Counted from the first letter of the stretch, positions 1 to 64,000 are shown. The stretch is 64,000 nucleotides of DNA from Escherichia coli (GCF_044647545.1 NZ_CP172818.1), one strand, 5' to 3'. Notes: generated from the sequence alone by a model not told the origin. Numbers and translations are program-made.

Positions 1-672
1 AACGCATTTTGCGATGCCCATCCCGATCATACTGTCGTCGTCTACGCCAACACTTCTGCTGCGGTAAAAGCGCGGGCAGATTGGGTGGTAACTTCAAGCA
101 TTGCCGTCGAACTTATTGATCATCTGGATAGTTTGGGTGAAAAAATCATCTGGGCACCCGACAAACATCTGGGGCGTTACGTGCAAAAACAGACGGGCGC
201 AGACATTTTATGTTGGCAGGGTGCCTGCATTGTGCATGATGAGTTTAAGACTCAGGCGTTAACCCGCTTGCAAGAAGAATACCCGGATGCTGCCATACTG
301 GTGCATCCAGAATCACCGCAAGCTATTGTCGATATGGCGGATGCGGTCGGTTCCACCAGTCAACTGATCGCTGCTGCGAAAACATTGCCACATCAGCGAC
401 TTATCGTGGCAACCGATCGGGGCATTTTCTACAAAATGCAGCAGGCGGTGCCAGATAAAGAGTTACTGGAAGCACCAACCGCGGGTGAGGGTGCAACCTG
501 CCGCAGCTGCGCGCATTGTCCGTGGATGGCCATGAATGGCCTTCAGGCCATCGCAGAGGCATTAGAACAGGAAGGAAGCAATCACGAGGTTCATGTTGAT
601 GAAAGGCTGCGAGAGAGGGCGCTGGTGCCGCTCAATCGTATGCTGGATTTTGCGGCTACACTACGTGGATAA
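1..672 (+). CDS. nadA: quinolinate synthase A, C-terminal part (5' end outside window)
   Basis: Frame 1 is open from nt 1 to TAA at 670-672; translation ends ...[15 protein letters not shown]...DFAATLRG as in NadA; the M at 85 is internal. Confidence 0.93.
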
Positions 673-709
673 CGAATAATAAGGCGTAACGTTACGCTTT
701 GGGGGAAAG

Positions 710-1429
710 ATGGATTTTTTTAGTGTGCAGAATATCCTGGTACATATACCAATAGGAGCAGGCGGTTATGATCTCTCATGGATCGAAGCGGTAGGCACGA
801 TCGCCGGGTTGTTGTGTATTGGCCTTGCCAGTCTGGAGAAGATCAGCAACTACTTCTTTGGCCTGATCAACGTCACCTTGTTTGGCATTATTTTCTTTCA
901 GATTCAGCTGTATGCCAGCCTGCTATTACAGATGTTTTTCTTTGCCGCGAATATTTACGGCTGGTATGCGTGGTCGCGACAAACCAGTCAGAACGAGGCG
1001 GAGTTGAAAATTCGCTGGTTGCCATTGCCGAAGGCGCTATGCTGGTTGGCGGTTTGCGTTGTTTCGATTGGTCTGATGACGGTATTTATCAATCCGGTGT
1101 TTGCATTTTTGACCCGCGTGGCAGTCATCATCATGCAAGCATTAGGATTACAGGTTGCGATGCCTGAACTGCAACCGGACGCTTTCCCGTTCTGGGATTC
1201 CTGCATGATGGTGTTATCTATCGTGGCAATGATTCTGATGACGCGTAAATATGTGGAAAACTGGCTGTTGTGGGTGATTATTAACGTGATTAGCGTCGTT
1301 ATTTTTGCACTTCAGGGCGTTTACGCCATGTCTCTGGAGTACATCATCCTGACCTTTATTGCGCTCAACGGCAGCCGGATGTGGATCAACAGCGCACGCG
1401 AAAGAGGCTCACGCGCGCTGTCCCATTAA
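710..1429 (+). CDS. pnuC: nicotinamide riboside transporter PnuC
   Basis: 239-aa polytopic membrane ORF immediately downstream of nadA; sequence and position match PnuC. Confidence 0.93.
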
Positions 1430-2367
1430 TGGTGATGATGTGAATGGCCAGACACCCCTTCATTCAGGTGGCAGTCTGGCCCATGACAAGGTTGATATTC
1501 CATCTGAATAGTGGCGTGCTCAATCTGATAGTGATCCATCAGGTAGTGTTGGATCTGATCTAACAAGGCATCGTGATCGTGTGGCGGGATCACCTGCACA
1601 TGCAGCGTCATCACCGGCTTCTCGCCTACCATCCATACATGTACATGGTGCACATTGCGGACTTCCGGGATTTCCCGGCACATACGACGCTTCAGTTCGG
1701 CGATATCCAGCGATACCGGTGCACCTTCAAGTAATTCATTCACGCTATCTTTCAACAGTCGCCACGCGCTACGCAGAACCAGAAGCGACACCAGTATTGA
1801 GAGAATGGGGTCAGCAGGTGTCCAGCCGGTCCAGATAATAATCAACGCGGCAATAATAGCCCCAACCGAACCCAGCAGGTCCCCGAGCACATGCAGTGCC
1901 GCTGCTCGCACGTTGAGGTTTTTCTCTTCGCTGCCGTGATGAAGTAACCAGAAAGAAAGTATATTTGCCAGCAGCCCAGCCACGGCAATTGCCATCATCA
2001 TGCCGCCCTCGACCGGACGCGGAGTGCGGAAGCGTTCTATCGCCTCCCAGACAATCAAAATAGTAATCACCACCAGGGCGATGGCATTCACAAACGCCGC
2101 GAGCGTGGTCAATCTTAGCCAACCGAAAGTGTGGCGAATGGTGGGAGGACGACGGGAAAATTGCACTGCGAGTAGGGCGAAAAGCAGGGCGGCAGTATCG
2201 GTCAACATATGACCCGCATCGGCCAGCAATGCCAGAGAACCGGAAAGAAAACCACCAATGACTTCTACGAGCATAAACCCGGCAGTCACGCCGAAAGCAT
2301 ACAACAAGCGACGAGCATTATTATCTTCTGGCAGGTGTGAGGAAGTGTGTGAGTGTGAGTGCGCCAT
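1426..2367 (-). CDS. zitB: Zn(II)/H+ antiporter, cation diffusion facilitator family
   Basis: 313-aa ORF with His-rich N-terminus ([11 protein letters not shown]) and C-terminus (SGHSHHHH) and six TM segments; 3' end overlaps pnuC stop by 4 nt. Confidence 0.93.
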
Positions 2368-2439
2368 GACGAGTCATCCCTTAATTATTCTCACTTAACT
2401 TTATGACATCATACTGCTTTTAGAAGGGAAAAATTAAAA

Positions 2440-2459
2440 GGGAGAGACTCCGCTCTCCC
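2440..2459 (-). terminator. hairpin downstream of ybgS (putative intrinsic terminator)
   Basis: GGGAGAG-N6-CTCTCCC inverted repeat, followed on the minus strand by a T-rich run. Confidence 0.5.
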
Positions 2460-2480
2460 ATTATTGGCTATTTCGCAGGG

Positions 2481-2861
2481 TTACTGCGTGGTACCGTCGG
2501 TTTTGGTATCGACATCATTGTTGATGCCATCACCGGTTTGGACTTTTTTATTGATATCAGGACAGCGGCCATCTTTGCACATGGTGTTCTTGTGCTCTTC
2601 ATCTTTGGTCATTCCGTCATTGTTCATTGAAGAACCATCCGAATGCAGCATTGTGCCACCAGAACCGGTATTTACCCCGTTATTGTCGACGTTATTTGGC
2701 GCGACATTTTCACGGGCGTCAGGGGCTACCTGGCCCGCATCAGCTGCGGCGTTTGCCTGGCCGTTATTAGTTTGTGCTCCGCTATCGGCAGCCAGTGCGG
2801 CACCGCTGGCAAGGCTTAGAGTGGCAGTCAAAAATAGTGTGGCCAGTTTTGTCATTTTCAT
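2481..2861 (-). CDS. ybgS: small secreted low-complexity protein YbgS
   Basis: 126-aa ORF with signal peptide ([24 protein letters not shown]) followed by N/D/G/T-rich low-complexity sequence and a CKDGRC pair. Confidence 0.85.
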
Positions 2862-3088
2862 AGGATGCTCCTGTTATGGTCGTTATGTCGGATAACCTCT
2901 TCCAACAGTGCATTTGCAGGTGAATATAAGGCAATGGTTTAAGATTTCAGCCAGGCAAAGATACCCAGCAGAGAATCTTGAAATAATTAACAAACAAAGG
3001 AGTTACAGTTAGAAATTGTAGGAGAGATCTCGTTTTTCGCGACAATCTGGCGTTTTTCTTGCTAATTCCAGGATTAATCCGTTCATAG

Positions 3089-3106
3089 TGTAAAACCCCG
3101 TTTACA
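3089..3106 (+). promoter_or_regulatory. TyrR box in aroG promoter region
   Basis: TGTAAA-N6-TTTACA palindrome (tgtaaaaccccgtttaca) about 70 nt upstream of aroG ATG. Confidence 0.65.
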
Positions 3107-3176
3107 CATTCTGACGGAAGATATAGATTGGAAGTATTGCATTCACTAAGATAAGTATGGCAACACTGGAACAGAC

Positions 3177-4229
3177 ATGAATTATCAGAACGACGATTTA
3201 CGCATCAAAGAAATCAAAGAGTTACTTCCTCCTGTCGCATTGCTGGAAAAATTCCCCGCTACTGAAAATGCCGCGAATACGGTCGCCCATGCCCGAAAAG
3301 CGATCCATAAGATCCTGAAAGGTAATGATGATCGCCTGTTGGTGGTGATTGGCCCATGCTCAATTCATGATCCTGTCGCAGCAAAAGAGTATGCCACTCG
3401 CTTGCTGGCGCTGCGTGAAGAGCTGAAAGATGAGCTGGAAATCGTAATGCGCGTCTATTTTGAAAAGCCGCGTACAACGGTGGGCTGGAAAGGGCTGATT
3501 AACGATCCGCATATGGATAACAGCTTCCAGATCAACGACGGTCTGCGTATTGCCCGCAAATTGCTGCTCGATATTAACGACAGCGGTCTGCCAGCGGCGG
3601 GTGAATTCCTGGATATGATCACCCCACAATATCTCGCTGACCTGATGAGCTGGGGCGCAATTGGCGCACGTACTACGGAATCGCAGGTGCACCGCGAACT
3701 GGCGTCTGGTCTTTCTTGCCCGGTAGGCTTCAAAAATGGCACTGATGGTACGATTAAAGTGGCTATCGATGCTATTAATGCCGCCGGTGCGCCGCACTGC
3801 TTCCTGTCCGTAACGAAATGGGGGCATTCGGCGATTGTGAATACCAGCGGTAACGGCGATTGCCATATCATTCTGCGCGGCGGTAAAGAGCCTAACTACA
3901 GCGCGAAGCACGTTGCTGAAGTGAAAGACGGGCTGAACAAAGCAGGTCTGCCAGCGCAGGTGATGATCGATTTCAGCCACGCCAACTCGTCCAAACAATT
4001 CAAAAAGCAGATGGATGTTTGTGCTGACGTTTGCCAGCAGATTGCCGGTGGCGAAAAGGCTATTATTGGCGTGATGGTGGAAAGCCATCTGGTGGAAGGC
4101 AATCAGAGCCTCGAGAGTGGGGAACCGCTGGCCTATGGCAAGAGCATCACCGATGCCTGCATTGGCTGGGATGATACCGATGCTCTGTTACGTCAACTGG
4201 CGAATGCAGTAAAAGCGCGTCGCGGGTAA
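3177..4229 (+). CDS. aroG: DAHP synthase, Phe-sensitive
   Basis: 350-aa ORF MNYQNDDLRIKEIKELLPP...; matches AroG; TyrR box in the upstream region. Confidence 0.96.
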   Translation: MNYQNDDLRIKEIKELLPPVALLEKFPATENAANTVAHARKAIHKILKGNDDRLLVVIGPCSIHDPVAAKEYATRLLALREELKDELEIVMRVYFEKPRTTVGWKGLINDPHMDNSFQINDGLRIARKLLLDINDSGLPAAGEFLDMITPQYLADLMSWGAIGARTTESQVHRELASGLSCPVGFKNGTDGTIKVAIDAINAAGAPHCFLSVTKWGHSAIVNTSGNGDCHIILRGGKEPNYSAKHVAEVKDGLNKAGLPAQVMIDFSHANSSKQFKKQMDVCADVCQQIAGGEKAIIGVMVESHLVEGNQSLESGEPLAYGKSITDACIGWDDTDALLRQLANAVKARRG

Positions 4230-4240
4230 AGTTTAATTGT

Positions 4241-4313
4241 CGGATGCGCCGTCAGAGTGGCGTATCCGATTAATCACCGGAGGCCTGATAAGACGCGCAG
4301 CGTCGCATCAGGC
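4241..4313. repeat. REP/BIME palindromic units downstream of aroG
   Basis: Two GC-rich imperfect palindromes (cggatgcgcc...ggcgtatccg; gcctgataagacgcg...cgtcgcatcaggc) typical of REP. Confidence 0.7.
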
Positions 4314-4342
4314 AATGTGCTCCATTGTTAGCAACGACAAAC

Positions 4343-4381
4343 AAAAAAGCCGACTCACTTGCAGTCGGCTTTCTCATTTTT
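4343..4381. terminator. bidirectional intrinsic terminator between aroG and gpmA
   Basis: Hairpin aagccgact-N7-agtcggctt flanked by an A-run upstream and a T-run downstream. Confidence 0.75.
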
Positions 4382-4394
4382 AAACGAATGACGT

Positions 4395-5147
4395 TTACTT
4401 CGCTTTACCCTGGTTCGCAACGGCTGCTGCTTTCGCCGCGATCTCATCAGCATTACCCAGATAATAGCGTTTCAGCGGTTTGAAGTTCTCGTCAAACTCA
4501 TAAACCAGCGGCACGCCGGTCGGGATATTCAGCTCAAGAATCTCTTCTTCGCTCATGTTATCGAGATATTTCACCAGCGCACGTAACGAGTTACCGTGTG
4601 CAGCGATGATGACGCGCTCACCGCTCTTCATACGCGGCAGAATGGTTTCATTCCAGTAAGGGATCACGCGGTCAATGGTCAGCGCCAGGCTTTCCGTCAG
4701 TGGCAGCTCTTTCTCGCTCAGTTTCGCGTAACGCGGATCGTGACCCGGATAACGCTCATCATCTTTAGTCAGTTCCGGCGGAGTCACCGCAAAACCACGA
4801 CGCCACTGTTTCACCTGCTCGTCGCCATACTTTTCAGCGGTTTCCGCTTTGTTCAGACCCTGCAATGCACCGTAGTGACGTTCGTTCAGTTTCCAGGATT
4901 TCTCAACGGGCAGCCATGCCTGATCCAGTTCGTCCAGCACATTCCATAGGGTATGAATAGCGCGTTTCAGCACAGAGGTGTAAGCAAAGTCAAAGCTGTA
5001 ACCTTCCTCTTTCAGCAGCTTACCTGCTGCTTTTGCTTCGCTTACGCCTTTCTCAGACAGATCCACGTCGTACCAACCGGTGAAACGGTTTTCTTTGTTC
5101 CACTGACTTTCGCCATGACGAACCAGAACCAGCTTAGTTACAGCCAT
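4395..5147 (-). CDS. gpmA: 2,3-bisphosphoglycerate-dependent phosphoglycerate mutase
   Basis: Start chosen at [17 protein letters not shown] (RHG catalytic motif) with GGAG RBS upstream; longer ORF to 5162 is an N-terminal extension. Confidence 0.93.
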
Positions 5148-5171
5148 ATACTTACTCCTCAAATCATCTTT

Positions 5172-5192
5172 TAATGATAATAATTCTCATTA
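5172..5192 (-). promoter_or_regulatory. Fur-box-like site in gpmA promoter
   Basis: aatgataataattctcattat immediately upstream of gpmA start resembles the Fur consensus GATAATGATAATCATTATC. Confidence 0.5.
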
Positions 5193-5349
5193 TATTGCCG
5201 TGACGAAGCAACAGCAATGCTTACGCATAACCATAGCGAAAATAGTGTCGCAGTGTAAGGTTGTTGTGAATATTGAGTTGCAAATATGTCGGTGTTTGCT
5301 GGTGATTTGAACAATATGAGGATAAAGCCCTCATGACGAGGGCTTAACA

Positions 5350-6390
5350 TTACTGAGCAATAAACTGATATTCCGTCAGGCTGGAATACTCTTCGCCAGG
5401 ACGCAGGAAGCAGTCCGGTTGCGGCCATTCAGGGTGGTTCGGGCTGTCCGGCAGAAATTCGCTTTCCAGAGCCAGCCCTTGCCAGTCGGCGTAAGGTTCG
5501 GTTCCCCGCGACGGTGTGCCGCCGAGGAAGTTGCCGGAGTAGAATTGCAGAGCCGGAGCGGTGGTGTAGACCTTCAGCTGCAATTTTTCATCTGCTGACC
5601 AGACATGCGCCGCCACTTTCTTGCCATCGCCTTTGGCCTGTAACAAGAACGCGTGATCGTAACCTTTCACTTTGCGCTGATCGTCGTCGGCAAGAAACTC
5701 ACTGGCGATGATTTTGGCGCTGCGGAAATCAAAAGAGGTTCCGGCGACAGATTTCAGACCGTCGTGCGGAATGCCGCCTTCATCAACCGGCAGATATTCG
5801 TCCGCCAGAATCTGCAACTTATGATTGCGCGCGTCAGACTGCTCGCCGTCAAGATTGAAATAGACGTGATTAGTCATATTCACCGGGCAAGGTTTATCAA
5901 CTGTGGCGCGATAAGTAATGGAGATACGGTTATCGTCGGTCAGACGATATTGCACCGTCGCGCCGAGATTACCCGGGAAGCCCTGATCGCCATCATCTGA
6001 ACTCAGGGCAAATAGCACCTGACGATCATTCTGGTTCACAATCTGCCAGCGACGTTTGTCGAACCCTTCCGGGCCGCCGTGCAGCTGGTTAACGCCCTGA
6101 CTTGGCGAAAGCGTCACGGTTTCACCGTCAAAGGTATAACGGCTATTGGCGATGCGGTTGGCATAACGACCAATAGAGGCCCCCAGAAATGCGGCCTGAT
6201 CCTGATAGCATTCCGGGCTGGCGCAGCCAAGCAGCGCCTCGCGGACGCTGCCATCGGAAAGCGGAATACGGGCGGAAAGTAAAGTCGCACCCCAGTCCAT
6301 CAGCGTGACTACCATCCCTGCGTTGTTACGCAAAGTTAACAGTCGGTACGGCTGACCATCGGGTGCCAGTGCGGGAGTTTCGTTCAGCAC
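5350..6390 (-). CDS. galM: aldose 1-epimerase (galactose mutarotase)
   Basis: 346-aa ORF at the distal end of the gal operon; overlaps galK stop by 7 nt. Confidence 0.95.
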
Positions 6391-7532
6391 TGTCCTGCTC
6401 CTTGTGATGGTTTACAAACGTAAAAAGTCTCTTTAATACCTGTTTTTGCTTCATATTGTTCAGCGACAGCTTGCTGTACTGCAGGCACCAGCTCTTCCGG
6501 GATCAGCGCGACGATGCAGCCGCCAAATCCGCCGCCGGTCATGCGTACGCCACCTTTGTCGCCAATCACAGCTTTGACGATTTCTACCAGAGTGTCAATT
6601 TGCGGCACGGTGATTTCGAAATCATCGCGCATAGAGGCATGAGACTCCGCCATCAACTCGCCCATACGTTTCAGGTCGCCTTGCTCCAGCGCGCTGGCAG
6701 CTTCAACGGTGCGGGCGTTTTCAGTCAGGATATGACGCACGCGTTTCGCCACGATTGGGTCCAGTTCATGCGCAACAGCGTTGAACTCTTCAATGGTGAC
6801 ATCGCGCAGAGCTGGCTGCTGGAAGAAACGCGCACCGGTTTCGCACTGTTCACGACGGGTGTTGTATTCGCTGCCAACCAGGGTACGTTTGAAGTTACTG
6901 TTAATGATGACGACAGCCACACCTTTCGGCATGGAAACTGCTTTAGTCCCCAGTGAGCGGCAGTCAATCAGCAAGGCATGATCTTTCTTGCCGAGTGCGG
7001 AAATTAGCTGATCCATGATCCCGCAGTTACAGCCAACAAACTGGTTTTCTGCTTCCTGACCGTTAAGCGCGATTTGTGCGCCGTCCAGCGGCAAATGATA
7101 AAGCTGCTGCAATACGGTTCCGACCGCGACTTCCAGTGAAGCGGAAGAACTTAACCCGGCACCCTGCGGCACATTGCCGCTGATCACCATGTCCACGCCG
7201 CCGAAGCTGTTGTTACGCAGTTGCAGATGTTTCACCACGCCACGAACGTAGTTAGCCCATTGATAGCTTTCATGCGCGACAATGGGCGCATCGAGGGAAA
7301 ACTCGTCGAGCTGATTTTCATAATCGGCTGCCATCACGCGAACTTTACGGTCATCGCGTGGTGCACAACTGATCACGGTTTGATAATCAATCGCGCAGGG
7401 CAGAACGAAACCGTCGTTGTAGTCGGTGTGTTCACCAATCAAATTCACGCGGCCAGGCGCCTGAATGGTGTGAGTGGCAGGGTAGCCAAATGCGTTGGCA
7501 AACAGAGATTGTGTTTTTTCTTTCAGACTCAT
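6384..7532 (-). CDS. galK: galactokinase
   Basis: 382-aa ORF with galactokinase signature [14 protein letters not shown] and GHMP-kinase glycine-rich loop. Confidence 0.97.
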
Positions 7533-7535
7533 TTC

Positions 7536-8582
7536 TTACACTCCGGATTCGCGAAAATGGATATCGCTGACTGCGCGCAAACGCTCTGCTGCCTGTTCTG
7601 CGGTCAGGTCTCGCTGGGTTTCTGCCAGCATTTCATAACCAACCATAAATTTACGTACGGTGGCGGAGCGCAACAGAGGCGGATAAAAGTGCGCGTGCAG
7701 CTGCCAGTGTTGATTCTCTTCGCCATTAAATGGCGCGCCGTGCCAGCCCATAGAGTAGGGGAAGGAGCACTGGAAGAGGTTGTCATAACGACTGGTCAGC
7801 TTTTTCAACGCCAGTGCCAAATCGCTGCGCTGGGCGTCGGTCAAATCGGTGATCCGCAAAACGTGGGCTTTGGGCAGCAGTAGCGTTTCGAACGGCCAGG
7901 CAGCCCAGTAAGGTACAACGGCTAACCAGTGTTCGGTTTCGACAACGGTACGGCTACCGTCTGCCAGCTCGCGCTGAACATAATCCACCAGCATTGGTGA
8001 TTTCTGCCCGGCGAAATATTCTTTTTGCAGGCGGTCTTCGCGCTCAGCTTCGTTAGGCAGGAAGCTATTTGCCCAAATCTGTCCGTGCGGATGCGGGTTA
8101 GAGCAGCCCATCGCCGCGCCTTTGTTTTCAAAGACCTGTACCCACGGGTACGTTTTTCCCAGCTCTGCGGTTTGCTCCTGCCAGGTTTTGACGATTTCCG
8201 TCAATGCCGCAACGCTCAGTTCTGGCAACGTTTTACTGTGATCCGGTGAAAAGCAGATCACCCGGCTGGTACCGCGCGCGCTCTGGCAACCCATTAGCGG
8301 ATCGTTGCTTTCTGGCGCATCTGGCGTGTCAGACATCAAGGCCGCAAAGTCATTAGTGAAAACGTAAGTCCCGGTGTAATCGGGGTTTTTATCGCCTGTC
8401 ACCCGTACATTACCTGCGCAGAGGAAGCAATTTGGATCGTGCGCAGGTAACACCTGTTTGGCTGGCGTTTCCTGCGCCCCCTGCCAGGGGCGCTTAGCGC
8501 GGTGCGGTGAAACCAGAATCCATTGCCCGGTGAGCGGGTTGTAGCGGCGATGTGGATGATCAACGGGGTTAAATTGCGTCAT
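7536..8582 (-). CDS. galT: galactose-1-phosphate uridylyltransferase
   Basis: 348-aa ORF with HPH active-site motif ([11 protein letters not shown]) and Cys/His zinc ligands. Confidence 0.97.
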
Positions 8583-8591
8583 GGTCGTTCC

Positions 8592-9608
8592 TTAATCGGG
8601 ATATCCCTGTGGATGGCGTGACTGCCAGTGCCAGGTGTCCTGCGCCATTTCATCGAGTGTGCGCGTTACGCGCCAGTTCAGTTCACGGTCGGCTTTGCTG
8701 GCGTCCGCCCAGTAGGCCGGAAGGTCGCCCTCGCGACGCGGTGCAAAATGATAATTAACCGGTTTGCCGCAGGCTTTGCTGAAGGCATTAACCACGTCCA
8801 GCACGCTGCTGCCTACGCCAGCGCCGAGGTTGTAGATGTGTACGCCTGGCTTGTTCGCCAGTTTCTCCATCGCCACGACGTGACCGTCCGCCAGATCCAT
8901 TACGTGGATGTAATCGCGCACGCCAGTACCGTCTTCGGTCGGATAATCGTTACCAAAAATCGCCAGCGAGTCGCGACGGCCTACAGCAACCTGGGCGATG
9001 TATGGCATCAGGTTATTTGGAATGCCTTGCGGATCTTCGCCCATATCGCCCGACGGATGTGCGCCAACCGGGTTGAAGTAGCGCAGCAGGGCAATGCTCC
9101 AGTCCGGCTGGGCTTTTTGCAGATCGGTGAGGATCTGTTCCACCATCAGCTTGCTTTTGCCGTAAGGGCTTTGCGGTGTGCCGGTCGGGAAGCTTTCAAC
9201 ATATGGAATTTTGGGCTGATCGCCATAAACGGTGGCGGAGGAGCTAAAGATAAAGTTTTTGACGTTAGCGGCGCGCATGGCGCTAATCAGGCGCAGAGTA
9301 CCGTTGACATTGTTGTCGTAATATTCAAGCGGTTTTTGTACCGATTCGCCAACGGCTTTCAGCCCGGCGAAGTGGATCACGGTGTCGATAGCGTGATCGT
9401 GCAGGATCTCGGTCATCAACGCTTCGTTACGGATATCGCCTTCAACAAACGTTGGATGTTTGCCGCCTAAACGCTCGATAACAGGCAGTACGCTGCGCTT
9501 ACTGTTACAGAGGTTATCAAGAATGATGACATCATGACCGTTTTGCAGTAATTGCACACAGGTATGACTTCCAATGTAACCGCTACCACCGGTAACCAGA
9601 ACTCTCAT
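8592..9608 (-). CDS. galE: UDP-glucose 4-epimerase
   Basis: Start chosen at MRVLVTGGSGYIGSH (NAD-binding Rossmann motif); the longer ORF to 9650 would begin inside the gal promoter. Confidence 0.95.
   Translation of the reverse strand: MRVLVTGGSGYIGSHTCVQLLQNGHDVIILDNLCNSKRSVLPVIERLGGKHPTFVEGDIRNEALMTEILHDHAIDTVIHFAGLKAVGESVQKPLEYYDNNVNGTLRLISAMRAANVKNFIFSSSATVYGDQPKIPYVESFPTGTPQSPYGKSKLMVEQILTDLQKAQPDWSIALLRYFNPVGAHPSGDMGEDPQGIPNNLMPYIAQVAVGRRDSLAIFGNDYPTEDGTGVRDYIHVMDLADGHVVAMEKLANKPGVHIYNLGAGVGSSVLDVVNAFSKACGKPVNYHFAPRREGDLPAYWADASKADRELNWRVTRTLDEMAQDTWHWQSRHPQGYPD
9574..9589 (-). promoter_or_regulatory. gal internal operator OI (GalR/GalS)
   Basis: atgtaaccgctaccac (complement GTGGTAGCGGTTACAT) inside the first codons of galE. 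Confidence 0.75.
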
Positions 9609-9702
9609 AATTCGCTCCATTAGGCTTATGGTATGAAATAACCATAGCATAACAAAGATGCGAAAAGTGTGACATGGAATAAATTAGTGGAATCGTTTAC
9701 AC
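9609..9702 (-). promoter_or_regulatory. gal P1/P2 promoter region with CRP site and external operator OE (9687-9702)
   Basis: Minus strand reads ...GTGTAAACGATTCCAC...TTATTCCATGTCACACTTTTCGCATCTTTGTTATGCTATGGTTATTTCATACC..., the gal control region. Confidence 0.8.
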
Positions 9703-9868
9703 AAGAATTTAGCCGTTTTTTATGTGCGATTAAGTGATTATAAAACAGAGGGTTTATGAATGATTGCGCTTTTTATCTGAAAAAAGTCTCGGTTTTATGC
9801 CTGGATGCGTCTAACTGTAGGCCGGAGAGGGCGCTTAGGCCGCCTCCGGTACAGTCAGCATTACCGAC

Positions 9869-11341
9869 TCAGTTTATTTTTGTCAGCGCATAGCGATAAA
9901 AGTCACCGTCCGGCACGAACTCCAGACGATGGGTAATACAGGCAGGCGCATCTTCAGCGTGGTGCGAAACAAACAACAATTGCGTTTCACCTTCGCTAAT
10001 CAGCACATCAACAAAACGGCGGATAAGCTGGCGATTGAGCGGGTCCAGCCCCTGTAGTGGTTCATCGAGAATAAGCAACGTCGGATGTTTCACCAGTGCG
10101 CGGACGATCAGCGCCAGACGCTGCTGTCCCCAGGAAAGACTATGGAACGGAGCGTCAGCCGTGCGTTTATCAATACCGAGAATATCCAGCCACTGCTGCA
10201 CCAGTTTTTGCTGGCGATCCGAAACGGCCTGATAAATGCCAATCGAATCAAAATAGCCAGAAAGAATCACATTACGCACGGTAGTGCTGACCCGGTAATC
10301 CAGATGCAAACTACTGCTGACGTAACCGATATGCTTTTTGATATCCCAGATGGTTTCGCCGCTGCCGCGACGTCGTCCGAAAAGCGTCAAATCGTTGCTG
10401 TAACCTTGCGGATGATCGCCAGTAATCAGGCTTAATAACGTCGATTTTCCCGCGCCATTTGGCCCGACAATTTGCCAGTGTTCGCCTGGATTCACCTGCC
10501 AGCTAAGGTTATTAAGAATGGGGCGATCGTTATAAGAAACCACGCCGTTGTTCAGCACAATGCGCGGTTCGTTGGCGGGTAAGGCGTGACGTGCTGAAGG
10601 TTCATCCGGCTCCGGCAGTTGCACACCTTCAAGCTGTTCGCTATGTGCCAGTTGCGCGACGAGTGCTTGTTGGAGCAGTTCTTCTTTAGCGCCAGTTTCC
10701 GCTAACGTGCAATCCGCCAGCACGCCAGCAAACTGGACAAATTCTGGGATCTCATCGAAGCGATTGAGCACCAGTACCAGAGTAATACCGGACTGATGTA
10801 ACGAGGCGAGTAGCTCAGCCAGCTGCTGACGTGAGGCAACATCCAGGCCATCGAACGGCTCATCAAGAATCAACAAGTCAGGCTCCGACATCAGCGCCTG
10901 ACACAGCAGGGTTTTTCGCGTCTCGCCAGTGGAAAGGTATTTAAAGCGTCGGTCGAGGAGGGCGGTAATACCGAACTGCTGCGCCAGTTGCATGCAACGC
11001 GGAGTATCCTTTACTTCATCCTGAATGATCTCAGCCGTGGTACGCCCGGTGTCATCTTCGCCAGGACTAAGCATATCGGTGTTATTCCGCTGCCATTCGT
11101 CGCTGACGAGCTTTTGCAATTGCTCGAAGGAGAGACGAGTGATGTGGGAAAACTGGCTTTGCCGTTCACCTTTCAAAAGCGGAAGTTCCCCCGACAGCGC
11201 GCGGGCCAGCGCCGATTTCCCGCTTCCATTCGAACCGACAAACGCCCAACTATCACCCGCGTTTAACGTTAGCCGAGGCAATTGCAGCGTTTTTGTGTCG
11301 CCAAGACGAAACGTGCCTTGCAAAATTTGCAACGATGACAT
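9869..11341 (-). CDS. modF: tandem-domain ABC ATPase ModF (no permease domain)
   Basis: Two Walker A motifs (GSNGSGKS, GPNGAGKST) and two ABC signatures (LSTGETRK, LSWGQQRL) in one ORF; start chosen at MSSLQILQG. Confidence 0.9.
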   Translation of the reverse strand: MSSLQILQGTFRLGDTKTLQLPRLTLNAGDSWAFVGSNGSGKSALARALSGELPLLKGERQSQFSHITRLSFEQLQKLVSDEWQRNNTDMLSPGEDDTGRTTAEIIQDEVKDTPRCMQLAQQFGITALLDRRFKYLSTGETRKTLLCQALMSEPDLLILDEPFDGLDVASRQQLAELLASLHQSGITLVLVLNRFDEIPEFVQFAGVLADCTLAETGAKEELLQQALVAQLAHSEQLEGVQLPEPDEPSARHALPANEPRIVLNNGVVSYNDRPILNNLSWQVNPGEHWQIVGPNGAGKSTLLSLITGDHPQGYSNDLTLFGRRRGSGETIWDIKKHIGYVSSSLHLDYRVSTTVRNVILSGYFDSIGIYQAVSDRQQKLVQQWLDILGIDKRTADAPFHSLSWGQQRLALIVRALVKHPTLLILDEPLQGLDPLNRQLIRRFVDVLISEGETQLLFVSHHAEDAPACITHRLEFVPDGDFYRYALTKIN

Positions 11342-11408
11342 TTTATATCCCATTTTGTGCAGCGATTACTGACAGGGATACGTGTTTCATAACAAATTGT
11401 CAACACGC

Positions 11409-12197
11409 TTAGCACAGCGTGGCGATAATCACGCTGTCGGCATTAAAGTAGGCCGTGACATTCTGTCCTTGCTGAAGAGAAGTCGCTTCATTTACCGGCA
11501 CTGTGGCGCACAGTGTTTGCCCGTCGGGTAGCGCCATTAATACTTCGCACTGCTCTGCGCCGCGCTCAATATGACTAATAATACCCGGTAATTGGTTGTC
11601 AGCGTTTTGCGCGACCGCCTCGTCCTGAGTAATGCCTACCCACGGCGCTTTTAGCAATATCAACACTTCTTTGCCTTCATCCAGCCCCAGACGTGCGCCG
11701 CTTTGTGCGGTAATTGCGACTTTCAGGCGTGTTTTTCCATCAGCCAGTAAGACATCAACATGCTGTTGAACGTCATCATGATCGCGGGCGGTGATGGTAC
11801 CGAACCACTGGTTACGGGCGCTGGTTTGCAGTGAAAAACGTGAGATCGCGGCCAGCAGGCTGTTCAGCGGCAGGGCGTCATCGTCACTTAACACATCAAA
11901 GGCTTTTTGCTGGATTTGCGCCAGTAAGTCATAGAGCTGAATCAGTCGCTGACCATAGCGGGTCAGTACTGCGCCGCCGCCACCTTTACCGCCTGTTGCG
12001 CGCTCAACCAGAATATGCTCACTTAACTGATTCATCTCGTTAATGGCATCCCAGGCGCTTTTATAGCTGATACCGGCATCTTTCGCTCCCTGGCTAATGG
12101 AACCGGAAAGCGCAATGTGTTTTAGTAGCGAAATGCGGCGCGGGTCGGCGAATAATTTTTGTTGGAGCTTAAGGGTGAGAAGGATTTCGGCCTGCAT
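11409..12197 (-). CDS. modE: molybdate-responsive transcriptional regulator ModE
   Basis: 262-aa ORF with N-terminal HTH and C-terminal tandem Mop (molbindin) domains; position between modF and divergent modABC. Confidence 0.95.
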   Translation of the reverse strand: MQAEILLTLKLQQKLFADPRRISLLKHIALSGSISQGAKDAGISYKSAWDAINEMNQLSEHILVERATGGKGGGGAVLTRYGQRLIQLYDLLAQIQQKAFDVLSDDDALPLNSLLAAISRFSLQTSARNQWFGTITARDHDDVQQHVDVLLADGKTRLKVAITAQSGARLGLDEGKEVLILLKAPWVGITQDEAVAQNADNQLPGIISHIERGAEQCEVLMALPDGQTLCATVPVNEATSLQQGQNVTAYFNADSVIIATLC

Positions 12198-12307
12198 AAC
12201 AATGTCCTGGCAAAAGTCTTATTGTGACGGAAAACGAACGCCACGCAAAGCTGACCGCACAAAAGGGGAGTGCTTTTCTGTGCTTAGCGGTTAGAATAGT
12301 CTCATGA

Positions 12308-12475
<168 letters not shown>

Positions 12476-12483
12476 TTCCCTGA

Positions 12484-12512
12484 ATGCCCGCTTAGTCGGG
12501 CATTTTCTTTTT
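12484..12512 (+). terminator. acrZ intrinsic terminator
   Basis: atgcccg-N6-cgggcat hairpin followed by TTTTCTTTTT. Confidence 0.75.
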
Positions 12513-12598
12513 CTCAACTTCCTGCTTTTCCTGCCGATATTTTTTCTCATCTACCTCACAAAGGTTAGCAATAACTGCTGGGAAAATTCCGAACTTGC

Positions 12599-12628
12599 CG
12601 TTATATTGACGCCTACATAACGTTACAT
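12599..12628 (+). promoter_or_regulatory. ModE operator at modA promoter
   Basis: cgttatattgacgcctacataacgttacat with CGTTATAT/ATAACG half-sites, ending 14 nt before modA ATG. Confidence 0.7.
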
Positions 12629-12641
12629 TAAGGGGTTACCA

Positions 12642-13415
12642 ATGGCTCGTAAATGGTTGAACTTGTTTACCGGGGCGGCACTCTCTTTCGCTGTTGCTGG
12701 CAATGCACTGGCAGATGAAGGGAAAATCACGGTGTTCGCCGCCGCATCACTGACTAACGCAATGCAGGACATTGCTACGCAGTATAAAAAAGAGAAAGGC
12801 GTGGATGTGGTTTCTTCTTTCGCTTCGTCATCTACTTTGGCCCGTCAGATTGAAGCGGGTGCGCCTGCGGATCTGTTTATTTCTGCCGATCAGAAATGGA
12901 TGGATTATGCGGTTGATAAAAAAGCGATCGATACGGCTTCGCGCCAGACACTGCTCGGCAATAGCCTGGTCGTTGTAGCACCGAAAGCCAGCGAGCAGAA
13001 AGATTTCACCATCGACAGCAAAACTAACTGGACTTCGCTGCTGAATGGCGGTCGCCTCGCGGTTGGCGATCCGGAACATGTCCCTGCTGGCATTTATGCA
13101 AAAGAAGCACTGCAAAAACTGGGCGCATGGGATACGCTCTCCCCGAAACTGGCTCCGGCGGAAGATGTTCGTGGCGCGCTGGCGTTGGTCGAACGCAATG
13201 AAGCGCCGCTGGGTATTGTTTACGGTTCTGACGCAGTTGCCAGCAAAGGGGTAAAAGTGGTTGCCACCTTCCCGGAAGATTCACATAAAAAAGTGGAATA
13301 TCCGGTTGCTGTTGTGGAAGGGCATAATAATGCGACAGTGAAAGCATTTTATGATTATCTGAAGGGGCCGCAGGCTGCGGAAATCTTTAAACGTTACGGA
13401 TTTACAACCAAGTAA
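12642..13415 (+). CDS. modA: molybdate ABC transporter periplasmic binding protein
   Basis: 257-aa ORF with signal peptide (…FAVAGNALA) ; ModE operator upstream; first gene of modABC. Confidence 0.96.
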   Translation: MARKWLNLFTGAALSFAVAGNALADEGKITVFAAASLTNAMQDIATQYKKEKGVDVVSSFASSSTLARQIEAGAPADLFISADQKWMDYAVDKKAIDTASRQTLLGNSLVVVAPKASEQKDFTIDSKTNWTSLLNGGRLAVGDPEHVPAGIYAKEALQKLGAWDTLSPKLAPAEDVRGALALVERNEAPLGIVYGSDAVASKGVKVVATFPEDSHKKVEYPVAVVEGHNNATVKAFYDYLKGPQAAEIFKRYGFTTK

Positions 13416-14104
13416 TGATACTGACCGATCCAGAATGGCAGGCAGTTTTATTAAGCCTGAAAGTTTCTTCCCTGGCTGTGCTGTTTAGCCTGCCGTTTGG
13501 GATCTTTTTTGCCTGGTTACTGGTACGTTGCACGTTTCCGGGCAAAGCTCTGCTCGACAGCGTACTGCATCTACCGCTGGTGTTACCGCCCGTGGTCGTC
13601 GGTTACTTATTATTAGTTTCGATGGGACGGCGCGGATTTATCGGTGAACGTCTGTATGACTGGTTTGGTCTTTCTTTCGCGTTTAGCTGGCGTGGTGCGG
13701 TTCTCGCTGCCGCTGTCATGTCTTTTCCGCTGATGGTGCGGGCGATTCGTCTGGCGCTGGAAGGTGTTGATATCAAACTGGAGCAGGCCGCAAGAACGTT
13801 GGGTGCCGGGCGCTGGCGTGTCTTCTTCACTATTACCTTACCGCTGACGTTGCCGGGAATTATTGTTGGTACGGTACTGGCATTCGCTCGTTCGCTCGGT
13901 GAATTTGGCGCAACCATCACCTTTGTGTCGAACATTCCTGGTGAAACGCGAACCATTCCTTCTGCTATGTATACCCTGATCCAGACCCCAGGCGGGGAAA
14001 GTGGCGCGGCGAGACTGTGTATTATTTCTATTGCGCTGGCGATGATCTCCCTGTTGATTTCAGAATGGCTGGCCAGAATCAGCCGTGAACGGGCGGGGCG
14101 CTAA
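13415..14104 (+). CDS. modB: molybdate ABC transporter permease
   Basis: 229-aa membrane ORF with ABC permease EAA-type loop; start overlaps modA stop. Confidence 0.96.
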
Positions 14105-14106
14105 TC

Positions 14107-15165
14107 ATGCTGGAACTGAATTTTTCCCAGACGTTGGGCAACCATTGCCTGACCATTAATGAAACGCTGCCCGCCAATGGCATCACCGCTATTTTTGGTG
14201 TCTCTGGTGCTGGAAAAACCTCGCTGATTAACGCCATCAGTGGGCTGACGCGCCCGCAAAAAGGGCGGATTGTCCTCAATGGTCGGGTACTAAATGATGC
14301 CGAAAAAGGTATCTGCCTGACGCCAGAAAAGCGTCGCGTTGGCTATGTGTTTCAGGATGCACGGCTGTTTCCGCATTATAAAGTGCGTGGCAATTTGCGC
14401 TACGGCATGGCAAAAAGCATGGTCAATCAGTTCGATAAGCTGGTGGCGCTTTTAGGCATTGAACCGTTGCTTGATCGTTTACCAGGCGGCCTGTCCGGAG
14501 GCGAAAAACAGCGCGTGGCGATTGGTCGGGCTTTGCTGACAGCACCGGAATTGCTGTTGCTGGATGAACCGCTGGCGTCACTGGATATTCCGCGTAAACG
14601 CGAACTGTTGCCTTATCTGCAACGTCTGACGCGGGAAATCAACATTCCGATGTTGTATGTCAGCCATTCGCTGGATGAGATCCTCCATCTGGCAGACAGA
14701 GTGATGGTACTGGAAAACGGTCAGGTGAAAGCCTTTGGCGCGCTGGAAGAAGTGTGGGGCAGTAGCGTGATGAATCCGTGGCTGCCGAAAGAGCAACAAA
14801 GTAGCATTCTGAAAGTGACGGTGCTTGAGCATCATCCGCATTACGCGATGACCGCGCTGGCGCTGGGCGATCAGCATTTGTGGGTCAATAAGCTGGACGA
14901 ACCGCTGCAAGCTGCGCTACGTATCCGCATTCAGGCTTCCGATGTTTCTCTGGTTTTACAACCGCCGCAGCAAACCAGCATTCGTAACGTATTGCGGGCA
15001 AAAGTTGTTAATAGTTATGACGACAACGGCCAGGTGGAAGTGGAGCTGGAAGTCGGCGGTAAAACGCTGTGGGCGCGTATCAGCCCGTGGGCCAGGGATG
15101 AACTGGCGATCAAACCAGGCCTGTGGCTGTACGCGCAAATTAAAAGTGTGTCGATAACCGCCTGA
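14107..15165 (+). CDS. modC: molybdate ABC transporter ATPase
   Basis: 352-aa ORF with Walker [10 protein letters not shown], signature [15 protein letters not shown] and C-terminal Mop domain. Confidence 0.96.
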
Positions 15166-15984
15166 TTAAATCAGGTGGCTATAAATGAACTGGGCAATGC
15201 TGTCGGTGGTGTTATCACCAATCACAATGTTGGCGCGCGCTTTTACCGCGTCATCGGCGTTGCCCATCGCCACGCCTGTACCAGCGGCTTCCAGCATACT
15301 GATATCATTAAAGTTATCGCCGAATGCCACGACGTTTTCCATCGACCAACCTTGTGCCTCAACCCATTTCGTCAAACGTTTACCTTTGCTGTTGCCGCCG
15401 CGTGCAATATCAACCTGATCGTGCCAGGACCATTCACACTCCAGTCCCAGTTCATGTTCGACATGCTTACCAAAATGCTGCAATTGCGGCAGGTCATCGT
15501 GCGTCAGGGCGAACTTCCATACGGCGTTAACTTGTTGCGCCGTTTCAGCCAGAGAAGCGACTTGTGTGAAAGTCGGACGCTGTTCCGGCGGCAGGGTTTG
15601 CGCCCAGTTAGACGTGCGAATGACATGCCCGGTCGGGTGCTCATAGACCATTGCATCATCGACATACATCAGACCGTGAATGTGGTGTTCATTCAGCATC
15701 TCAATGAGTTGCAGGGCTTTATTAACGGGCATTGGGTCCGCTTCCAGCACTGTTTTTGCATGATAATCATACAAATAGGTGCCATTACAGCAAATAGCAG
15801 GTGTATCCAGCGCCAGCGCCTGATAAAAAGGATGAATAGCGACGTGATGGCGACCTGTGACGATGATTAATCGATAGCCTGCTTCGCGAGCACGGGCCAG
15901 GGCTTCTATCGATGATGGAAGCAGGGTCTTTTTCGGGGTCAATAAGGTGCCGTCTAAGTCGAGAGCAATCACGCGTGTGGTCAT
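15166..15984 (-). CDS. ybhA: HAD-family sugar-phosphate/pyridoxal phosphate phosphatase
   Basis: Start chosen at MTTRVIALDLDGTLL (HAD motif I DxDGT); stop abuts the modC stop with no intergenic gap. Confidence 0.9.
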   Translation of the reverse strand: MTTRVIALDLDGTLLTPKKTLLPSSIEALARAREAGYRLIIVTGRHHVAIHPFYQALALDTPAICCNGTYLYDYHAKTVLEADPMPVNKALQLIEMLNEHHIHGLMYVDDAMVYEHPTGHVIRTSNWAQTLPPEQRPTFTQVASLAETAQQVNAVWKFALTHDDLPQLQHFGKHVEHELGLECEWSWHDQVDIARGGNSKGKRLTKWVEAQGWSMENVVAFGDNFNDISMLEAAGTGVAMGNADDAVKARANIVIGDNTTDSIAQFIYSHLI

Positions 15985-16102
15985 GGCGTATTCCAGATTA
16001 AGGTTAAGAATTTTCGTCTGCGCGAATGGTACACCGATACCACTATCGGACAAAATTCTGCGTTTTAATTCAGCATTCACCGCCAAAAGCGACTAATTTT
16101 AG

Positions 16103-17134
<1,032 letters not shown>

Positions 17135-17146
17135 CCGCTGATTTAC

Positions 17147-17170
17147 CCGGCGCAGTCTCTCCTGCGCCGG
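17147..17170. terminator. palindromic hairpin between convergent pgl and ybhD
   Basis: ccggcgcag-N6-ctgcgccgg perfect inverted repeat in the 40-nt gap between the two stop codons. Confidence 0.7.
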
Positions 17171-17174
17171 TGTA

Positions 17175-18128
17175 TTAACCTATCTCCTGTAACGCATGTC
17201 TCTGGCGTTCGACGATATTGGTCCACAAATTGTCTTTATCGTCAGTCCACAAATTAATCAGCAAGGCAAAAAAGCGTTCAGCTGCCGGAGAAAGCACGGC
17301 ATCTTTGCGGCGAATAATCCCCAATGTCCGACGTATAACGGGTTCCACCAGTGGGATACCAATAATCGAAGAATAGGGCGCATGGGGCATTGCCAGACCA
17401 GGAAGCGCCGAAATCCCCAGTCCTGCCTCCACCAGTCCTAATGACGTCGAAAGATGACGCACTTCGTAAAACCAGTCCAGCTTCCAGGGCTTGTCGGCTA
17501 GCTGTTGTTCTATCAACAGTCGGTTGCCGCTGGAGGAGCGTACGCCAATCATTTTGTAACCCACTAACTCCTGCCATTCTACAAGCTGCTTTTTGGCCAA
17601 TGGATGGTCACGCCGACAGGCCAGCACGAACGGCTCGTTGACCAGTGGGGTAAAATCGATGGATGAATTTGTGACGTTGTTCATGTTTATGCCAAAGTCT
17701 GATTCGTTACACAGCACCGATTCCATGCAATTATTCGTGCCTTGTTCCAGAATCCGCACTTTAATATTGGGATACAGCTCATTAAATTTACCGATTGCCA
17801 GCGGTAAAAAATAAAATACTGCGGTCGGAATACACGCTAATGTCACCATACCACGATGATAAGCATTCATATCACGAATATTAAAAAGCGTTTCATCGAA
17901 TTTCTTTATTAATTCCCGCGCCTCCGGGAGCAATCTTTTTCCTGCTTTTGTTAACGTAACCTTGCGAGTTGTACGCTCAAATAGTTGGATATGTAAATCT
18001 TCCTCCATCTTTTTTATTCTTCGCGTTAATGCAGGTTGCGTAATATTGAGTAATTTAGCGGCATTGTTAAATGAACTGGACTCTGCCAGTATGACAAATG
18101 CCTTCATACTTGATAATTCATGCTTCAT
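17175..18128 (-). CDS. ybhD: LysR-type transcriptional regulator
   Basis: Start chosen at MKHELSSMKAFVILAESSSFNNAAKLLNITQPALTRRIKKME (LTTR HTH); divergent from ybhH. Confidence 0.88.
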   Translation of the reverse strand: MKHELSSMKAFVILAESSSFNNAAKLLNITQPALTRRIKKMEEDLHIQLFERTTRKVTLTKAGKRLLPEARELIKKFDETLFNIRDMNAYHRGMVTLACIPTAVFYFLPLAIGKFNELYPNIKVRILEQGTNNCMESVLCNESDFGINMNNVTNSSIDFTPLVNEPFVLACRRDHPLAKKQLVEWQELVGYKMIGVRSSSGNRLLIEQQLADKPWKLDWFYEVRHLSTSLGLVEAGLGISALPGLAMPHAPYSSIIGIPLVEPVIRRTLGIIRRKDAVLSPAAERFFALLINLWTDDKDNLWTNIVERQRHALQEIG

Positions 18129-18205
18129 TATTACTCCGGAAAATGGAAGCGTCGATTTTGGGTGGCTGGCCGTTAAAAATTTTAACTGCATTTAGCCAAC
18201 TTAAA

Positions 18206-18226
18206 TTAATGAAAAAAAGTTATTAA
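18206..18226. promoter_or_regulatory. putative LysR-type (T-N11-A) box in ybhD/ybhH divergent promoter
   Basis: TTAAT-N11-ATTAA dyad (ttaatgaaaaaaagttattaa) in the AT-rich 183-nt divergent intergenic region. Confidence 0.4.
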
Positions 18227-18311
18227 TCGTTGAGCTAAAGTCATTAGAGATGCTTTGCCCTTAATGTAACCATATCGCAATAAGTTATGTTTTTAAATTG
18301 AGGGCATTATT

Positions 18312-19364
18312 ATGAAAAAAATACCCTGCGTGATGATGCGAGGTGGAACCTCGAGGGGCGCGTTCCTGTTAGCGGAACATCTACCCGAAGATCAAACGCA
18401 GCGCGATAAAATATTGATGGCAATTATGGGTTCCGGTAACGATCTGGAAATTGACGGTATTGGCGGCGGTAATCCGCTGACCAGTAAAGTCGCCATTATT
18501 AGCCGCTCCAGCGATCCGCGTGCAGATGTCGATTATCTGTTTGCTCAAGTTATCGTCCATGAGCAACGTGTCGATACCACGCCTAACTGCGGCAATATGC
18601 TGTCTGGCGTTGGGGCATTCGCCATTGAAAATGGTTTGATTGCAGCGACTTCGCCAGTTACCCGCGTACGTATCCGCAACGTCAATACGGGTACGTTCAT
18701 CGAAGCTGATGTGCAAACGCCAAATGGTGTTGTCGAGTACGAGGGTAGCGCCAGAATTGACGGCGTACCGGGTACTGCCGCACCGGTTGCGCTCACTTTC
18801 CTGAATGCCGCCGGAACCAAAACCGGAAAAGTCTTCCCGACGGATAATCAGATTGATTATTTTGACGATGTGCCGGTGACCTGTATCGATATGGCGATGC
18901 CAGTTGTCATTATTCCTGCTGAATATCTGGGAAAAACAGGCTATGAATTACCGGCAGAGCTGGATGCCGACAAAGCATTATTAGCCCGCATTGAATCTAT
19001 CCGTCTACAAGCGGGTAAAGCAATGGGCTTAGGCGATGTCAGTAATATGGTTATCCCTAAACCTGTACTTATTTCTCCAGCGCAGAAAGGCGGGGCAATT
19101 AATGTGCGTTATTTTATGCCGCATTCTTGCCATCGCGCTTTGGCGATAACCGGTGCTATTGCTATTTCCAGTAGTTGTGCATTGGAAGGCACCGTCACCC
19201 GACAAATCGTCCCTTCTGTAGGATACGGCAATATCAATATTGAACACCCCAGTGGTGCGCTCGACGTTCATTTAAGTAATGAAGGTCAGGATGCCACGAC
19301 GTTACGCGCATCTGTTATTCGGACGACCAGAAAAATATTTTCCGGTGAAGTTTATCTTCCCTGA
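18312..19364 (+). CDS. ybhH: PrpF/2-methylaconitate isomerase-family protein
   Basis: 350-aa ORF starting MKKIPCVMMRGGTSRG, the N-terminus typical of PrpF-family isomerases; RBS upstream. Confidence 0.88.
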   Translation: MKKIPCVMMRGGTSRGAFLLAEHLPEDQTQRDKILMAIMGSGNDLEIDGIGGGNPLTSKVAIISRSSDPRADVDYLFAQVIVHEQRVDTTPNCGNMLSGVGAFAIENGLIAATSPVTRVRIRNVNTGTFIEADVQTPNGVVEYEGSARIDGVPGTAAPVALTFLNAAGTKTGKVFPTDNQIDYFDDVPVTCIDMAMPVVIIPAEYLGKTGYELPAELDADKALLARIESIRLQAGKAMGLGDVSNMVIPKPVLISPAQKGGAINVRYFMPHSCHRALAITGAIAISSSCALEGTVTRQIVPSVGYGNINIEHPSGALDVHLSNEGQDATTLRASVIRTTRKIFSGEVYLP

Positions 19365-19439
19365 AAAATTTTGTTGTCGTGATAATGACAATCAATAAAG
19401 GAATTCTGTATGAGTCATACAGAAAGAACAGGATATTAA

Positions 19440-20873
19440 ATGAATAAGAAATCGTTATGGAAGCTAATTCTGATATTAGCAATCCCATGTATTATTGGCT
19501 TTATGCCAGCTCCAGCAGGATTAAGCGAACTGGCGTGGGTGCTTTTTGGTATTTACCTGGCGGCCATTGTGGGGCTGGTTATCAAGCCTTTCCCGGAACC
19601 TGTCGTACTGTTAATTGCCGTCGCCGCATCGATGGTAGTGGTGGGTAACTTATCAGGTGGGGAATTTAAAACCACCGCTGTATTAAGCGGTTACTCTTCC
19701 GGTACCACCTGGCTGGTGTTTTCTGCGTTTACTTTAAGCGCCGCGTTTGTAACCACAGGCTTAGGTAAACGTATTGCCTATCTGCTGATTGGTAAAATTG
19801 GTAGCACTACCCTGGGTCTGGGTTACGTTACGGTATTTCTCGATCTGGTACTGGCTCCGGCAACACCGTCTAACACCGCGCGTGCGGGCGGCATCGTGTT
19901 ACCGATCATCAACAGCGTGGCAGTGGCTTTGGGATCAGAACCGGAAAAAAGTCCGCGTCGTGTTGGACATTACCTGATGATGTCCATTTACATGGTCACC
20001 AAAACCACCAGCTATATGTTCTTTACCGCAATGGCGGGGAACATTCTGGCGCTGAAAATGATCAACGACATTCTGCACCTGCAAATTAGCTGGGGTGGAT
20101 GGGCGCTAGCCGCCGGATTGCCTGGCATCATTATGCTGCTGGTCACCCCGCTGGTGATTTACACCATGTATCCGCCAGAAATTAAGAAGGTGGATAACAA
20201 AACCATCGCCAAAGCGGGCCTTGCCGAACTGGGACCGATGAAAATCCGCGAAAAAATGCTGCTCGGTGTCTTCGTGCTGGCGCTGCTGGGCTGGATTTTC
20301 AGTAAGTCACTGGGGGTTGATGAATCCACCGTGGCAATCGTTGTTATGGCGACTATGCTGCTGCTGGGTATCGTTACCTGGGAAGACGTGGTTAAAAATA
20401 AAGGCGGCTGGAATACCTTAATCTGGTACGGCGGTATTATCGGCTTAAGCTCCTTATTATCGAAAGTTAAATTCTTCGAATGGTTAGCTGAAGTCTTTAA
20501 AAATAACCTGGCATTTGATGGTCACGGTAACGTTGCTTTCTTCGTTATTATTTTCCTCAGCATCATCGTGCGTTATTTCTTCGCTTCCGGTAGTGCCTAT
20601 ATCGTTGCCATGTTACCGGTATTTGCCATGCTGGCGAACGTCTCCGGCGCGCCGTTAATGTTAACCGCGCTGGCACTGTTGTTCTCTAACTCCTATGGCG
20701 GCATGGTTACTCACTATGGCGGCGCGGCAGGTCCGGTCATCTTTGGCGTGGGTTACAACGATATTAAATCCTGGTGGTTGGTCGGTGCGGTACTGACGAT
20801 ATTAACCTTCCTGGTGCATATCACCCTCGGCGTGTGGTGGTGGAATATGCTGATCGGCTGGAACATGCTGTAA
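19440..20873 (+). CDS. ybhI: DASS-family (divalent anion:Na+ symporter-like) transporter
   Basis: 477-aa polytopic membrane ORF directly downstream of ybhH on the same strand. Confidence 0.9.
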   Translation: MNKKSLWKLILILAIPCIIGFMPAPAGLSELAWVLFGIYLAAIVGLVIKPFPEPVVLLIAVAASMVVVGNLSGGEFKTTAVLSGYSSGTTWLVFSAFTLSAAFVTTGLGKRIAYLLIGKIGSTTLGLGYVTVFLDLVLAPATPSNTARAGGIVLPIINSVAVALGSEPEKSPRRVGHYLMMSIYMVTKTTSYMFFTAMAGNILALKMINDILHLQISWGGWALAAGLPGIIMLLVTPLVIYTMYPPEIKKVDNKTIAKAGLAELGPMKIREKMLLGVFVLALLGWIFSKSLGVDESTVAIVVMATMLLLGIVTWEDVVKNKGGWNTLIWYGGIIGLSSLLSKVKFFEWLAEVFKNNLAFDGHGNVAFFVIIFLSIIVRYFFASGSAYIVAMLPVFAMLANVSGAPLMLTALALLFSNSYGGMVTHYGGAAGPVIFGVGYNDIKSWWLVGAVLTILTFLVHITLGVWWWNMLIGWNML

Positions 20874-20874
20874 A

Positions 20875-20998
20875 TATACTCGTCATACTTCAAGTTGCAT
20901 GTGCTGCGTCTGCGTTCGCTCACCCCAGTCACTTACTTATGTAAGCTCCTGGGGATTCACTCGCTTGTCGCCTTCCTGCAACTCGAATTATTTAGAGT
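20875..20998 (-). repeat. ERIC (IRU) element between ybhI and ybhJ
   Basis: Reverse complement reads ...GAGTGAATCCCCAGGAGCTTACATAAGTAAGTGACTGGGGTGAGCGAACGCAGACGCAGCACATGCAACTTGAAGTATGACGAGTATA, matching the ERIC consensus from memory; ends approximate. Confidence 0.7.
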
Positions 20999-21055
20999 AT
21001 ATCCATTTATTATCTTTCTGCGCACTTCACGGTGCGCAGATATCTGGAGCATTTG

Positions 21056-23317
21056 ATGATCAAGTTATCTGAAAAAGGCGTGTTTCTCGCCAGTAATAAC
21101 GAAATAATTGCCGAAGAATATTTCACCGGCGAAATTAAAAAAGAAGAAGCCAAAAAAGGCACTATTGCCTGGTCTATTCTCTCTTCTCATAATACGTCCG
21201 GAAATATGGATAAACTTAAAATTAAGTTTGATTCATTAGCCTCTCACGATATTACCTTTGTTGGTATTGTACAGACCGCTAAAGCGTCCGGTATGGAACG
21301 TTTCCCGCTGCCGTATGTGCTGACCAACTGCCATAACTCACTCTGCGCCGTCGGCGGCACCATTAACGGTGATGACCATGTTTTTGGTTTATCGGCGGCC
21401 CAGCGTTATGGCGGTATTTTTGTGCCACCGCATATTGCGGTCATCCATCAATATATGCGTGAAATGATGGCAGGCGGCGGCAAAATGATCCTCGGGTCAG
21501 ACAGCCATACCCGTTACGGTGCGTTAGGGACAATGGCGGTTGGCGAGGGCGGCGGCGAGCTGGTAAAACAACTGCTTAATGACACCTGGGATATCGACTA
21601 TCCGGGCGTGGTTGCGGTGCATCTGACCGGAAAACCAGCGCTGTATGTGGGGCCACAGGATGTGGCGCTGGCTATCATCGGTGCCGTGTTCAAAAACGGT
21701 TACGTCAAAAACAAAGTGATGGAGTTCGTAGGTCCCGGTGTTGCAGCGCTCTCTACCGATTTCCGTAACAGCGTTGACGTGATGACCACTGAAACGACCT
21801 GTTTAAGTTCTGTCTGGCAAACCGATGAAGAAGTCCATAACTGGCTGACGCTGCACGGTCGCGGCCAGGATTACTGCCAACTTAACCCTCAACCAATGGC
21901 GTACTACGATGGCTGCATCAGCGTTGATTTAAGCGCCATCAAACCAATGATTGCGCTGCCATTCCACCCGAGCAACGTGTATGAAATCGACACGCTGAAC
22001 CAGAACCTGACCGACATTCTGCGTGAGATTGAAATTGAGTCCGAACGTGTGGCGCACGGTAAAGCCAGACTCTCGCTGCTGGATAAAGTGGAAAATGGTC
22101 GCCTGAAAGTGCAGCAGGGGATTATCGCGGGCTGTTCTGGCGGTAACTATGAAAACGTCATCGCGGCGGCGAATGCGCTGCGCGGTCAATCCTGTGGCAA
22201 TGACACCTTCTCGTTAGCGGTTTACCCGTCATCACAGCCCGTGTTTATGGATCTCGCCAAAAAAGGTGTGGTAGCAGATTTGATTGGCGCAGGCGCAATC
22301 ATCAGAACCGCGTTCTGCGGCCCATGCTTTGGCGCGGGCGATACACCAATCAATAACGGTTTGAGTATTCGCCACACCACGCGTAACTTCCCGAACCGCG
22401 AAGGCTCTAAGCCAGCTAATGGTCAGATGTCAGCGGTGGCGTTGATGGACGCTCGTTCTATCGCTGCGACTGCGGCAAACGGTGGCTATTTAACCTCTGC
22501 CAGCGAACTCGATTGCTGGGACAACGTGCCGGAGTACGCCTTCGATGTAACGCCGTATAAAAACCGTGTTTATCAGGGCTTTGTGAAAGGGGCGACCCAG
22601 CAACCGCTGATTTACGGACCGAACATTAAAGACTGGCCGGAATTGGGTGCGCTGACTGACAATATCGTCCTCAAAGTGTGCTCGAAGATCCTCGACGAAG
22701 TGACCACCACCGACGAACTGATTCCTTCCGGTGAAACCTCTTCTTATCGTTCAAATCCGATTGGTCTGGCGGAGTTTACCCTGTCACGCCGCGATCCAGG
22801 TTATGTTGGTAGAAGTAAAGCGACTGCTGAGCTGGAAAATCAGCGTCTGGCGGGAAATGTCAGCGAGCTGACAGAGGTGTTTGCGCGCATTAAGCAGATT
22901 GCTGGTCAGGAGCATATTGATCCGCTGCAAACTGAAATTGGCAGCATGGTCTATGCGGTGAAACCAGGCGATGGTTCTGCGCGTGAGCAGGCGGCGAGCT
23001 GTCAGCGTGTGATTGGCGGTCTGGCGAATATTGCCGAGGAGTACGCGACTAAACGCTACCGTTCTAACGTCATCAACTGGGGGATGTTACCGCTGCAGAT
23101 GGCGGAAGCACCGAACTTTGACGTAGGTGATTACATTTACATCCCTGGCATTAAAGCAGCGCTGGATAATCCGGGTACGACGTTTAAAGGTTATGTGATC
23201 CATGAAGATGCGCCGGTAACAGAGATTACGCTCTATATGGAAAGTCTGACTGCTGAAGAGCGCGAGATTATCAAGGCGGGTAGTTTGATTAACTTCAATA
23301 AAAACCGTCAGATGTAA
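21056..23317 (+). CDS. ybhJ: aconitase-family protein
   Basis: ORF contains aconitase-type motifs [23 protein letters not shown] and GDGSAREQ; start taken at MIKLSEKG (alternative ATG at 21032). Confidence 0.88.
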
Positions 23318-23389
23318 AAAAAGGCGCTATGAAATATAGCGCCCAGTTTCATTAACCCGATGGTTCAGACTATCGGGTTTTCTTTTTTT
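23316..23389. terminator. two hairpins between convergent ybhJ and ybhC (one terminator per strand)
   Basis: A7 + ggcgctat-N5-atagcgcc (T-run on minus strand, ybhC side) and cccgatag-like stem + TTTTCTTTTTTT (ybhJ side). Confidence 0.7.
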
Positions 23390-24671
23390 ACTTCTTCGCC
23401 TCTGCAACCACTTTGCTACCCACGCCGCGGTTATTGTATTCCCACATGCGGTTGTAGTTAGTGTCATTCAGATTGCGCTGTACTTCGTCGTTATCATCAA
23501 CGTTGCCAGTATTACCCGCAAACGGACGATTGGAAATCACCGCATCGGCCCACGGTTTCGCCGTGTTAAAACCTTCGTTGATGGCGCTATCACGGATCAC
23601 TACCTGACCGTTGGTATTGGCATCAACATCCAGCGAGCGGCCCAGTTGTGCCACGCCATCACCGGAAGCATTGAAACGGCTGTTTACGGCGAGGAAACCG
23701 TAGTAAATGTTGGACAGCGTAGCCGGTGCAAACACATACGCTTCTTGCTGGGTACGGGAGTTCACCACGCGGAATTCGGTGTTATCGAACACCACTGCGC
23801 CGCGACCAGAAACGATATCCACATCCCCTTCAATATAGCTGTTGGTCACCAGCGTACGCGGCTGACGGTTGGTTTCCAGACGGTTCTGCACACCGCTGTT
23901 GGTGACAAAGAAGGTGTTCTGACGACCGAGAATGTTGACGTTATTGATCTGCACTTTGTCGCCATCAGTACGCAGTGCCACCGCCGGATGGTTACCCGCA
24001 TCTACGCTATCGCCCAGCGTGTTTTCGATGGTCAGGTTTTGCAGTTGCAGGCCATTGTTTTGTGACCAGAAGACCGCAGAGCAGAGAACACCGATACTGT
24101 CGCTGCGTTTACTCTGGCAGCTATCGTACATATACCACGCCGGTTTACCTGGCATATATTTGCCGCGCGGGTTGACGTCGTGACGCCAGTCGGCAGGGCT
24201 CATGCCACCATCAAGGGAAAGCCCAATCTTCACATCAATCGGTTTTTCACCTGTACCGTACAGAGTAATTCCACCCGGAGCGGCAGGGACATACACCGTT
24301 CCCTGATACTCACCAGGCATCACGGCAATATACTGGCGCTTGTTGGTACGCTTGATAATTGCCGCATCTACCGCCGCCTGAATCGTGGTATGCGTTACAC
24401 CTTGAGTACCCGCCGGGCCGACAACAAAGTCAGGTTGCGCAGGCAGGGTAATCGGGGAAGGATTCCACGCTGCCGCACCTGGTGTCAGGGATGCAAAATA
24501 GTGTTGAGCATCGAAATTCTGCGCTTCTTTTGCCGACAGAATCGGGCGAGAAGAGGTACCAGGCGCGGTTTGATCAGAAGGACGTTGATCGGGCGGTGTT
24601 GAGCTACAGGCGGTCAGCGTCACGCCAAAAGCCAATGCCAGCGCCAGACGGGAAACTGAAAATGTGTTCAC
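23388..24671 (-). CDS. ybhC: outer-membrane lipoprotein, pectinesterase-fold acyl-CoA thioesterase
   Basis: 427-aa ORF with lipoprotein signal and lipobox (LTAC) followed by pectin-methylesterase-like beta-helix sequence. Confidence 0.92.
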   Translation of the reverse strand: MNTFSVSRLALALAFGVTLTACSSTPPDQRPSDQTAPGTSSRPILSAKEAQNFDAQHYFASLTPGAAAWNPSPITLPAQPDFVVGPAGTQGVTHTTIQAAVDAAIIKRTNKRQYIAVMPGEYQGTVYVPAAPGGITLYGTGEKPIDVKIGLSLDGGMSPADWRHDVNPRGKYMPGKPAWYMYDSCQSKRSDSIGVLCSAVFWSQNNGLQLQNLTIENTLGDSVDAGNHPAVALRTDGDKVQINNVNILGRQNTFFVTNSGVQNRLETNRQPRTLVTNSYIEGDVDIVSGRGAVVFDNTEFRVVNSRTQQEAYVFAPATLSNIYYGFLAVNSRFNASGDGVAQLGRSLDVDANTNGQVVIRDSAINEGFNTAKPWADAVISNRPFAGNTGNVDDNDEVQRNLNDTNYNRMWEYNNRGVGSKVVAEAKK

Positions 24672-24822
24672 AGGTTGCTCCGGGCTATGAAATAGAAAAA
24701 TGAATCCGTTGAAGCCTGCTTTTTTATACTAACTTTAGCGAAACGGGAAGGTAAAAAGACAAAAAGTTGTTTTTAATACCTTTAAGTGATACCAGATGGC
24801 ATTGCGCCATCTGGCAGAGTGA

Positions 24823-25299
24823 TTAACTAAACATCGCAGTAATCGAGGCACTCGCCAGAGAGTGAAAATGAACGTTAAACCCGACCATCGCGCCGCTGGC
24901 ACCTTCATCGACATCAATACGTTCTACATCCAGCGCGTGAACGGTAAAAATGTAGCGATGGGTTTCGCCTTTCGGCGGCGCTGCGCCATCGTATCCGGTT
25001 TTACCAAAGTCGGTACGCGTCTGCAAAACGCCGTCTGGCATTGCTACCAGACCAGAGCCAAACCCTTGCGGTAATACGCGGGTATCCGCGGGTAAATTAA
25101 CAACTACCCAGTGCCACCAGCCGGAGCCAGTTGGCGCATCCGGGTCGTAGCAGGTGACAACAAAACTTTTCGTTCCCACAGGAACATCATCCCACGCCAG
25201 ATGCGGTGAAATATTATCGCCATCGTAACCCATGCCGTTAAAGACATGACGATGTGGCAACTTATCGCCATCGCGTAAATCATTACTGATGAGTTTCAT
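24823..25299 (-). CDS. ybhB: PEBP/RKIP-family protein
   Basis: 158-aa ORF immediately downstream of bioA on the same strand; matches YbhB. Confidence 0.92.
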   Translation of the reverse strand: MKLISNDLRDGDKLPHRHVFNGMGYDGDNISPHLAWDDVPVGTKSFVVTCYDPDAPTGSGWWHWVVVNLPADTRVLPQGFGSGLVAMPDGVLQTRTDFGKTGYDGAAPPKGETHRYIFTVHALDVERIDVDEGASGAMVGFNVHFHSLASASITAMFS

Positions 25300-25357
25300 G
25301 AGCCCTCCTTTCTTGTTTGCAGAAAGTGTAGCCAGAAACCCTCACGCTGACTTCCCG

Positions 25358-26647
25358 TTATTGGCAAAAAAATGTTTCATCCTGCACCGCACGATTAACC
25401 GCTGCGGTCAGACGCTGCAACTGTTGCGGGAGAATAATATAGGGCGGCATCAGGTAAATCAGTTTGCCAAAAGGCCGGATCCAGACACCCTGTTCGACAA
25501 AGAATTTTTGCAGCGCTGCCATATTCACCGGACGAGTGGTTTCGACCACGCCGATTGCCCCCAGTACGCGCACATCGGCAACCATTTCGGCGTCACAGGC
25601 GGGGGCAAGTTGCTCGCGTAACTGCGCTTCAATAGCCGCCACCTGATGCTGCCAGTCGCCAGATTCGATAATCGCCAGGCTGGCGTTTGCTGCTGCGCAG
25701 GCCAGCGGATTGCCCATAAAAGTTGGCCCATGCATAAAGCAGCCGGCTTCGCCGTTACTGATGGTTTCCGCAACCTCGCGCGTGGTGAGCGTGGCGGAAA
25801 GGGTCATTGTGCCGCCGGTTAAGGCTTTACCGAGACACAAAATATCCGGCGCGATTTCTGCATGTTCACAGGCAAACAGTTTGCCGGTACGACCAAATCC
25901 GGTGGCGATCTCGTCGGCAATCAGCAAGATACCTTCGCGATCGCACATTTTGCGGATTCGTTTTAACCATTCCGGATGGTACATGCGCATCCCGCCTGCG
26001 CCCTGGACAATCGGTTCAATGATCACCGCCGCGATTTCATGACGATGCGCCGCCATCAGGCGGGCAAAGCCCACCATATCGCGCTCATCCCATTCGCCAT
26101 CCATGCGGCTTTGTGGAGCGGGAGCAAACAAGTTTTCTGGCAGATAGCCTTTCCACAGGCTGTGCATTGAGTTGTCCGGATCGCACACCGACATCGCGCC
26201 AAAGGTATCGCCATGATAACCATTGCGGAAGGTCAGAAAACGCTGGCGCGCTTCGCCTTTGGCCTGCCAGTACTGCAACGCCATTTTCATCGCCACTTCT
26301 ACCGCTACGGAGCCGGAGTCCGCGAGAAAAACGCACTCCAGCGGTTGCGGCGTCATTGCCACCAATTTGCGGCACAGCTCAATGGCGGGCGCATGGGTGA
26401 TACCGCCAAACATCACATGCGACATAGCATCAATTTGCGATTTCATCGCCGCATTAAGCTGCGGGTGATTGTAACCGTGGATCGCCGCCCACCAGGACGA
26501 CATACCGTCAACAAGGCGTCTGCCGTCAGACAAAATTAGCTCGCAACCTTCGGCGCTCGCCACCGGATAAACCGGTAGCGGGGAGGTCATGGATGTGTAT
26601 GGGTGCCAGATATGGCGTTGGTCAAAGGCAAGATCGTCCGTTGTCAT
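25358..26647 (-). CDS. bioA: adenosylmethionine-8-amino-7-oxononanoate aminotransferase
   Basis: Start chosen at [20 protein letters not shown] (429 aa); the longer ORF to 26758 would run through the bio operator. Confidence 0.95.
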
Positions 26648-26655
26648 AATCGACT

Positions 26656-26695
26656 TGTAAACCAAATTGAAAAGATTTAGGTTTACGAGTCTACA
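26656..26695. promoter_or_regulatory. bio operator (BirA binding site) in the bioA/bioBFCD divergent promoter
   Basis: About 40-bp imperfect palindrome ttgtaaaccaaattgaaaagatttaggtttacgagtctac between the divergent bioA and bioB starts. Confidence 0.8.
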
Positions 26696-26733
26696 CCGAA
26701 TTAACAACAAAAAACACGTTTTGGAGAAGCCCC

Positions 26734-27774
26734 ATGGCTCACCGCCCACGCTGGACATTGTCGCAAGTCACAGAATTATTTGAAAAACCGTTGCTGGATC
26801 TGCTGTTTGAAGCGCAGCAGGTGCATCGTCAGCATTTCGATCCTCGTCAGGTGCAGGTCAGCACTTTGCTGTCAATTAAGACCGGAGCTTGTCCGGAAGA
26901 TTGCAAATACTGCCCGCAAAGCTCGCGCTACAAAACCGGGCTGGAAGCCGAGCGGTTGATGGAAGTTGAACAGGTGCTGGAGTCGGCGCGCAAAGCGAAA
27001 GCGGCAGGATCGACGCGCTTCTGCATGGGCGCGGCGTGGAAGAATCCCCACGAACGCGATATGCCGTACCTGGAACAAATGGTGCAGGGGGTAAAAGCGA
27101 TGGGGCTGGAGGCGTGTATGACGCTGGGCACGTTGAGTGAATCTCAGGCGCAGCGCCTGGCGAATGCCGGGCTGGATTACTACAACCACAACCTCGACAC
27201 CTCGCCGGAGTTTTACGGCAATATCATCACCACGCGTACCTATCAGGAACGCCTCGATACGCTGGAAAAAGTGCGCGACGCCGGGATCAAAGTCTGCTCG
27301 GGCGGCATTGTGGGCTTAGGCGAAACAGTAAAAGATCGCGCCGGATTATTGCTGCAACTGGCAAACCTGCCAACGCCGCCGGAAAGCGTACCAATCAACA
27401 TGCTGGTGAAGGTGAAAGGCACGCCGCTTGCTGATAACGATGATGTCGATGCCTTTGATTTTATTCGCACCATTGCAGTTGCGCGGATCATGATGCCGAC
27501 CTCTTACGTACGCCTTTCTGCCGGACGCGAGCAGATGAACGAACAGACTCAGGCGATGTGCTTTATGGCTGGCGCAAACTCGATTTTCTACGGTTGCAAA
27601 CTGCTGACCACGCCGAATCCGGAAGAAGATAAAGACCTGCAACTGTTCCGCAAACTGGGGCTAAATCCGCAGCAAACTGCCGTGCTGGCGGGCGATAACG
27701 AACAACAGCAGCGTCTGGAGCAGGCGCTGATGACCCCGGACACTGACGAATATTACAACGCGGCAGCACTATGA
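26734..27774 (+). CDS. bioB: biotin synthase (radical SAM)
   Basis: 346-aa ORF with radical-SAM CxxxCxxC motif (CPEDCKYC); divergent from bioA across the bio operator. Confidence 0.97.
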
Positions 27775-28925
27775 GCTGGCAGGAGAAAATCAACGCGGCG
27801 CTCGATGCGCGGCGTGCTGCCGATGCCCTGCGTCGCCGTTATCCAGTGGCGCAAGGAGCCGGACGCTGGCTGGTGGCGGACGATCGCCAGTATCTGAACT
27901 TTTCCAGTAACGATTATTTAGGTTTAAGCCATCATCCGCAAATTATCCGTGCCTGGAAGCAGAGTGCGGAGCAATTTGGCGTCGGTAGCGGCGGCTCCGG
28001 TCACGTCAGCGGTTATAGCGTGGCGCATCAGGCGCTGGAAGAAGAACTGGCCGAGTGGCTGGGCTATTCGCGGGCACTGCTGTTTATCTCTGGTTTTGCC
28101 GCTAATCAGGCGGTCATTGCCGCGATGATGGCAAAAGAGGACCGCATTGTTGCTGACCGGCTTAGCCATGCCTCATTGCTGGAAGCTGCCAGTTTAAGCC
28201 CGTCGCAGCTTCGCCGTTTTGCTCATAACGATGTCACTCATCTGGCGCGACTGCTTGCTTCCCCCTGTCCGGGGCAGCAACTGGTGGTGACAGAAGGCGT
28301 GTTCAGCATGGACGGCGATAGTGCGCCACTGGCGGAAATCCAGCAAGTAACGCAACAGCACAATGGCTGGTTGATGGTCGATGATGCCCACGGCACGGGC
28401 GTTATCGGGGAGCAGGGGCGTGGCAGCTGCTGGCTGCAAAAGGTAAAACCAGAATTGCTGGTGGTGACTTTTGGCAAAGGATTTGGCGTCAGTGGGGCAG
28501 CGGTGCTTTGCTCCAGTACGGTGGCGGATTATCTGCTGCAATTCGCCCGCCATCTTATCTACAGCACCAGTATGCCGCCCGCTCAGGCGCAGGCATTACG
28601 TGCGTCGCTGGCGGTCATTCGCAGTGATGAGGGTGATGCACGGCGCGAAAAACTGGTGTCACTCATTGCGCGTTTTCGTGCCGGAGTGCAGGATTTGCCG
28701 TTTACGCTTGCTGATTCATGGAGCGCCATCCAGCCATTGATCGTCGGTGATAACAGCCGTGCGTTACAACTGGCAGAAAAACTGCGCCAGCAAGGCTGCT
28801 GGGTCACGGCGATTCGCCCGCCAACCGTACCTGCTGGTACTGCGCGACTGCGCTTAACACTAACTGCCGCGCATGAAATGCAGGATATCGACCGTCTGCT
28901 GGAGGTGCTGCATGGCAACGGTTAA
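27771..28925 (+). CDS. bioF: 8-amino-7-oxononanoate synthase
   Basis: 384-aa PLP-dependent acyltransferase ORF; start overlaps bioB stop (ATGA). Confidence 0.96.
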
Positions 28926-29667
28926 TAAACAAGCCATTGCAGCGGCATTTGGTCGGGCAGCCGCGCACTATGAGCAACATGCGGATCTACAGCGCCAGAG
29001 TGCTGACGTCTTACTGGCAATGCTCCCACAGCGTAAATACACCCACGTACTGGATGCGGGTTGTGGACCTGGCTGGATGAGCCGCCACTGGCGTGAACGT
29101 CACGCGCAGGTGACGGCGTTAGATCTCTCGCCGCCAATGCTTGTTCAGGCACGCCAGAAGGATGCCGCAGACCATTATCTGGCGGGAGATATCGAATCCC
29201 TGCCGTTAGCGACTGCAACCTTCGATCTTGCATGGAGCAATCTCGCGGTGCAGTGGTGCGGTAATTTATCCACGGCACTTCGCGAGCTGTATCGCGTGGT
29301 GCGCCCCGGAGGCGTGGTCGCGTTTACCACGCTGGTGCAGGGATCGCTCCCTGAATTACATCAGGCGTGGCAGGCGGTGGACGAGCGCCCGCATGCTAAT
29401 CGCTCTTTACCGCCAGATGAAATCGAACAGTCGCTGAACGGCCTGCATTATCAACATCATATTCAGCCCATCACGCTGTGGTTTGATGATGCGCTCAGTG
29501 CCATGCGTTCGCTGAAAGGCATCGGTGCCACGCATCTTCATGAAGGGCGCGACCCGCGGATATTAACGCGTTCGCAGTTGCAGCGATTGCAACTGGCCTG
29601 GCCACAAAAACAGGGGCGATATCCTCTGACGTATCATCTTTTTTTGGGAGTGATTGCTCGTGAGTAA
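28912..29667 (+). CDS. bioC: malonyl-ACP O-methyltransferase
   Basis: Start chosen at [14 protein letters not shown] (251 aa); SAM-MTase motif LDAGCGPG; overlaps the bioF 3' end. Confidence 0.93.
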
Positions 29668-30337
29668 ACGTTATTTTGTCACCGGAACGGATACCGAAGT
29701 GGGGAAAACCGTCGCCAGTTGTGCACTTTTACAAGCCGCAAAGGCAGCAGGCTACCGGACGGCAGGTTACAAACCGGTGGCCTCTGGCAGCGAAAAGACC
29801 CCGAAAGGCTTACGTAATAGTGACGCGCTGGCGTTACAGCGCAACAGTAGCCTGCAGCTGGATTACGCAACGGTAAATCCTTACACCTTCGCAGAACCCA
29901 CCTCGCCGCACATCATCAGCGCGCAAGAGGGCAGGCCGATAGAAGCATTGGTAATGAGCGCCGGATTACGCGCGCTTGAACAACAGGCTGACTGGGTGTT
30001 AGTGGAAGGCGCTGGCGGCTGGTTTACGCCGCTTTCTGACACTTTCACTTTTGCGGATTGGGTAACACAGGAACAACTGCCGGTGATACTGGTAGTTGGT
30101 GTGAAACTCGGCTGTATTAATCACGCGATGTTGACGGCACAGGCAATACTACACGCCGGACTGACTCTGGCGGGTTGGGTGGCGAACGATGTCACGCCTC
30201 CGGGAAAACGTCACGCTGAATATATGACCACGCTCACCCGCATGATTCCCGCTCCGCTGCTGGGCGAAATTCCCTGGCTTGCAGAAAATCCAGAAAATGC
30301 GGCAACCGGAAAGTACATCAATCTTGCCTTAATGTAG
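29660..30337 (+). CDS. bioD: dethiobiotin synthetase
   Basis: GTG start at 29660 gives (M)[16 protein letters not shown] (P-loop); overlaps bioC stop; 225 aa. Confidence 0.9.
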
Positions 30338-30348
30338 TCATCCTGTAC

Positions 30349-30400
30349 TTGGTTAAATTGCGAGCGAGATCGCGTCTTCGATTGACTGCAATTTAACCAA
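30349..30400 (+). other. long inverted repeat downstream of bioD (possible operon terminator structure)
   Basis: 13-nt arms ttggttaaattgc / gcaatttaaccaa separated by 26 nt; no clear T-run, so terminator function is uncertain. Confidence 0.4.
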
Positions 30401-30496
30401 TTAAATTCTAAAAAAATCACGAAAAAAATTTTACCTCCGCATCATGCGGTGAATGTGGGAATTGCCCAGGCGGCGGGGGATAGGGGCTGCAGACAG

Positions 30497-30519
30497 TTAT
30501 CCACTATTCCTGTGGATAA
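30497..30519. promoter_or_regulatory. inverted pair of DnaA-box-like sequences upstream of uvrB
   Basis: ttatccact ... gtggataa (TTATCCACA-like boxes in inverted orientation) about 400 nt upstream of uvrB ATG. Confidence 0.55.
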
Positions 30520-30821
30520 CCATGTGTATTAGAGTTAGAAAACACGAGGCAAGCGAGAGAATACGCGGCTTGCACGCGAATTGGCGTTAAAGACGGCTCA
30601 AAGAAATATCTTTTATTTTTTAACTGGTTAGATAATTGCAATGGCAGTCACTGAAGAGGCATCTCTTGCCATAAAACTGTCATCACTCATCTTGACAAAT
30701 GTTAAAAAAGCCGTTGCTTTGGGGATAACCCGGTAAGGCCGGAGTTTTATCTCGCCACAGAGTAAATTTTGCTCATGATTGACAGCTGAGTTTACGCTGT
30801 AACAGAAATATTATGGTGAGA

Positions 30822-30841
30822 AACTGTTTTTTTATCCAGTA
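30822..30841 (+). promoter_or_regulatory. LexA (SOS) box of uvrB overlapping promoter
   Basis: aaCTGTttttttatCCAGta (CTGT-N8-CCAG) immediately followed by TATAAT; about 75 nt upstream of uvrB ATG. Confidence 0.8.
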
Positions 30842-30915
30842 TAATTTGTTGGCATAATTAAGTACGACGAGTAAAATTACATACCTGCCCGCCCAACTCC
30901 TTCAGGTAGCGACTC

Positions 30916-32937
30916 ATGAGTAAACCGTTCAAACTGAATTCCGCTTTTAAACCTTCTGGCGATCAGCCAGAGGCGATTCGACGTCTCGAAGAGGGGCTGG
31001 AAGATGGCCTGGCGCACCAGACGTTACTTGGCGTGACTGGCTCCGGGAAAACCTTCACCATTGCCAATGTCATTGCTGACCTTCAGCGCCCTACCATGGT
31101 ACTTGCGCCCAACAAAACGCTGGCGGCCCAGCTGTATGGCGAAATGAAAGAGTTCTTCCCGGAAAACGCGGTGGAGTATTTCGTCTCCTACTACGACTAT
31201 TATCAGCCGGAAGCCTATGTACCGAGTTCCGACACCTTCATTGAGAAAGATGCCTCGGTAAACGAACATATCGAGCAGATGCGTTTGTCCGCCACCAAAG
31301 CGATGCTGGAGCGGCGTGATGTGGTTGTGGTGGCATCGGTTTCCGCGATTTATGGTCTGGGCGATCCTGATTTATATCTCAAGATGATGCTCCATCTTAC
31401 GGTCGGTATGATTATCGATCAGCGCGCGATCCTGCGTCGACTGGCGGAGCTGCAATACGCTCGTAATGATCAAGCCTTCCAGCGCGGTACTTTCCGCGTT
31501 CGTGGGGAGGTGATTGACATCTTCCCGGCAGAATCGGATGACATTGCACTTCGCGTGGAACTGTTTGACGAGGAAGTGGAACGATTGTCGTTATTTGATC
31601 CGCTCACCGGGCAGATTGTTTCCACTATTCCACGTTTTACCATCTACCCGAAAACGCACTACGTCACACCGCGCGAGCGCATTGTGCAGGCGATGGAAGA
31701 AATTAAAGAAGAACTGGCTGCCAGACGCAAGGTGCTGTTGGAAAACAACAAACTGCTGGAAGAGCAGCGGCTGACCCAGCGTACCCAGTTTGATCTGGAG
31801 ATGATGAACGAGCTGGGCTACTGTTCGGGGATTGAAAACTACTCGCGCTTCCTCTCCGGTCGTGGACCGGGTGAGCCACCGCCGACGCTGTTTGATTACC
31901 TGCCTGCCGATGGGCTGCTGGTGGTCGATGAATCTCACGTTACCATTCCGCAAATTGGCGGCATGTATCGCGGTGACCGGGCGCGTAAAGAGACGCTGGT
32001 GGAGTACGGCTTCCGCCTGCCATCAGCGCTGGATAACCGTCCGCTGAAATTTGAAGAGTTCGAAGCATTAGCGCCGCAAACCATCTATGTTTCGGCGACG
32101 CCGGGTAATTACGAGCTGGAAAAATCCGGCGGCGATGTGGTGGATCAGGTGGTGCGTCCAACAGGCTTACTTGACCCGATTATTGAAGTGCGTCCGGTAG
32201 CGACACAGGTCGATGATCTTCTATCGGAGATTCGTCAGCGAGCGGCAATTAACGAACGCGTACTGGTTACAACTCTGACCAAGCGGATGGCGGAAGATCT
32301 CACTGAATATCTCGAAGAACACGGTGAGCGCGTGCGTTATCTTCACTCAGATATCGACACCGTCGAACGTATGGAGATTATCCGCGACTTGCGTCTGGGT
32401 GAGTTCGACGTATTGGTAGGGATCAACTTACTGCGCGAAGGTCTGGATATGCCGGAAGTGTCGCTGGTGGCGATCCTCGACGCTGACAAAGAAGGCTTCC
32501 TGCGTTCCGAACGTTCGTTGATCCAGACCATTGGTCGTGCGGCACGTAACGTTAACGGTAAAGCGATTCTCTACGGCGATAAGATCACCCCATCAATGGC
32601 GAAAGCGATTGGCGAAACCGAACGTCGCCGCGAGAAACAGCAGAAGTACAACGAGGAACACGGCATTACGCCGCAAGGCTTGAACAAGAAAGTGGTCGAT
32701 ATCCTGGCGCTGGGGCAGAACATTGCCAAAACCAAAGCGAAGGGCAGAGGAAAATCGCGCCCGATTGTTGAGCCAGATAATGTGCCGATGGATATGTCGC
32801 CTAAAGCGTTGCAGCAGAAGATCCATGAACTGGAAGGGTTGATGATGCAACACGCGCAGAATCTGGAGTTCGAAGAAGCGGCGCAAATTCGTGACCAGTT
32901 GCATCAGCTGCGTGAGCTGTTTATTGCCGCGTCGTGA
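30916..32937 (+). CDS. uvrB: excinuclease ABC subunit B
   Basis: 673-aa ORF with Walker A GVTGSGKT, helicase motifs and C-terminal UvrB-UvrC interaction helix; LexA box upstream. Confidence 0.98.
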
Positions 32938-32942
32938 CAAGA

Positions 32943-32971
32943 ACGAAGCCGGAATATTCTTCCGGCTTCGT
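32943..32971. terminator. bidirectional terminator hairpin between uvrB and ybhK
   Basis: Perfect palindrome acgaagccggaa-tatt-cttccggcttcgt between the two convergent stop codons. Confidence 0.75.
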
Positions 32972-32972
32972 G

Positions 32973-33941
<969 letters not shown>

Positions 33942-34078
33942 TTAACCTGCCAATATTGAGGATACAAACTATTTTCTTCTACCTCTAAAGGACGATGTAC
34001 GCTATGCCTTCCTGATGATGTATATCAAAGTAAAACCGCCATTTTCCCTTATTCTGTAGCGAAATAGCACGATCATGA

Positions 34079-34102
34079 CGCTATATACATGATTACATAG
34101 CG
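34079..34102 (+). promoter_or_regulatory. putative ModE binding site upstream of moa operon
   Basis: CGCTATATA-N6-TACATAGCG dyad resembling the modA operator half-sites, about 175 nt upstream of moaA ATG. Confidence 0.5.
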
Positions 34103-34134
34103 AAAGTGTGGATGGTAAAAATCTCATTTACACG

Positions 34135-34277
34135 CTAGTATCGGCTTAACCACTAAACACTCTAGCCTCTGCACCTGGGTCAACTGATACGGTGCTTTGG
34201 CCGTGACAATGCTCGTAAAGATTGCCACCAGGGCGAAGGAAGAAATGACTTCGCCTCCCGTATCTGGAAAGGTGTAC
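34135..34277 (+). promoter_or_regulatory. moaA leader RNA: molybdenum-cofactor (Moco) riboswitch region
   Basis: Structured leader directly upstream of moaA containing CGCCUCCC and GGAAAGG near the RBS; assigned from knowledge of the E. coli moaA leader; boundaries approximate. Confidence 0.6.
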
Positions 34278-35267
34278 ATGGCTTCACAACTGACTGATGC
34301 ATTTGCGCGTAAGTTTTACTACTTGCGCCTGTCGATTACCGATGTGTGTAACTTTCGTTGCACCTACTGCCTGCCGGATGGCTACAAACCGAGCGGCGTC
34401 ACCAATAAAGGCTTTCTTACCGTCGATGAAATTCGCCGGGTTACGCGCGCCTTCGCCAGTCTTGGCACCGAAAAAGTCCGTCTGACGGGCGGTGAGCCAT
34501 CTTTACGCCGCGACTTTACCGATATCATCGCCGCTGTGCGAGAAAACGACGCTATCCGCCAGATTGCGGTCACCACCAATGGTTACCGTCTGGAACGCGA
34601 TGTGGCGAACTGGCGCGATGCTGGACTTACTGGCATCAACGTCAGCGTTGATAGCCTTGACGCTCGCCAGTTTCATGCCATTACCGGGCAGGATAAATTC
34701 AACCAGGTCATGGCAGGGATCGATGCTGCATTTGAGGCCGGTTTTGAGAAGGTCAAAGTCAATACCGTGCTGATGCGTGATGTTAATCATCATCAGCTCG
34801 ACACCTTTCTGAACTGGATCCAGCATCGCCCTATCCAGCTGCGTTTCATCGAATTGATGGAAACGGGCGAGGGCAGCGAGCTCTTCCGTAAGCATCACAT
34901 CTCTGGTCAGGTTCTGCGGGACGAGCTACTGCGTCGCGGCTGGATCCACCAATTACGTCAACGCAGCGACGGTCCCGCGCAAGTCTTTTGTCATCCGGAT
35001 TACGCCGGAGAGATTGGCCTTATCATGCCGTATGAAAAAGACTTCTGCGCCACTTGCAACCGCCTGCGCGTTTCCTCCATTGGTAAACTCCATCTCTGCC
35101 TGTTTGGTGAAGGCGGCGTTAACCTGCGCGATCTGCTGGAAGACGATACCCAGCAACAGGCGCTGGAAGCGCGTATTTCAGCGGCGCTGCGGGAGAAAAA
35201 ACAGACCCATTTCCTGCATCAAAACAACACCGGTATTACGCAAAACTTATCGTACATTGGTGGCTAA
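34278..35267 (+). CDS. moaA: GTP 3',8-cyclase (radical SAM)
   Basis: Start chosen at [31 protein letters not shown] (radical-SAM cysteines); the upstream in-frame extension is the leader RNA. Confidence 0.95.
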
Positions 35268-35288
35268 AACGTCAAAAGGAGAGATCAG

Positions 35289-35801
35289 ATGAGTCAGGTA
35301 AGCACTGAATTTATCCCGACCCGTATTGCTATTCTTACGGTTTCTAATCGTCGCGGTGAAGAAGACGATACCTCCGGTCACTATCTGCGCGACTCGGCGC
35401 AAGAAGCGGGCCATCACGTTGTCGATAAAGCCATTGTGAAAGAAAACCGCTACGCTATTCGCGCTCAGGTATCTGCGTGGATCGCCAGCGACGATGTACA
35501 AGTGGTGTTGATTACGGGTGGTACTGGCCTGACGGAAGGAGATCAGGCTCCCGAAGCGCTGCTGCCGTTGTTCGACCGTGAAGTTGAAGGTTTTGGTGAA
35601 GTGTTCCGGATGTTGTCGTTCGAAGAGATTGGCACTTCCACGTTGCAATCTCGTGCGGTAGCGGGCGTCGCTAACAAAACGCTGATTTTCGCCATGCCGG
35701 GTTCGACCAAAGCGTGCCGTACCGCATGGGAAAATATCATTGCGCCGCAGCTGGATGCCCGTACGCGTCCGTGTAATTTCCATCCACATTTGAAGAAATA
35801 A
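35289..35801 (+). CDS. moaB: MoaB (MogA-like molybdopterin-binding protein)
   Basis: 170-aa ORF with RBS; second gene of moaABCDE. Confidence 0.95.
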
Positions 35802-35803
35802 GT

Positions 35804-36289
35804 ATGTCGCAACTGACCCATATCAACGCCGCTGGCGAAGCGCACATGGTGGATGTCTCCGCCAAAGCGGAAACCGTGCGTGAAGCGCGCGCCGAAGCCT
35901 TTGTCACCATGCGCAGCGAGACGCTGGCGATGATTATTGATGGTCGCCACCACAAAGGCGACGTATTTGCCACTGCGCGTATTGCCGGTATTCAGGCGGC
36001 AAAACGCACCTGGGATCTGATCCCGCTGTGTCACCCGCTGATGCTCAGCAAAGTTGAAGTCAATTTACAGGCTGAGCCGGAGCACAATCGGGTACGTATA
36101 GAAACCTTATGCCGCCTGACCGGGAAAACCGGTGTCGAAATGGAAGCATTAACCGCGGCCTCCGTGGCGGCGCTGACCATTTATGACATGTGCAAAGCGG
36201 TGCAAAAAGATATGGTGATTGGTCCGGTACGTTTGCTGGCAAAGAGCGGCGGCAAATCAGGTGACTTTAAGGTGGAAGCGGATGATTAA
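35804..36289 (+). CDS. moaC: cyclic pyranopterin monophosphate synthase
   Basis: 161-aa ORF, 2 nt after moaB stop. Confidence 0.95.
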
Positions 36290-36527
36290 AGTTCTTTTTT
36301 TCGCCCAGGTGCGCGAGTTGGTGGGAACAGATGCAACCGAAGTAGCTGCGGATTTCCCAACCGTTGAAGCGTTACGCCAACATCTGGCTGCGCAGAGCGA
36401 TCGCTGGGCGCTGGCGCTGGAAGATGGCAAATTGCTGGCTGCTGTCAACCAGACGCTGGTGAGTTTTGACCATCCGCTGACTGACGGCGACGAAGTGGCT
36501 TTCTTCCCGCCGGTAACCGGAGGTTAA
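36282..36527 (+). CDS. moaD: molybdopterin synthase sulfur-carrier subunit
   Basis: Start at [15 protein letters not shown]; 81 aa ending in the GG C-terminus (…PPVTGG); overlaps moaC stop. Confidence 0.93.
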
Positions 36528-36528
36528 G

Positions 36529-36981
36529 ATGGCAGAAACCAAAATTGTTATCGGCCCGCAGCCGTTCAGCGTAGGAGAAGAGTATCCGTGGCTGGCGGAG
36601 CGTGATGAAGACGGTGCGGTAGTCACCTTTACCGGTAAGGTGCGCAACCATAACCTTGGCGACAGCGTCAAAGCATTAACCCTCGAACACTATCCGGGGA
36701 TGACTGAAAAAGCACTGGCAGAAATTGTCGATGAAGCGCGTAACCGCTGGCCGCTGGGGCGCGTCACGGTGATTCACCGCATCGGGGAATTATGGCCGGG
36801 CGATGAAATCGTTTTTGTCGGTGTCACCAGTGCGCATCGCAGCAGTGCGTTTGAAGCCGGGCAGTTTATTATGGATTATCTCAAAACCCGCGCACCGTTC
36901 TGGAAGCGCGAAGCCACGCCGGAAGGCGACCGCTGGGTCGAAGCTCGGGAGAGCGATCAGCAGGCGGCAAAACGCTGGTAG
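36529..36981 (+). CDS. moaE: molybdopterin synthase catalytic subunit
   Basis: 150-aa ORF starting 2 nt after moaD stop. Confidence 0.95.
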   Translation: MAETKIVIGPQPFSVGEEYPWLAERDEDGAVVTFTGKVRNHNLGDSVKALTLEHYPGMTEKALAEIVDEARNRWPLGRVTVIHRIGELWPGDEIVFVGVTSAHRSSAFEAGQFIMDYLKTRAPFWKREATPEGDRWVEARESDQQAAKRW

Positions 36982-37117
36982 TTTTTTGTTAGCCGGATAA
37001 GGCACCGCTGCGTCCGGCAATTTCACCGCTCAGTATATGCGTTTACGCTGCGTCGATGCACAGCCTCATCATTTTGCAGTATCCTTAAGATATTCCTTAT
37101 ATCTTCAGGAGATCGTC

Positions 37118-37822
37118 ATGGACAGATTCCCACGTTCTGATTCAATCGTACAAACCCGAACTGGCCTGCAAACCTATATGGCACAGGTCTATGGCTGGAT
37201 GACAGTAGGCTTGCTGCTTACTGCGTTTGTTGCCTGGTATGCGGCTAATTCCGCGGCCGTTATGGAGCTATTATTCACCAACCGCATCTTTTTAATTGGT
37301 CTGGTAATAGCACAATTAGCTCTGGTTATTGTGTTATCAGCGATGATTCAAAAGCTGAGCGCAGGTGTAACGACGATGCTCTTTATGCTTTATTCCGCGC
37401 TGACTGGCCTGACGCTTTCCAGTATTTTCATTGTCTATACCGCTGCTTCTATCGCCAGTACTTTCGTCGTTACTGCCGGGATGTTCGGCGCAATGAGCCT
37501 GTACGGTTACACCACGAAGCGCGATCTAAGTGGTTTCGGCAATATGCTGTTTATGGCGTTGATCGGCATTGTGCTGGCATCGCTGGTCAACTTCTGGCTG
37601 AAAAGCGAAGCGTTGATGTGGGCAGTCACATACATCGGCGTGATTGTCTTTGTCGGATTGACGGCGTATGACACCCAGAAACTGAAAAATATGGGTGAGC
37701 AGATTGATACCCGCGACACGTCGAACCTGCGCAAATATTCCATTCTTGGCGCGTTGACCTTGTATCTGGACTTCATCAACCTGTTCCTGATGTTGCTGCG
37801 GATCTTCGGCAACCGCCGTTAA
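37118..37822 (+). CDS. ybhL: Bax inhibitor-1 (BI-1/UPF0005)-family inner membrane protein
   Basis: Start chosen at MDRFPRSDSIVQ with AGGAG RBS (234 aa); 7-TM profile; intrinsic terminator downstream. Confidence 0.9.
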   Translation: MDRFPRSDSIVQTRTGLQTYMAQVYGWMTVGLLLTAFVAWYAANSAAVMELLFTNRIFLIGLVIAQLALVIVLSAMIQKLSAGVTTMLFMLYSALTGLTLSSIFIVYTAASIASTFVVTAGMFGAMSLYGYTTKRDLSGFGNMLFMALIGIVLASLVNFWLKSEALMWAVTYIGVIVFVGLTAYDTQKLKNMGEQIDTRDTSNLRKYSILGALTLYLDFINLFLMLLRIFGNRR

Positions 37823-37841
37823 TTCTTTTTTCACCATCAAT

Positions 37842-37869
37842 ATCCCGGCCTGGTGCCGGGATTTTTTTC
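37842..37869 (+). terminator. ybhL intrinsic terminator
   Basis: atcccggcc-tggt-gccgggat hairpin followed by TTTTTTT. Confidence 0.8.
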
Positions 37870-38028
37870 TTACTAAAAACGACACTTAACAAGTACCAGG
37901 TATAAAATATGCCTTATGGCCGAGCGGAAGTGTTTTCTGTATCCATAAATGCAAAAGTATTTTGTATGCGTGGTTTTAAATTTATTGATGGTGAATATTA
38001 ATGTTTTTTTCTAAGGACAACAAAAAGA

Positions 38029-38742
38029 ATGGAATCATTCTCACAAAATAGCAATAAATTAGATTTTCAGCACGAAGCCAGGATATTAAACGGCATATGG
38101 CTCATTACCGCTTTGGGTTTGGTGGCAACCGCAGGGCTGGCCTGGGGCGCTAAGTATCTCGAAATTACGGCAACAAAATATGATTCACCGCAAATGTATA
38201 TTGCTATAGGATTATTATTACTTTGTATGTATGGCTTAAGTAAGGATATCAACAAGATAAATGCCGCCATCGCAGGCGTAATATATCTGTTTTTAATCTC
38301 TTTGGTGGCGATTGTCGTTGCGAGTTTAGCGCCTGTATCTGCCATTATCGTCGTGTTCAGCACTGCGGGATCGATGTTTTTAATCAGTATGCTGGCAGGT
38401 CTATTGTTTAAATTTGATCCTGGTTCTCACCGTTTTATCATTATGATGACGTTGGCAGGGTTGGCCCTGGTAATCATCGTGAATGCCACATTAATGAGTG
38501 AACGACCCATTTGGGTAATAAGTTGCTTAATGATTGTCTTATGGTCAGGCATTATCTCGCATGGACGAAATAAGCTCCTTGAATTGACAGGAAAAAGCCA
38601 TAGTGAAGAATTATGGAGTCCGGTTCGTTGTGCTTTTATAGGTGCATTAACACTCTATTACTATTTTATCGGCTTCTTTGGGATTCTTGCCGCTATAGCT
38701 ATAACGCTTGTCTGGCAAAGGCATACGCGGTTTTTTCATTAG
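38029..38742 (+). CDS. ybhM: BI-1-like inner membrane protein
   Basis: 237-aa multi-TM ORF; shares the C-terminal GALTLY motif with YbhL. Confidence 0.88.
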   Translation: MESFSQNSNKLDFQHEARILNGIWLITALGLVATAGLAWGAKYLEITATKYDSPQMYIAIGLLLLCMYGLSKDINKINAAIAGVIYLFLISLVAIVVASLAPVSAIIVVFSTAGSMFLISMLAGLLFKFDPGSHRFIIMMTLAGLALVIIVNATLMSERPIWVISCLMIVLWSGIISHGRNKLLELTGKSHSEELWSPVRCAFIGALTLYYYFIGFFGILAAIAITLVWQRHTRFFH

Positions 38743-38777
38743 CCGTAAATGCACATACTAAAGAACTTAACTATACT

Positions 38778-39734
38778 TCACATCGCCGCTTCATTTTTCG
38801 CCCGCAGCTTCTTCGCCTGGCTTTCCAGTACCAGATAGCAAACCAGCGCCAGCAGCAGCGGGATAAAGTAATACAGCACACGGTAAGCGAGTAGGGCGGC
38901 GATAATTGTGCCCTTGGATGTATGCTCCCCAGCCAGTAGCGCGATAAACACCGCTTCCAGCACACCAATCCCCGCTGGAATATGCACGATGACGCCAGCA
39001 ATACTACTAACCAGTAACACGCCCAGTACAAAGAAATAGTTCACGCTTTGACCAAGTAACAGCCAGATAATCGCCCCCATTACCATCCAGTTAACACTGG
39101 AAATCAGCATTTGGGCGAGGGCGAATTTCCATGAAGGCAGCACCAGTTTTTGTCCTTTGATGGTCATATGGCGGTGCTTCGCGAAAGCGCAAAACCACAA
39201 ATAAACCGCGATAATCATCAGTAAGCCAATGCCGAGAATGCGCAGCGTGGTTTGATCGACATACCAGTGGTCCGGCAACTCCACCACGCCTGCGGTAAAG
39301 ATAACCCCCGCTAGCAAAATATAGCCTAGCCAGTTGGTGGTAATACTGAGCGAAAAAATCCGCGTAATAGTGCTGCCCGGTAACCCCAGTCGGGAGTACA
39401 AACGATAGCGCATACCAATGCCGCCGACCCAGGTACTGAGTGTCAGGTTGAAGGCGTAGCAGATAAACGACACCAGCATCACCTGGCGCTTCGCCAGTTT
39501 GTGACCGCAGTAGAAACGGGCGAGCAGGTCGTAGCAACCGTAAATCAGATAACTGACGACCACCAGCCCGACCGCACTAAGCAGCGCAACGCGATTGTAG
39601 TCGCGGATGACCTTCCAGACCTCTTCCCAGTCCACTTTTTTGGCGTAGACCACCAACAACACAATCACCGCGATAAAAAACAGCCAGGTGAGGAGTTTCT
39701 TTGCTAAGCGCCAGCGTGGGTGTGATTTACTCAT
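38778..39734 (-). CDS. ybhN: inner membrane protein, MprF-like flippase-type domain (UPF0104)
   Basis: 318-aa polytopic ORF; start overlaps the clsB stop. Confidence 0.9.
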   Translation of the reverse strand: MSKSHPRWRLAKKLLTWLFFIAVIVLLVVYAKKVDWEEVWKVIRDYNRVALLSAVGLVVVSYLIYGCYDLLARFYCGHKLAKRQVMLVSFICYAFNLTLSTWVGGIGMRYRLYSRLGLPGSTITRIFSLSITTNWLGYILLAGVIFTAGVVELPDHWYVDQTTLRILGIGLLMIIAVYLWFCAFAKHRHMTIKGQKLVLPSWKFALAQMLISSVNWMVMGAIIWLLLGQSVNYFFVLGVLLVSSIAGVIVHIPAGIGVLEAVFIALLAGEHTSKGTIIAALLAYRVLYYFIPLLLALVCYLVLESQAKKLRAKNEAAM

Positions 39735-40975
39735 CAGGGTTTTACCCCCGTGTTTTCAGTTTCTACCCGATCCTGCGTTTCCATTGTCGGTTGTGCGGGG
39801 GGATCAACCTGCGCCAGACGTGGCGTGTGTGCCGGAAGCCAGCCAACCAGCGCCGGGAAGTGGCGTAAAAAGTGGAACGCCAGCACGCTTTTAGTCAGGT
39901 TCCACCAGGTGCGTTTGGGCAGCATGGTTTCATCCACCTGCTGACAATCTGCGGCGATGATGCCGTTCAGATTATCGCGCAGCGTCTGGTTAAAATGACG
40001 ATCGTGGATGATGACATTTGCTTCGAGATTCAGTGACAAACTGAGCGGATCGAGATTACTGGACCCTACTGTCGCCCAGTGATCGTCCATCAATGCTACT
40101 TTGCCGTGGAGCGGGCGGCGGCGGTACTCAAAAACCTGAACGCCGCCTTTAACCAGATAGTTATACAGCAAACGCGCACCGACTCTGACAATCGGCATAT
40201 CCGGTTCGCCCTGAATGATCAGTTTGATCCGCACCCCGCGCCGTGCCGCTTTACGCAAGGCGTGTAAAAATCGATAGCCGGGGAAGAAGTAGGCGTTGGC
40301 GATAATCACTTCTCGCCGCGCCTGAGTGAGCATTTTCAGATAGTGACGTTCAATATCATCGCGATGTTCTTCGTTATCGCGCCAGACCAGCAATACCTGC
40401 GCTTCTCCCGGCTGGCGGTTCTCTTCCGCTTTGTGATGACGTCGCCACCAGCGTCGTGCCGCGCTCTGTCCTGGCAGGTTTTCCAGTTCAAATTGCAGAA
40501 TATCTTCGACAATCGGCCCTTCAAGGCGCACCGCGTAATCCTGTTTAGCCTCTGGACCGTAGCTGGACATATGCTCGGCGGAGTAATTCAGCCCGCCAAT
40601 AAAGGCGATAAGCGCGTCGATCACCACAATTTTGCGATGCATCCGGCGAAACACATTGGTGCGCATACCAAAAAGGCGCGGGCGGGGATCGTAGTAGCGA
40701 AATACCACGCCAGCTGCCGTCAGTTCATTGACAAACTCATCGCTGAGATCCGGCGAACCGTAGCCATCCAGCAAGACTTCCGCTTTCACCCCGCGTTGCG
40801 CTGCTGCCAGTAGCGCCGCATGCAGCTGTTTGCCGACGTCATCCTCAAACCAGATAAACGTTTCAAGAATGATGCGTTCTTGCGCCTCGCCAATCGCCTT
40901 AAACACCGCGGGATAATATTGCTCGCCGTTTTCCAGCAACTGGATCTTATTGCCTTCGCGCCAGCTACATTTCAT
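39734..40975 (-). CDS. clsB: cardiolipin synthase B (phospholipase D family)
   Basis: 413-aa ORF with two HKD motifs (HRKIVVID..., [20 protein letters not shown]); start overlaps ybhP stop. Confidence 0.95.
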
Positions 40976-41733
40976 AAATGAATCTCCGCACTTAAAGGGG
41001 CATGATCAGAAAGGTGTCGCCATGTCCGCAGCGGCAACGCGGTTGGCGCGCTGGCGCTGGCATTTTTGACGTAGATCCTGTCCAGTCGTAGTAGAGGAAA
41101 TTGCACCGGAAACGTGCGCGCCGGGCGTCCGTGGGCGCGGGTAAAAATCTCATCCAGTCCGGCCTGCACTTTTAACGGATGATTAGCTTTTTGCCGCCAG
41201 TCATTGAAATCACCCGCCACCAATACCGGTTCGCCGTCCGGTAGCTCATTCACCCATTCGGCGAGCATCGCAAGCTGCGCCTGACGGTGCGCCTCACGCA
41301 GGCCCAGATGTACGCACATCACATGAATCGCTTTCCCGGTCATCGGCGGCACAATGCGGCAGTAGAGCACGCCGCGCTTTTCCGCACCATCGACCGAAAC
41401 ATCACGATTCTCATAATGTTCAATGGGATAACGTGAAAGAACCGCATTACCGTGATGTCCTTCCGGGTATACGGCATTGCGACCGTAGGCGAAATCGCTC
41501 CACATGGTGTCGGCGAGAAACTCGTAGTGCGAGGTATCGGGCCAGTTTTCCACATGCAGCGGATGAACTTCGTGCGCGCCCATCACTTCCTGCAGGCAAA
41601 CAATATCGGCACTGACGGTACGCACGGCGTCGCGAAGTTCCGGCAAAATGAAGCGTCGGTTAAACGCGGTAAAGCCTTTGTGAATATTGATGGTGAGCAC
41701 CTTGAACGAAAATTGTTGTGTTTGATCGGGCAT
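40972..41733 (-). CDS. ybhP: endonuclease/exonuclease/phosphatase (EEP)-family protein
   Basis: 253-aa ORF, first gene of ybhP-clsB-ybhN. Confidence 0.92.
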
Positions 41734-41865
41734 AATTTTCCTGTCTTTGCCTCTTATCTCATTGAAATAGTGTAGTCGGCGTCACAAAAAGGTGCGGTCT
41801 TACGGAATTTTCCGTAAAGTTCGGTACTCTGAATAAGTAGAGATAAATTCTTCAGGAGAGAAGCC

Positions 41866-42276
41866 ATGAAGTGGCAACAACGTGTTCGTGTCGCAACGGG
41901 TCTAAGTTGCTGGCAGATTATGTTGCATTTACTGGTAGTGGCGCTGCTGGTGGTGGGCTGGATGAGTAAGACTCTGGTTCACGTCGGCGTGGGATTATGC
42001 GCACTGTATTGTGTCACGGTAGTGATGATGCTGGTGTTTCAGCGCCACCCCGAGCAACGCTGGCGTGAGGTGGCAGACGTGCTGGAAGAGCTGACCACGA
42101 CCTGGTATTTTGGTGCAGCGCTGATTGTGCTGTGGCTGTTGTCCCGCGTACTGGAAAACAACTTTTTGCTGGCAATTGCAGGGCTGGCAATCCTTGCTGG
42201 CCCGGCGGTAGTGTCTTTGCTGGCGAAAGATAAGAAGTTACATCACCTTACGTCTAAACATCGCGTACGCCGCTGA
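41866..42276 (+). CDS. ybhQ: small inner membrane protein
   Basis: 136-aa ORF with four hydrophobic segments and RBS; 3' end overlaps ybhR 3' end by 39 nt. Confidence 0.85.
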
Positions 42277-43344
42277 CCCTGTCGTGGCCGTTATCACCAG
42301 TAGCGGCCACAAACTATTCCACACAATATCCAGACTCGCATCCTTCAAATAAATCTGCTTGGTAATGTCCGTAAAGTGGCGAATAGGGTTAATCCACGTC
42401 AGATTTTGCAGCCACACTGGCATGTTTTCCACCGGCGAAACGTAACCGGAAAGGAGAATGGCGGGCATCATAAAGACAAACACGCCGATAAACGCCTGCT
42501 GTTGTGTCGAGCAGAGTGATGAAATCAACAGACCGAAGCCTACCAGCGATAAACCGTAAATCACCATCGTAAAGTAGAACAGCGCCAGCGATCCGGCGAA
42601 GGGGATTTGATACGCCCAGATACCAATCGCCAGCACAATGGTGGCCTGGAAGGTGGCGACAATTAATGCCGGTACGGCCTTGCCGATGAATATCTGCCAG
42701 GTGGTGAGCGGCGAAACCAGTAACTGATCGAGCGTACCTTGTTCACGTTCGCGGGCGACGGAAAGTGAAGTGACGATCATTACGCCGATAGTGGTGATCA
42801 TGGCGATCAGCGACGGCACCACAAACCATTTGTAGTCGAGATTCGGGTTATACCAGTTGCGTACCACCAGCTCGCTGTTGTTGGGTTTCGGTTTTCCTTC
42901 CAGCAGCTCCTGCTGATAATTTTTGACGATCTGTTGCAGGTAGTTGGCGGCAATTTGCGCACTGTTGGAGTTACGCCCGTCTAGGATCAACTGTAACGGC
43001 GCGGTCTGGAAGGTATCCAGTTTGCGCGAGAAGTCAGCCGGGAAACGCACCAGGAGTAACGCCTTTTGTGTGTCGATGGTCGGGCGGATCTCCTGCGGGC
43101 TTTTCAGCAGCAGCACATGGGTAAAGGCGCTGGCGCGGGCAAAACGTTGGGTCAGCTCCACCGAATGCTCGCCGTTATCTTCATCGTAGATGGCGATGGT
43201 GGCGTTAGTCACTTCCAGCGTGGCGGCGAACGGGAACAGGATCACCTGAATCAGCACGGGTAAAATAAGAATCGCACGGGTTTGCGGTTCGCGCAGCAGC
43301 GACTGCAACTCTTTGCGGATTAACGTCCATAAGCGATGAAACAT
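42238..43344 (-). CDS. ybhR: ABC-2 type transporter permease
   Basis: 368-aa membrane ORF, last gene of cecR-ybhGFSR; paralog of YbhS. Confidence 0.94.
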
Positions 43345-43354
43345 GCTCTTCTCC

Positions 43355-44480
43355 CTAATCCAGCCGACGTTTGGTTTTCAGCCACGTCAGGCCGATAAAC
43401 ATCACCGCCGAAGCGATCAAAAACAGCACGTTTACCACCAGCACCACTGGAATATTCCCGGCGAGGAACAGGCTTTGCAGGGTGCTGACGAAATAACGAG
43501 CGGGAATAATGTACGTCACCGCGCGGATCACCGCGGGCATACTGTCGATCTGAAAAATAAAGCCGGAAAGCATAATCGACGGCAGGAACGCGGCGTTCAG
43601 GGCGACCTGAGCGGCATTGAACTGGTTGCGGGTAATCGTGGAAATCAGTAGCCCCATCCCCAGGGTACTGAGTAAAAACAGGCTGGAGATAAAAAACAGA
43701 ATCAGCAGCGACCCGCGATACGGCACGCCGAGAATAAACACCGACACCAGCATACACAGCAACATCGCCAGCATCCCGAGAAAGTAATAAGGGATCAGCT
43801 TACACAGCAGCAGCTCCGTGCGGGTAATCTCCGTAGAGAGCAAAGCCTCCATGGTGCCGCGTTCCCATTCTCGCGCCACCACCAGCGAGGTGAGAATCGC
43901 ACCGATGACCGTCATGATAATAGTCACCGCACCGGGGATAATAAAGTGCTGGCTTATCGCCGCCGGGTTAAACCAGTAGCGGGTTTGTACATCAATAAGC
44001 GGTTCAAAAGTCTGCCCGTTATCCTCCGCGCGCTGCATTTGCCAGATCTGCCAGATCCCTTCGACATACCCCTGCACAAAGTTAGCGGTATTCGGCTCAC
44101 TGCCGTCGGTGATCACCTGAATCGGTGCAATGGCGTTGGCGCGCTCCATCTGTTCGGCGAAATCCACCGGAATAACCACCAGACCGCGAATTTTCCCCGC
44201 CTGCATTTTGGCGATCAGTTCCTGACGGTTATCGCTGATGGTGGCGTCGATGTAGGGCGAACCGGTCATGGTGTGGGTGAAATCCAGCGCCGCTTCGCTA
44301 CGCTGTTCCAGTAAAATCCCGACCCGCAGCTTGCTGGAGTCGAGGTTAATGCCGTAACCAAAAATAAACAGCAGTAGCAGCGGGATCACCACCGCAATCA
44401 GCCAGCTACTCGGATCGCGAACGATCTGCCGCGTCTCTTTGACGCACAGTGCCCGCACGCGACGCCAGGACAGGATCGGA

Positions 44481-44488
<8 letters not shown>
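43355..44488 (-). CDS. ybhS: ABC-2 type transporter permease
   Basis: Start chosen at [10 protein letters not shown] (377 aa; alternative ATG at 44494); overlaps ybhF 3' end. Confidence 0.92.
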
Positions 44489-47879
<3,391 letters not shown>

Positions 47880-48107
47880 CGCACAGTCCATTCTTAATCA
47901 AATGATTGATTAAGATTATGACTCCATAGGGGAGTTGTCCAGTATGGCTAAGAATTTTAGCTACGCCAGTCACAGGGATAATTTATGCGCTGCGTCACAA
48001 AAACTGCTACACTCCGCTCCCTCATGACATTGTGGTTTTTGTCATTTTCCTTTTCAGTATCTCCCTGAAAACTACACCGGTAACGGTCGGGGCGGTTCGG
48101 AGTAGTT

Positions 48108-49469
48108 ATGTCTTTCGATTCTTTGGGTTTAAGCCCTGATATCCTGCGCGCCGTTGCCGAGCAGGGTTACCGTGAACCCACCCCTATTCAGCAGCAGGCG
48201 ATCCCTGCGGTGCTGGAAGGCCGCGACCTGATGGCCAGCGCCCAGACCGGTACCGGCAAAACAGCGGGCTTTACGCTGCCGCTGTTGCAACACCTGATCA
48301 CTCGCCAGCCGCACGCCAAAGGGCGTCGTCCGGTACGTGCGCTCATTCTTACCCCAACCCGTGAACTGGCGGCGCAGATTGGCGAAAACGTCCGTGATTA
48401 CAGCAAATACCTGAATATCCGTTCGCTGGTGGTGTTTGGCGGTGTCAGCATTAACCCGCAGATGATGAAGTTGCGCGGCGGCGTTGATGTGCTGGTGGCA
48501 ACGCCGGGACGTCTGCTGGACCTGGAACATCAGAATGCGGTGAAGCTGGATCAGGTTGAAATCCTCGTCCTCGATGAAGCTGACCGCATGCTCGACATGG
48601 GCTTTATCCACGATATCCGTCGCGTGTTAACAAAACTGCCAGCGAAGCGCCAGAACCTGTTGTTCTCCGCGACCTTCTCTGACGATATTAAAGCTCTGGC
48701 GGAAAAACTGTTGCACAACCCGCTGGAAATCGAAGTGGCACGCCGCAATACCGCGTCTGATCAGGTGACCCAGCATGTTCACTTTGTCGATAAGAAACGC
48801 AAACGCGAATTGCTGTCGCACATGATTGGGAAAGGGAACTGGCAGCAGGTGCTGGTGTTTACCCGTACCAAACATGGCGCTAACCATCTCGCTGAACAGC
48901 TCAATAAAGATGGCATCCGTAGTGCGGCGATCCACGGTAATAAATCGCAAGGTGCGCGTACTCGTGCGCTGGCCGATTTTAAATCGGGCGATATTCGTGT
49001 ACTGGTGGCAACTGACATCGCTGCGCGCGGCCTGGATATTGAAGAGCTGCCGCACGTGGTCAACTATGAACTGCCAAACGTACCGGAAGATTATGTCCAC
49101 CGTATCGGGCGTACCGGTCGTGCGGCTGCTACCGGTGAAGCGTTGTCGCTGGTGTGTGTTGATGAACACAAACTGCTGCGTGATATCGAAAAACTGCTGA
49201 AAAAAGAGATCCCGCGCATTGCGATTCCGGGGTATGAGCCGGACCCGTCAATCAAAGCCGAACCGATACAGAACGGTCGCCAGCAACGTGGCGGCGGTCG
49301 TGGACAAGGCGGTGGTCGCGGTCAACAGCAACCACGCCGTGCGGAAAGTGGTGCGAAGTCTGGTAACGCGAAGCCCGCAGAAAAACCGTCTCGTCGTCCC
49401 GGCGATGCCAAACCGGCAGGCGAACAACAACGTCGCCGCCGTCCGCGTAAACCTGCCGCTGCGCAGTAA
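48108..49469 (+). CDS. rhlE: ATP-dependent DEAD-box RNA helicase
   Basis: ORF with motifs [21 protein letters not shown] and a basic R/G-rich C-terminal tail. Confidence 0.97.
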
Positions 49470-49475
49470 TCTTTT

Positions 49476-49622
<147 letters not shown>

Positions 49623-49702
49623 TTCACAACAAGCACTTGTCAGCAATTTGAGAACACGGGAAAAAATTTCTCTGTTTTACCTCCCATAAGCCACCCGAGA
49701 CG

Positions 49703-50185
49703 TTACTTCTCTATAGCCAATTGTTCGCGCAACTCCATTAAAAGGTAGCCCAGTCGATTCTTGCCCTTACCATTACCACCGTCTCCCCAGTAAGCATCAT
49801 TTTCCGTATGCTCAACCAGTTTTGCGGGCGCGGTTGCCAGCAAGAGCGCACGCAGTTCTGCATGCTGTTCGAATTTAGCGCGAAGTGCTTTTCGCATCAC
49901 CTGTTCTTTGACCGACTCCCAGTTTTTACGCAGAGGCTTAGAACGATCGCGCCCCATGCGTGCGGCGACCATAGGGGAAGAAACCCGACGGATCTCTTCG
50001 CGGTATTTTTCATCAAGGAATTTTTGTGCCTGAAAATAGTGTTCTGAGGTGGGCCAGGTTTTCCCGTCAACCTTGATGGGCCAGGCGGCAAAGTTAGAAA
50101 AATCACCGTAGTCATCGCCGGTGCTGTAGAAATTTATGATGGTGTCTTGCATGACGTGTTGGATCCTTTGTGCTCGAACGGGCAT
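49703..50185 (-). CDS. ybiA: N-glycosidase YbiA (DUF1768)
   Basis: 160-aa ORF divergent from dinG. Confidence 0.92.
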   Translation of the reverse strand: MPVRAQRIQHVMQDTIINFYSTGDDYGDFSNFAAWPIKVDGKTWPTSEHYFQAQKFLDEKYREEIRRVSSPMVAARMGRDRSKPLRKNWESVKEQVMRKALRAKFEQHAELRALLLATAPAKLVEHTENDAYWGDGGNGKGKNRLGYLLMELREQLAIEK

Positions 50186-50270
50186 TAAACCGCATTATGT
50201 TGATGGTTATTGCGAGCCGCTTTCCAGAAACAGAAAAACCATTACCCCTGAAAACCGAAAAATGCCACAA

Positions 50271-50290
50271 TATTGGCTGTTTATACAGTA
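50271..50290 (+). promoter_or_regulatory. non-canonical LexA box of dinG
   Basis: tattggCTGTttatACAGta, 15 nt upstream of the dinG ATG; right half-site is consensus, left half-site diverges. Confidence 0.65.
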
Positions 50291-50304
50291 TTTCAGGTTT
50301 TCTC

Positions 50305-52455
50305 ATGGCATTAACCGCCGCGCTTAAAGCGCAAATTGCCGCCTGGTATAAGGCGCTTCAGGAACAGATCCCCGACTTTATTCCCCGTGCGCCGCAGCGG
50401 CAGATGATTGCGGACGTCGCCAAAACGCTGGCCGGAGAAGAAGGGCGGCATCTGGCGATTGAAGCACCCACCGGCGTTGGGAAAACGCTCTCCTATTTGA
50501 TCCCCGGCATCGCCATTGCCCGCGAAGAGCAAAAAACGCTGGTGGTAAGTACCGCCAACGTGGCATTGCAGGATCAGATCTACAGCAAAGATTTACCGCT
50601 GCTGAAAAAGATCATTCCCGATCTTAAATTCACTGCTGCTTTTGGGCGTGGGCGCTACGTTTGCCCGCGTAATCTGACGGCGCTCGCCAGTACTGAACCC
50701 ACGCAACAGGATCTGCTGGCGTTTCTTGACGACGAGCTGACACCGAACAATCAGGAAGAGCAAAAACGTTGTGCGAAGCTGAAGGGCGATCTCGACACTT
50801 ATAAATGGGATGGCCTGCGCGATCATACTGATATCGCTATAGATGATGATCTCTGGCGTCGTTTGAGTACCGACAAAGCCAGCTGCCTCAACCGCAACTG
50901 TTACTACTATCGCGAATGCCCGTTTTTTGTTGCTCGTCGGGAAATTCAGGAAGCGGAAGTGGTGGTGGCAAACCATGCGCTGGTGATGGCGGCGATGGAA
51001 AGCGAAGCCGTATTGCCTGACCCGAAAAATTTACTGCTGGTGCTGGACGAAGGTCATCACCTGCCAGATGTGGCGCGGGATGCGCTGGAGATGAGCGCCG
51101 AAATCACCGCGCCCTGGTATCGACTACAGTTGGACTTGTTCACGAAACTGGTCGCTACCTGCATGGAGCAGTTTCGCCCGAAGACCATCCCACCGCTGGC
51201 GATCCCTGAACGTTTGAATGCGCATTGTGAAGAGCTGTATGAGCTTATCGCCTCGTTAAACAACATTCTCAATCTCTACATGCCTGCCGGGCAGGAGGCA
51301 GAGCACCGTTTTGCGATGGGCGAACTGCCTGATGAAGTGCAGGAGATCTGCCAGCGGCTGGCAAAACTCACCGAGATGCTGCGTGGCCTGGCGGAGTTAT
51401 TTCTTAACGATTTAAGTGAGAAAACCGGCAGCCATGACATTGTACGTCTGCATCGGTTGATTTTGCAGATGAATCGCGCGTTGGGGATGTTCGAGGCGCA
51501 AAGCAAACTCTGGCGGCTGGCGTCTCTGGCGCAATCTTCCGGTGCGCCGGTGACCAAATGGGCGACGCGGGAAGAGCGCGAAGGGCAGCTGCATCTCTGG
51601 TTTCACTGTGTGGGTATTCGTGTCAGCGATCAGCTGGAAAGGCTGCTGTGGCGCAGTATTCCGCACATTATTGTCACCTCCGCAACCTTGCGTTCGCTGA
51701 ACAGTTTTTCGCGTTTGCAGGAGATGAGTGGTCTGAAAGAGAAAGCGGGCGACCGTTTTGTGGCGCTGGATTCCCCCTTCAACCACTGCGAACAGGGCAA
51801 AATTGTTATTCCCCGGATGCGCGTTGAGCCTTCTCTCGACAACGAAGAGCAGCATATTGCCGAAATGGCGGCCTTTTTCCGTAAGCAGGTGGAGAGCAAA
51901 AAACATCTCGGTATGTTGGTACTGTTTGCCAGCGGACGGGCGATGCAGCGCTTTCTCGACTATGTGACGGATTTACGTCTGATGTTGCTGGTGCAGGGCG
52001 ATCAGCCGCGTTACCGTTTAGTTGAACTGCACCGCAAACGCGTCGCCAACGGTGAGCGCAGCGTGCTGGTGGGCTTACAGTCATTTGCCGAAGGGCTTGA
52101 TCTGAAAGGCGATCTGCTCAGCCAGGTGCATATCCACAAAATCGCTTTTCCGCCCATCGACAGTCCGGTGGTGATCACCGAAGGTGAATGGCTGAAAAGC
52201 CTCAACCGCTATCCGTTTGAGGTGCAAAGCCTGCCGAGCGCTTCGTTTAACCTGATTCAGCAGGTTGGGCGACTGATTCGAAGCCACGGTTGCTGGGGGG
52301 AAGTGGTTATCTACGACAAACGCTTGCTGACCAAAAATTATGGCAAGCGACTACTGGATGCATTACCGGTATTTCCGATAGAGCAACCGGAAGTCCCTGA
52401 AGGTATAGTTAAAAAGAAAGAAAAAACGAAATCCCCACGCCGTCGGCGGCGTTAA
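50305..52455 (+). CDS. dinG: ATP-dependent DNA helicase DinG (Fe-S, XPD-like)
   Basis: Start chosen at MALTAALKAQIAAWYK (716 aa); motifs APTGVGKT and VLDEGHHL; LexA-like box 15 nt upstream. Confidence 0.93.
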   Translation: MALTAALKAQIAAWYKALQEQIPDFIPRAPQRQMIADVAKTLAGEEGRHLAIEAPTGVGKTLSYLIPGIAIAREEQKTLVVSTANVALQDQIYSKDLPLLKKIIPDLKFTAAFGRGRYVCPRNLTALASTEPTQQDLLAFLDDELTPNNQEEQKRCAKLKGDLDTYKWDGLRDHTDIAIDDDLWRRLSTDKASCLNRNCYYYRECPFFVARREIQEAEVVVANHALVMAAMESEAVLPDPKNLLLVLDEGHHLPDVARDALEMSAEITAPWYRLQLDLFTKLVATCMEQFRPKTIPPLAIPERLNAHCEELYELIASLNNILNLYMPAGQEAEHRFAMGELPDEVQEICQRLAKLTEMLRGLAELFLNDLSEKTGSHDIVRLHRLILQMNRALGMFEAQSKLWRLASLAQSSGAPVTKWATREEREGQLHLWFHCVGIRVSDQLERLLWRSIPHIIVTSATLRSLNSFSRLQEMSGLKEKAGDRFVALDSPFNHCEQGKIVIPRMRVEPSLDNEEQHIAEMAAFFRKQVESKKHLGMLVLFASGRAMQRFLDYVTDLRLMLLVQGDQPRYRLVELHRKRVANGERSVLVGLQSFAEGLDLKGDLLSQVHIHKIAFPPIDSPVVITEGEWLKSLNRYPFEVQSLPSASFNLIQQVGRLIRSHGCWGEVVIYDKRLLTKNYGKRLLDALPVFPIEQPEVPEGIVKKKEKTKSPRRRRR

Positions 52456-52482
52456 TGATGTGAGTCAGGTAAGGAGTCGTAA

Positions 52483-53445
<963 letters not shown>

Positions 53446-53451
53446 TTCTTT

Positions 53452-54669
<1,218 letters not shown>

Positions 54670-54671
<2 letters not shown>

Positions 54672-54699
54672 AAAAAAGCCCGTCCAGTGGCGGACGGGC
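54670..54699 (-). terminator. hairpin with T-run on minus strand between ybiC and ybiJ
   Basis: gcccgtcc-N6-ggacgggc stem; minus strand reads hairpin then TTTTTTTT, consistent with a ybiJ terminator. Confidence 0.6.
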
Positions 54700-54809
54700 A
54701 AACAAGGGTAACATAGGATCAATGAGGGTTAGAGCATATGCGTCTGTCGGCAAACAGACAGGGAAATACTTGTGCTGAACGTAGCGTAACCGCCTGATTA
54801 GCATACGAA

Positions 54810-55070
54810 TTACTTATAAATTACCGCAGTACCGCTTAATTTATTGTTGTTGGTGGCAGAAGTGATGCTGTATCCACTGGCACCGGCCGCCGCGGCTTTC
54901 TCAGCCAGTTTCGCTTCCAGGGCATCGAGGGTGGATGCGCCATCGGCAGAAACCACGCCGATTTTATTCATGTTCTGTGCCTGGGATGCCGTTACCGGTT
55001 CCGCCGCGAACACGCCAAATGACAGAGTTGAAAGAGCCATAGCAGCAACAACAGTATTGATAGTTTTCAT
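54810..55070 (-). CDS. ybiJ: DUF1471 (YhcN-family) periplasmic small protein
   Basis: 86-aa ORF with signal peptide; paralogous to McbA (shared ...DLE.KLAEKA... and GTA(V/I)IYK motifs). Confidence 0.9.
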   Translation of the reverse strand: MKTINTVVAAMALSTLSFGVFAAEPVTASQAQNMNKIGVVSADGASTLDALEAKLAEKAAAAGASGYSITSATNNNKLSGTAVIYK

Positions 55071-55334
55071 AATTAATCTCTCGCAGGTGATTTTTGTATA
55101 AGTGACGTTGTTTCGTCGATGTGATGAGTATCACGTTTTTTTACGAGAGATAAAATCGAAGAGAATTGACCGCCTTGTTCAAATAAATTGATTGATATCT
55201 AACATACTGATAAACCATTTATTTGTTGTACTTATGGACTTGTTTTATACCGCGTGGCAGTCACGGTAGCGTTAAAGGCACGGAATGCCACGCAAAATAC
55301 AAATTATACTCGCTATACATCCCGCCAGTTGTAG

Positions 55335-55601
55335 TTAACGTAACTGGCTGTCTTTCGAACCTCTGCGATTATATCCTGTATAAGCTGGTTTTTGTAAATC
55401 TTTCTCCTGCTGACAATGAATGCATAAGCGCACGCCAGGAATGGCTTCCCGACGGGCCTGCGGGATAGGGGCACCGCACTCTTCACATTCATACAGGCTT
55501 TCGCCATGCGGAATTTCACCCCGAGCGCGGGCAATCGCATCTTCAATTGTACTGTTGATCTGTTCGTTGACGGCGTCATCATTAGCCCAACCGGATGCCA
55601 T
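55335..55601 (-). CDS. ybiI: DksA/TraR-family C4 zinc-finger protein
   Basis: 88-aa ORF with CEECGAPIPQARREAIPGVRLCIHCQ (CxxC-N17-CxxC). Confidence 0.9.
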   Translation of the reverse strand: MASGWANDDAVNEQINSTIEDAIARARGEIPHGESLYECEECGAPIPQARREAIPGVRLCIHCQQEKDLQKPAYTGYNRRGSKDSQLR

Positions 55602-55674
55602 ATCGTCCTCCCCATATCAATGCTTGTACAGCTAAGTGTAGCTAATATAGGGACGAACTCGGGCAGTTCAAGCG

Positions 55675-56352
55675 TCAGATCTCCGACCATTCCCGCAGCA
55701 GATTATGATAAAGATTGAGCAGCGACAGGATCTCTTCACTTTCGCCATGGCGGCTTTTCAGCGACTGAATATTGGTGTCCAGTTCGAACAGCATGGCGCG
55801 CTTTTTATCATCGCGGATCATCGACTGGATCCACATAAATGATGCCACCCGTACGCCACGGGTTACGGGTGTCACGCAGTGCAGGCTGCTGGAAGGGTAC
55901 AACACCAGATCGCCTGCCGGGAGTTTTACCCGATGTTGCCCGAAGGTGTCATTAACGACCAGTTCGCCGCCGTCGTAGCTTTCTGGATCGCTTAAAAACA
56001 GCGTGGCAGAAAGGTCAGTGCGCATCCAGCCGTTTTGTGGATGGCTGCGTACTGCGCCATCCACATGGAAACCATAGGTTTCATTGTTCTGATAGCGATT
56101 AAACAGCGGCGTGGAAAGGGTACGCGGCAAGGCCGCGGCAAAGAACAAAGCATGTTGATTAACCGCGTTCAGCACCTCATTTTGCAGGGCGGCGTATAAC
56201 GTGCTGCGGGTGTCTACCTGTTGATTGTTCTTAACTTGCGCACCTTGTGCGCCGGTGGTGACGCGTCCATCCACCCATTCGGCTTGTTCCAGTTGTTCGC
56301 GAAACCGGGCGACGTCCTTTGGCGATAGCACGCCGGGAATGTGGTACATCAT
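55675..56352 (-). CDS. ybiX: Fe(II)/2-oxoglutarate-dependent oxygenase (PKHD-type hydroxylase)
   Basis: Start chosen at [11 protein letters not shown] (225 aa); HxD motif (FHVDGA) ; directly downstream of fiu. Confidence 0.9.
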
Positions 56353-56393
56353 ACAAGTTCTCCAAAAAATGGGGCCTGCGCCCCACATCTGAA

Positions 56394-58676
56394 TCAGAAA
56401 TGCATATTGGCCGTGAGCAAGAAGGTTCTTGGCTCGCCCGGGTGATAACGGTAGCCGCTCTTGTTGATTGAGGCGACGTAATCGGTATCAAACAGGTTGT
56501 AGACGTTTAGCTGGAAGTCGAGATTGCGATTAACCCGATACCCCAGTTTAGCGTCGGCGACCCAATAACCTTCGGTAAACGCTGGCGTTCCCACCGCGCC
56601 GTCAGAACCTTTATGCATACTGCCGATATACCGTGCGCCCGCACCAACGGAAATATCATCGGTTGCCTGATATTGGCTCCATAAGGTAAAGGCGTGCTCC
56701 GGCGTATAGGGCAGCGATGAGGAACCATCTTGGGCAACATCTTTGCCGTTTTTGATGGTTGCTTTTTGCTGGGTATAGCCGCCAATCACCTGCCACGCGG
56801 GAGTGATATTCCCGGCCACGGATATCTCATAGCCTTCGACGCGTTTCTTACCGTATTGCGAGTAAGTTCCGTCATCATTTTGCTCAACTTCATTTTCGAT
56901 ATCAGTACGGAACAGCGCGGCGGTGAGCAACAGGCGTTTATCCAGAACCTGCCATTTGGTGCCAATCTCGCTGGTGTTGGCTTTTTGCGGTTTAAAATCG
57001 GTGCGGTTGGCACTGTTACCGCTGCCAGACTGCGCAAGGGCGAAGTTGTTGCCGCCCGGCGGCTGCTGGGAAACGGCATAGTTAATATAGACATTGCCGT
57101 TTTCCGTCAGGTGATACAGCGCCCCGGCTTTCCAGTTCACCAGATTGCCCGACTTGGCGGTATCGACGGTGGTGACCGGAGAACCTTTTGCCACGCCAGC
57201 AGGGCAGGTGATGGCACCGCGTCCGCTGCCGCCGCAGGCGGTGGCACTGTCATATTCAGTATGATAATTATCCAGACGGATCCCGCCGTTCAGCTCAAAA
57301 TCACGGGTGATTTGCAGCGTATCGAAGGCGTAAATTGCGAAGGTATCCGTCTGACCATTGGCGTTTGCGCCGTTGCGCGTCAGGCCGCCGGGATGAATGC
57401 TGCTGTCAGGATGATAAATATTTACCGCAGGTAACGTCACCGGATTAACGCCGTAGTTAGTCTGCGTTTCACGGGTAAATTCCACGCCGGTACTGACATC
57501 ATGACCGATAGAACCGGTATAGAACGTCGAGGTCAGGTTGGTCTGGTTGGTGAGAATTTTATTACTCACATCTTTAGTATTCGCCGTGCGTGACCAGGTC
57601 CAGCTATTCACATCGCTGGTGGGCTGGGTAATATTCGACGCCCCGCCCATAATCGCCGTCATCAGGTAATCCTGCTTCACGCGCGACCAACGGGTAGTAT
57701 TGCGAATGGTGGTGTTATCGTTGATGTCGTGCTCAAAACGCATGGTAGCGGTGTCGGTGGTCGAATCGTCGTAATCGGAATCCGTGCCGTAAAAGTTATG
57801 CGTATCAACTTTTCCGGAATGATTCAGGGCCGCCGTTCCCGCAGATGGGGCAGAATAACCCGGTAAACCGATGGTCGGAATGCCGCCGTCTGGCGTGTTG
57901 TGCTGGGTGACATGCAGATAATTAAGATACAAACGATTCGCTGTACCAAGGCCAAAAGCGACAGAAGGGGCGACGCCGTAACGCTCATTTTTGACTTTGT
58001 CGCGTCCGGCATCGTGCGTTTTTTCGCCCATCACGTTCAGGCGCACCGCAGTGGTATCACCAATGACCTGATTGACGTCCAGCGTGCCGCGGCGGAACCA
58101 GGCGCTGCCAATACTCGCGGAGGCGTCAATGCCCGAATCATTGCGCGGCTGCTTGCTGATCATATTGATCGAGCCCGTCGGCGCGCTGCGCCCGTAGTCG
58201 GTGCCGGACGGCCCTTTAATTACTTCGACCTGCTCGGTATTGAAGGTGTCGCGCGAGACGCTGCCGATATCGCGAATGCCATCAATATAAATACTGTTAG
58301 AAGTATCGGCACCGCGCATATAAATGGCGTCGCCAGTGGTGGAGTTACCGTTCTCACCCGCAAAAAACGCACCCACGCCGGGGACGTTTTTGAGCGCGTC
58401 GGTAAGGTTGGTTGCGCCCTGATCTTTAATCACTTGTTCAGAAATCACCGTCATCGTGCGGGTAGTATCCGCTACCGGACGCGAGAATTTCGGATCGGCA
58501 GATTGTTGTGGCGCATAAAGCGAAGGCGTTGATGCTTCGACAACCAGCGTGTCATCCGCGTTAGTTTGCCCTTCGGCGGCGAGAGCCTGAGCCACAGGCG
58601 TGATGCCAATACAAAGACCGGCAAAGAACGTGAGCGAATGAAATTGTCTGGCAGGGAAATTGCGATTGTTTTCCAT
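56394..58676 (-). CDS. fiu: TonB-dependent catecholate siderophore receptor
   Basis: 760-aa ORF with signal peptide, TonB-box-like DTLVVEA, and C-terminal ...LTANMHF (terminal Phe); Fur-box-like AT-rich site upstream. Confidence 0.96.
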
Positions 58677-58780
58677 TTTGCAGGTGACTTTTTCTTATAT
58701 GTTGAAATTTTCACTGCCACGAGAAAGCATCTCTGCGGATGCGATGCCACTGTTAATCTCGTGATAGCGTTCGTGCAAGT

Positions 58781-58807
58781 GATAATAATTTTGATAAGCA
58801 TTATCAC
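58781..58807 (-). promoter_or_regulatory. Fur box(es) in fiu promoter
   Basis: gataataattttgataagcattatcac, overlapping GATAAT/CATTATC Fur hexamer arrays, about 105-130 nt upstream of fiu ATG. Confidence 0.65.
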
Positions 58808-58940
58808 TTAGCGCGATTTTCTATCACCCATTGCGCGAAAAAGAAATACATTTATTTACATTGCGTTCATATTTGATGTTTTTTGCTTACAAATCGGACG
58901 AAAACTGCATCCAGAGGCGAATGCAGTTACGTTGGTGGGG

Positions 58941-59201
58941 TTATTTGTAGATGATTGCAGTACCGAACATCTGGTCATTTCCGCCTGCGGAATTAATGAC
59001 ATAACCTTTCGCGCCTTGTTCGCGCGCTTTTTCTGCCAGTTTATCCTCCAGATCGCTTAGGTTTGATGCGCCAGTTGCCGAAACGGTACCGGCGGGCCGT
59101 AGCTGACCGCTGTCCAGGTTACTCATCGGTTGCGCGGCATAAGCCGTGAGAGAGATTCCGCTCAGGACGGTGGCAATCAGTAGTGTGAGGCACTTTTTCA
59201 T
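58941..59201 (-). CDS. mcbA: DUF1471 periplasmic protein McbA
   Basis: Start chosen at MKKCLTLLIATVLSGISLTAYA (86 aa); the longer ORF to 59345 is an upstream extension. Confidence 0.88.
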   Translation of the reverse strand: MKKCLTLLIATVLSGISLTAYAAQPMSNLDSGQLRPAGTVSATGASNLSDLEDKLAEKAREQGAKGYVINSAGGNDQMFGTAIIYK

Positions 59202-59476
59202 AATGACATCCTCATAAATACAACGGGTAGTGCCTGATAAGTGTAGGTCGCCTGGGCGATGAAAATGACGCAAAAAATTGACAGAGATGTGCTTGTTTTT
59301 TGAACGATATATTTTTACAAAACAAGACAAATCAATGATATGCATAATGCTGACTTTTATGATGAATTGCCATAAACCATAGCCATGTGAAGGTTTATAG
59401 AAATGATAAACGCAGCCAGATATTTACCCTGTCGCGTTATGCGGGTATCTTACGCCGCTGCTTAAAGGAGAATGCT

Positions 59477-60403
59477 ATGTCCGCCCAGAAACCGGGGTTG
59501 CATCCGCGCAACCGTCATCACAGCCGCTACGATCTCGCCACGCTTTGTCAGGTCAATCCTGAACTCAGGCAATTCCTCACGCTTACACCCGCCGGGGAGC
59601 AAAGCGTAGACTTTGCCAATCCGCTGGCGGTGAAGGCGCTCAATAAGGCGTTGCTGGCCCATTTTTACGCCGTAGCGAACTGGGATATCCCCGACGGTTT
59701 TCTCTGCCCACCAGTACCGGGCCGGGCGGATTATATTCATCACCTTGCCGATTTACTGGCAGAAGCAACAGGATCAATTCCAGCTAATGCCAGCATTCTG
59801 GATATCGGCGTTGGTGCGAACTGTATTTATCCGCTGATTGGCGTACATGAATATGGCTGGCGTTTTACTGGTAGTGAAACCAGCAGCCAGGCGTTAAGCA
59901 GTGCGCAGGCGATCATCAGTGCTAATCCGGGGCTTAACCGCGCCATTCGTCTGCGTCGGCAAAAAGAGAGTGGGGCGATTTTTAACGGCATCATCCATAA
60001 AAACGAGCAATACGACGCGACCTTGTGTAACCCGCCATTCCACGATTCCGCCGCTGCGGCACGGGCAGGTAGTGAACGTAAACGCCGTAACCTGGGGCTA
60101 AACAAAGACGATGCACTGAATTTTGGTGGTCAGCAACAGGAGTTGTGGTGTGAAGGCGGTGAAGTCGCTTTTATTAAAAAGATGATTGAAGAGAGCAAAG
60201 GCTTCGCGAAGCAGGTGATGTGGTTTACCTCGCTGGTATCTCGTGGTGAAAACTTACCGCCGTTGTATCGTGCCCTGACGGACGTGGGCGCGGTGAAGGT
60301 GGTTAAAAAAGAGATGGCCCAGGGGCAAAAGCAGAGTCGCTTTATTGCCTGGACCTTTATGAACGACGAGCAGCGCCGCCGTTTTGTCAATCGCCAGCGT
60401 TAA
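59477..60403 (+). CDS. rlmF: 23S rRNA m6A1618 methyltransferase
   Basis: Start chosen at [15 protein letters not shown] with AAGGAG RBS (308 aa); SAM-MTase motifs [12 protein letters not shown] and NPPF. Confidence 0.92.
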
Positions 60404-62625
60404 AGCGTTGGTTCCCCCGGCGGCAACGGTTCAGCCGGGGTCGCGCCCGGAGCAGGCAGCACCTGATAAGTCTGCACTGGCGCGCGAACGCCCGCCAGGT
60501 CGAAATGTTTTTTCACCTGGCTGTCGAGGGCAAAGCGGACCGTCCACTGTTTGAGTGGCAGCGTGGTGAACGAAACACGCAGTGTAAACGCGGTATTGCT
60601 TAAGCCGACAATCCCGGCAAAATTCGGTTCACCAATAATCAGCCCGCGAATTTCTTCGTTTTCCATCAATTCCGCTACCGCATCTTTCAGTGCCTGATTG
60701 GCTTTATCAGCATCTTCATGGCGATCAACATCGTAATTTGCCACCACCGAACCAATGCCGCGGACGAAGTTAGCAAAGGTAGTTATAGAAGACCACGGAA
60801 TGATGTGATACGCCCCGGTATCCTGACGCACGCCCACGGAGCGAATCGACATCCGTTCCACAGTGCCGGTCAACGGCCCGATAGTCACCAAATCTCCAGT
60901 GTTCATACCGTTTTCAAACTGAATAAATACCCCGGTGATAATATCTTTCACCAGCGTTTGCGAACCAAACGAGATAGCCAGACCTAATGCCCCGGCACCT
61001 GCCAGCAATGGCGCGATATTGACGCCGATTTCCGACAACACAATCATGATGGTGATGGTACTGATAATCACCGCCAGCGCGTTACGAAACAGCGTAAGCA
61101 GGGTACGCGTGCGGGCGCTGGGTAGCGGGCGGCCATGAATATCCGAAGCCAGCCGGTTTTCGATCAAACTGGCGAGCACCGTCCAGCCAACCGCCGAGAA
61201 GAAAAGAATGAGTGCGATACGGATCAGGATATCTACGGTTTTCTGCCCCGCACCGTTTTGCAGCCAGTTCCAGAAATCGAACAATCCCCATGCGCTCAAC
61301 AGCAGCATTACCGCCACGCAGACGGTCAGAATACGCGCCGTTTTCAATGCCGCCGAAAGCCAGCCGTTCAGCCGTTTTTGCAGCTCCGGATAATTTCGCT
61401 GAGTATGTGGCGAGAGGGTGATGGTTTTCGCCAGCCAGCGGGAAAACATACCGGAAACAAATGCTGCGATACCAATAATCGCCAGGCTACGCACCGTTGC
61501 ACCCATCATAAATTTCAGGCTGTTGCCCGGATCGAACAACGAAAAGAAAAACAGCACGATAAAATAGGCGCTTGCCAGCCAGTGCCACACCAGCGCAAAG
61601 GCGCGGATAAACAGGCTGAAAAAGGCCAGCGAATGCTCCGCGAAGTTGAGCAAATGCTGGGTAATCTCTTTTTTATTACGAAAGATCAGGTACAGCGCCC
61701 AGACCGTCATGCACAGCATAATGATGACGTTCGCCAGCGCACCTATCTGTACATTCACCTGATTAGAGATAATCGGCACAGCCACAATCAGACCATAGCC
61801 AATCAGGCTGCTTAACCAGCTCAGGCGACGACTCCAGTAACGGGCGGTCTCGTCATGAATCGTGAACGGGCGCAGTTCAGCCACGTTTGGGCAAAAAATC
61901 AGGCGTAGTACGGCTTTGAAAAATTCAATCAGGGCAAAGGCGTTGAGAAACAAACTTTGTTGGAAAGCGATGGTGCGACTGCCCGCATTCAGGTTGTCGC
62001 TTAAAACCTGACCGACAAATAATGTCAGTGCCAGTAACAGCAGGTCGATAATAAACGCCCCGATAATCATCGCCGGAAGCTGCAACCAGTTACTGCGCTC
62101 ACGATTTTTTTGCCGCGCCCACTGGCCCATTTTGCGATACAGCGGAAGTGCGCACAGGCGAATCAGCCAGTAAAAACCAAACACTAATACCGCTAACATT
62201 GAAAAATGGGTCAACGCATTGCTGAAGGTTTGTGGATTAAACGGCTTATGCGGGGAGCCGGTGATATTGCGATAAAGTTGCCCGAAGCGGGCGGAAAGGG
62301 CTTCACCATAATGGCGGCTGACTTCGGTGACCTTTTGCAGCACGGTTTGCTCTTCAACCAGCGTCGGCGGCACGATCTTCGGTACGGGTTCTGCCGGGGG
62401 CGTCGCGGCGACGGTGCGCAACTGGTCGATCAACTCTTTACGCGAGGTGTCATTATCCAGCACATCCGCCAGTGCGCCATAGGCCGCTTTTTTTTGTTCG
62501 ATATCCGGTTCCGGGGCCGGTTCAGTCGTTGAGTCCGTTGTCGTTGTGGTTGTAACGCCGGGTATGGATACCGCGTGGGCAGGTGCGCCCAGCAGGCAGA
62601 AGAGGATGAACAGGATCCACCGCAT
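60400..62625 (-). CDS. ybiO: MscS-family mechanosensitive channel with large N-terminal extension
   Basis: Start chosen at [18 protein letters not shown] (signal-like, GGAG RBS); multiple TM segments and MscS-like C-terminal domain; 3' end overlaps rlmF stop by 4 nt. Confidence 0.92.
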
Positions 62626-62737
62626 GACTCCTCCAGTGAGAAAACAGAGCAAAAAGATAAGTATAGATGCTGGGGGAGGAGCGATTTTAAATGAGAGGAA
62701 TCTGGTGTGCCTCCCTTTCGGGGAAAGGGAGGCTGAG

Positions 62738-63460
62738 TTAAGAGACGTGCTGCAAAAATTCCTGCAAGCGCTGGCTCGGTGGGTTCTTGATCAACACCTG
62801 CGGATCGCCATCTTCCGCAATCCGGCCTTTGTCGATAAAGATCAGGCGCGAAGCTACTTTCTCGGCAAAACCGATTTCGTGTGTCACGATCACCATCGTC
62901 ATCCCTTCTTCAGCCAGATCCTGCATAACCTTCAGCACTTCATGGCGCAGTTCCGGGTCAAGAGCGGAAGTCGGTTCATCAAACAGCATCATTTTCGGCT
63001 TCACCGCCAGCGCGCGTGCGATCGCCACACGCTGCTGTTGACCACCAGAAAGTTCGGAAGGGTAGTGATGTGCACGTTCTGCCAGACCGACTTTCGCCAG
63101 CAGCTCACGCGCCAGTTTTTCCGCCTCTTCTTTGTTCGCGCCACGCACGCGTAGCGGACCAAACATGACGTTTTCCAGCGCCGTCAGATGCGGGAAGAGG
63201 TAAAACTGCTGGAACACCATACCTGCTTCCTGGCGAATCAGGCGCTCGTCAACTTTCGGATCGTTAACCTTCAGGCCATCGACAATCAGATCGCCGGAAG
63301 TGATTTCTTCCAGTTTGTTGATGCAGCGCAGCAGGGTCGATTTACCGGAACCGGACGGCCCGATAATCACCACGACTTCGCCCTGAGCAATGTTCAAATC
63401 GATATTGTGCAGCACCTGGGTTGGACCAAAATGCTTGGAGACGTTTTTAAATTCAATCAC
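62738..63460 (-). CDS. glnQ: glutamine ABC transporter ATPase
   Basis: 240-aa ORF with Walker [10 protein letters not shown] and signature [15 protein letters not shown]. Confidence 0.97.
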
Positions 63461-64000
63461 AGGATTTTCATCCTTCTTTCCAGACGACGCAGAATAAAGC
63501 TCAGCACCAGGGTAATAATCAGATAGAACACCGCCACGGCGCTCCAGATCTCAAGGGCGCGGAAGTTACCGGCAATAATTTCTTGCCCCTGACGGGTCAG
63601 TTCCGCCACGCCGATAACAATAAACAGCGAGGTGTCTTTAATGCTGATGATCCACTGGTTACCCAGCGGCGGCAGCATACGACGCAGTGCCAGCGGTAAA
63701 ATGACGTAGCGAATGGTTTCCCAACGTGAAAGACCGAGCGCCAGTCCTGCTTCACGAAAACCTTTATGAATAGACAGCACCGCACCACGCGTGATTTCCG
63801 CAATGTACGCGCCAGAGTTGATCATGATGGTGACCACCGCCGCAGTAAACGGGTCGATGCGTAAGTCGTTAAACGCCATCGGCAGGGCGAAATAGATAAA
63901 CATCACTTGGACGACGATAGGTGTGCCGCGGATCACTTCAATAAAGACCAGCGCGACGTGGTTGGCTATCCAACCACCGAAGGTGCGTGCAAAACCTGCC
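63457..64000 (-). CDS. glnP: glutamine ABC transporter permease, C-terminal part (5' end outside window)
   Basis: Minus-strand frame open to the window edge; permease EAA-like loop; stop overlaps glnQ start. Confidence 0.93.

Follow-up and report, generated by a model that had tools for sequence, protein, structure and literature searches.

The closest described relatives of the locus considered here come from Caulobacter crescentus and Pseudomonas aeruginosa. The cciT-cciO pair of C. crescentus (PMC12004947, PMC12004943) shares with it a Fur-regulated receptor of the Fiu clade in tandem with an oxygenase of the YbiX family, a spacer that is structured or annotated as an sRNA, and a dependence of receptor on oxygenase that has been proven genetically; it differs in having no ybiI-like gene, in that CciT does not carry cefiderocol, and in a physiological ligand that is presumed to be endogenous. 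The piu genes of P. aeruginosa likewise encode a homologous receptor and oxygenase, both iron-regulated, and mutating either gene raises the MICs of siderophore beta-lactams. Their layout is different, however, with divergent piuA-piuB and piuC-piuE operons instead of a tandem (PMC9426570, PMC5971595), and they include PepSY-type piuB and piuE and no TraR-like gene. The pairing is in print as Fiu-YbiX, PiuA-PiuC and CciT-CciO, the partnership having appeared in 2025.

In the window (the whole stretch of E. coli DNA that was analysed, 64,000 nucleotides), the corresponding genes are these:

Positions 56394 to 58676, minus strand: fiu, TonB-dependent catecholate siderophore receptor, 760 aa (NCBIfam NF007349).

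Positions 55675 to 56352, minus strand: ybiX, cytoplasmic Fe(II)/2-oxoglutarate oxygenase of the PKHD / PiuC / CciO family, 225 aa.

Positions 55335 to 55601, minus strand: ybiI, TraR-like C4 zinc-finger protein, 88 aa (NF008243, PF01258).

As to identity and architecture, this is almost certainly the fiu-ybiX operon known from E. coli, with a separately promoted ybiI downstream. The query region (window positions 55200-58950) is present at 95-100% identity in 5417 of 5426 complete E. coli genomes; the order mcbA-fiu-ybiX-ybiI-ybiJ is common to complete genomes of the species, where the three genes are annotated fiu, ybiX and ybiI. Set beside K-12 (RefSeq/PGAP annotation and Fur-regulon literature) it is the same locus with strain-level differences only, YbiI having H32 and Y37 here in place of the R and D of the K-12 protein (2KGO). 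The gene names proposed in an earlier note on this DNA hold, equivalog NCBIfam models matching all three products far above cutoff: Fiu at 1508 bits (NF007349, cutoff 686, residues 1-760 of 760 covered), YbiX at 514 bits (cutoff 399) and YbiI at 160.6 bits (NF008243, cutoff 96). The minus-strand coordinates also bear out the spacing given there, since ybiX starts exactly 41 nt past the fiu stop; its GGAG Shine-Dalgarno lies at 56363-56360, and ybiI follows 73 nt past the ybiX stop.

Fiu has a signal peptide at residues 1-33, and its mature chain (34-760) aligns over its full length to the solved Fiu structure 6BPM. A TonB box, DTLVVEA, can be read from the sequence at residues 41-47 and a C-terminal aromatic residue at F760; the protein has both plug and barrel, the TIGR01783 match spanning residues 70-760. 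Further matches to structures of TonB-dependent siderophore receptors (5FOK, 5NEC and 5FP1, with E of about 1e-94 to 1e-115) are to proteins that we take to be PiuA and PiuD. As Nikaido and Rosenberg (1990) are represented in a paper that cites them, Fiu transports Fe(III)-catecholates and catechol beta-lactams.

Upstream of fiu lie two overlapping features:

Positions 58780 to 58807, minus strand: double Fur box of two overlapping 19-mers and two 7-1-7 motifs, over the fiu -10 (consensus match and shuffles).

Positions 58800 to 58827, minus strand: candidate sigma-70-like fiu promoter, GTGATA-16-GATAAT, a pattern match only (consensus scan, 9/12).

The overlapping 19-mers match GATAATGATAATCATTATC at 14/19 (58781-58799) and 15/19 (58787-58805), and the 7-1-7 motifs lie at 58780-58794 with 2 mismatches and 58792-58806 with 1. 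Matches of at least 14/19 number 8 in the 64-kb window against 0.96 +/- 1.03 in dinucleotide shuffles. When the 264 nt between fiu and mcbA were shuffled 2000 times, the paired match never arose (0/2000), and any match of at least 15/19 arose in 5, which upholds the Fur-box-like array that the earlier note had placed before fiu. The boxes overlie the predicted -10 (GATAAT, 58805-58800), which stands 16 nt from a -35 GTGATA at 58827-58822. Scans for sigma-70 promoters and terminators were at chance overall (promoters 8 against 6.0 expected, terminators 9 against 5.2), and only sites backed by position and conservation are used here. Of 66 homologous loci, 32 carry a Fur-like 19-mer matching at 14/19 or better ahead of the receptor gene, compared with 2.7% of control windows. 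The literature has fiu in the core Fur regulon by ChIP-exo (PMC10164565) and fiu-ybiX as a Fur operon, with published fiu-lacZ data; the Fur-1 iModulon includes fiu, ybiX and ybiI, and serum induces all three.

YbiX has no signal peptide, and its Fe(II)/2OG site is intact. The HxD motif of hydroxylase type picked out in the earlier note, FHVDGA, is found at F95-A100, with the facial triad H96-x-D98...H158 and a 2OG-binding R168; these four residues are invariant in 14 homologs (44-52% identity), and among 45 homologs R168 is invariant and each triad residue at least 90% conserved. Its Pfam domains are 2OG-FeII_Oxy_3 and PKHD_C, giving a double-stranded beta-helix to which the helical PKHD_C domain is added, and a Pfam search for DNA- or RNA-binding domains found none. 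The same note had drawn a parallel with piuA-piuC, which survives as homology, YbiX being about 50% identical to PiuC (structures 9GHL and 9QN0), and fails as tandem layout since the piu operons are divergent (PMC9426570, PMC5971595). Crystal structures of PiuC with Fe and 2OG exist, and the ligands in its crystal entries released up to April 2026 are only 2OG, malate or 2,4-PDCA; a literature search for a paper on entries 9GHL and 9QN0-4, or for any reported substrate, found none. Nor do PMC12004947 and PMC12004943 give a substrate for YbiX, in agreement with what the note had said. Protein prolyl 4-hydroxylases (PHD2, TaPHD, P. putida PPHD/EF-Tu, OGFOD1/Tpa1) share just 13-23% identity with YbiX, which differs from them also in its additional PKHD_C helical hairpin; the oxygen-sensing PHDs are among its nearest fold neighbours.

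A survey of 80 ybiX-homolog loci, scanned with a profile from 14 closer sequences because the 45-sequence alignment was too diverse, finds a Fiu-like receptor gene immediately 5' of the oxygenase gene, in the same orientation, in 66 of 75 loci across Proteobacteria; the published survey figure for the pairing is 87.7%. Downstream of ybiX homologs no gene family occurs in more than 3 of 74 loci (from ORF calls that are crude, especially in high-GC genomes), and the receptor is therefore the sole conserved partner.

Genetic work by others says what the pairing does. Cefiderocol MICs in E. coli are 0.5 for delta-cirA delta-ybiX and 0.12 for delta-cirA, a ybiX stop codon brings resistance to a catechol-PNA conjugate, and piuC lesions raise siderophore beta-lactam MICs. 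In Caulobacter, CciT function strictly and specifically needs CciO: CciT protein is higher, not lower, in delta-cciO, and receptor-dependent growth is abolished despite the surplus. Mutants lacking ybiX or piuC withstand beta-lactams whose site of action is the periplasm, and those lacking cciO lose receptor-dependent growth; the cytoplasmic enzyme is therefore needed for uptake itself, which would not be expected of a step that lies wholly downstream. Two of the checks that the earlier note proposed, iron/Fur dependence and the cefiderocol MICs of ybiX mutants, are thus already in print. According to one Caulobacter study, transport of Fe or Cu does not depend on CciO, and the Keio delta-ybiX allele might alter fiu mRNA stability.

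Such genetics bear directly on the suggestion that YbiX processes an imported catecholate or siderophore-drug conjugate after entry, for iron release, detoxification or catabolism, and has no part in outer-membrane uptake. This is one of three published models (Model 3 of PMC12004947, matching the PiuC proposal quoted in PMC12004943), and it draws on the tendency of paired receptor and enzyme genes to act on a common substrate and on the retention of the pair in those 66 of 75 loci. Yet cefiderocol and BAL30072 have periplasmic targets and ybiX and piuC mutants resist them as receptor mutants do, a poor fit, since a cytoplasmic enzyme without a signal peptide cannot reach the drug before the drug acts. 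Processing after uptake is made unlikely, too, by the finding that delta-cciO phenocopies delta-cciT in iron-limited growth, and by the lack of any inner-membrane importer conserved with the pair among the 74 downstream neighbourhoods.

A second proposal, to which we give slightly less credence, is that YbiX, PiuC and CciO are protein hydroxylases that modify the receptor precursor before export, or a dedicated partner, an unmodified receptor being inactive. It accounts for resistance to periplasm-acting siderophore drugs and for the observation that, among four Fur-regulated receptors, only CciT needs CciO and is present but non-functional without it; the Pfam placement of YbiX in 2OG-FeII_Oxy_3 and PKHD_C, with a prolyl-hydroxylase-like fold, is consistent with it. 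Fold likeness among 2OG oxygenases is, however, a poor predictor of substrate class, the P. aeruginosa genes are divergently transcribed, and growth enhancement by Fe-2,3-DHBA is independent of cciO. The solved structures of Fiu and its homologs (6BPM, 5FOK, 5NEC) are not known to contain a hydroxylated residue, which also counts against the proposal. That these enzymes hydroxylate, and thereby license, their cognate TonB-dependent receptor (as precursor or through a partner, in the cytoplasm before export) we hold to be improbable.

A summary table for P. aeruginosa has a piuC frameshift lowering PiuA expression, an effect that is not polar because piuC is divergently transcribed. This points to a regulatory role, in conflict with the Caulobacter result, where delta-cciO cells have more cciT mRNA and CciT protein and a defect in expression is dismissed by the authors. 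A need for YbiX in receptor expression, contradicted in Caulobacter, is kept here as a minor rival: YbiX would be an Fe(II)/O2/2OG sensor feeding back on receptor amount, a matter of regulation and not of ligand chemistry. The oxygen-sensing PHDs among its closest fold neighbours and the Fur-independent difference between aerobic and anaerobic fiu regulation speak for a sensor; the absence of a DNA- or RNA-binding domain speaks against one, and we think it very improbable.

The reading that we put ahead of these, and hold tentatively, is cytoplasmic oxidation by YbiX of a small catechol-type molecule that otherwise inhibits the receptor. How much enzyme is made may be set in the spacer between the two genes:

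Positions 56364 to 56386, minus strand: terminator-like hairpin in the 41-nt fiu-ybiX spacer (scan and fold energy).

It has a 7-bp stem, GUGGGGC/GCCCCAU, with 5 GC pairs and a GCAG loop, and is followed by U6 entering the ybiX Shine-Dalgarno; the fold has -23.2 kcal/mol with z = -2.56. Kluyvera, Citrobacter, Pantoea and Mangrovibacter have a hairpin at the same place, and Rosenbergiella has one of different sequence. Among other receptor-oxygenase spacers z is below -2 in 41 of 57, against shuffles that kept mononucleotide composition only, and a U-run is frequent. No known RNA family was matched when 54700-59400 was searched against Rfam with E allowed up to 1, so the hairpin is not a described element. 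Cefiderocol has selected an ISKpn8 insertion within the fiu-ybiX spacer, which fits ybiX expression relying on the fiu promoter. Judged from sequence, a terminator-like hairpin as the usual element between receptor and oxygenase genes would imply a deliberately low ratio of enzyme to receptor.

The third gene requires a separate account. The zinc finger of DksA type that the earlier note had seen in YbiI is confirmed by four cysteines (C39-x2-C42-x17-C60-x2-C63) and a match to Pfam zf-dskA_traR (PF01258, E = 4.6e-12), and the structures matched are the NMR structure 2KGO and TraR (5W1S, E = 2.6e-12 over residues 11-77). With TraR of the F plasmid and DksA it shares an N-terminal helix that leads into a C4 zinc ribbon. 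The DxxDxA tip motif of TraR does not line up, YbiI having S3, A6 and D8 in place of D3, D6 and A8, and its conserved D8-D9-A10 lies two residues out of register; we take these TraR residues to be equivalent to the DksA tip that enters the RNA-polymerase secondary channel. Unlike TraR, YbiI also ends in an additional conserved tail, GYNRRGSKDSQLR, and begins with a conserved MASGWANDDAV; its gene is chromosomal and depends on sigma-S. Blankschien et al. state, with data not shown in that paper, that overexpression of YbiI relieves the auxotrophy of delta-dksA. Its upstream elements are:

Positions 55634 to 55671, minus strand: ybiI promoter region, from a scan, with -35 TTGAAC at 55671-55666 and -10 TATATT at 55649-55644.

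Positions 55641-55634, minus strand: second sigma-S-like element CTACACTT upstream of ybiI, a candidate alternative -10.

Enterobacter and Salmonella that lack ybiX at this place preserve these promoter elements in front of ybiI, and sigma-S dependence of ybiI has been shown experimentally (PMC4447067, PMC5493296). In Salmonella and Enterobacter kobei, where fiu-ybiX is missing, the gene is retained with about 80% identity, and Kluyvera has fiu-ybiX with neither an adjacent ybiI nor a remnant of one. A YbiI relative occurs in just 3 of the 80 ybiX-homolog loci, and tblastn at E up to 10 found no ybiI remnants in the surveyed loci beyond those three intact copies. In Enterobacter, a 4.2-kb resolvase-receptor-ybiX segment behaves as an indel that ends 8 nt past the ybiX stop, upstream of a ybiI promoter common to the empty site.

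A three-component unit, with YbiI as regulator or helper of the receptor-oxygenase pair, might be imagined from the co-variation of ybiI with fiu and ybiX in the Fur-1 iModulon, its induction by serum, the presence of the triad in Klebsiella, Citrobacter and some Enterobacter as well, and the guess of Blankschien et al., from the position of ybiI, at a role in iron metabolism. The separate sigma-S promoter, the opposite patterns in Salmonella and E. kobei on one side and Kluyvera on the other, the 3 of 80 loci, and an Enterobacter indel that ends upstream of the ybiI promoter all weigh against such a unit, which we regard as highly doubtful. Membership of ybiI in the module, implied when the earlier note grouped the three genes, has to be withdrawn: with its own sigma-S promoter (PMC4447067) and independent assortment from fiu-ybiX across Enterobacteriaceae, ybiI is an independent neighbour, outside the conserved receptor-oxygenase module.

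These elements can be assembled as follows. When iron is replete, Fur, whose binding is taken from the literature and whose site is confirmed here, would occupy the two overlapping boxes over the fiu -10 and block transcription. Under iron limitation fiu would be transcribed, many transcripts probably ending at, or gaining stability from, the GC hairpin and U6, and the remainder passing into ybiX and then ybiI, to yield much receptor and little enzyme. Fiu would take Fe(III)-catecholates and catechol-drug conjugates to the periplasm, and YbiX is required for productive uptake through its cognate receptor, as the resemblance of ybiX, piuC and cciO mutants to receptor mutants shows. The catechol-type molecule that cytoplasmic YbiX may oxidise could be imported ligand or endogenous; left unoxidised, it would build up and block or compete at the receptor ("remove an inhibitor / pull the pathway"). 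YbiI is a resident sigma-S-driven TraR-like factor, probably a binder of RNA polymerase, that in E. coli may additionally receive Fur-dependent read-through. Taken as one explanation (operon, Fur control, hairpin, YbiX mechanism and YbiI role), this could hold in full or fail in some part with about equal likelihood.

Nothing here is a new object: the locus is already described and belongs to textbook E. coli biology, and the pairing of receptor with oxygenase was published in 2025 and has been validated genetically. It does raise the question of how an Fe(II)/2OG oxygenase in the cytoplasm serves a catecholate receptor in the outer membrane, which matters clinically since lesions in ybiX and piuC add to resistance against cefiderocol and other siderophore-drug conjugates. 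Models of the receptor-oxygenase module should omit ybiI. A licensing hydroxylase, if true, would cover specificity for one receptor, a receptor that is present but inactive, resistance to drugs that act in the periplasm, and a fold like that of prolyl hydroxylases; an outer-membrane transporter would then depend on an oxygen-, iron- and 2OG-dependent post-translational mark.

The 3.75-kb region at window positions 55200-58950 occurs at 95-100% identity in 5417 of 5426 complete E. coli genomes, where it is annotated as fiu, ybiX and ybiI; it is therefore E. coli chromosome and an annotated locus. All genes were named by NCBIfam equivalog models, with scores far over the curated cutoffs. The coordinates, the 41-nt gap and the gene identities read earlier from the sequence are confirmed. 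The locus is an already known object, and the present finding does not advance the one recognised question about it, what YbiX acts on. The features, in gene order, are as follows.

58941-59201, minus strand: mcbA
56394-58676, minus strand: fiu, 760 aa
56364-56386, minus strand: terminator-like hairpin, a GC stem in the fiu-ybiX spacer
55675-56352, minus strand: ybiX, 225 aa
55335-55601, minus strand: ybiI, 88 aa
54810-55070, minus strand: ybiJ

The fiu stop and ybiX start are separated by 41 nt, and the ybiX stop and ybiI start by 73 nt. The bracketing genes ybiJ and mcbA, in the same orientation, are DUF1471 paralogs with products of 86 aa each and 46.5% identity to one another. In the clinical strain E. 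coli ECONIH1 (NZ_CP009859.1, 898000-903188) an IS4-family element interrupts an otherwise identical fiu, a natural loss of the receptor.

The earlier note had described a Fur-box-like array before fiu, and this is borne out: GTGATAATGCTTATCAAAATTATTATCAC contains two overlapping 19-mers that fit the Fur consensus at 14 and 15 of 19 positions (58781-58799 and 58787-58805, respectively) together with a pair of 7-1-7 motifs, one with 1 mismatch and one with 2. When the AT-rich fiu-mcbA spacer was shuffled 2000 times, the paired match never recurred. By pattern match, the boxes overlie the -10 of a promoter-like site, GTGATA-16-GATAAT. Across the whole window, 19-mers scoring at least 14/19 number 8, against 0.96 expected from dinucleotide shuffles. 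A strong Fur-box-like pair stands at 5170-5194 (19-mers of 15/19 and 16/19 and a 7-1-7 motif with 1 mismatch), directly upstream of gpmA (4395-5162, minus strand), the phosphoglycerate mutase gene and a known Fur target. Another 19-mer (15/19, 19381-19399) falls inside the 75-nt spacer of two plus-strand ORFs, 18312-19364 and the membrane-transporter ORF 19440-20873, probably ybhH and ybhI by position. The window also contains a molybdenum cofactor riboswitch (34146-34290, plus strand; Rfam RF01055, 103 bits) and a match to the ES036 (CssrF) sRNA (49544-49586, minus strand) whose 43.3 bits are just over the gathering score of 37.6. Fur repression of the fiu promoter is shown, in the literature or here: ChIP-exo places fiu in the core Fur regulon and the Fur-1 iModulon includes fiu, ybiX and ybiI (PMC10164565), a Fur operon listing includes fiu-ybiX (PMC4676285), and serum raises all three genes (PMC4145685).

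With each species represented by a single genome, a scan gave 80 loci with a ybiX homolog, in Gamma-, Beta- and Alphaproteobacteria plus a single Verrucomicrobia MAG. Upstream sequence was sufficient at 75 of these loci, and 66 of them have a Fiu-like receptor gene immediately upstream on the same strand; Fur-like 19-mers of at least 14/19 precede the receptor gene in 32 of these 66, versus 2.7% of control windows. Downstream of the ybiX homologs, no gene family is common to more than 3 of 74 loci. The conserved unit is receptor, oxygenase and Fur control. This pairing is established, in published work or here; two 2025 papers in J. Bacteriol. describe Caulobacter cciT-cciO as a Fur-regulated, widely co-conserved receptor-oxygenase module, explicitly naming Fiu-YbiX and PiuA-PiuC as members (PMC12004947, PMC12004943), and a cciT homolog neighbours 87.7% of cciO homologs (PMC12004943).

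The genetic requirement for the oxygenase in receptor-dependent uptake likewise stands, from the literature or from this analysis. CciO is strictly and specifically required for CciT function, and CciT protein is more abundant in the cciO deletion, so expression is not the defect (PMC12004947). Cefiderocol selected an ISKpn8 insertion within the E. coli fiu-ybiX spacer, and its MIC was 0.5 mg/L for a cirA ybiX double deletion versus 0.12 mg/L for the cirA deletion (bioRxiv 2025.02.14.638246); resistance to a catechol-PNA conjugate arose from a ybiX nonsense mutation (bioRxiv 2023.10.30.564798), and piuC lesions raise siderophore beta-lactam MICs in P. aeruginosa.

In the 41-nt fiu-ybiX spacer, a GC-rich stem of 7 bp (GUGGGGC-GCAG-GCCCCAU) precedes U6, which runs into the ybiX Shine-Dalgarno. 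Kluyvera, Citrobacter, Pantoea and Mangrovibacter have the same hairpin with small changes; in Rosenbergiella the hairpin is unrelated in sequence, and Pseudocitrobacter carries REP-like palindromes. Among 57 folded receptor-oxygenase spacers, 41 gave z < -2 against shuffles that kept base composition only, and many are canonical stem and U-run terminators, as in Acinetobacter and Variovorax. A terminator-like hairpin, often with a U-run, is found in most homologous loci, its stem sequence varying by genus and its position kept. Such an element may attenuate transcription: if it caused partial termination or stabilised the 3' end of the receptor message, receptor would be made in large amounts and enzyme in small amounts.

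YbiI is, as the earlier note held, a C4 zinc-finger protein encoded beyond ybiX (ribbon C39/C42/C60/C63, PF01258), with its own NMR structure, 2KGO; relative to that K-12 protein, YbiI here carries H instead of R at position 32 and Y instead of D at position 37, shortly before the first zinc-binding cysteine pair. It resembles TraR (E = 2.6e-12); the TraR DxxDxA tip is out of register. Among 104 enterobacterial orthologs, the YbiI N-terminus MASGWANDDAVNEQIN and C-terminal tail GYNRRGSKDSQLR show at least 95% conservation. Spanning the ybiI stop codon is a 9-bp inverted repeat, GCCAGTTGTAGTTAACGTAACTGGC (55324-55348), that lacks a U-run on the ybiI strand; 3' of ybiI, no clear intrinsic terminator was seen.

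Grouping ybiI with fiu-ybiX did not hold up. The ybiX-ybiI spacer contains TTGAAC-16-TATATT and an adjoining CTACACTT element; ChIP-seq, qRT-PCR and KMnO4 footprinting support a sigma-S promoter for ybiI (PMC4447067), and an RpoS SELEX peak lies inside this spacer (PMC5493296). Of the 80 ybiX loci, just 3 contain a YbiI relative, and no ybiI remnants turned up at the others. Within a common rlmF...ybiJ neighbourhood, Kluyvera has mcbA-fiu-ybiX-ybiJ without ybiI, and Salmonella (rlmF-ybiI-ybiJ) and Enterobacter kobei (mcbA-ybiI-ybiJ) lack fiu-ybiX there, their YbiI being about 80% identical to that of E. coli; Klebsiella and another Enterobacter have the complete triad. Between filled and empty Enterobacter sites (L088 1489-5685 versus L084 4878-4935), a 4.2-kb segment carrying a resolvase gene (PF00239), the receptor gene and ybiX replaces 58 bp, its right end 8 nt past the ybiX stop, and the ybiI promoter is present at both. 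This suggests mobility of the receptor-ybiX pair as a cassette. On the combined evidence, fiu-ybiX acts like a two-gene cassette inserted ahead of ybiI, a resident gene that is a neighbour and not a module member. The E. coli operon is said to include ybiX and ybiI (PMC12004943); the Fur-responsiveness of ybiI in E. coli is best explained by read-through.

Fiu residues 34-760 align to the solved Fiu structure 6BPM, and E values of about 1e-94 to 1e-115 link it to three further solved TonB-dependent siderophore receptors, 5FOK, 5NEC and 5FP1, which are PiuA and PiuD entries. YbiX carries 2OG-FeII_Oxy_3 and PKHD_C domains (Pfam); H96, D98, H158 and R168 are invariant among 14 homologs; across 45 homologs this still applies to R168, and conservation of each of the three triad residues is 90% or higher. 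The Fe(II)/2-oxoglutarate motif proposed earlier is thereby backed, and the cofactor site is intact. YbiX has no signal-peptide-like N-terminal segment. Its identity to Shewanella 3DKQ and to P. aeruginosa PiuC is 49-52%. The PiuC entries (released August 2025 and April 2026) show 2OG/Fe, malate or 2,4-PDCA bound and substrate absent; no accompanying paper was found in the literature.

What YbiX actually does we infer from these lines of evidence. Because the enzyme is cytoplasmic and the affected drugs have periplasmic sites of action, resistance cannot be explained by the route first suggested, simple processing of an imported siderophore-drug conjugate after uptake. The first interpretation is partly supported: receptor-oxygenase pairing and Fur control stand, and the membership of ybiI does not. 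The main alternative, a protein hydroxylase, is favoured by the fold neighbours and still seems unlikely: after 3DKQ and PiuC, the nearest to YbiX are protein prolyl hydroxylases (Trichoplax PHD, 16.5; P. putida PPHD/EF-Tu, 16.2), then OGFOD1 and Tpa1, with small-molecule enzymes after these at about 14. A regulatory or sensor role would accord with a single report on P. aeruginosa; it is at odds with the protein data from Caulobacter, and we consider it highly improbable. For CciO, the authors offer three models, in which the enzyme makes the ligand, removes an inhibitor or oxidises the ligand (PMC12004947). Our own tentative preference is that YbiX may oxidise a small catechol-type molecule that would otherwise block or compete at the receptor.
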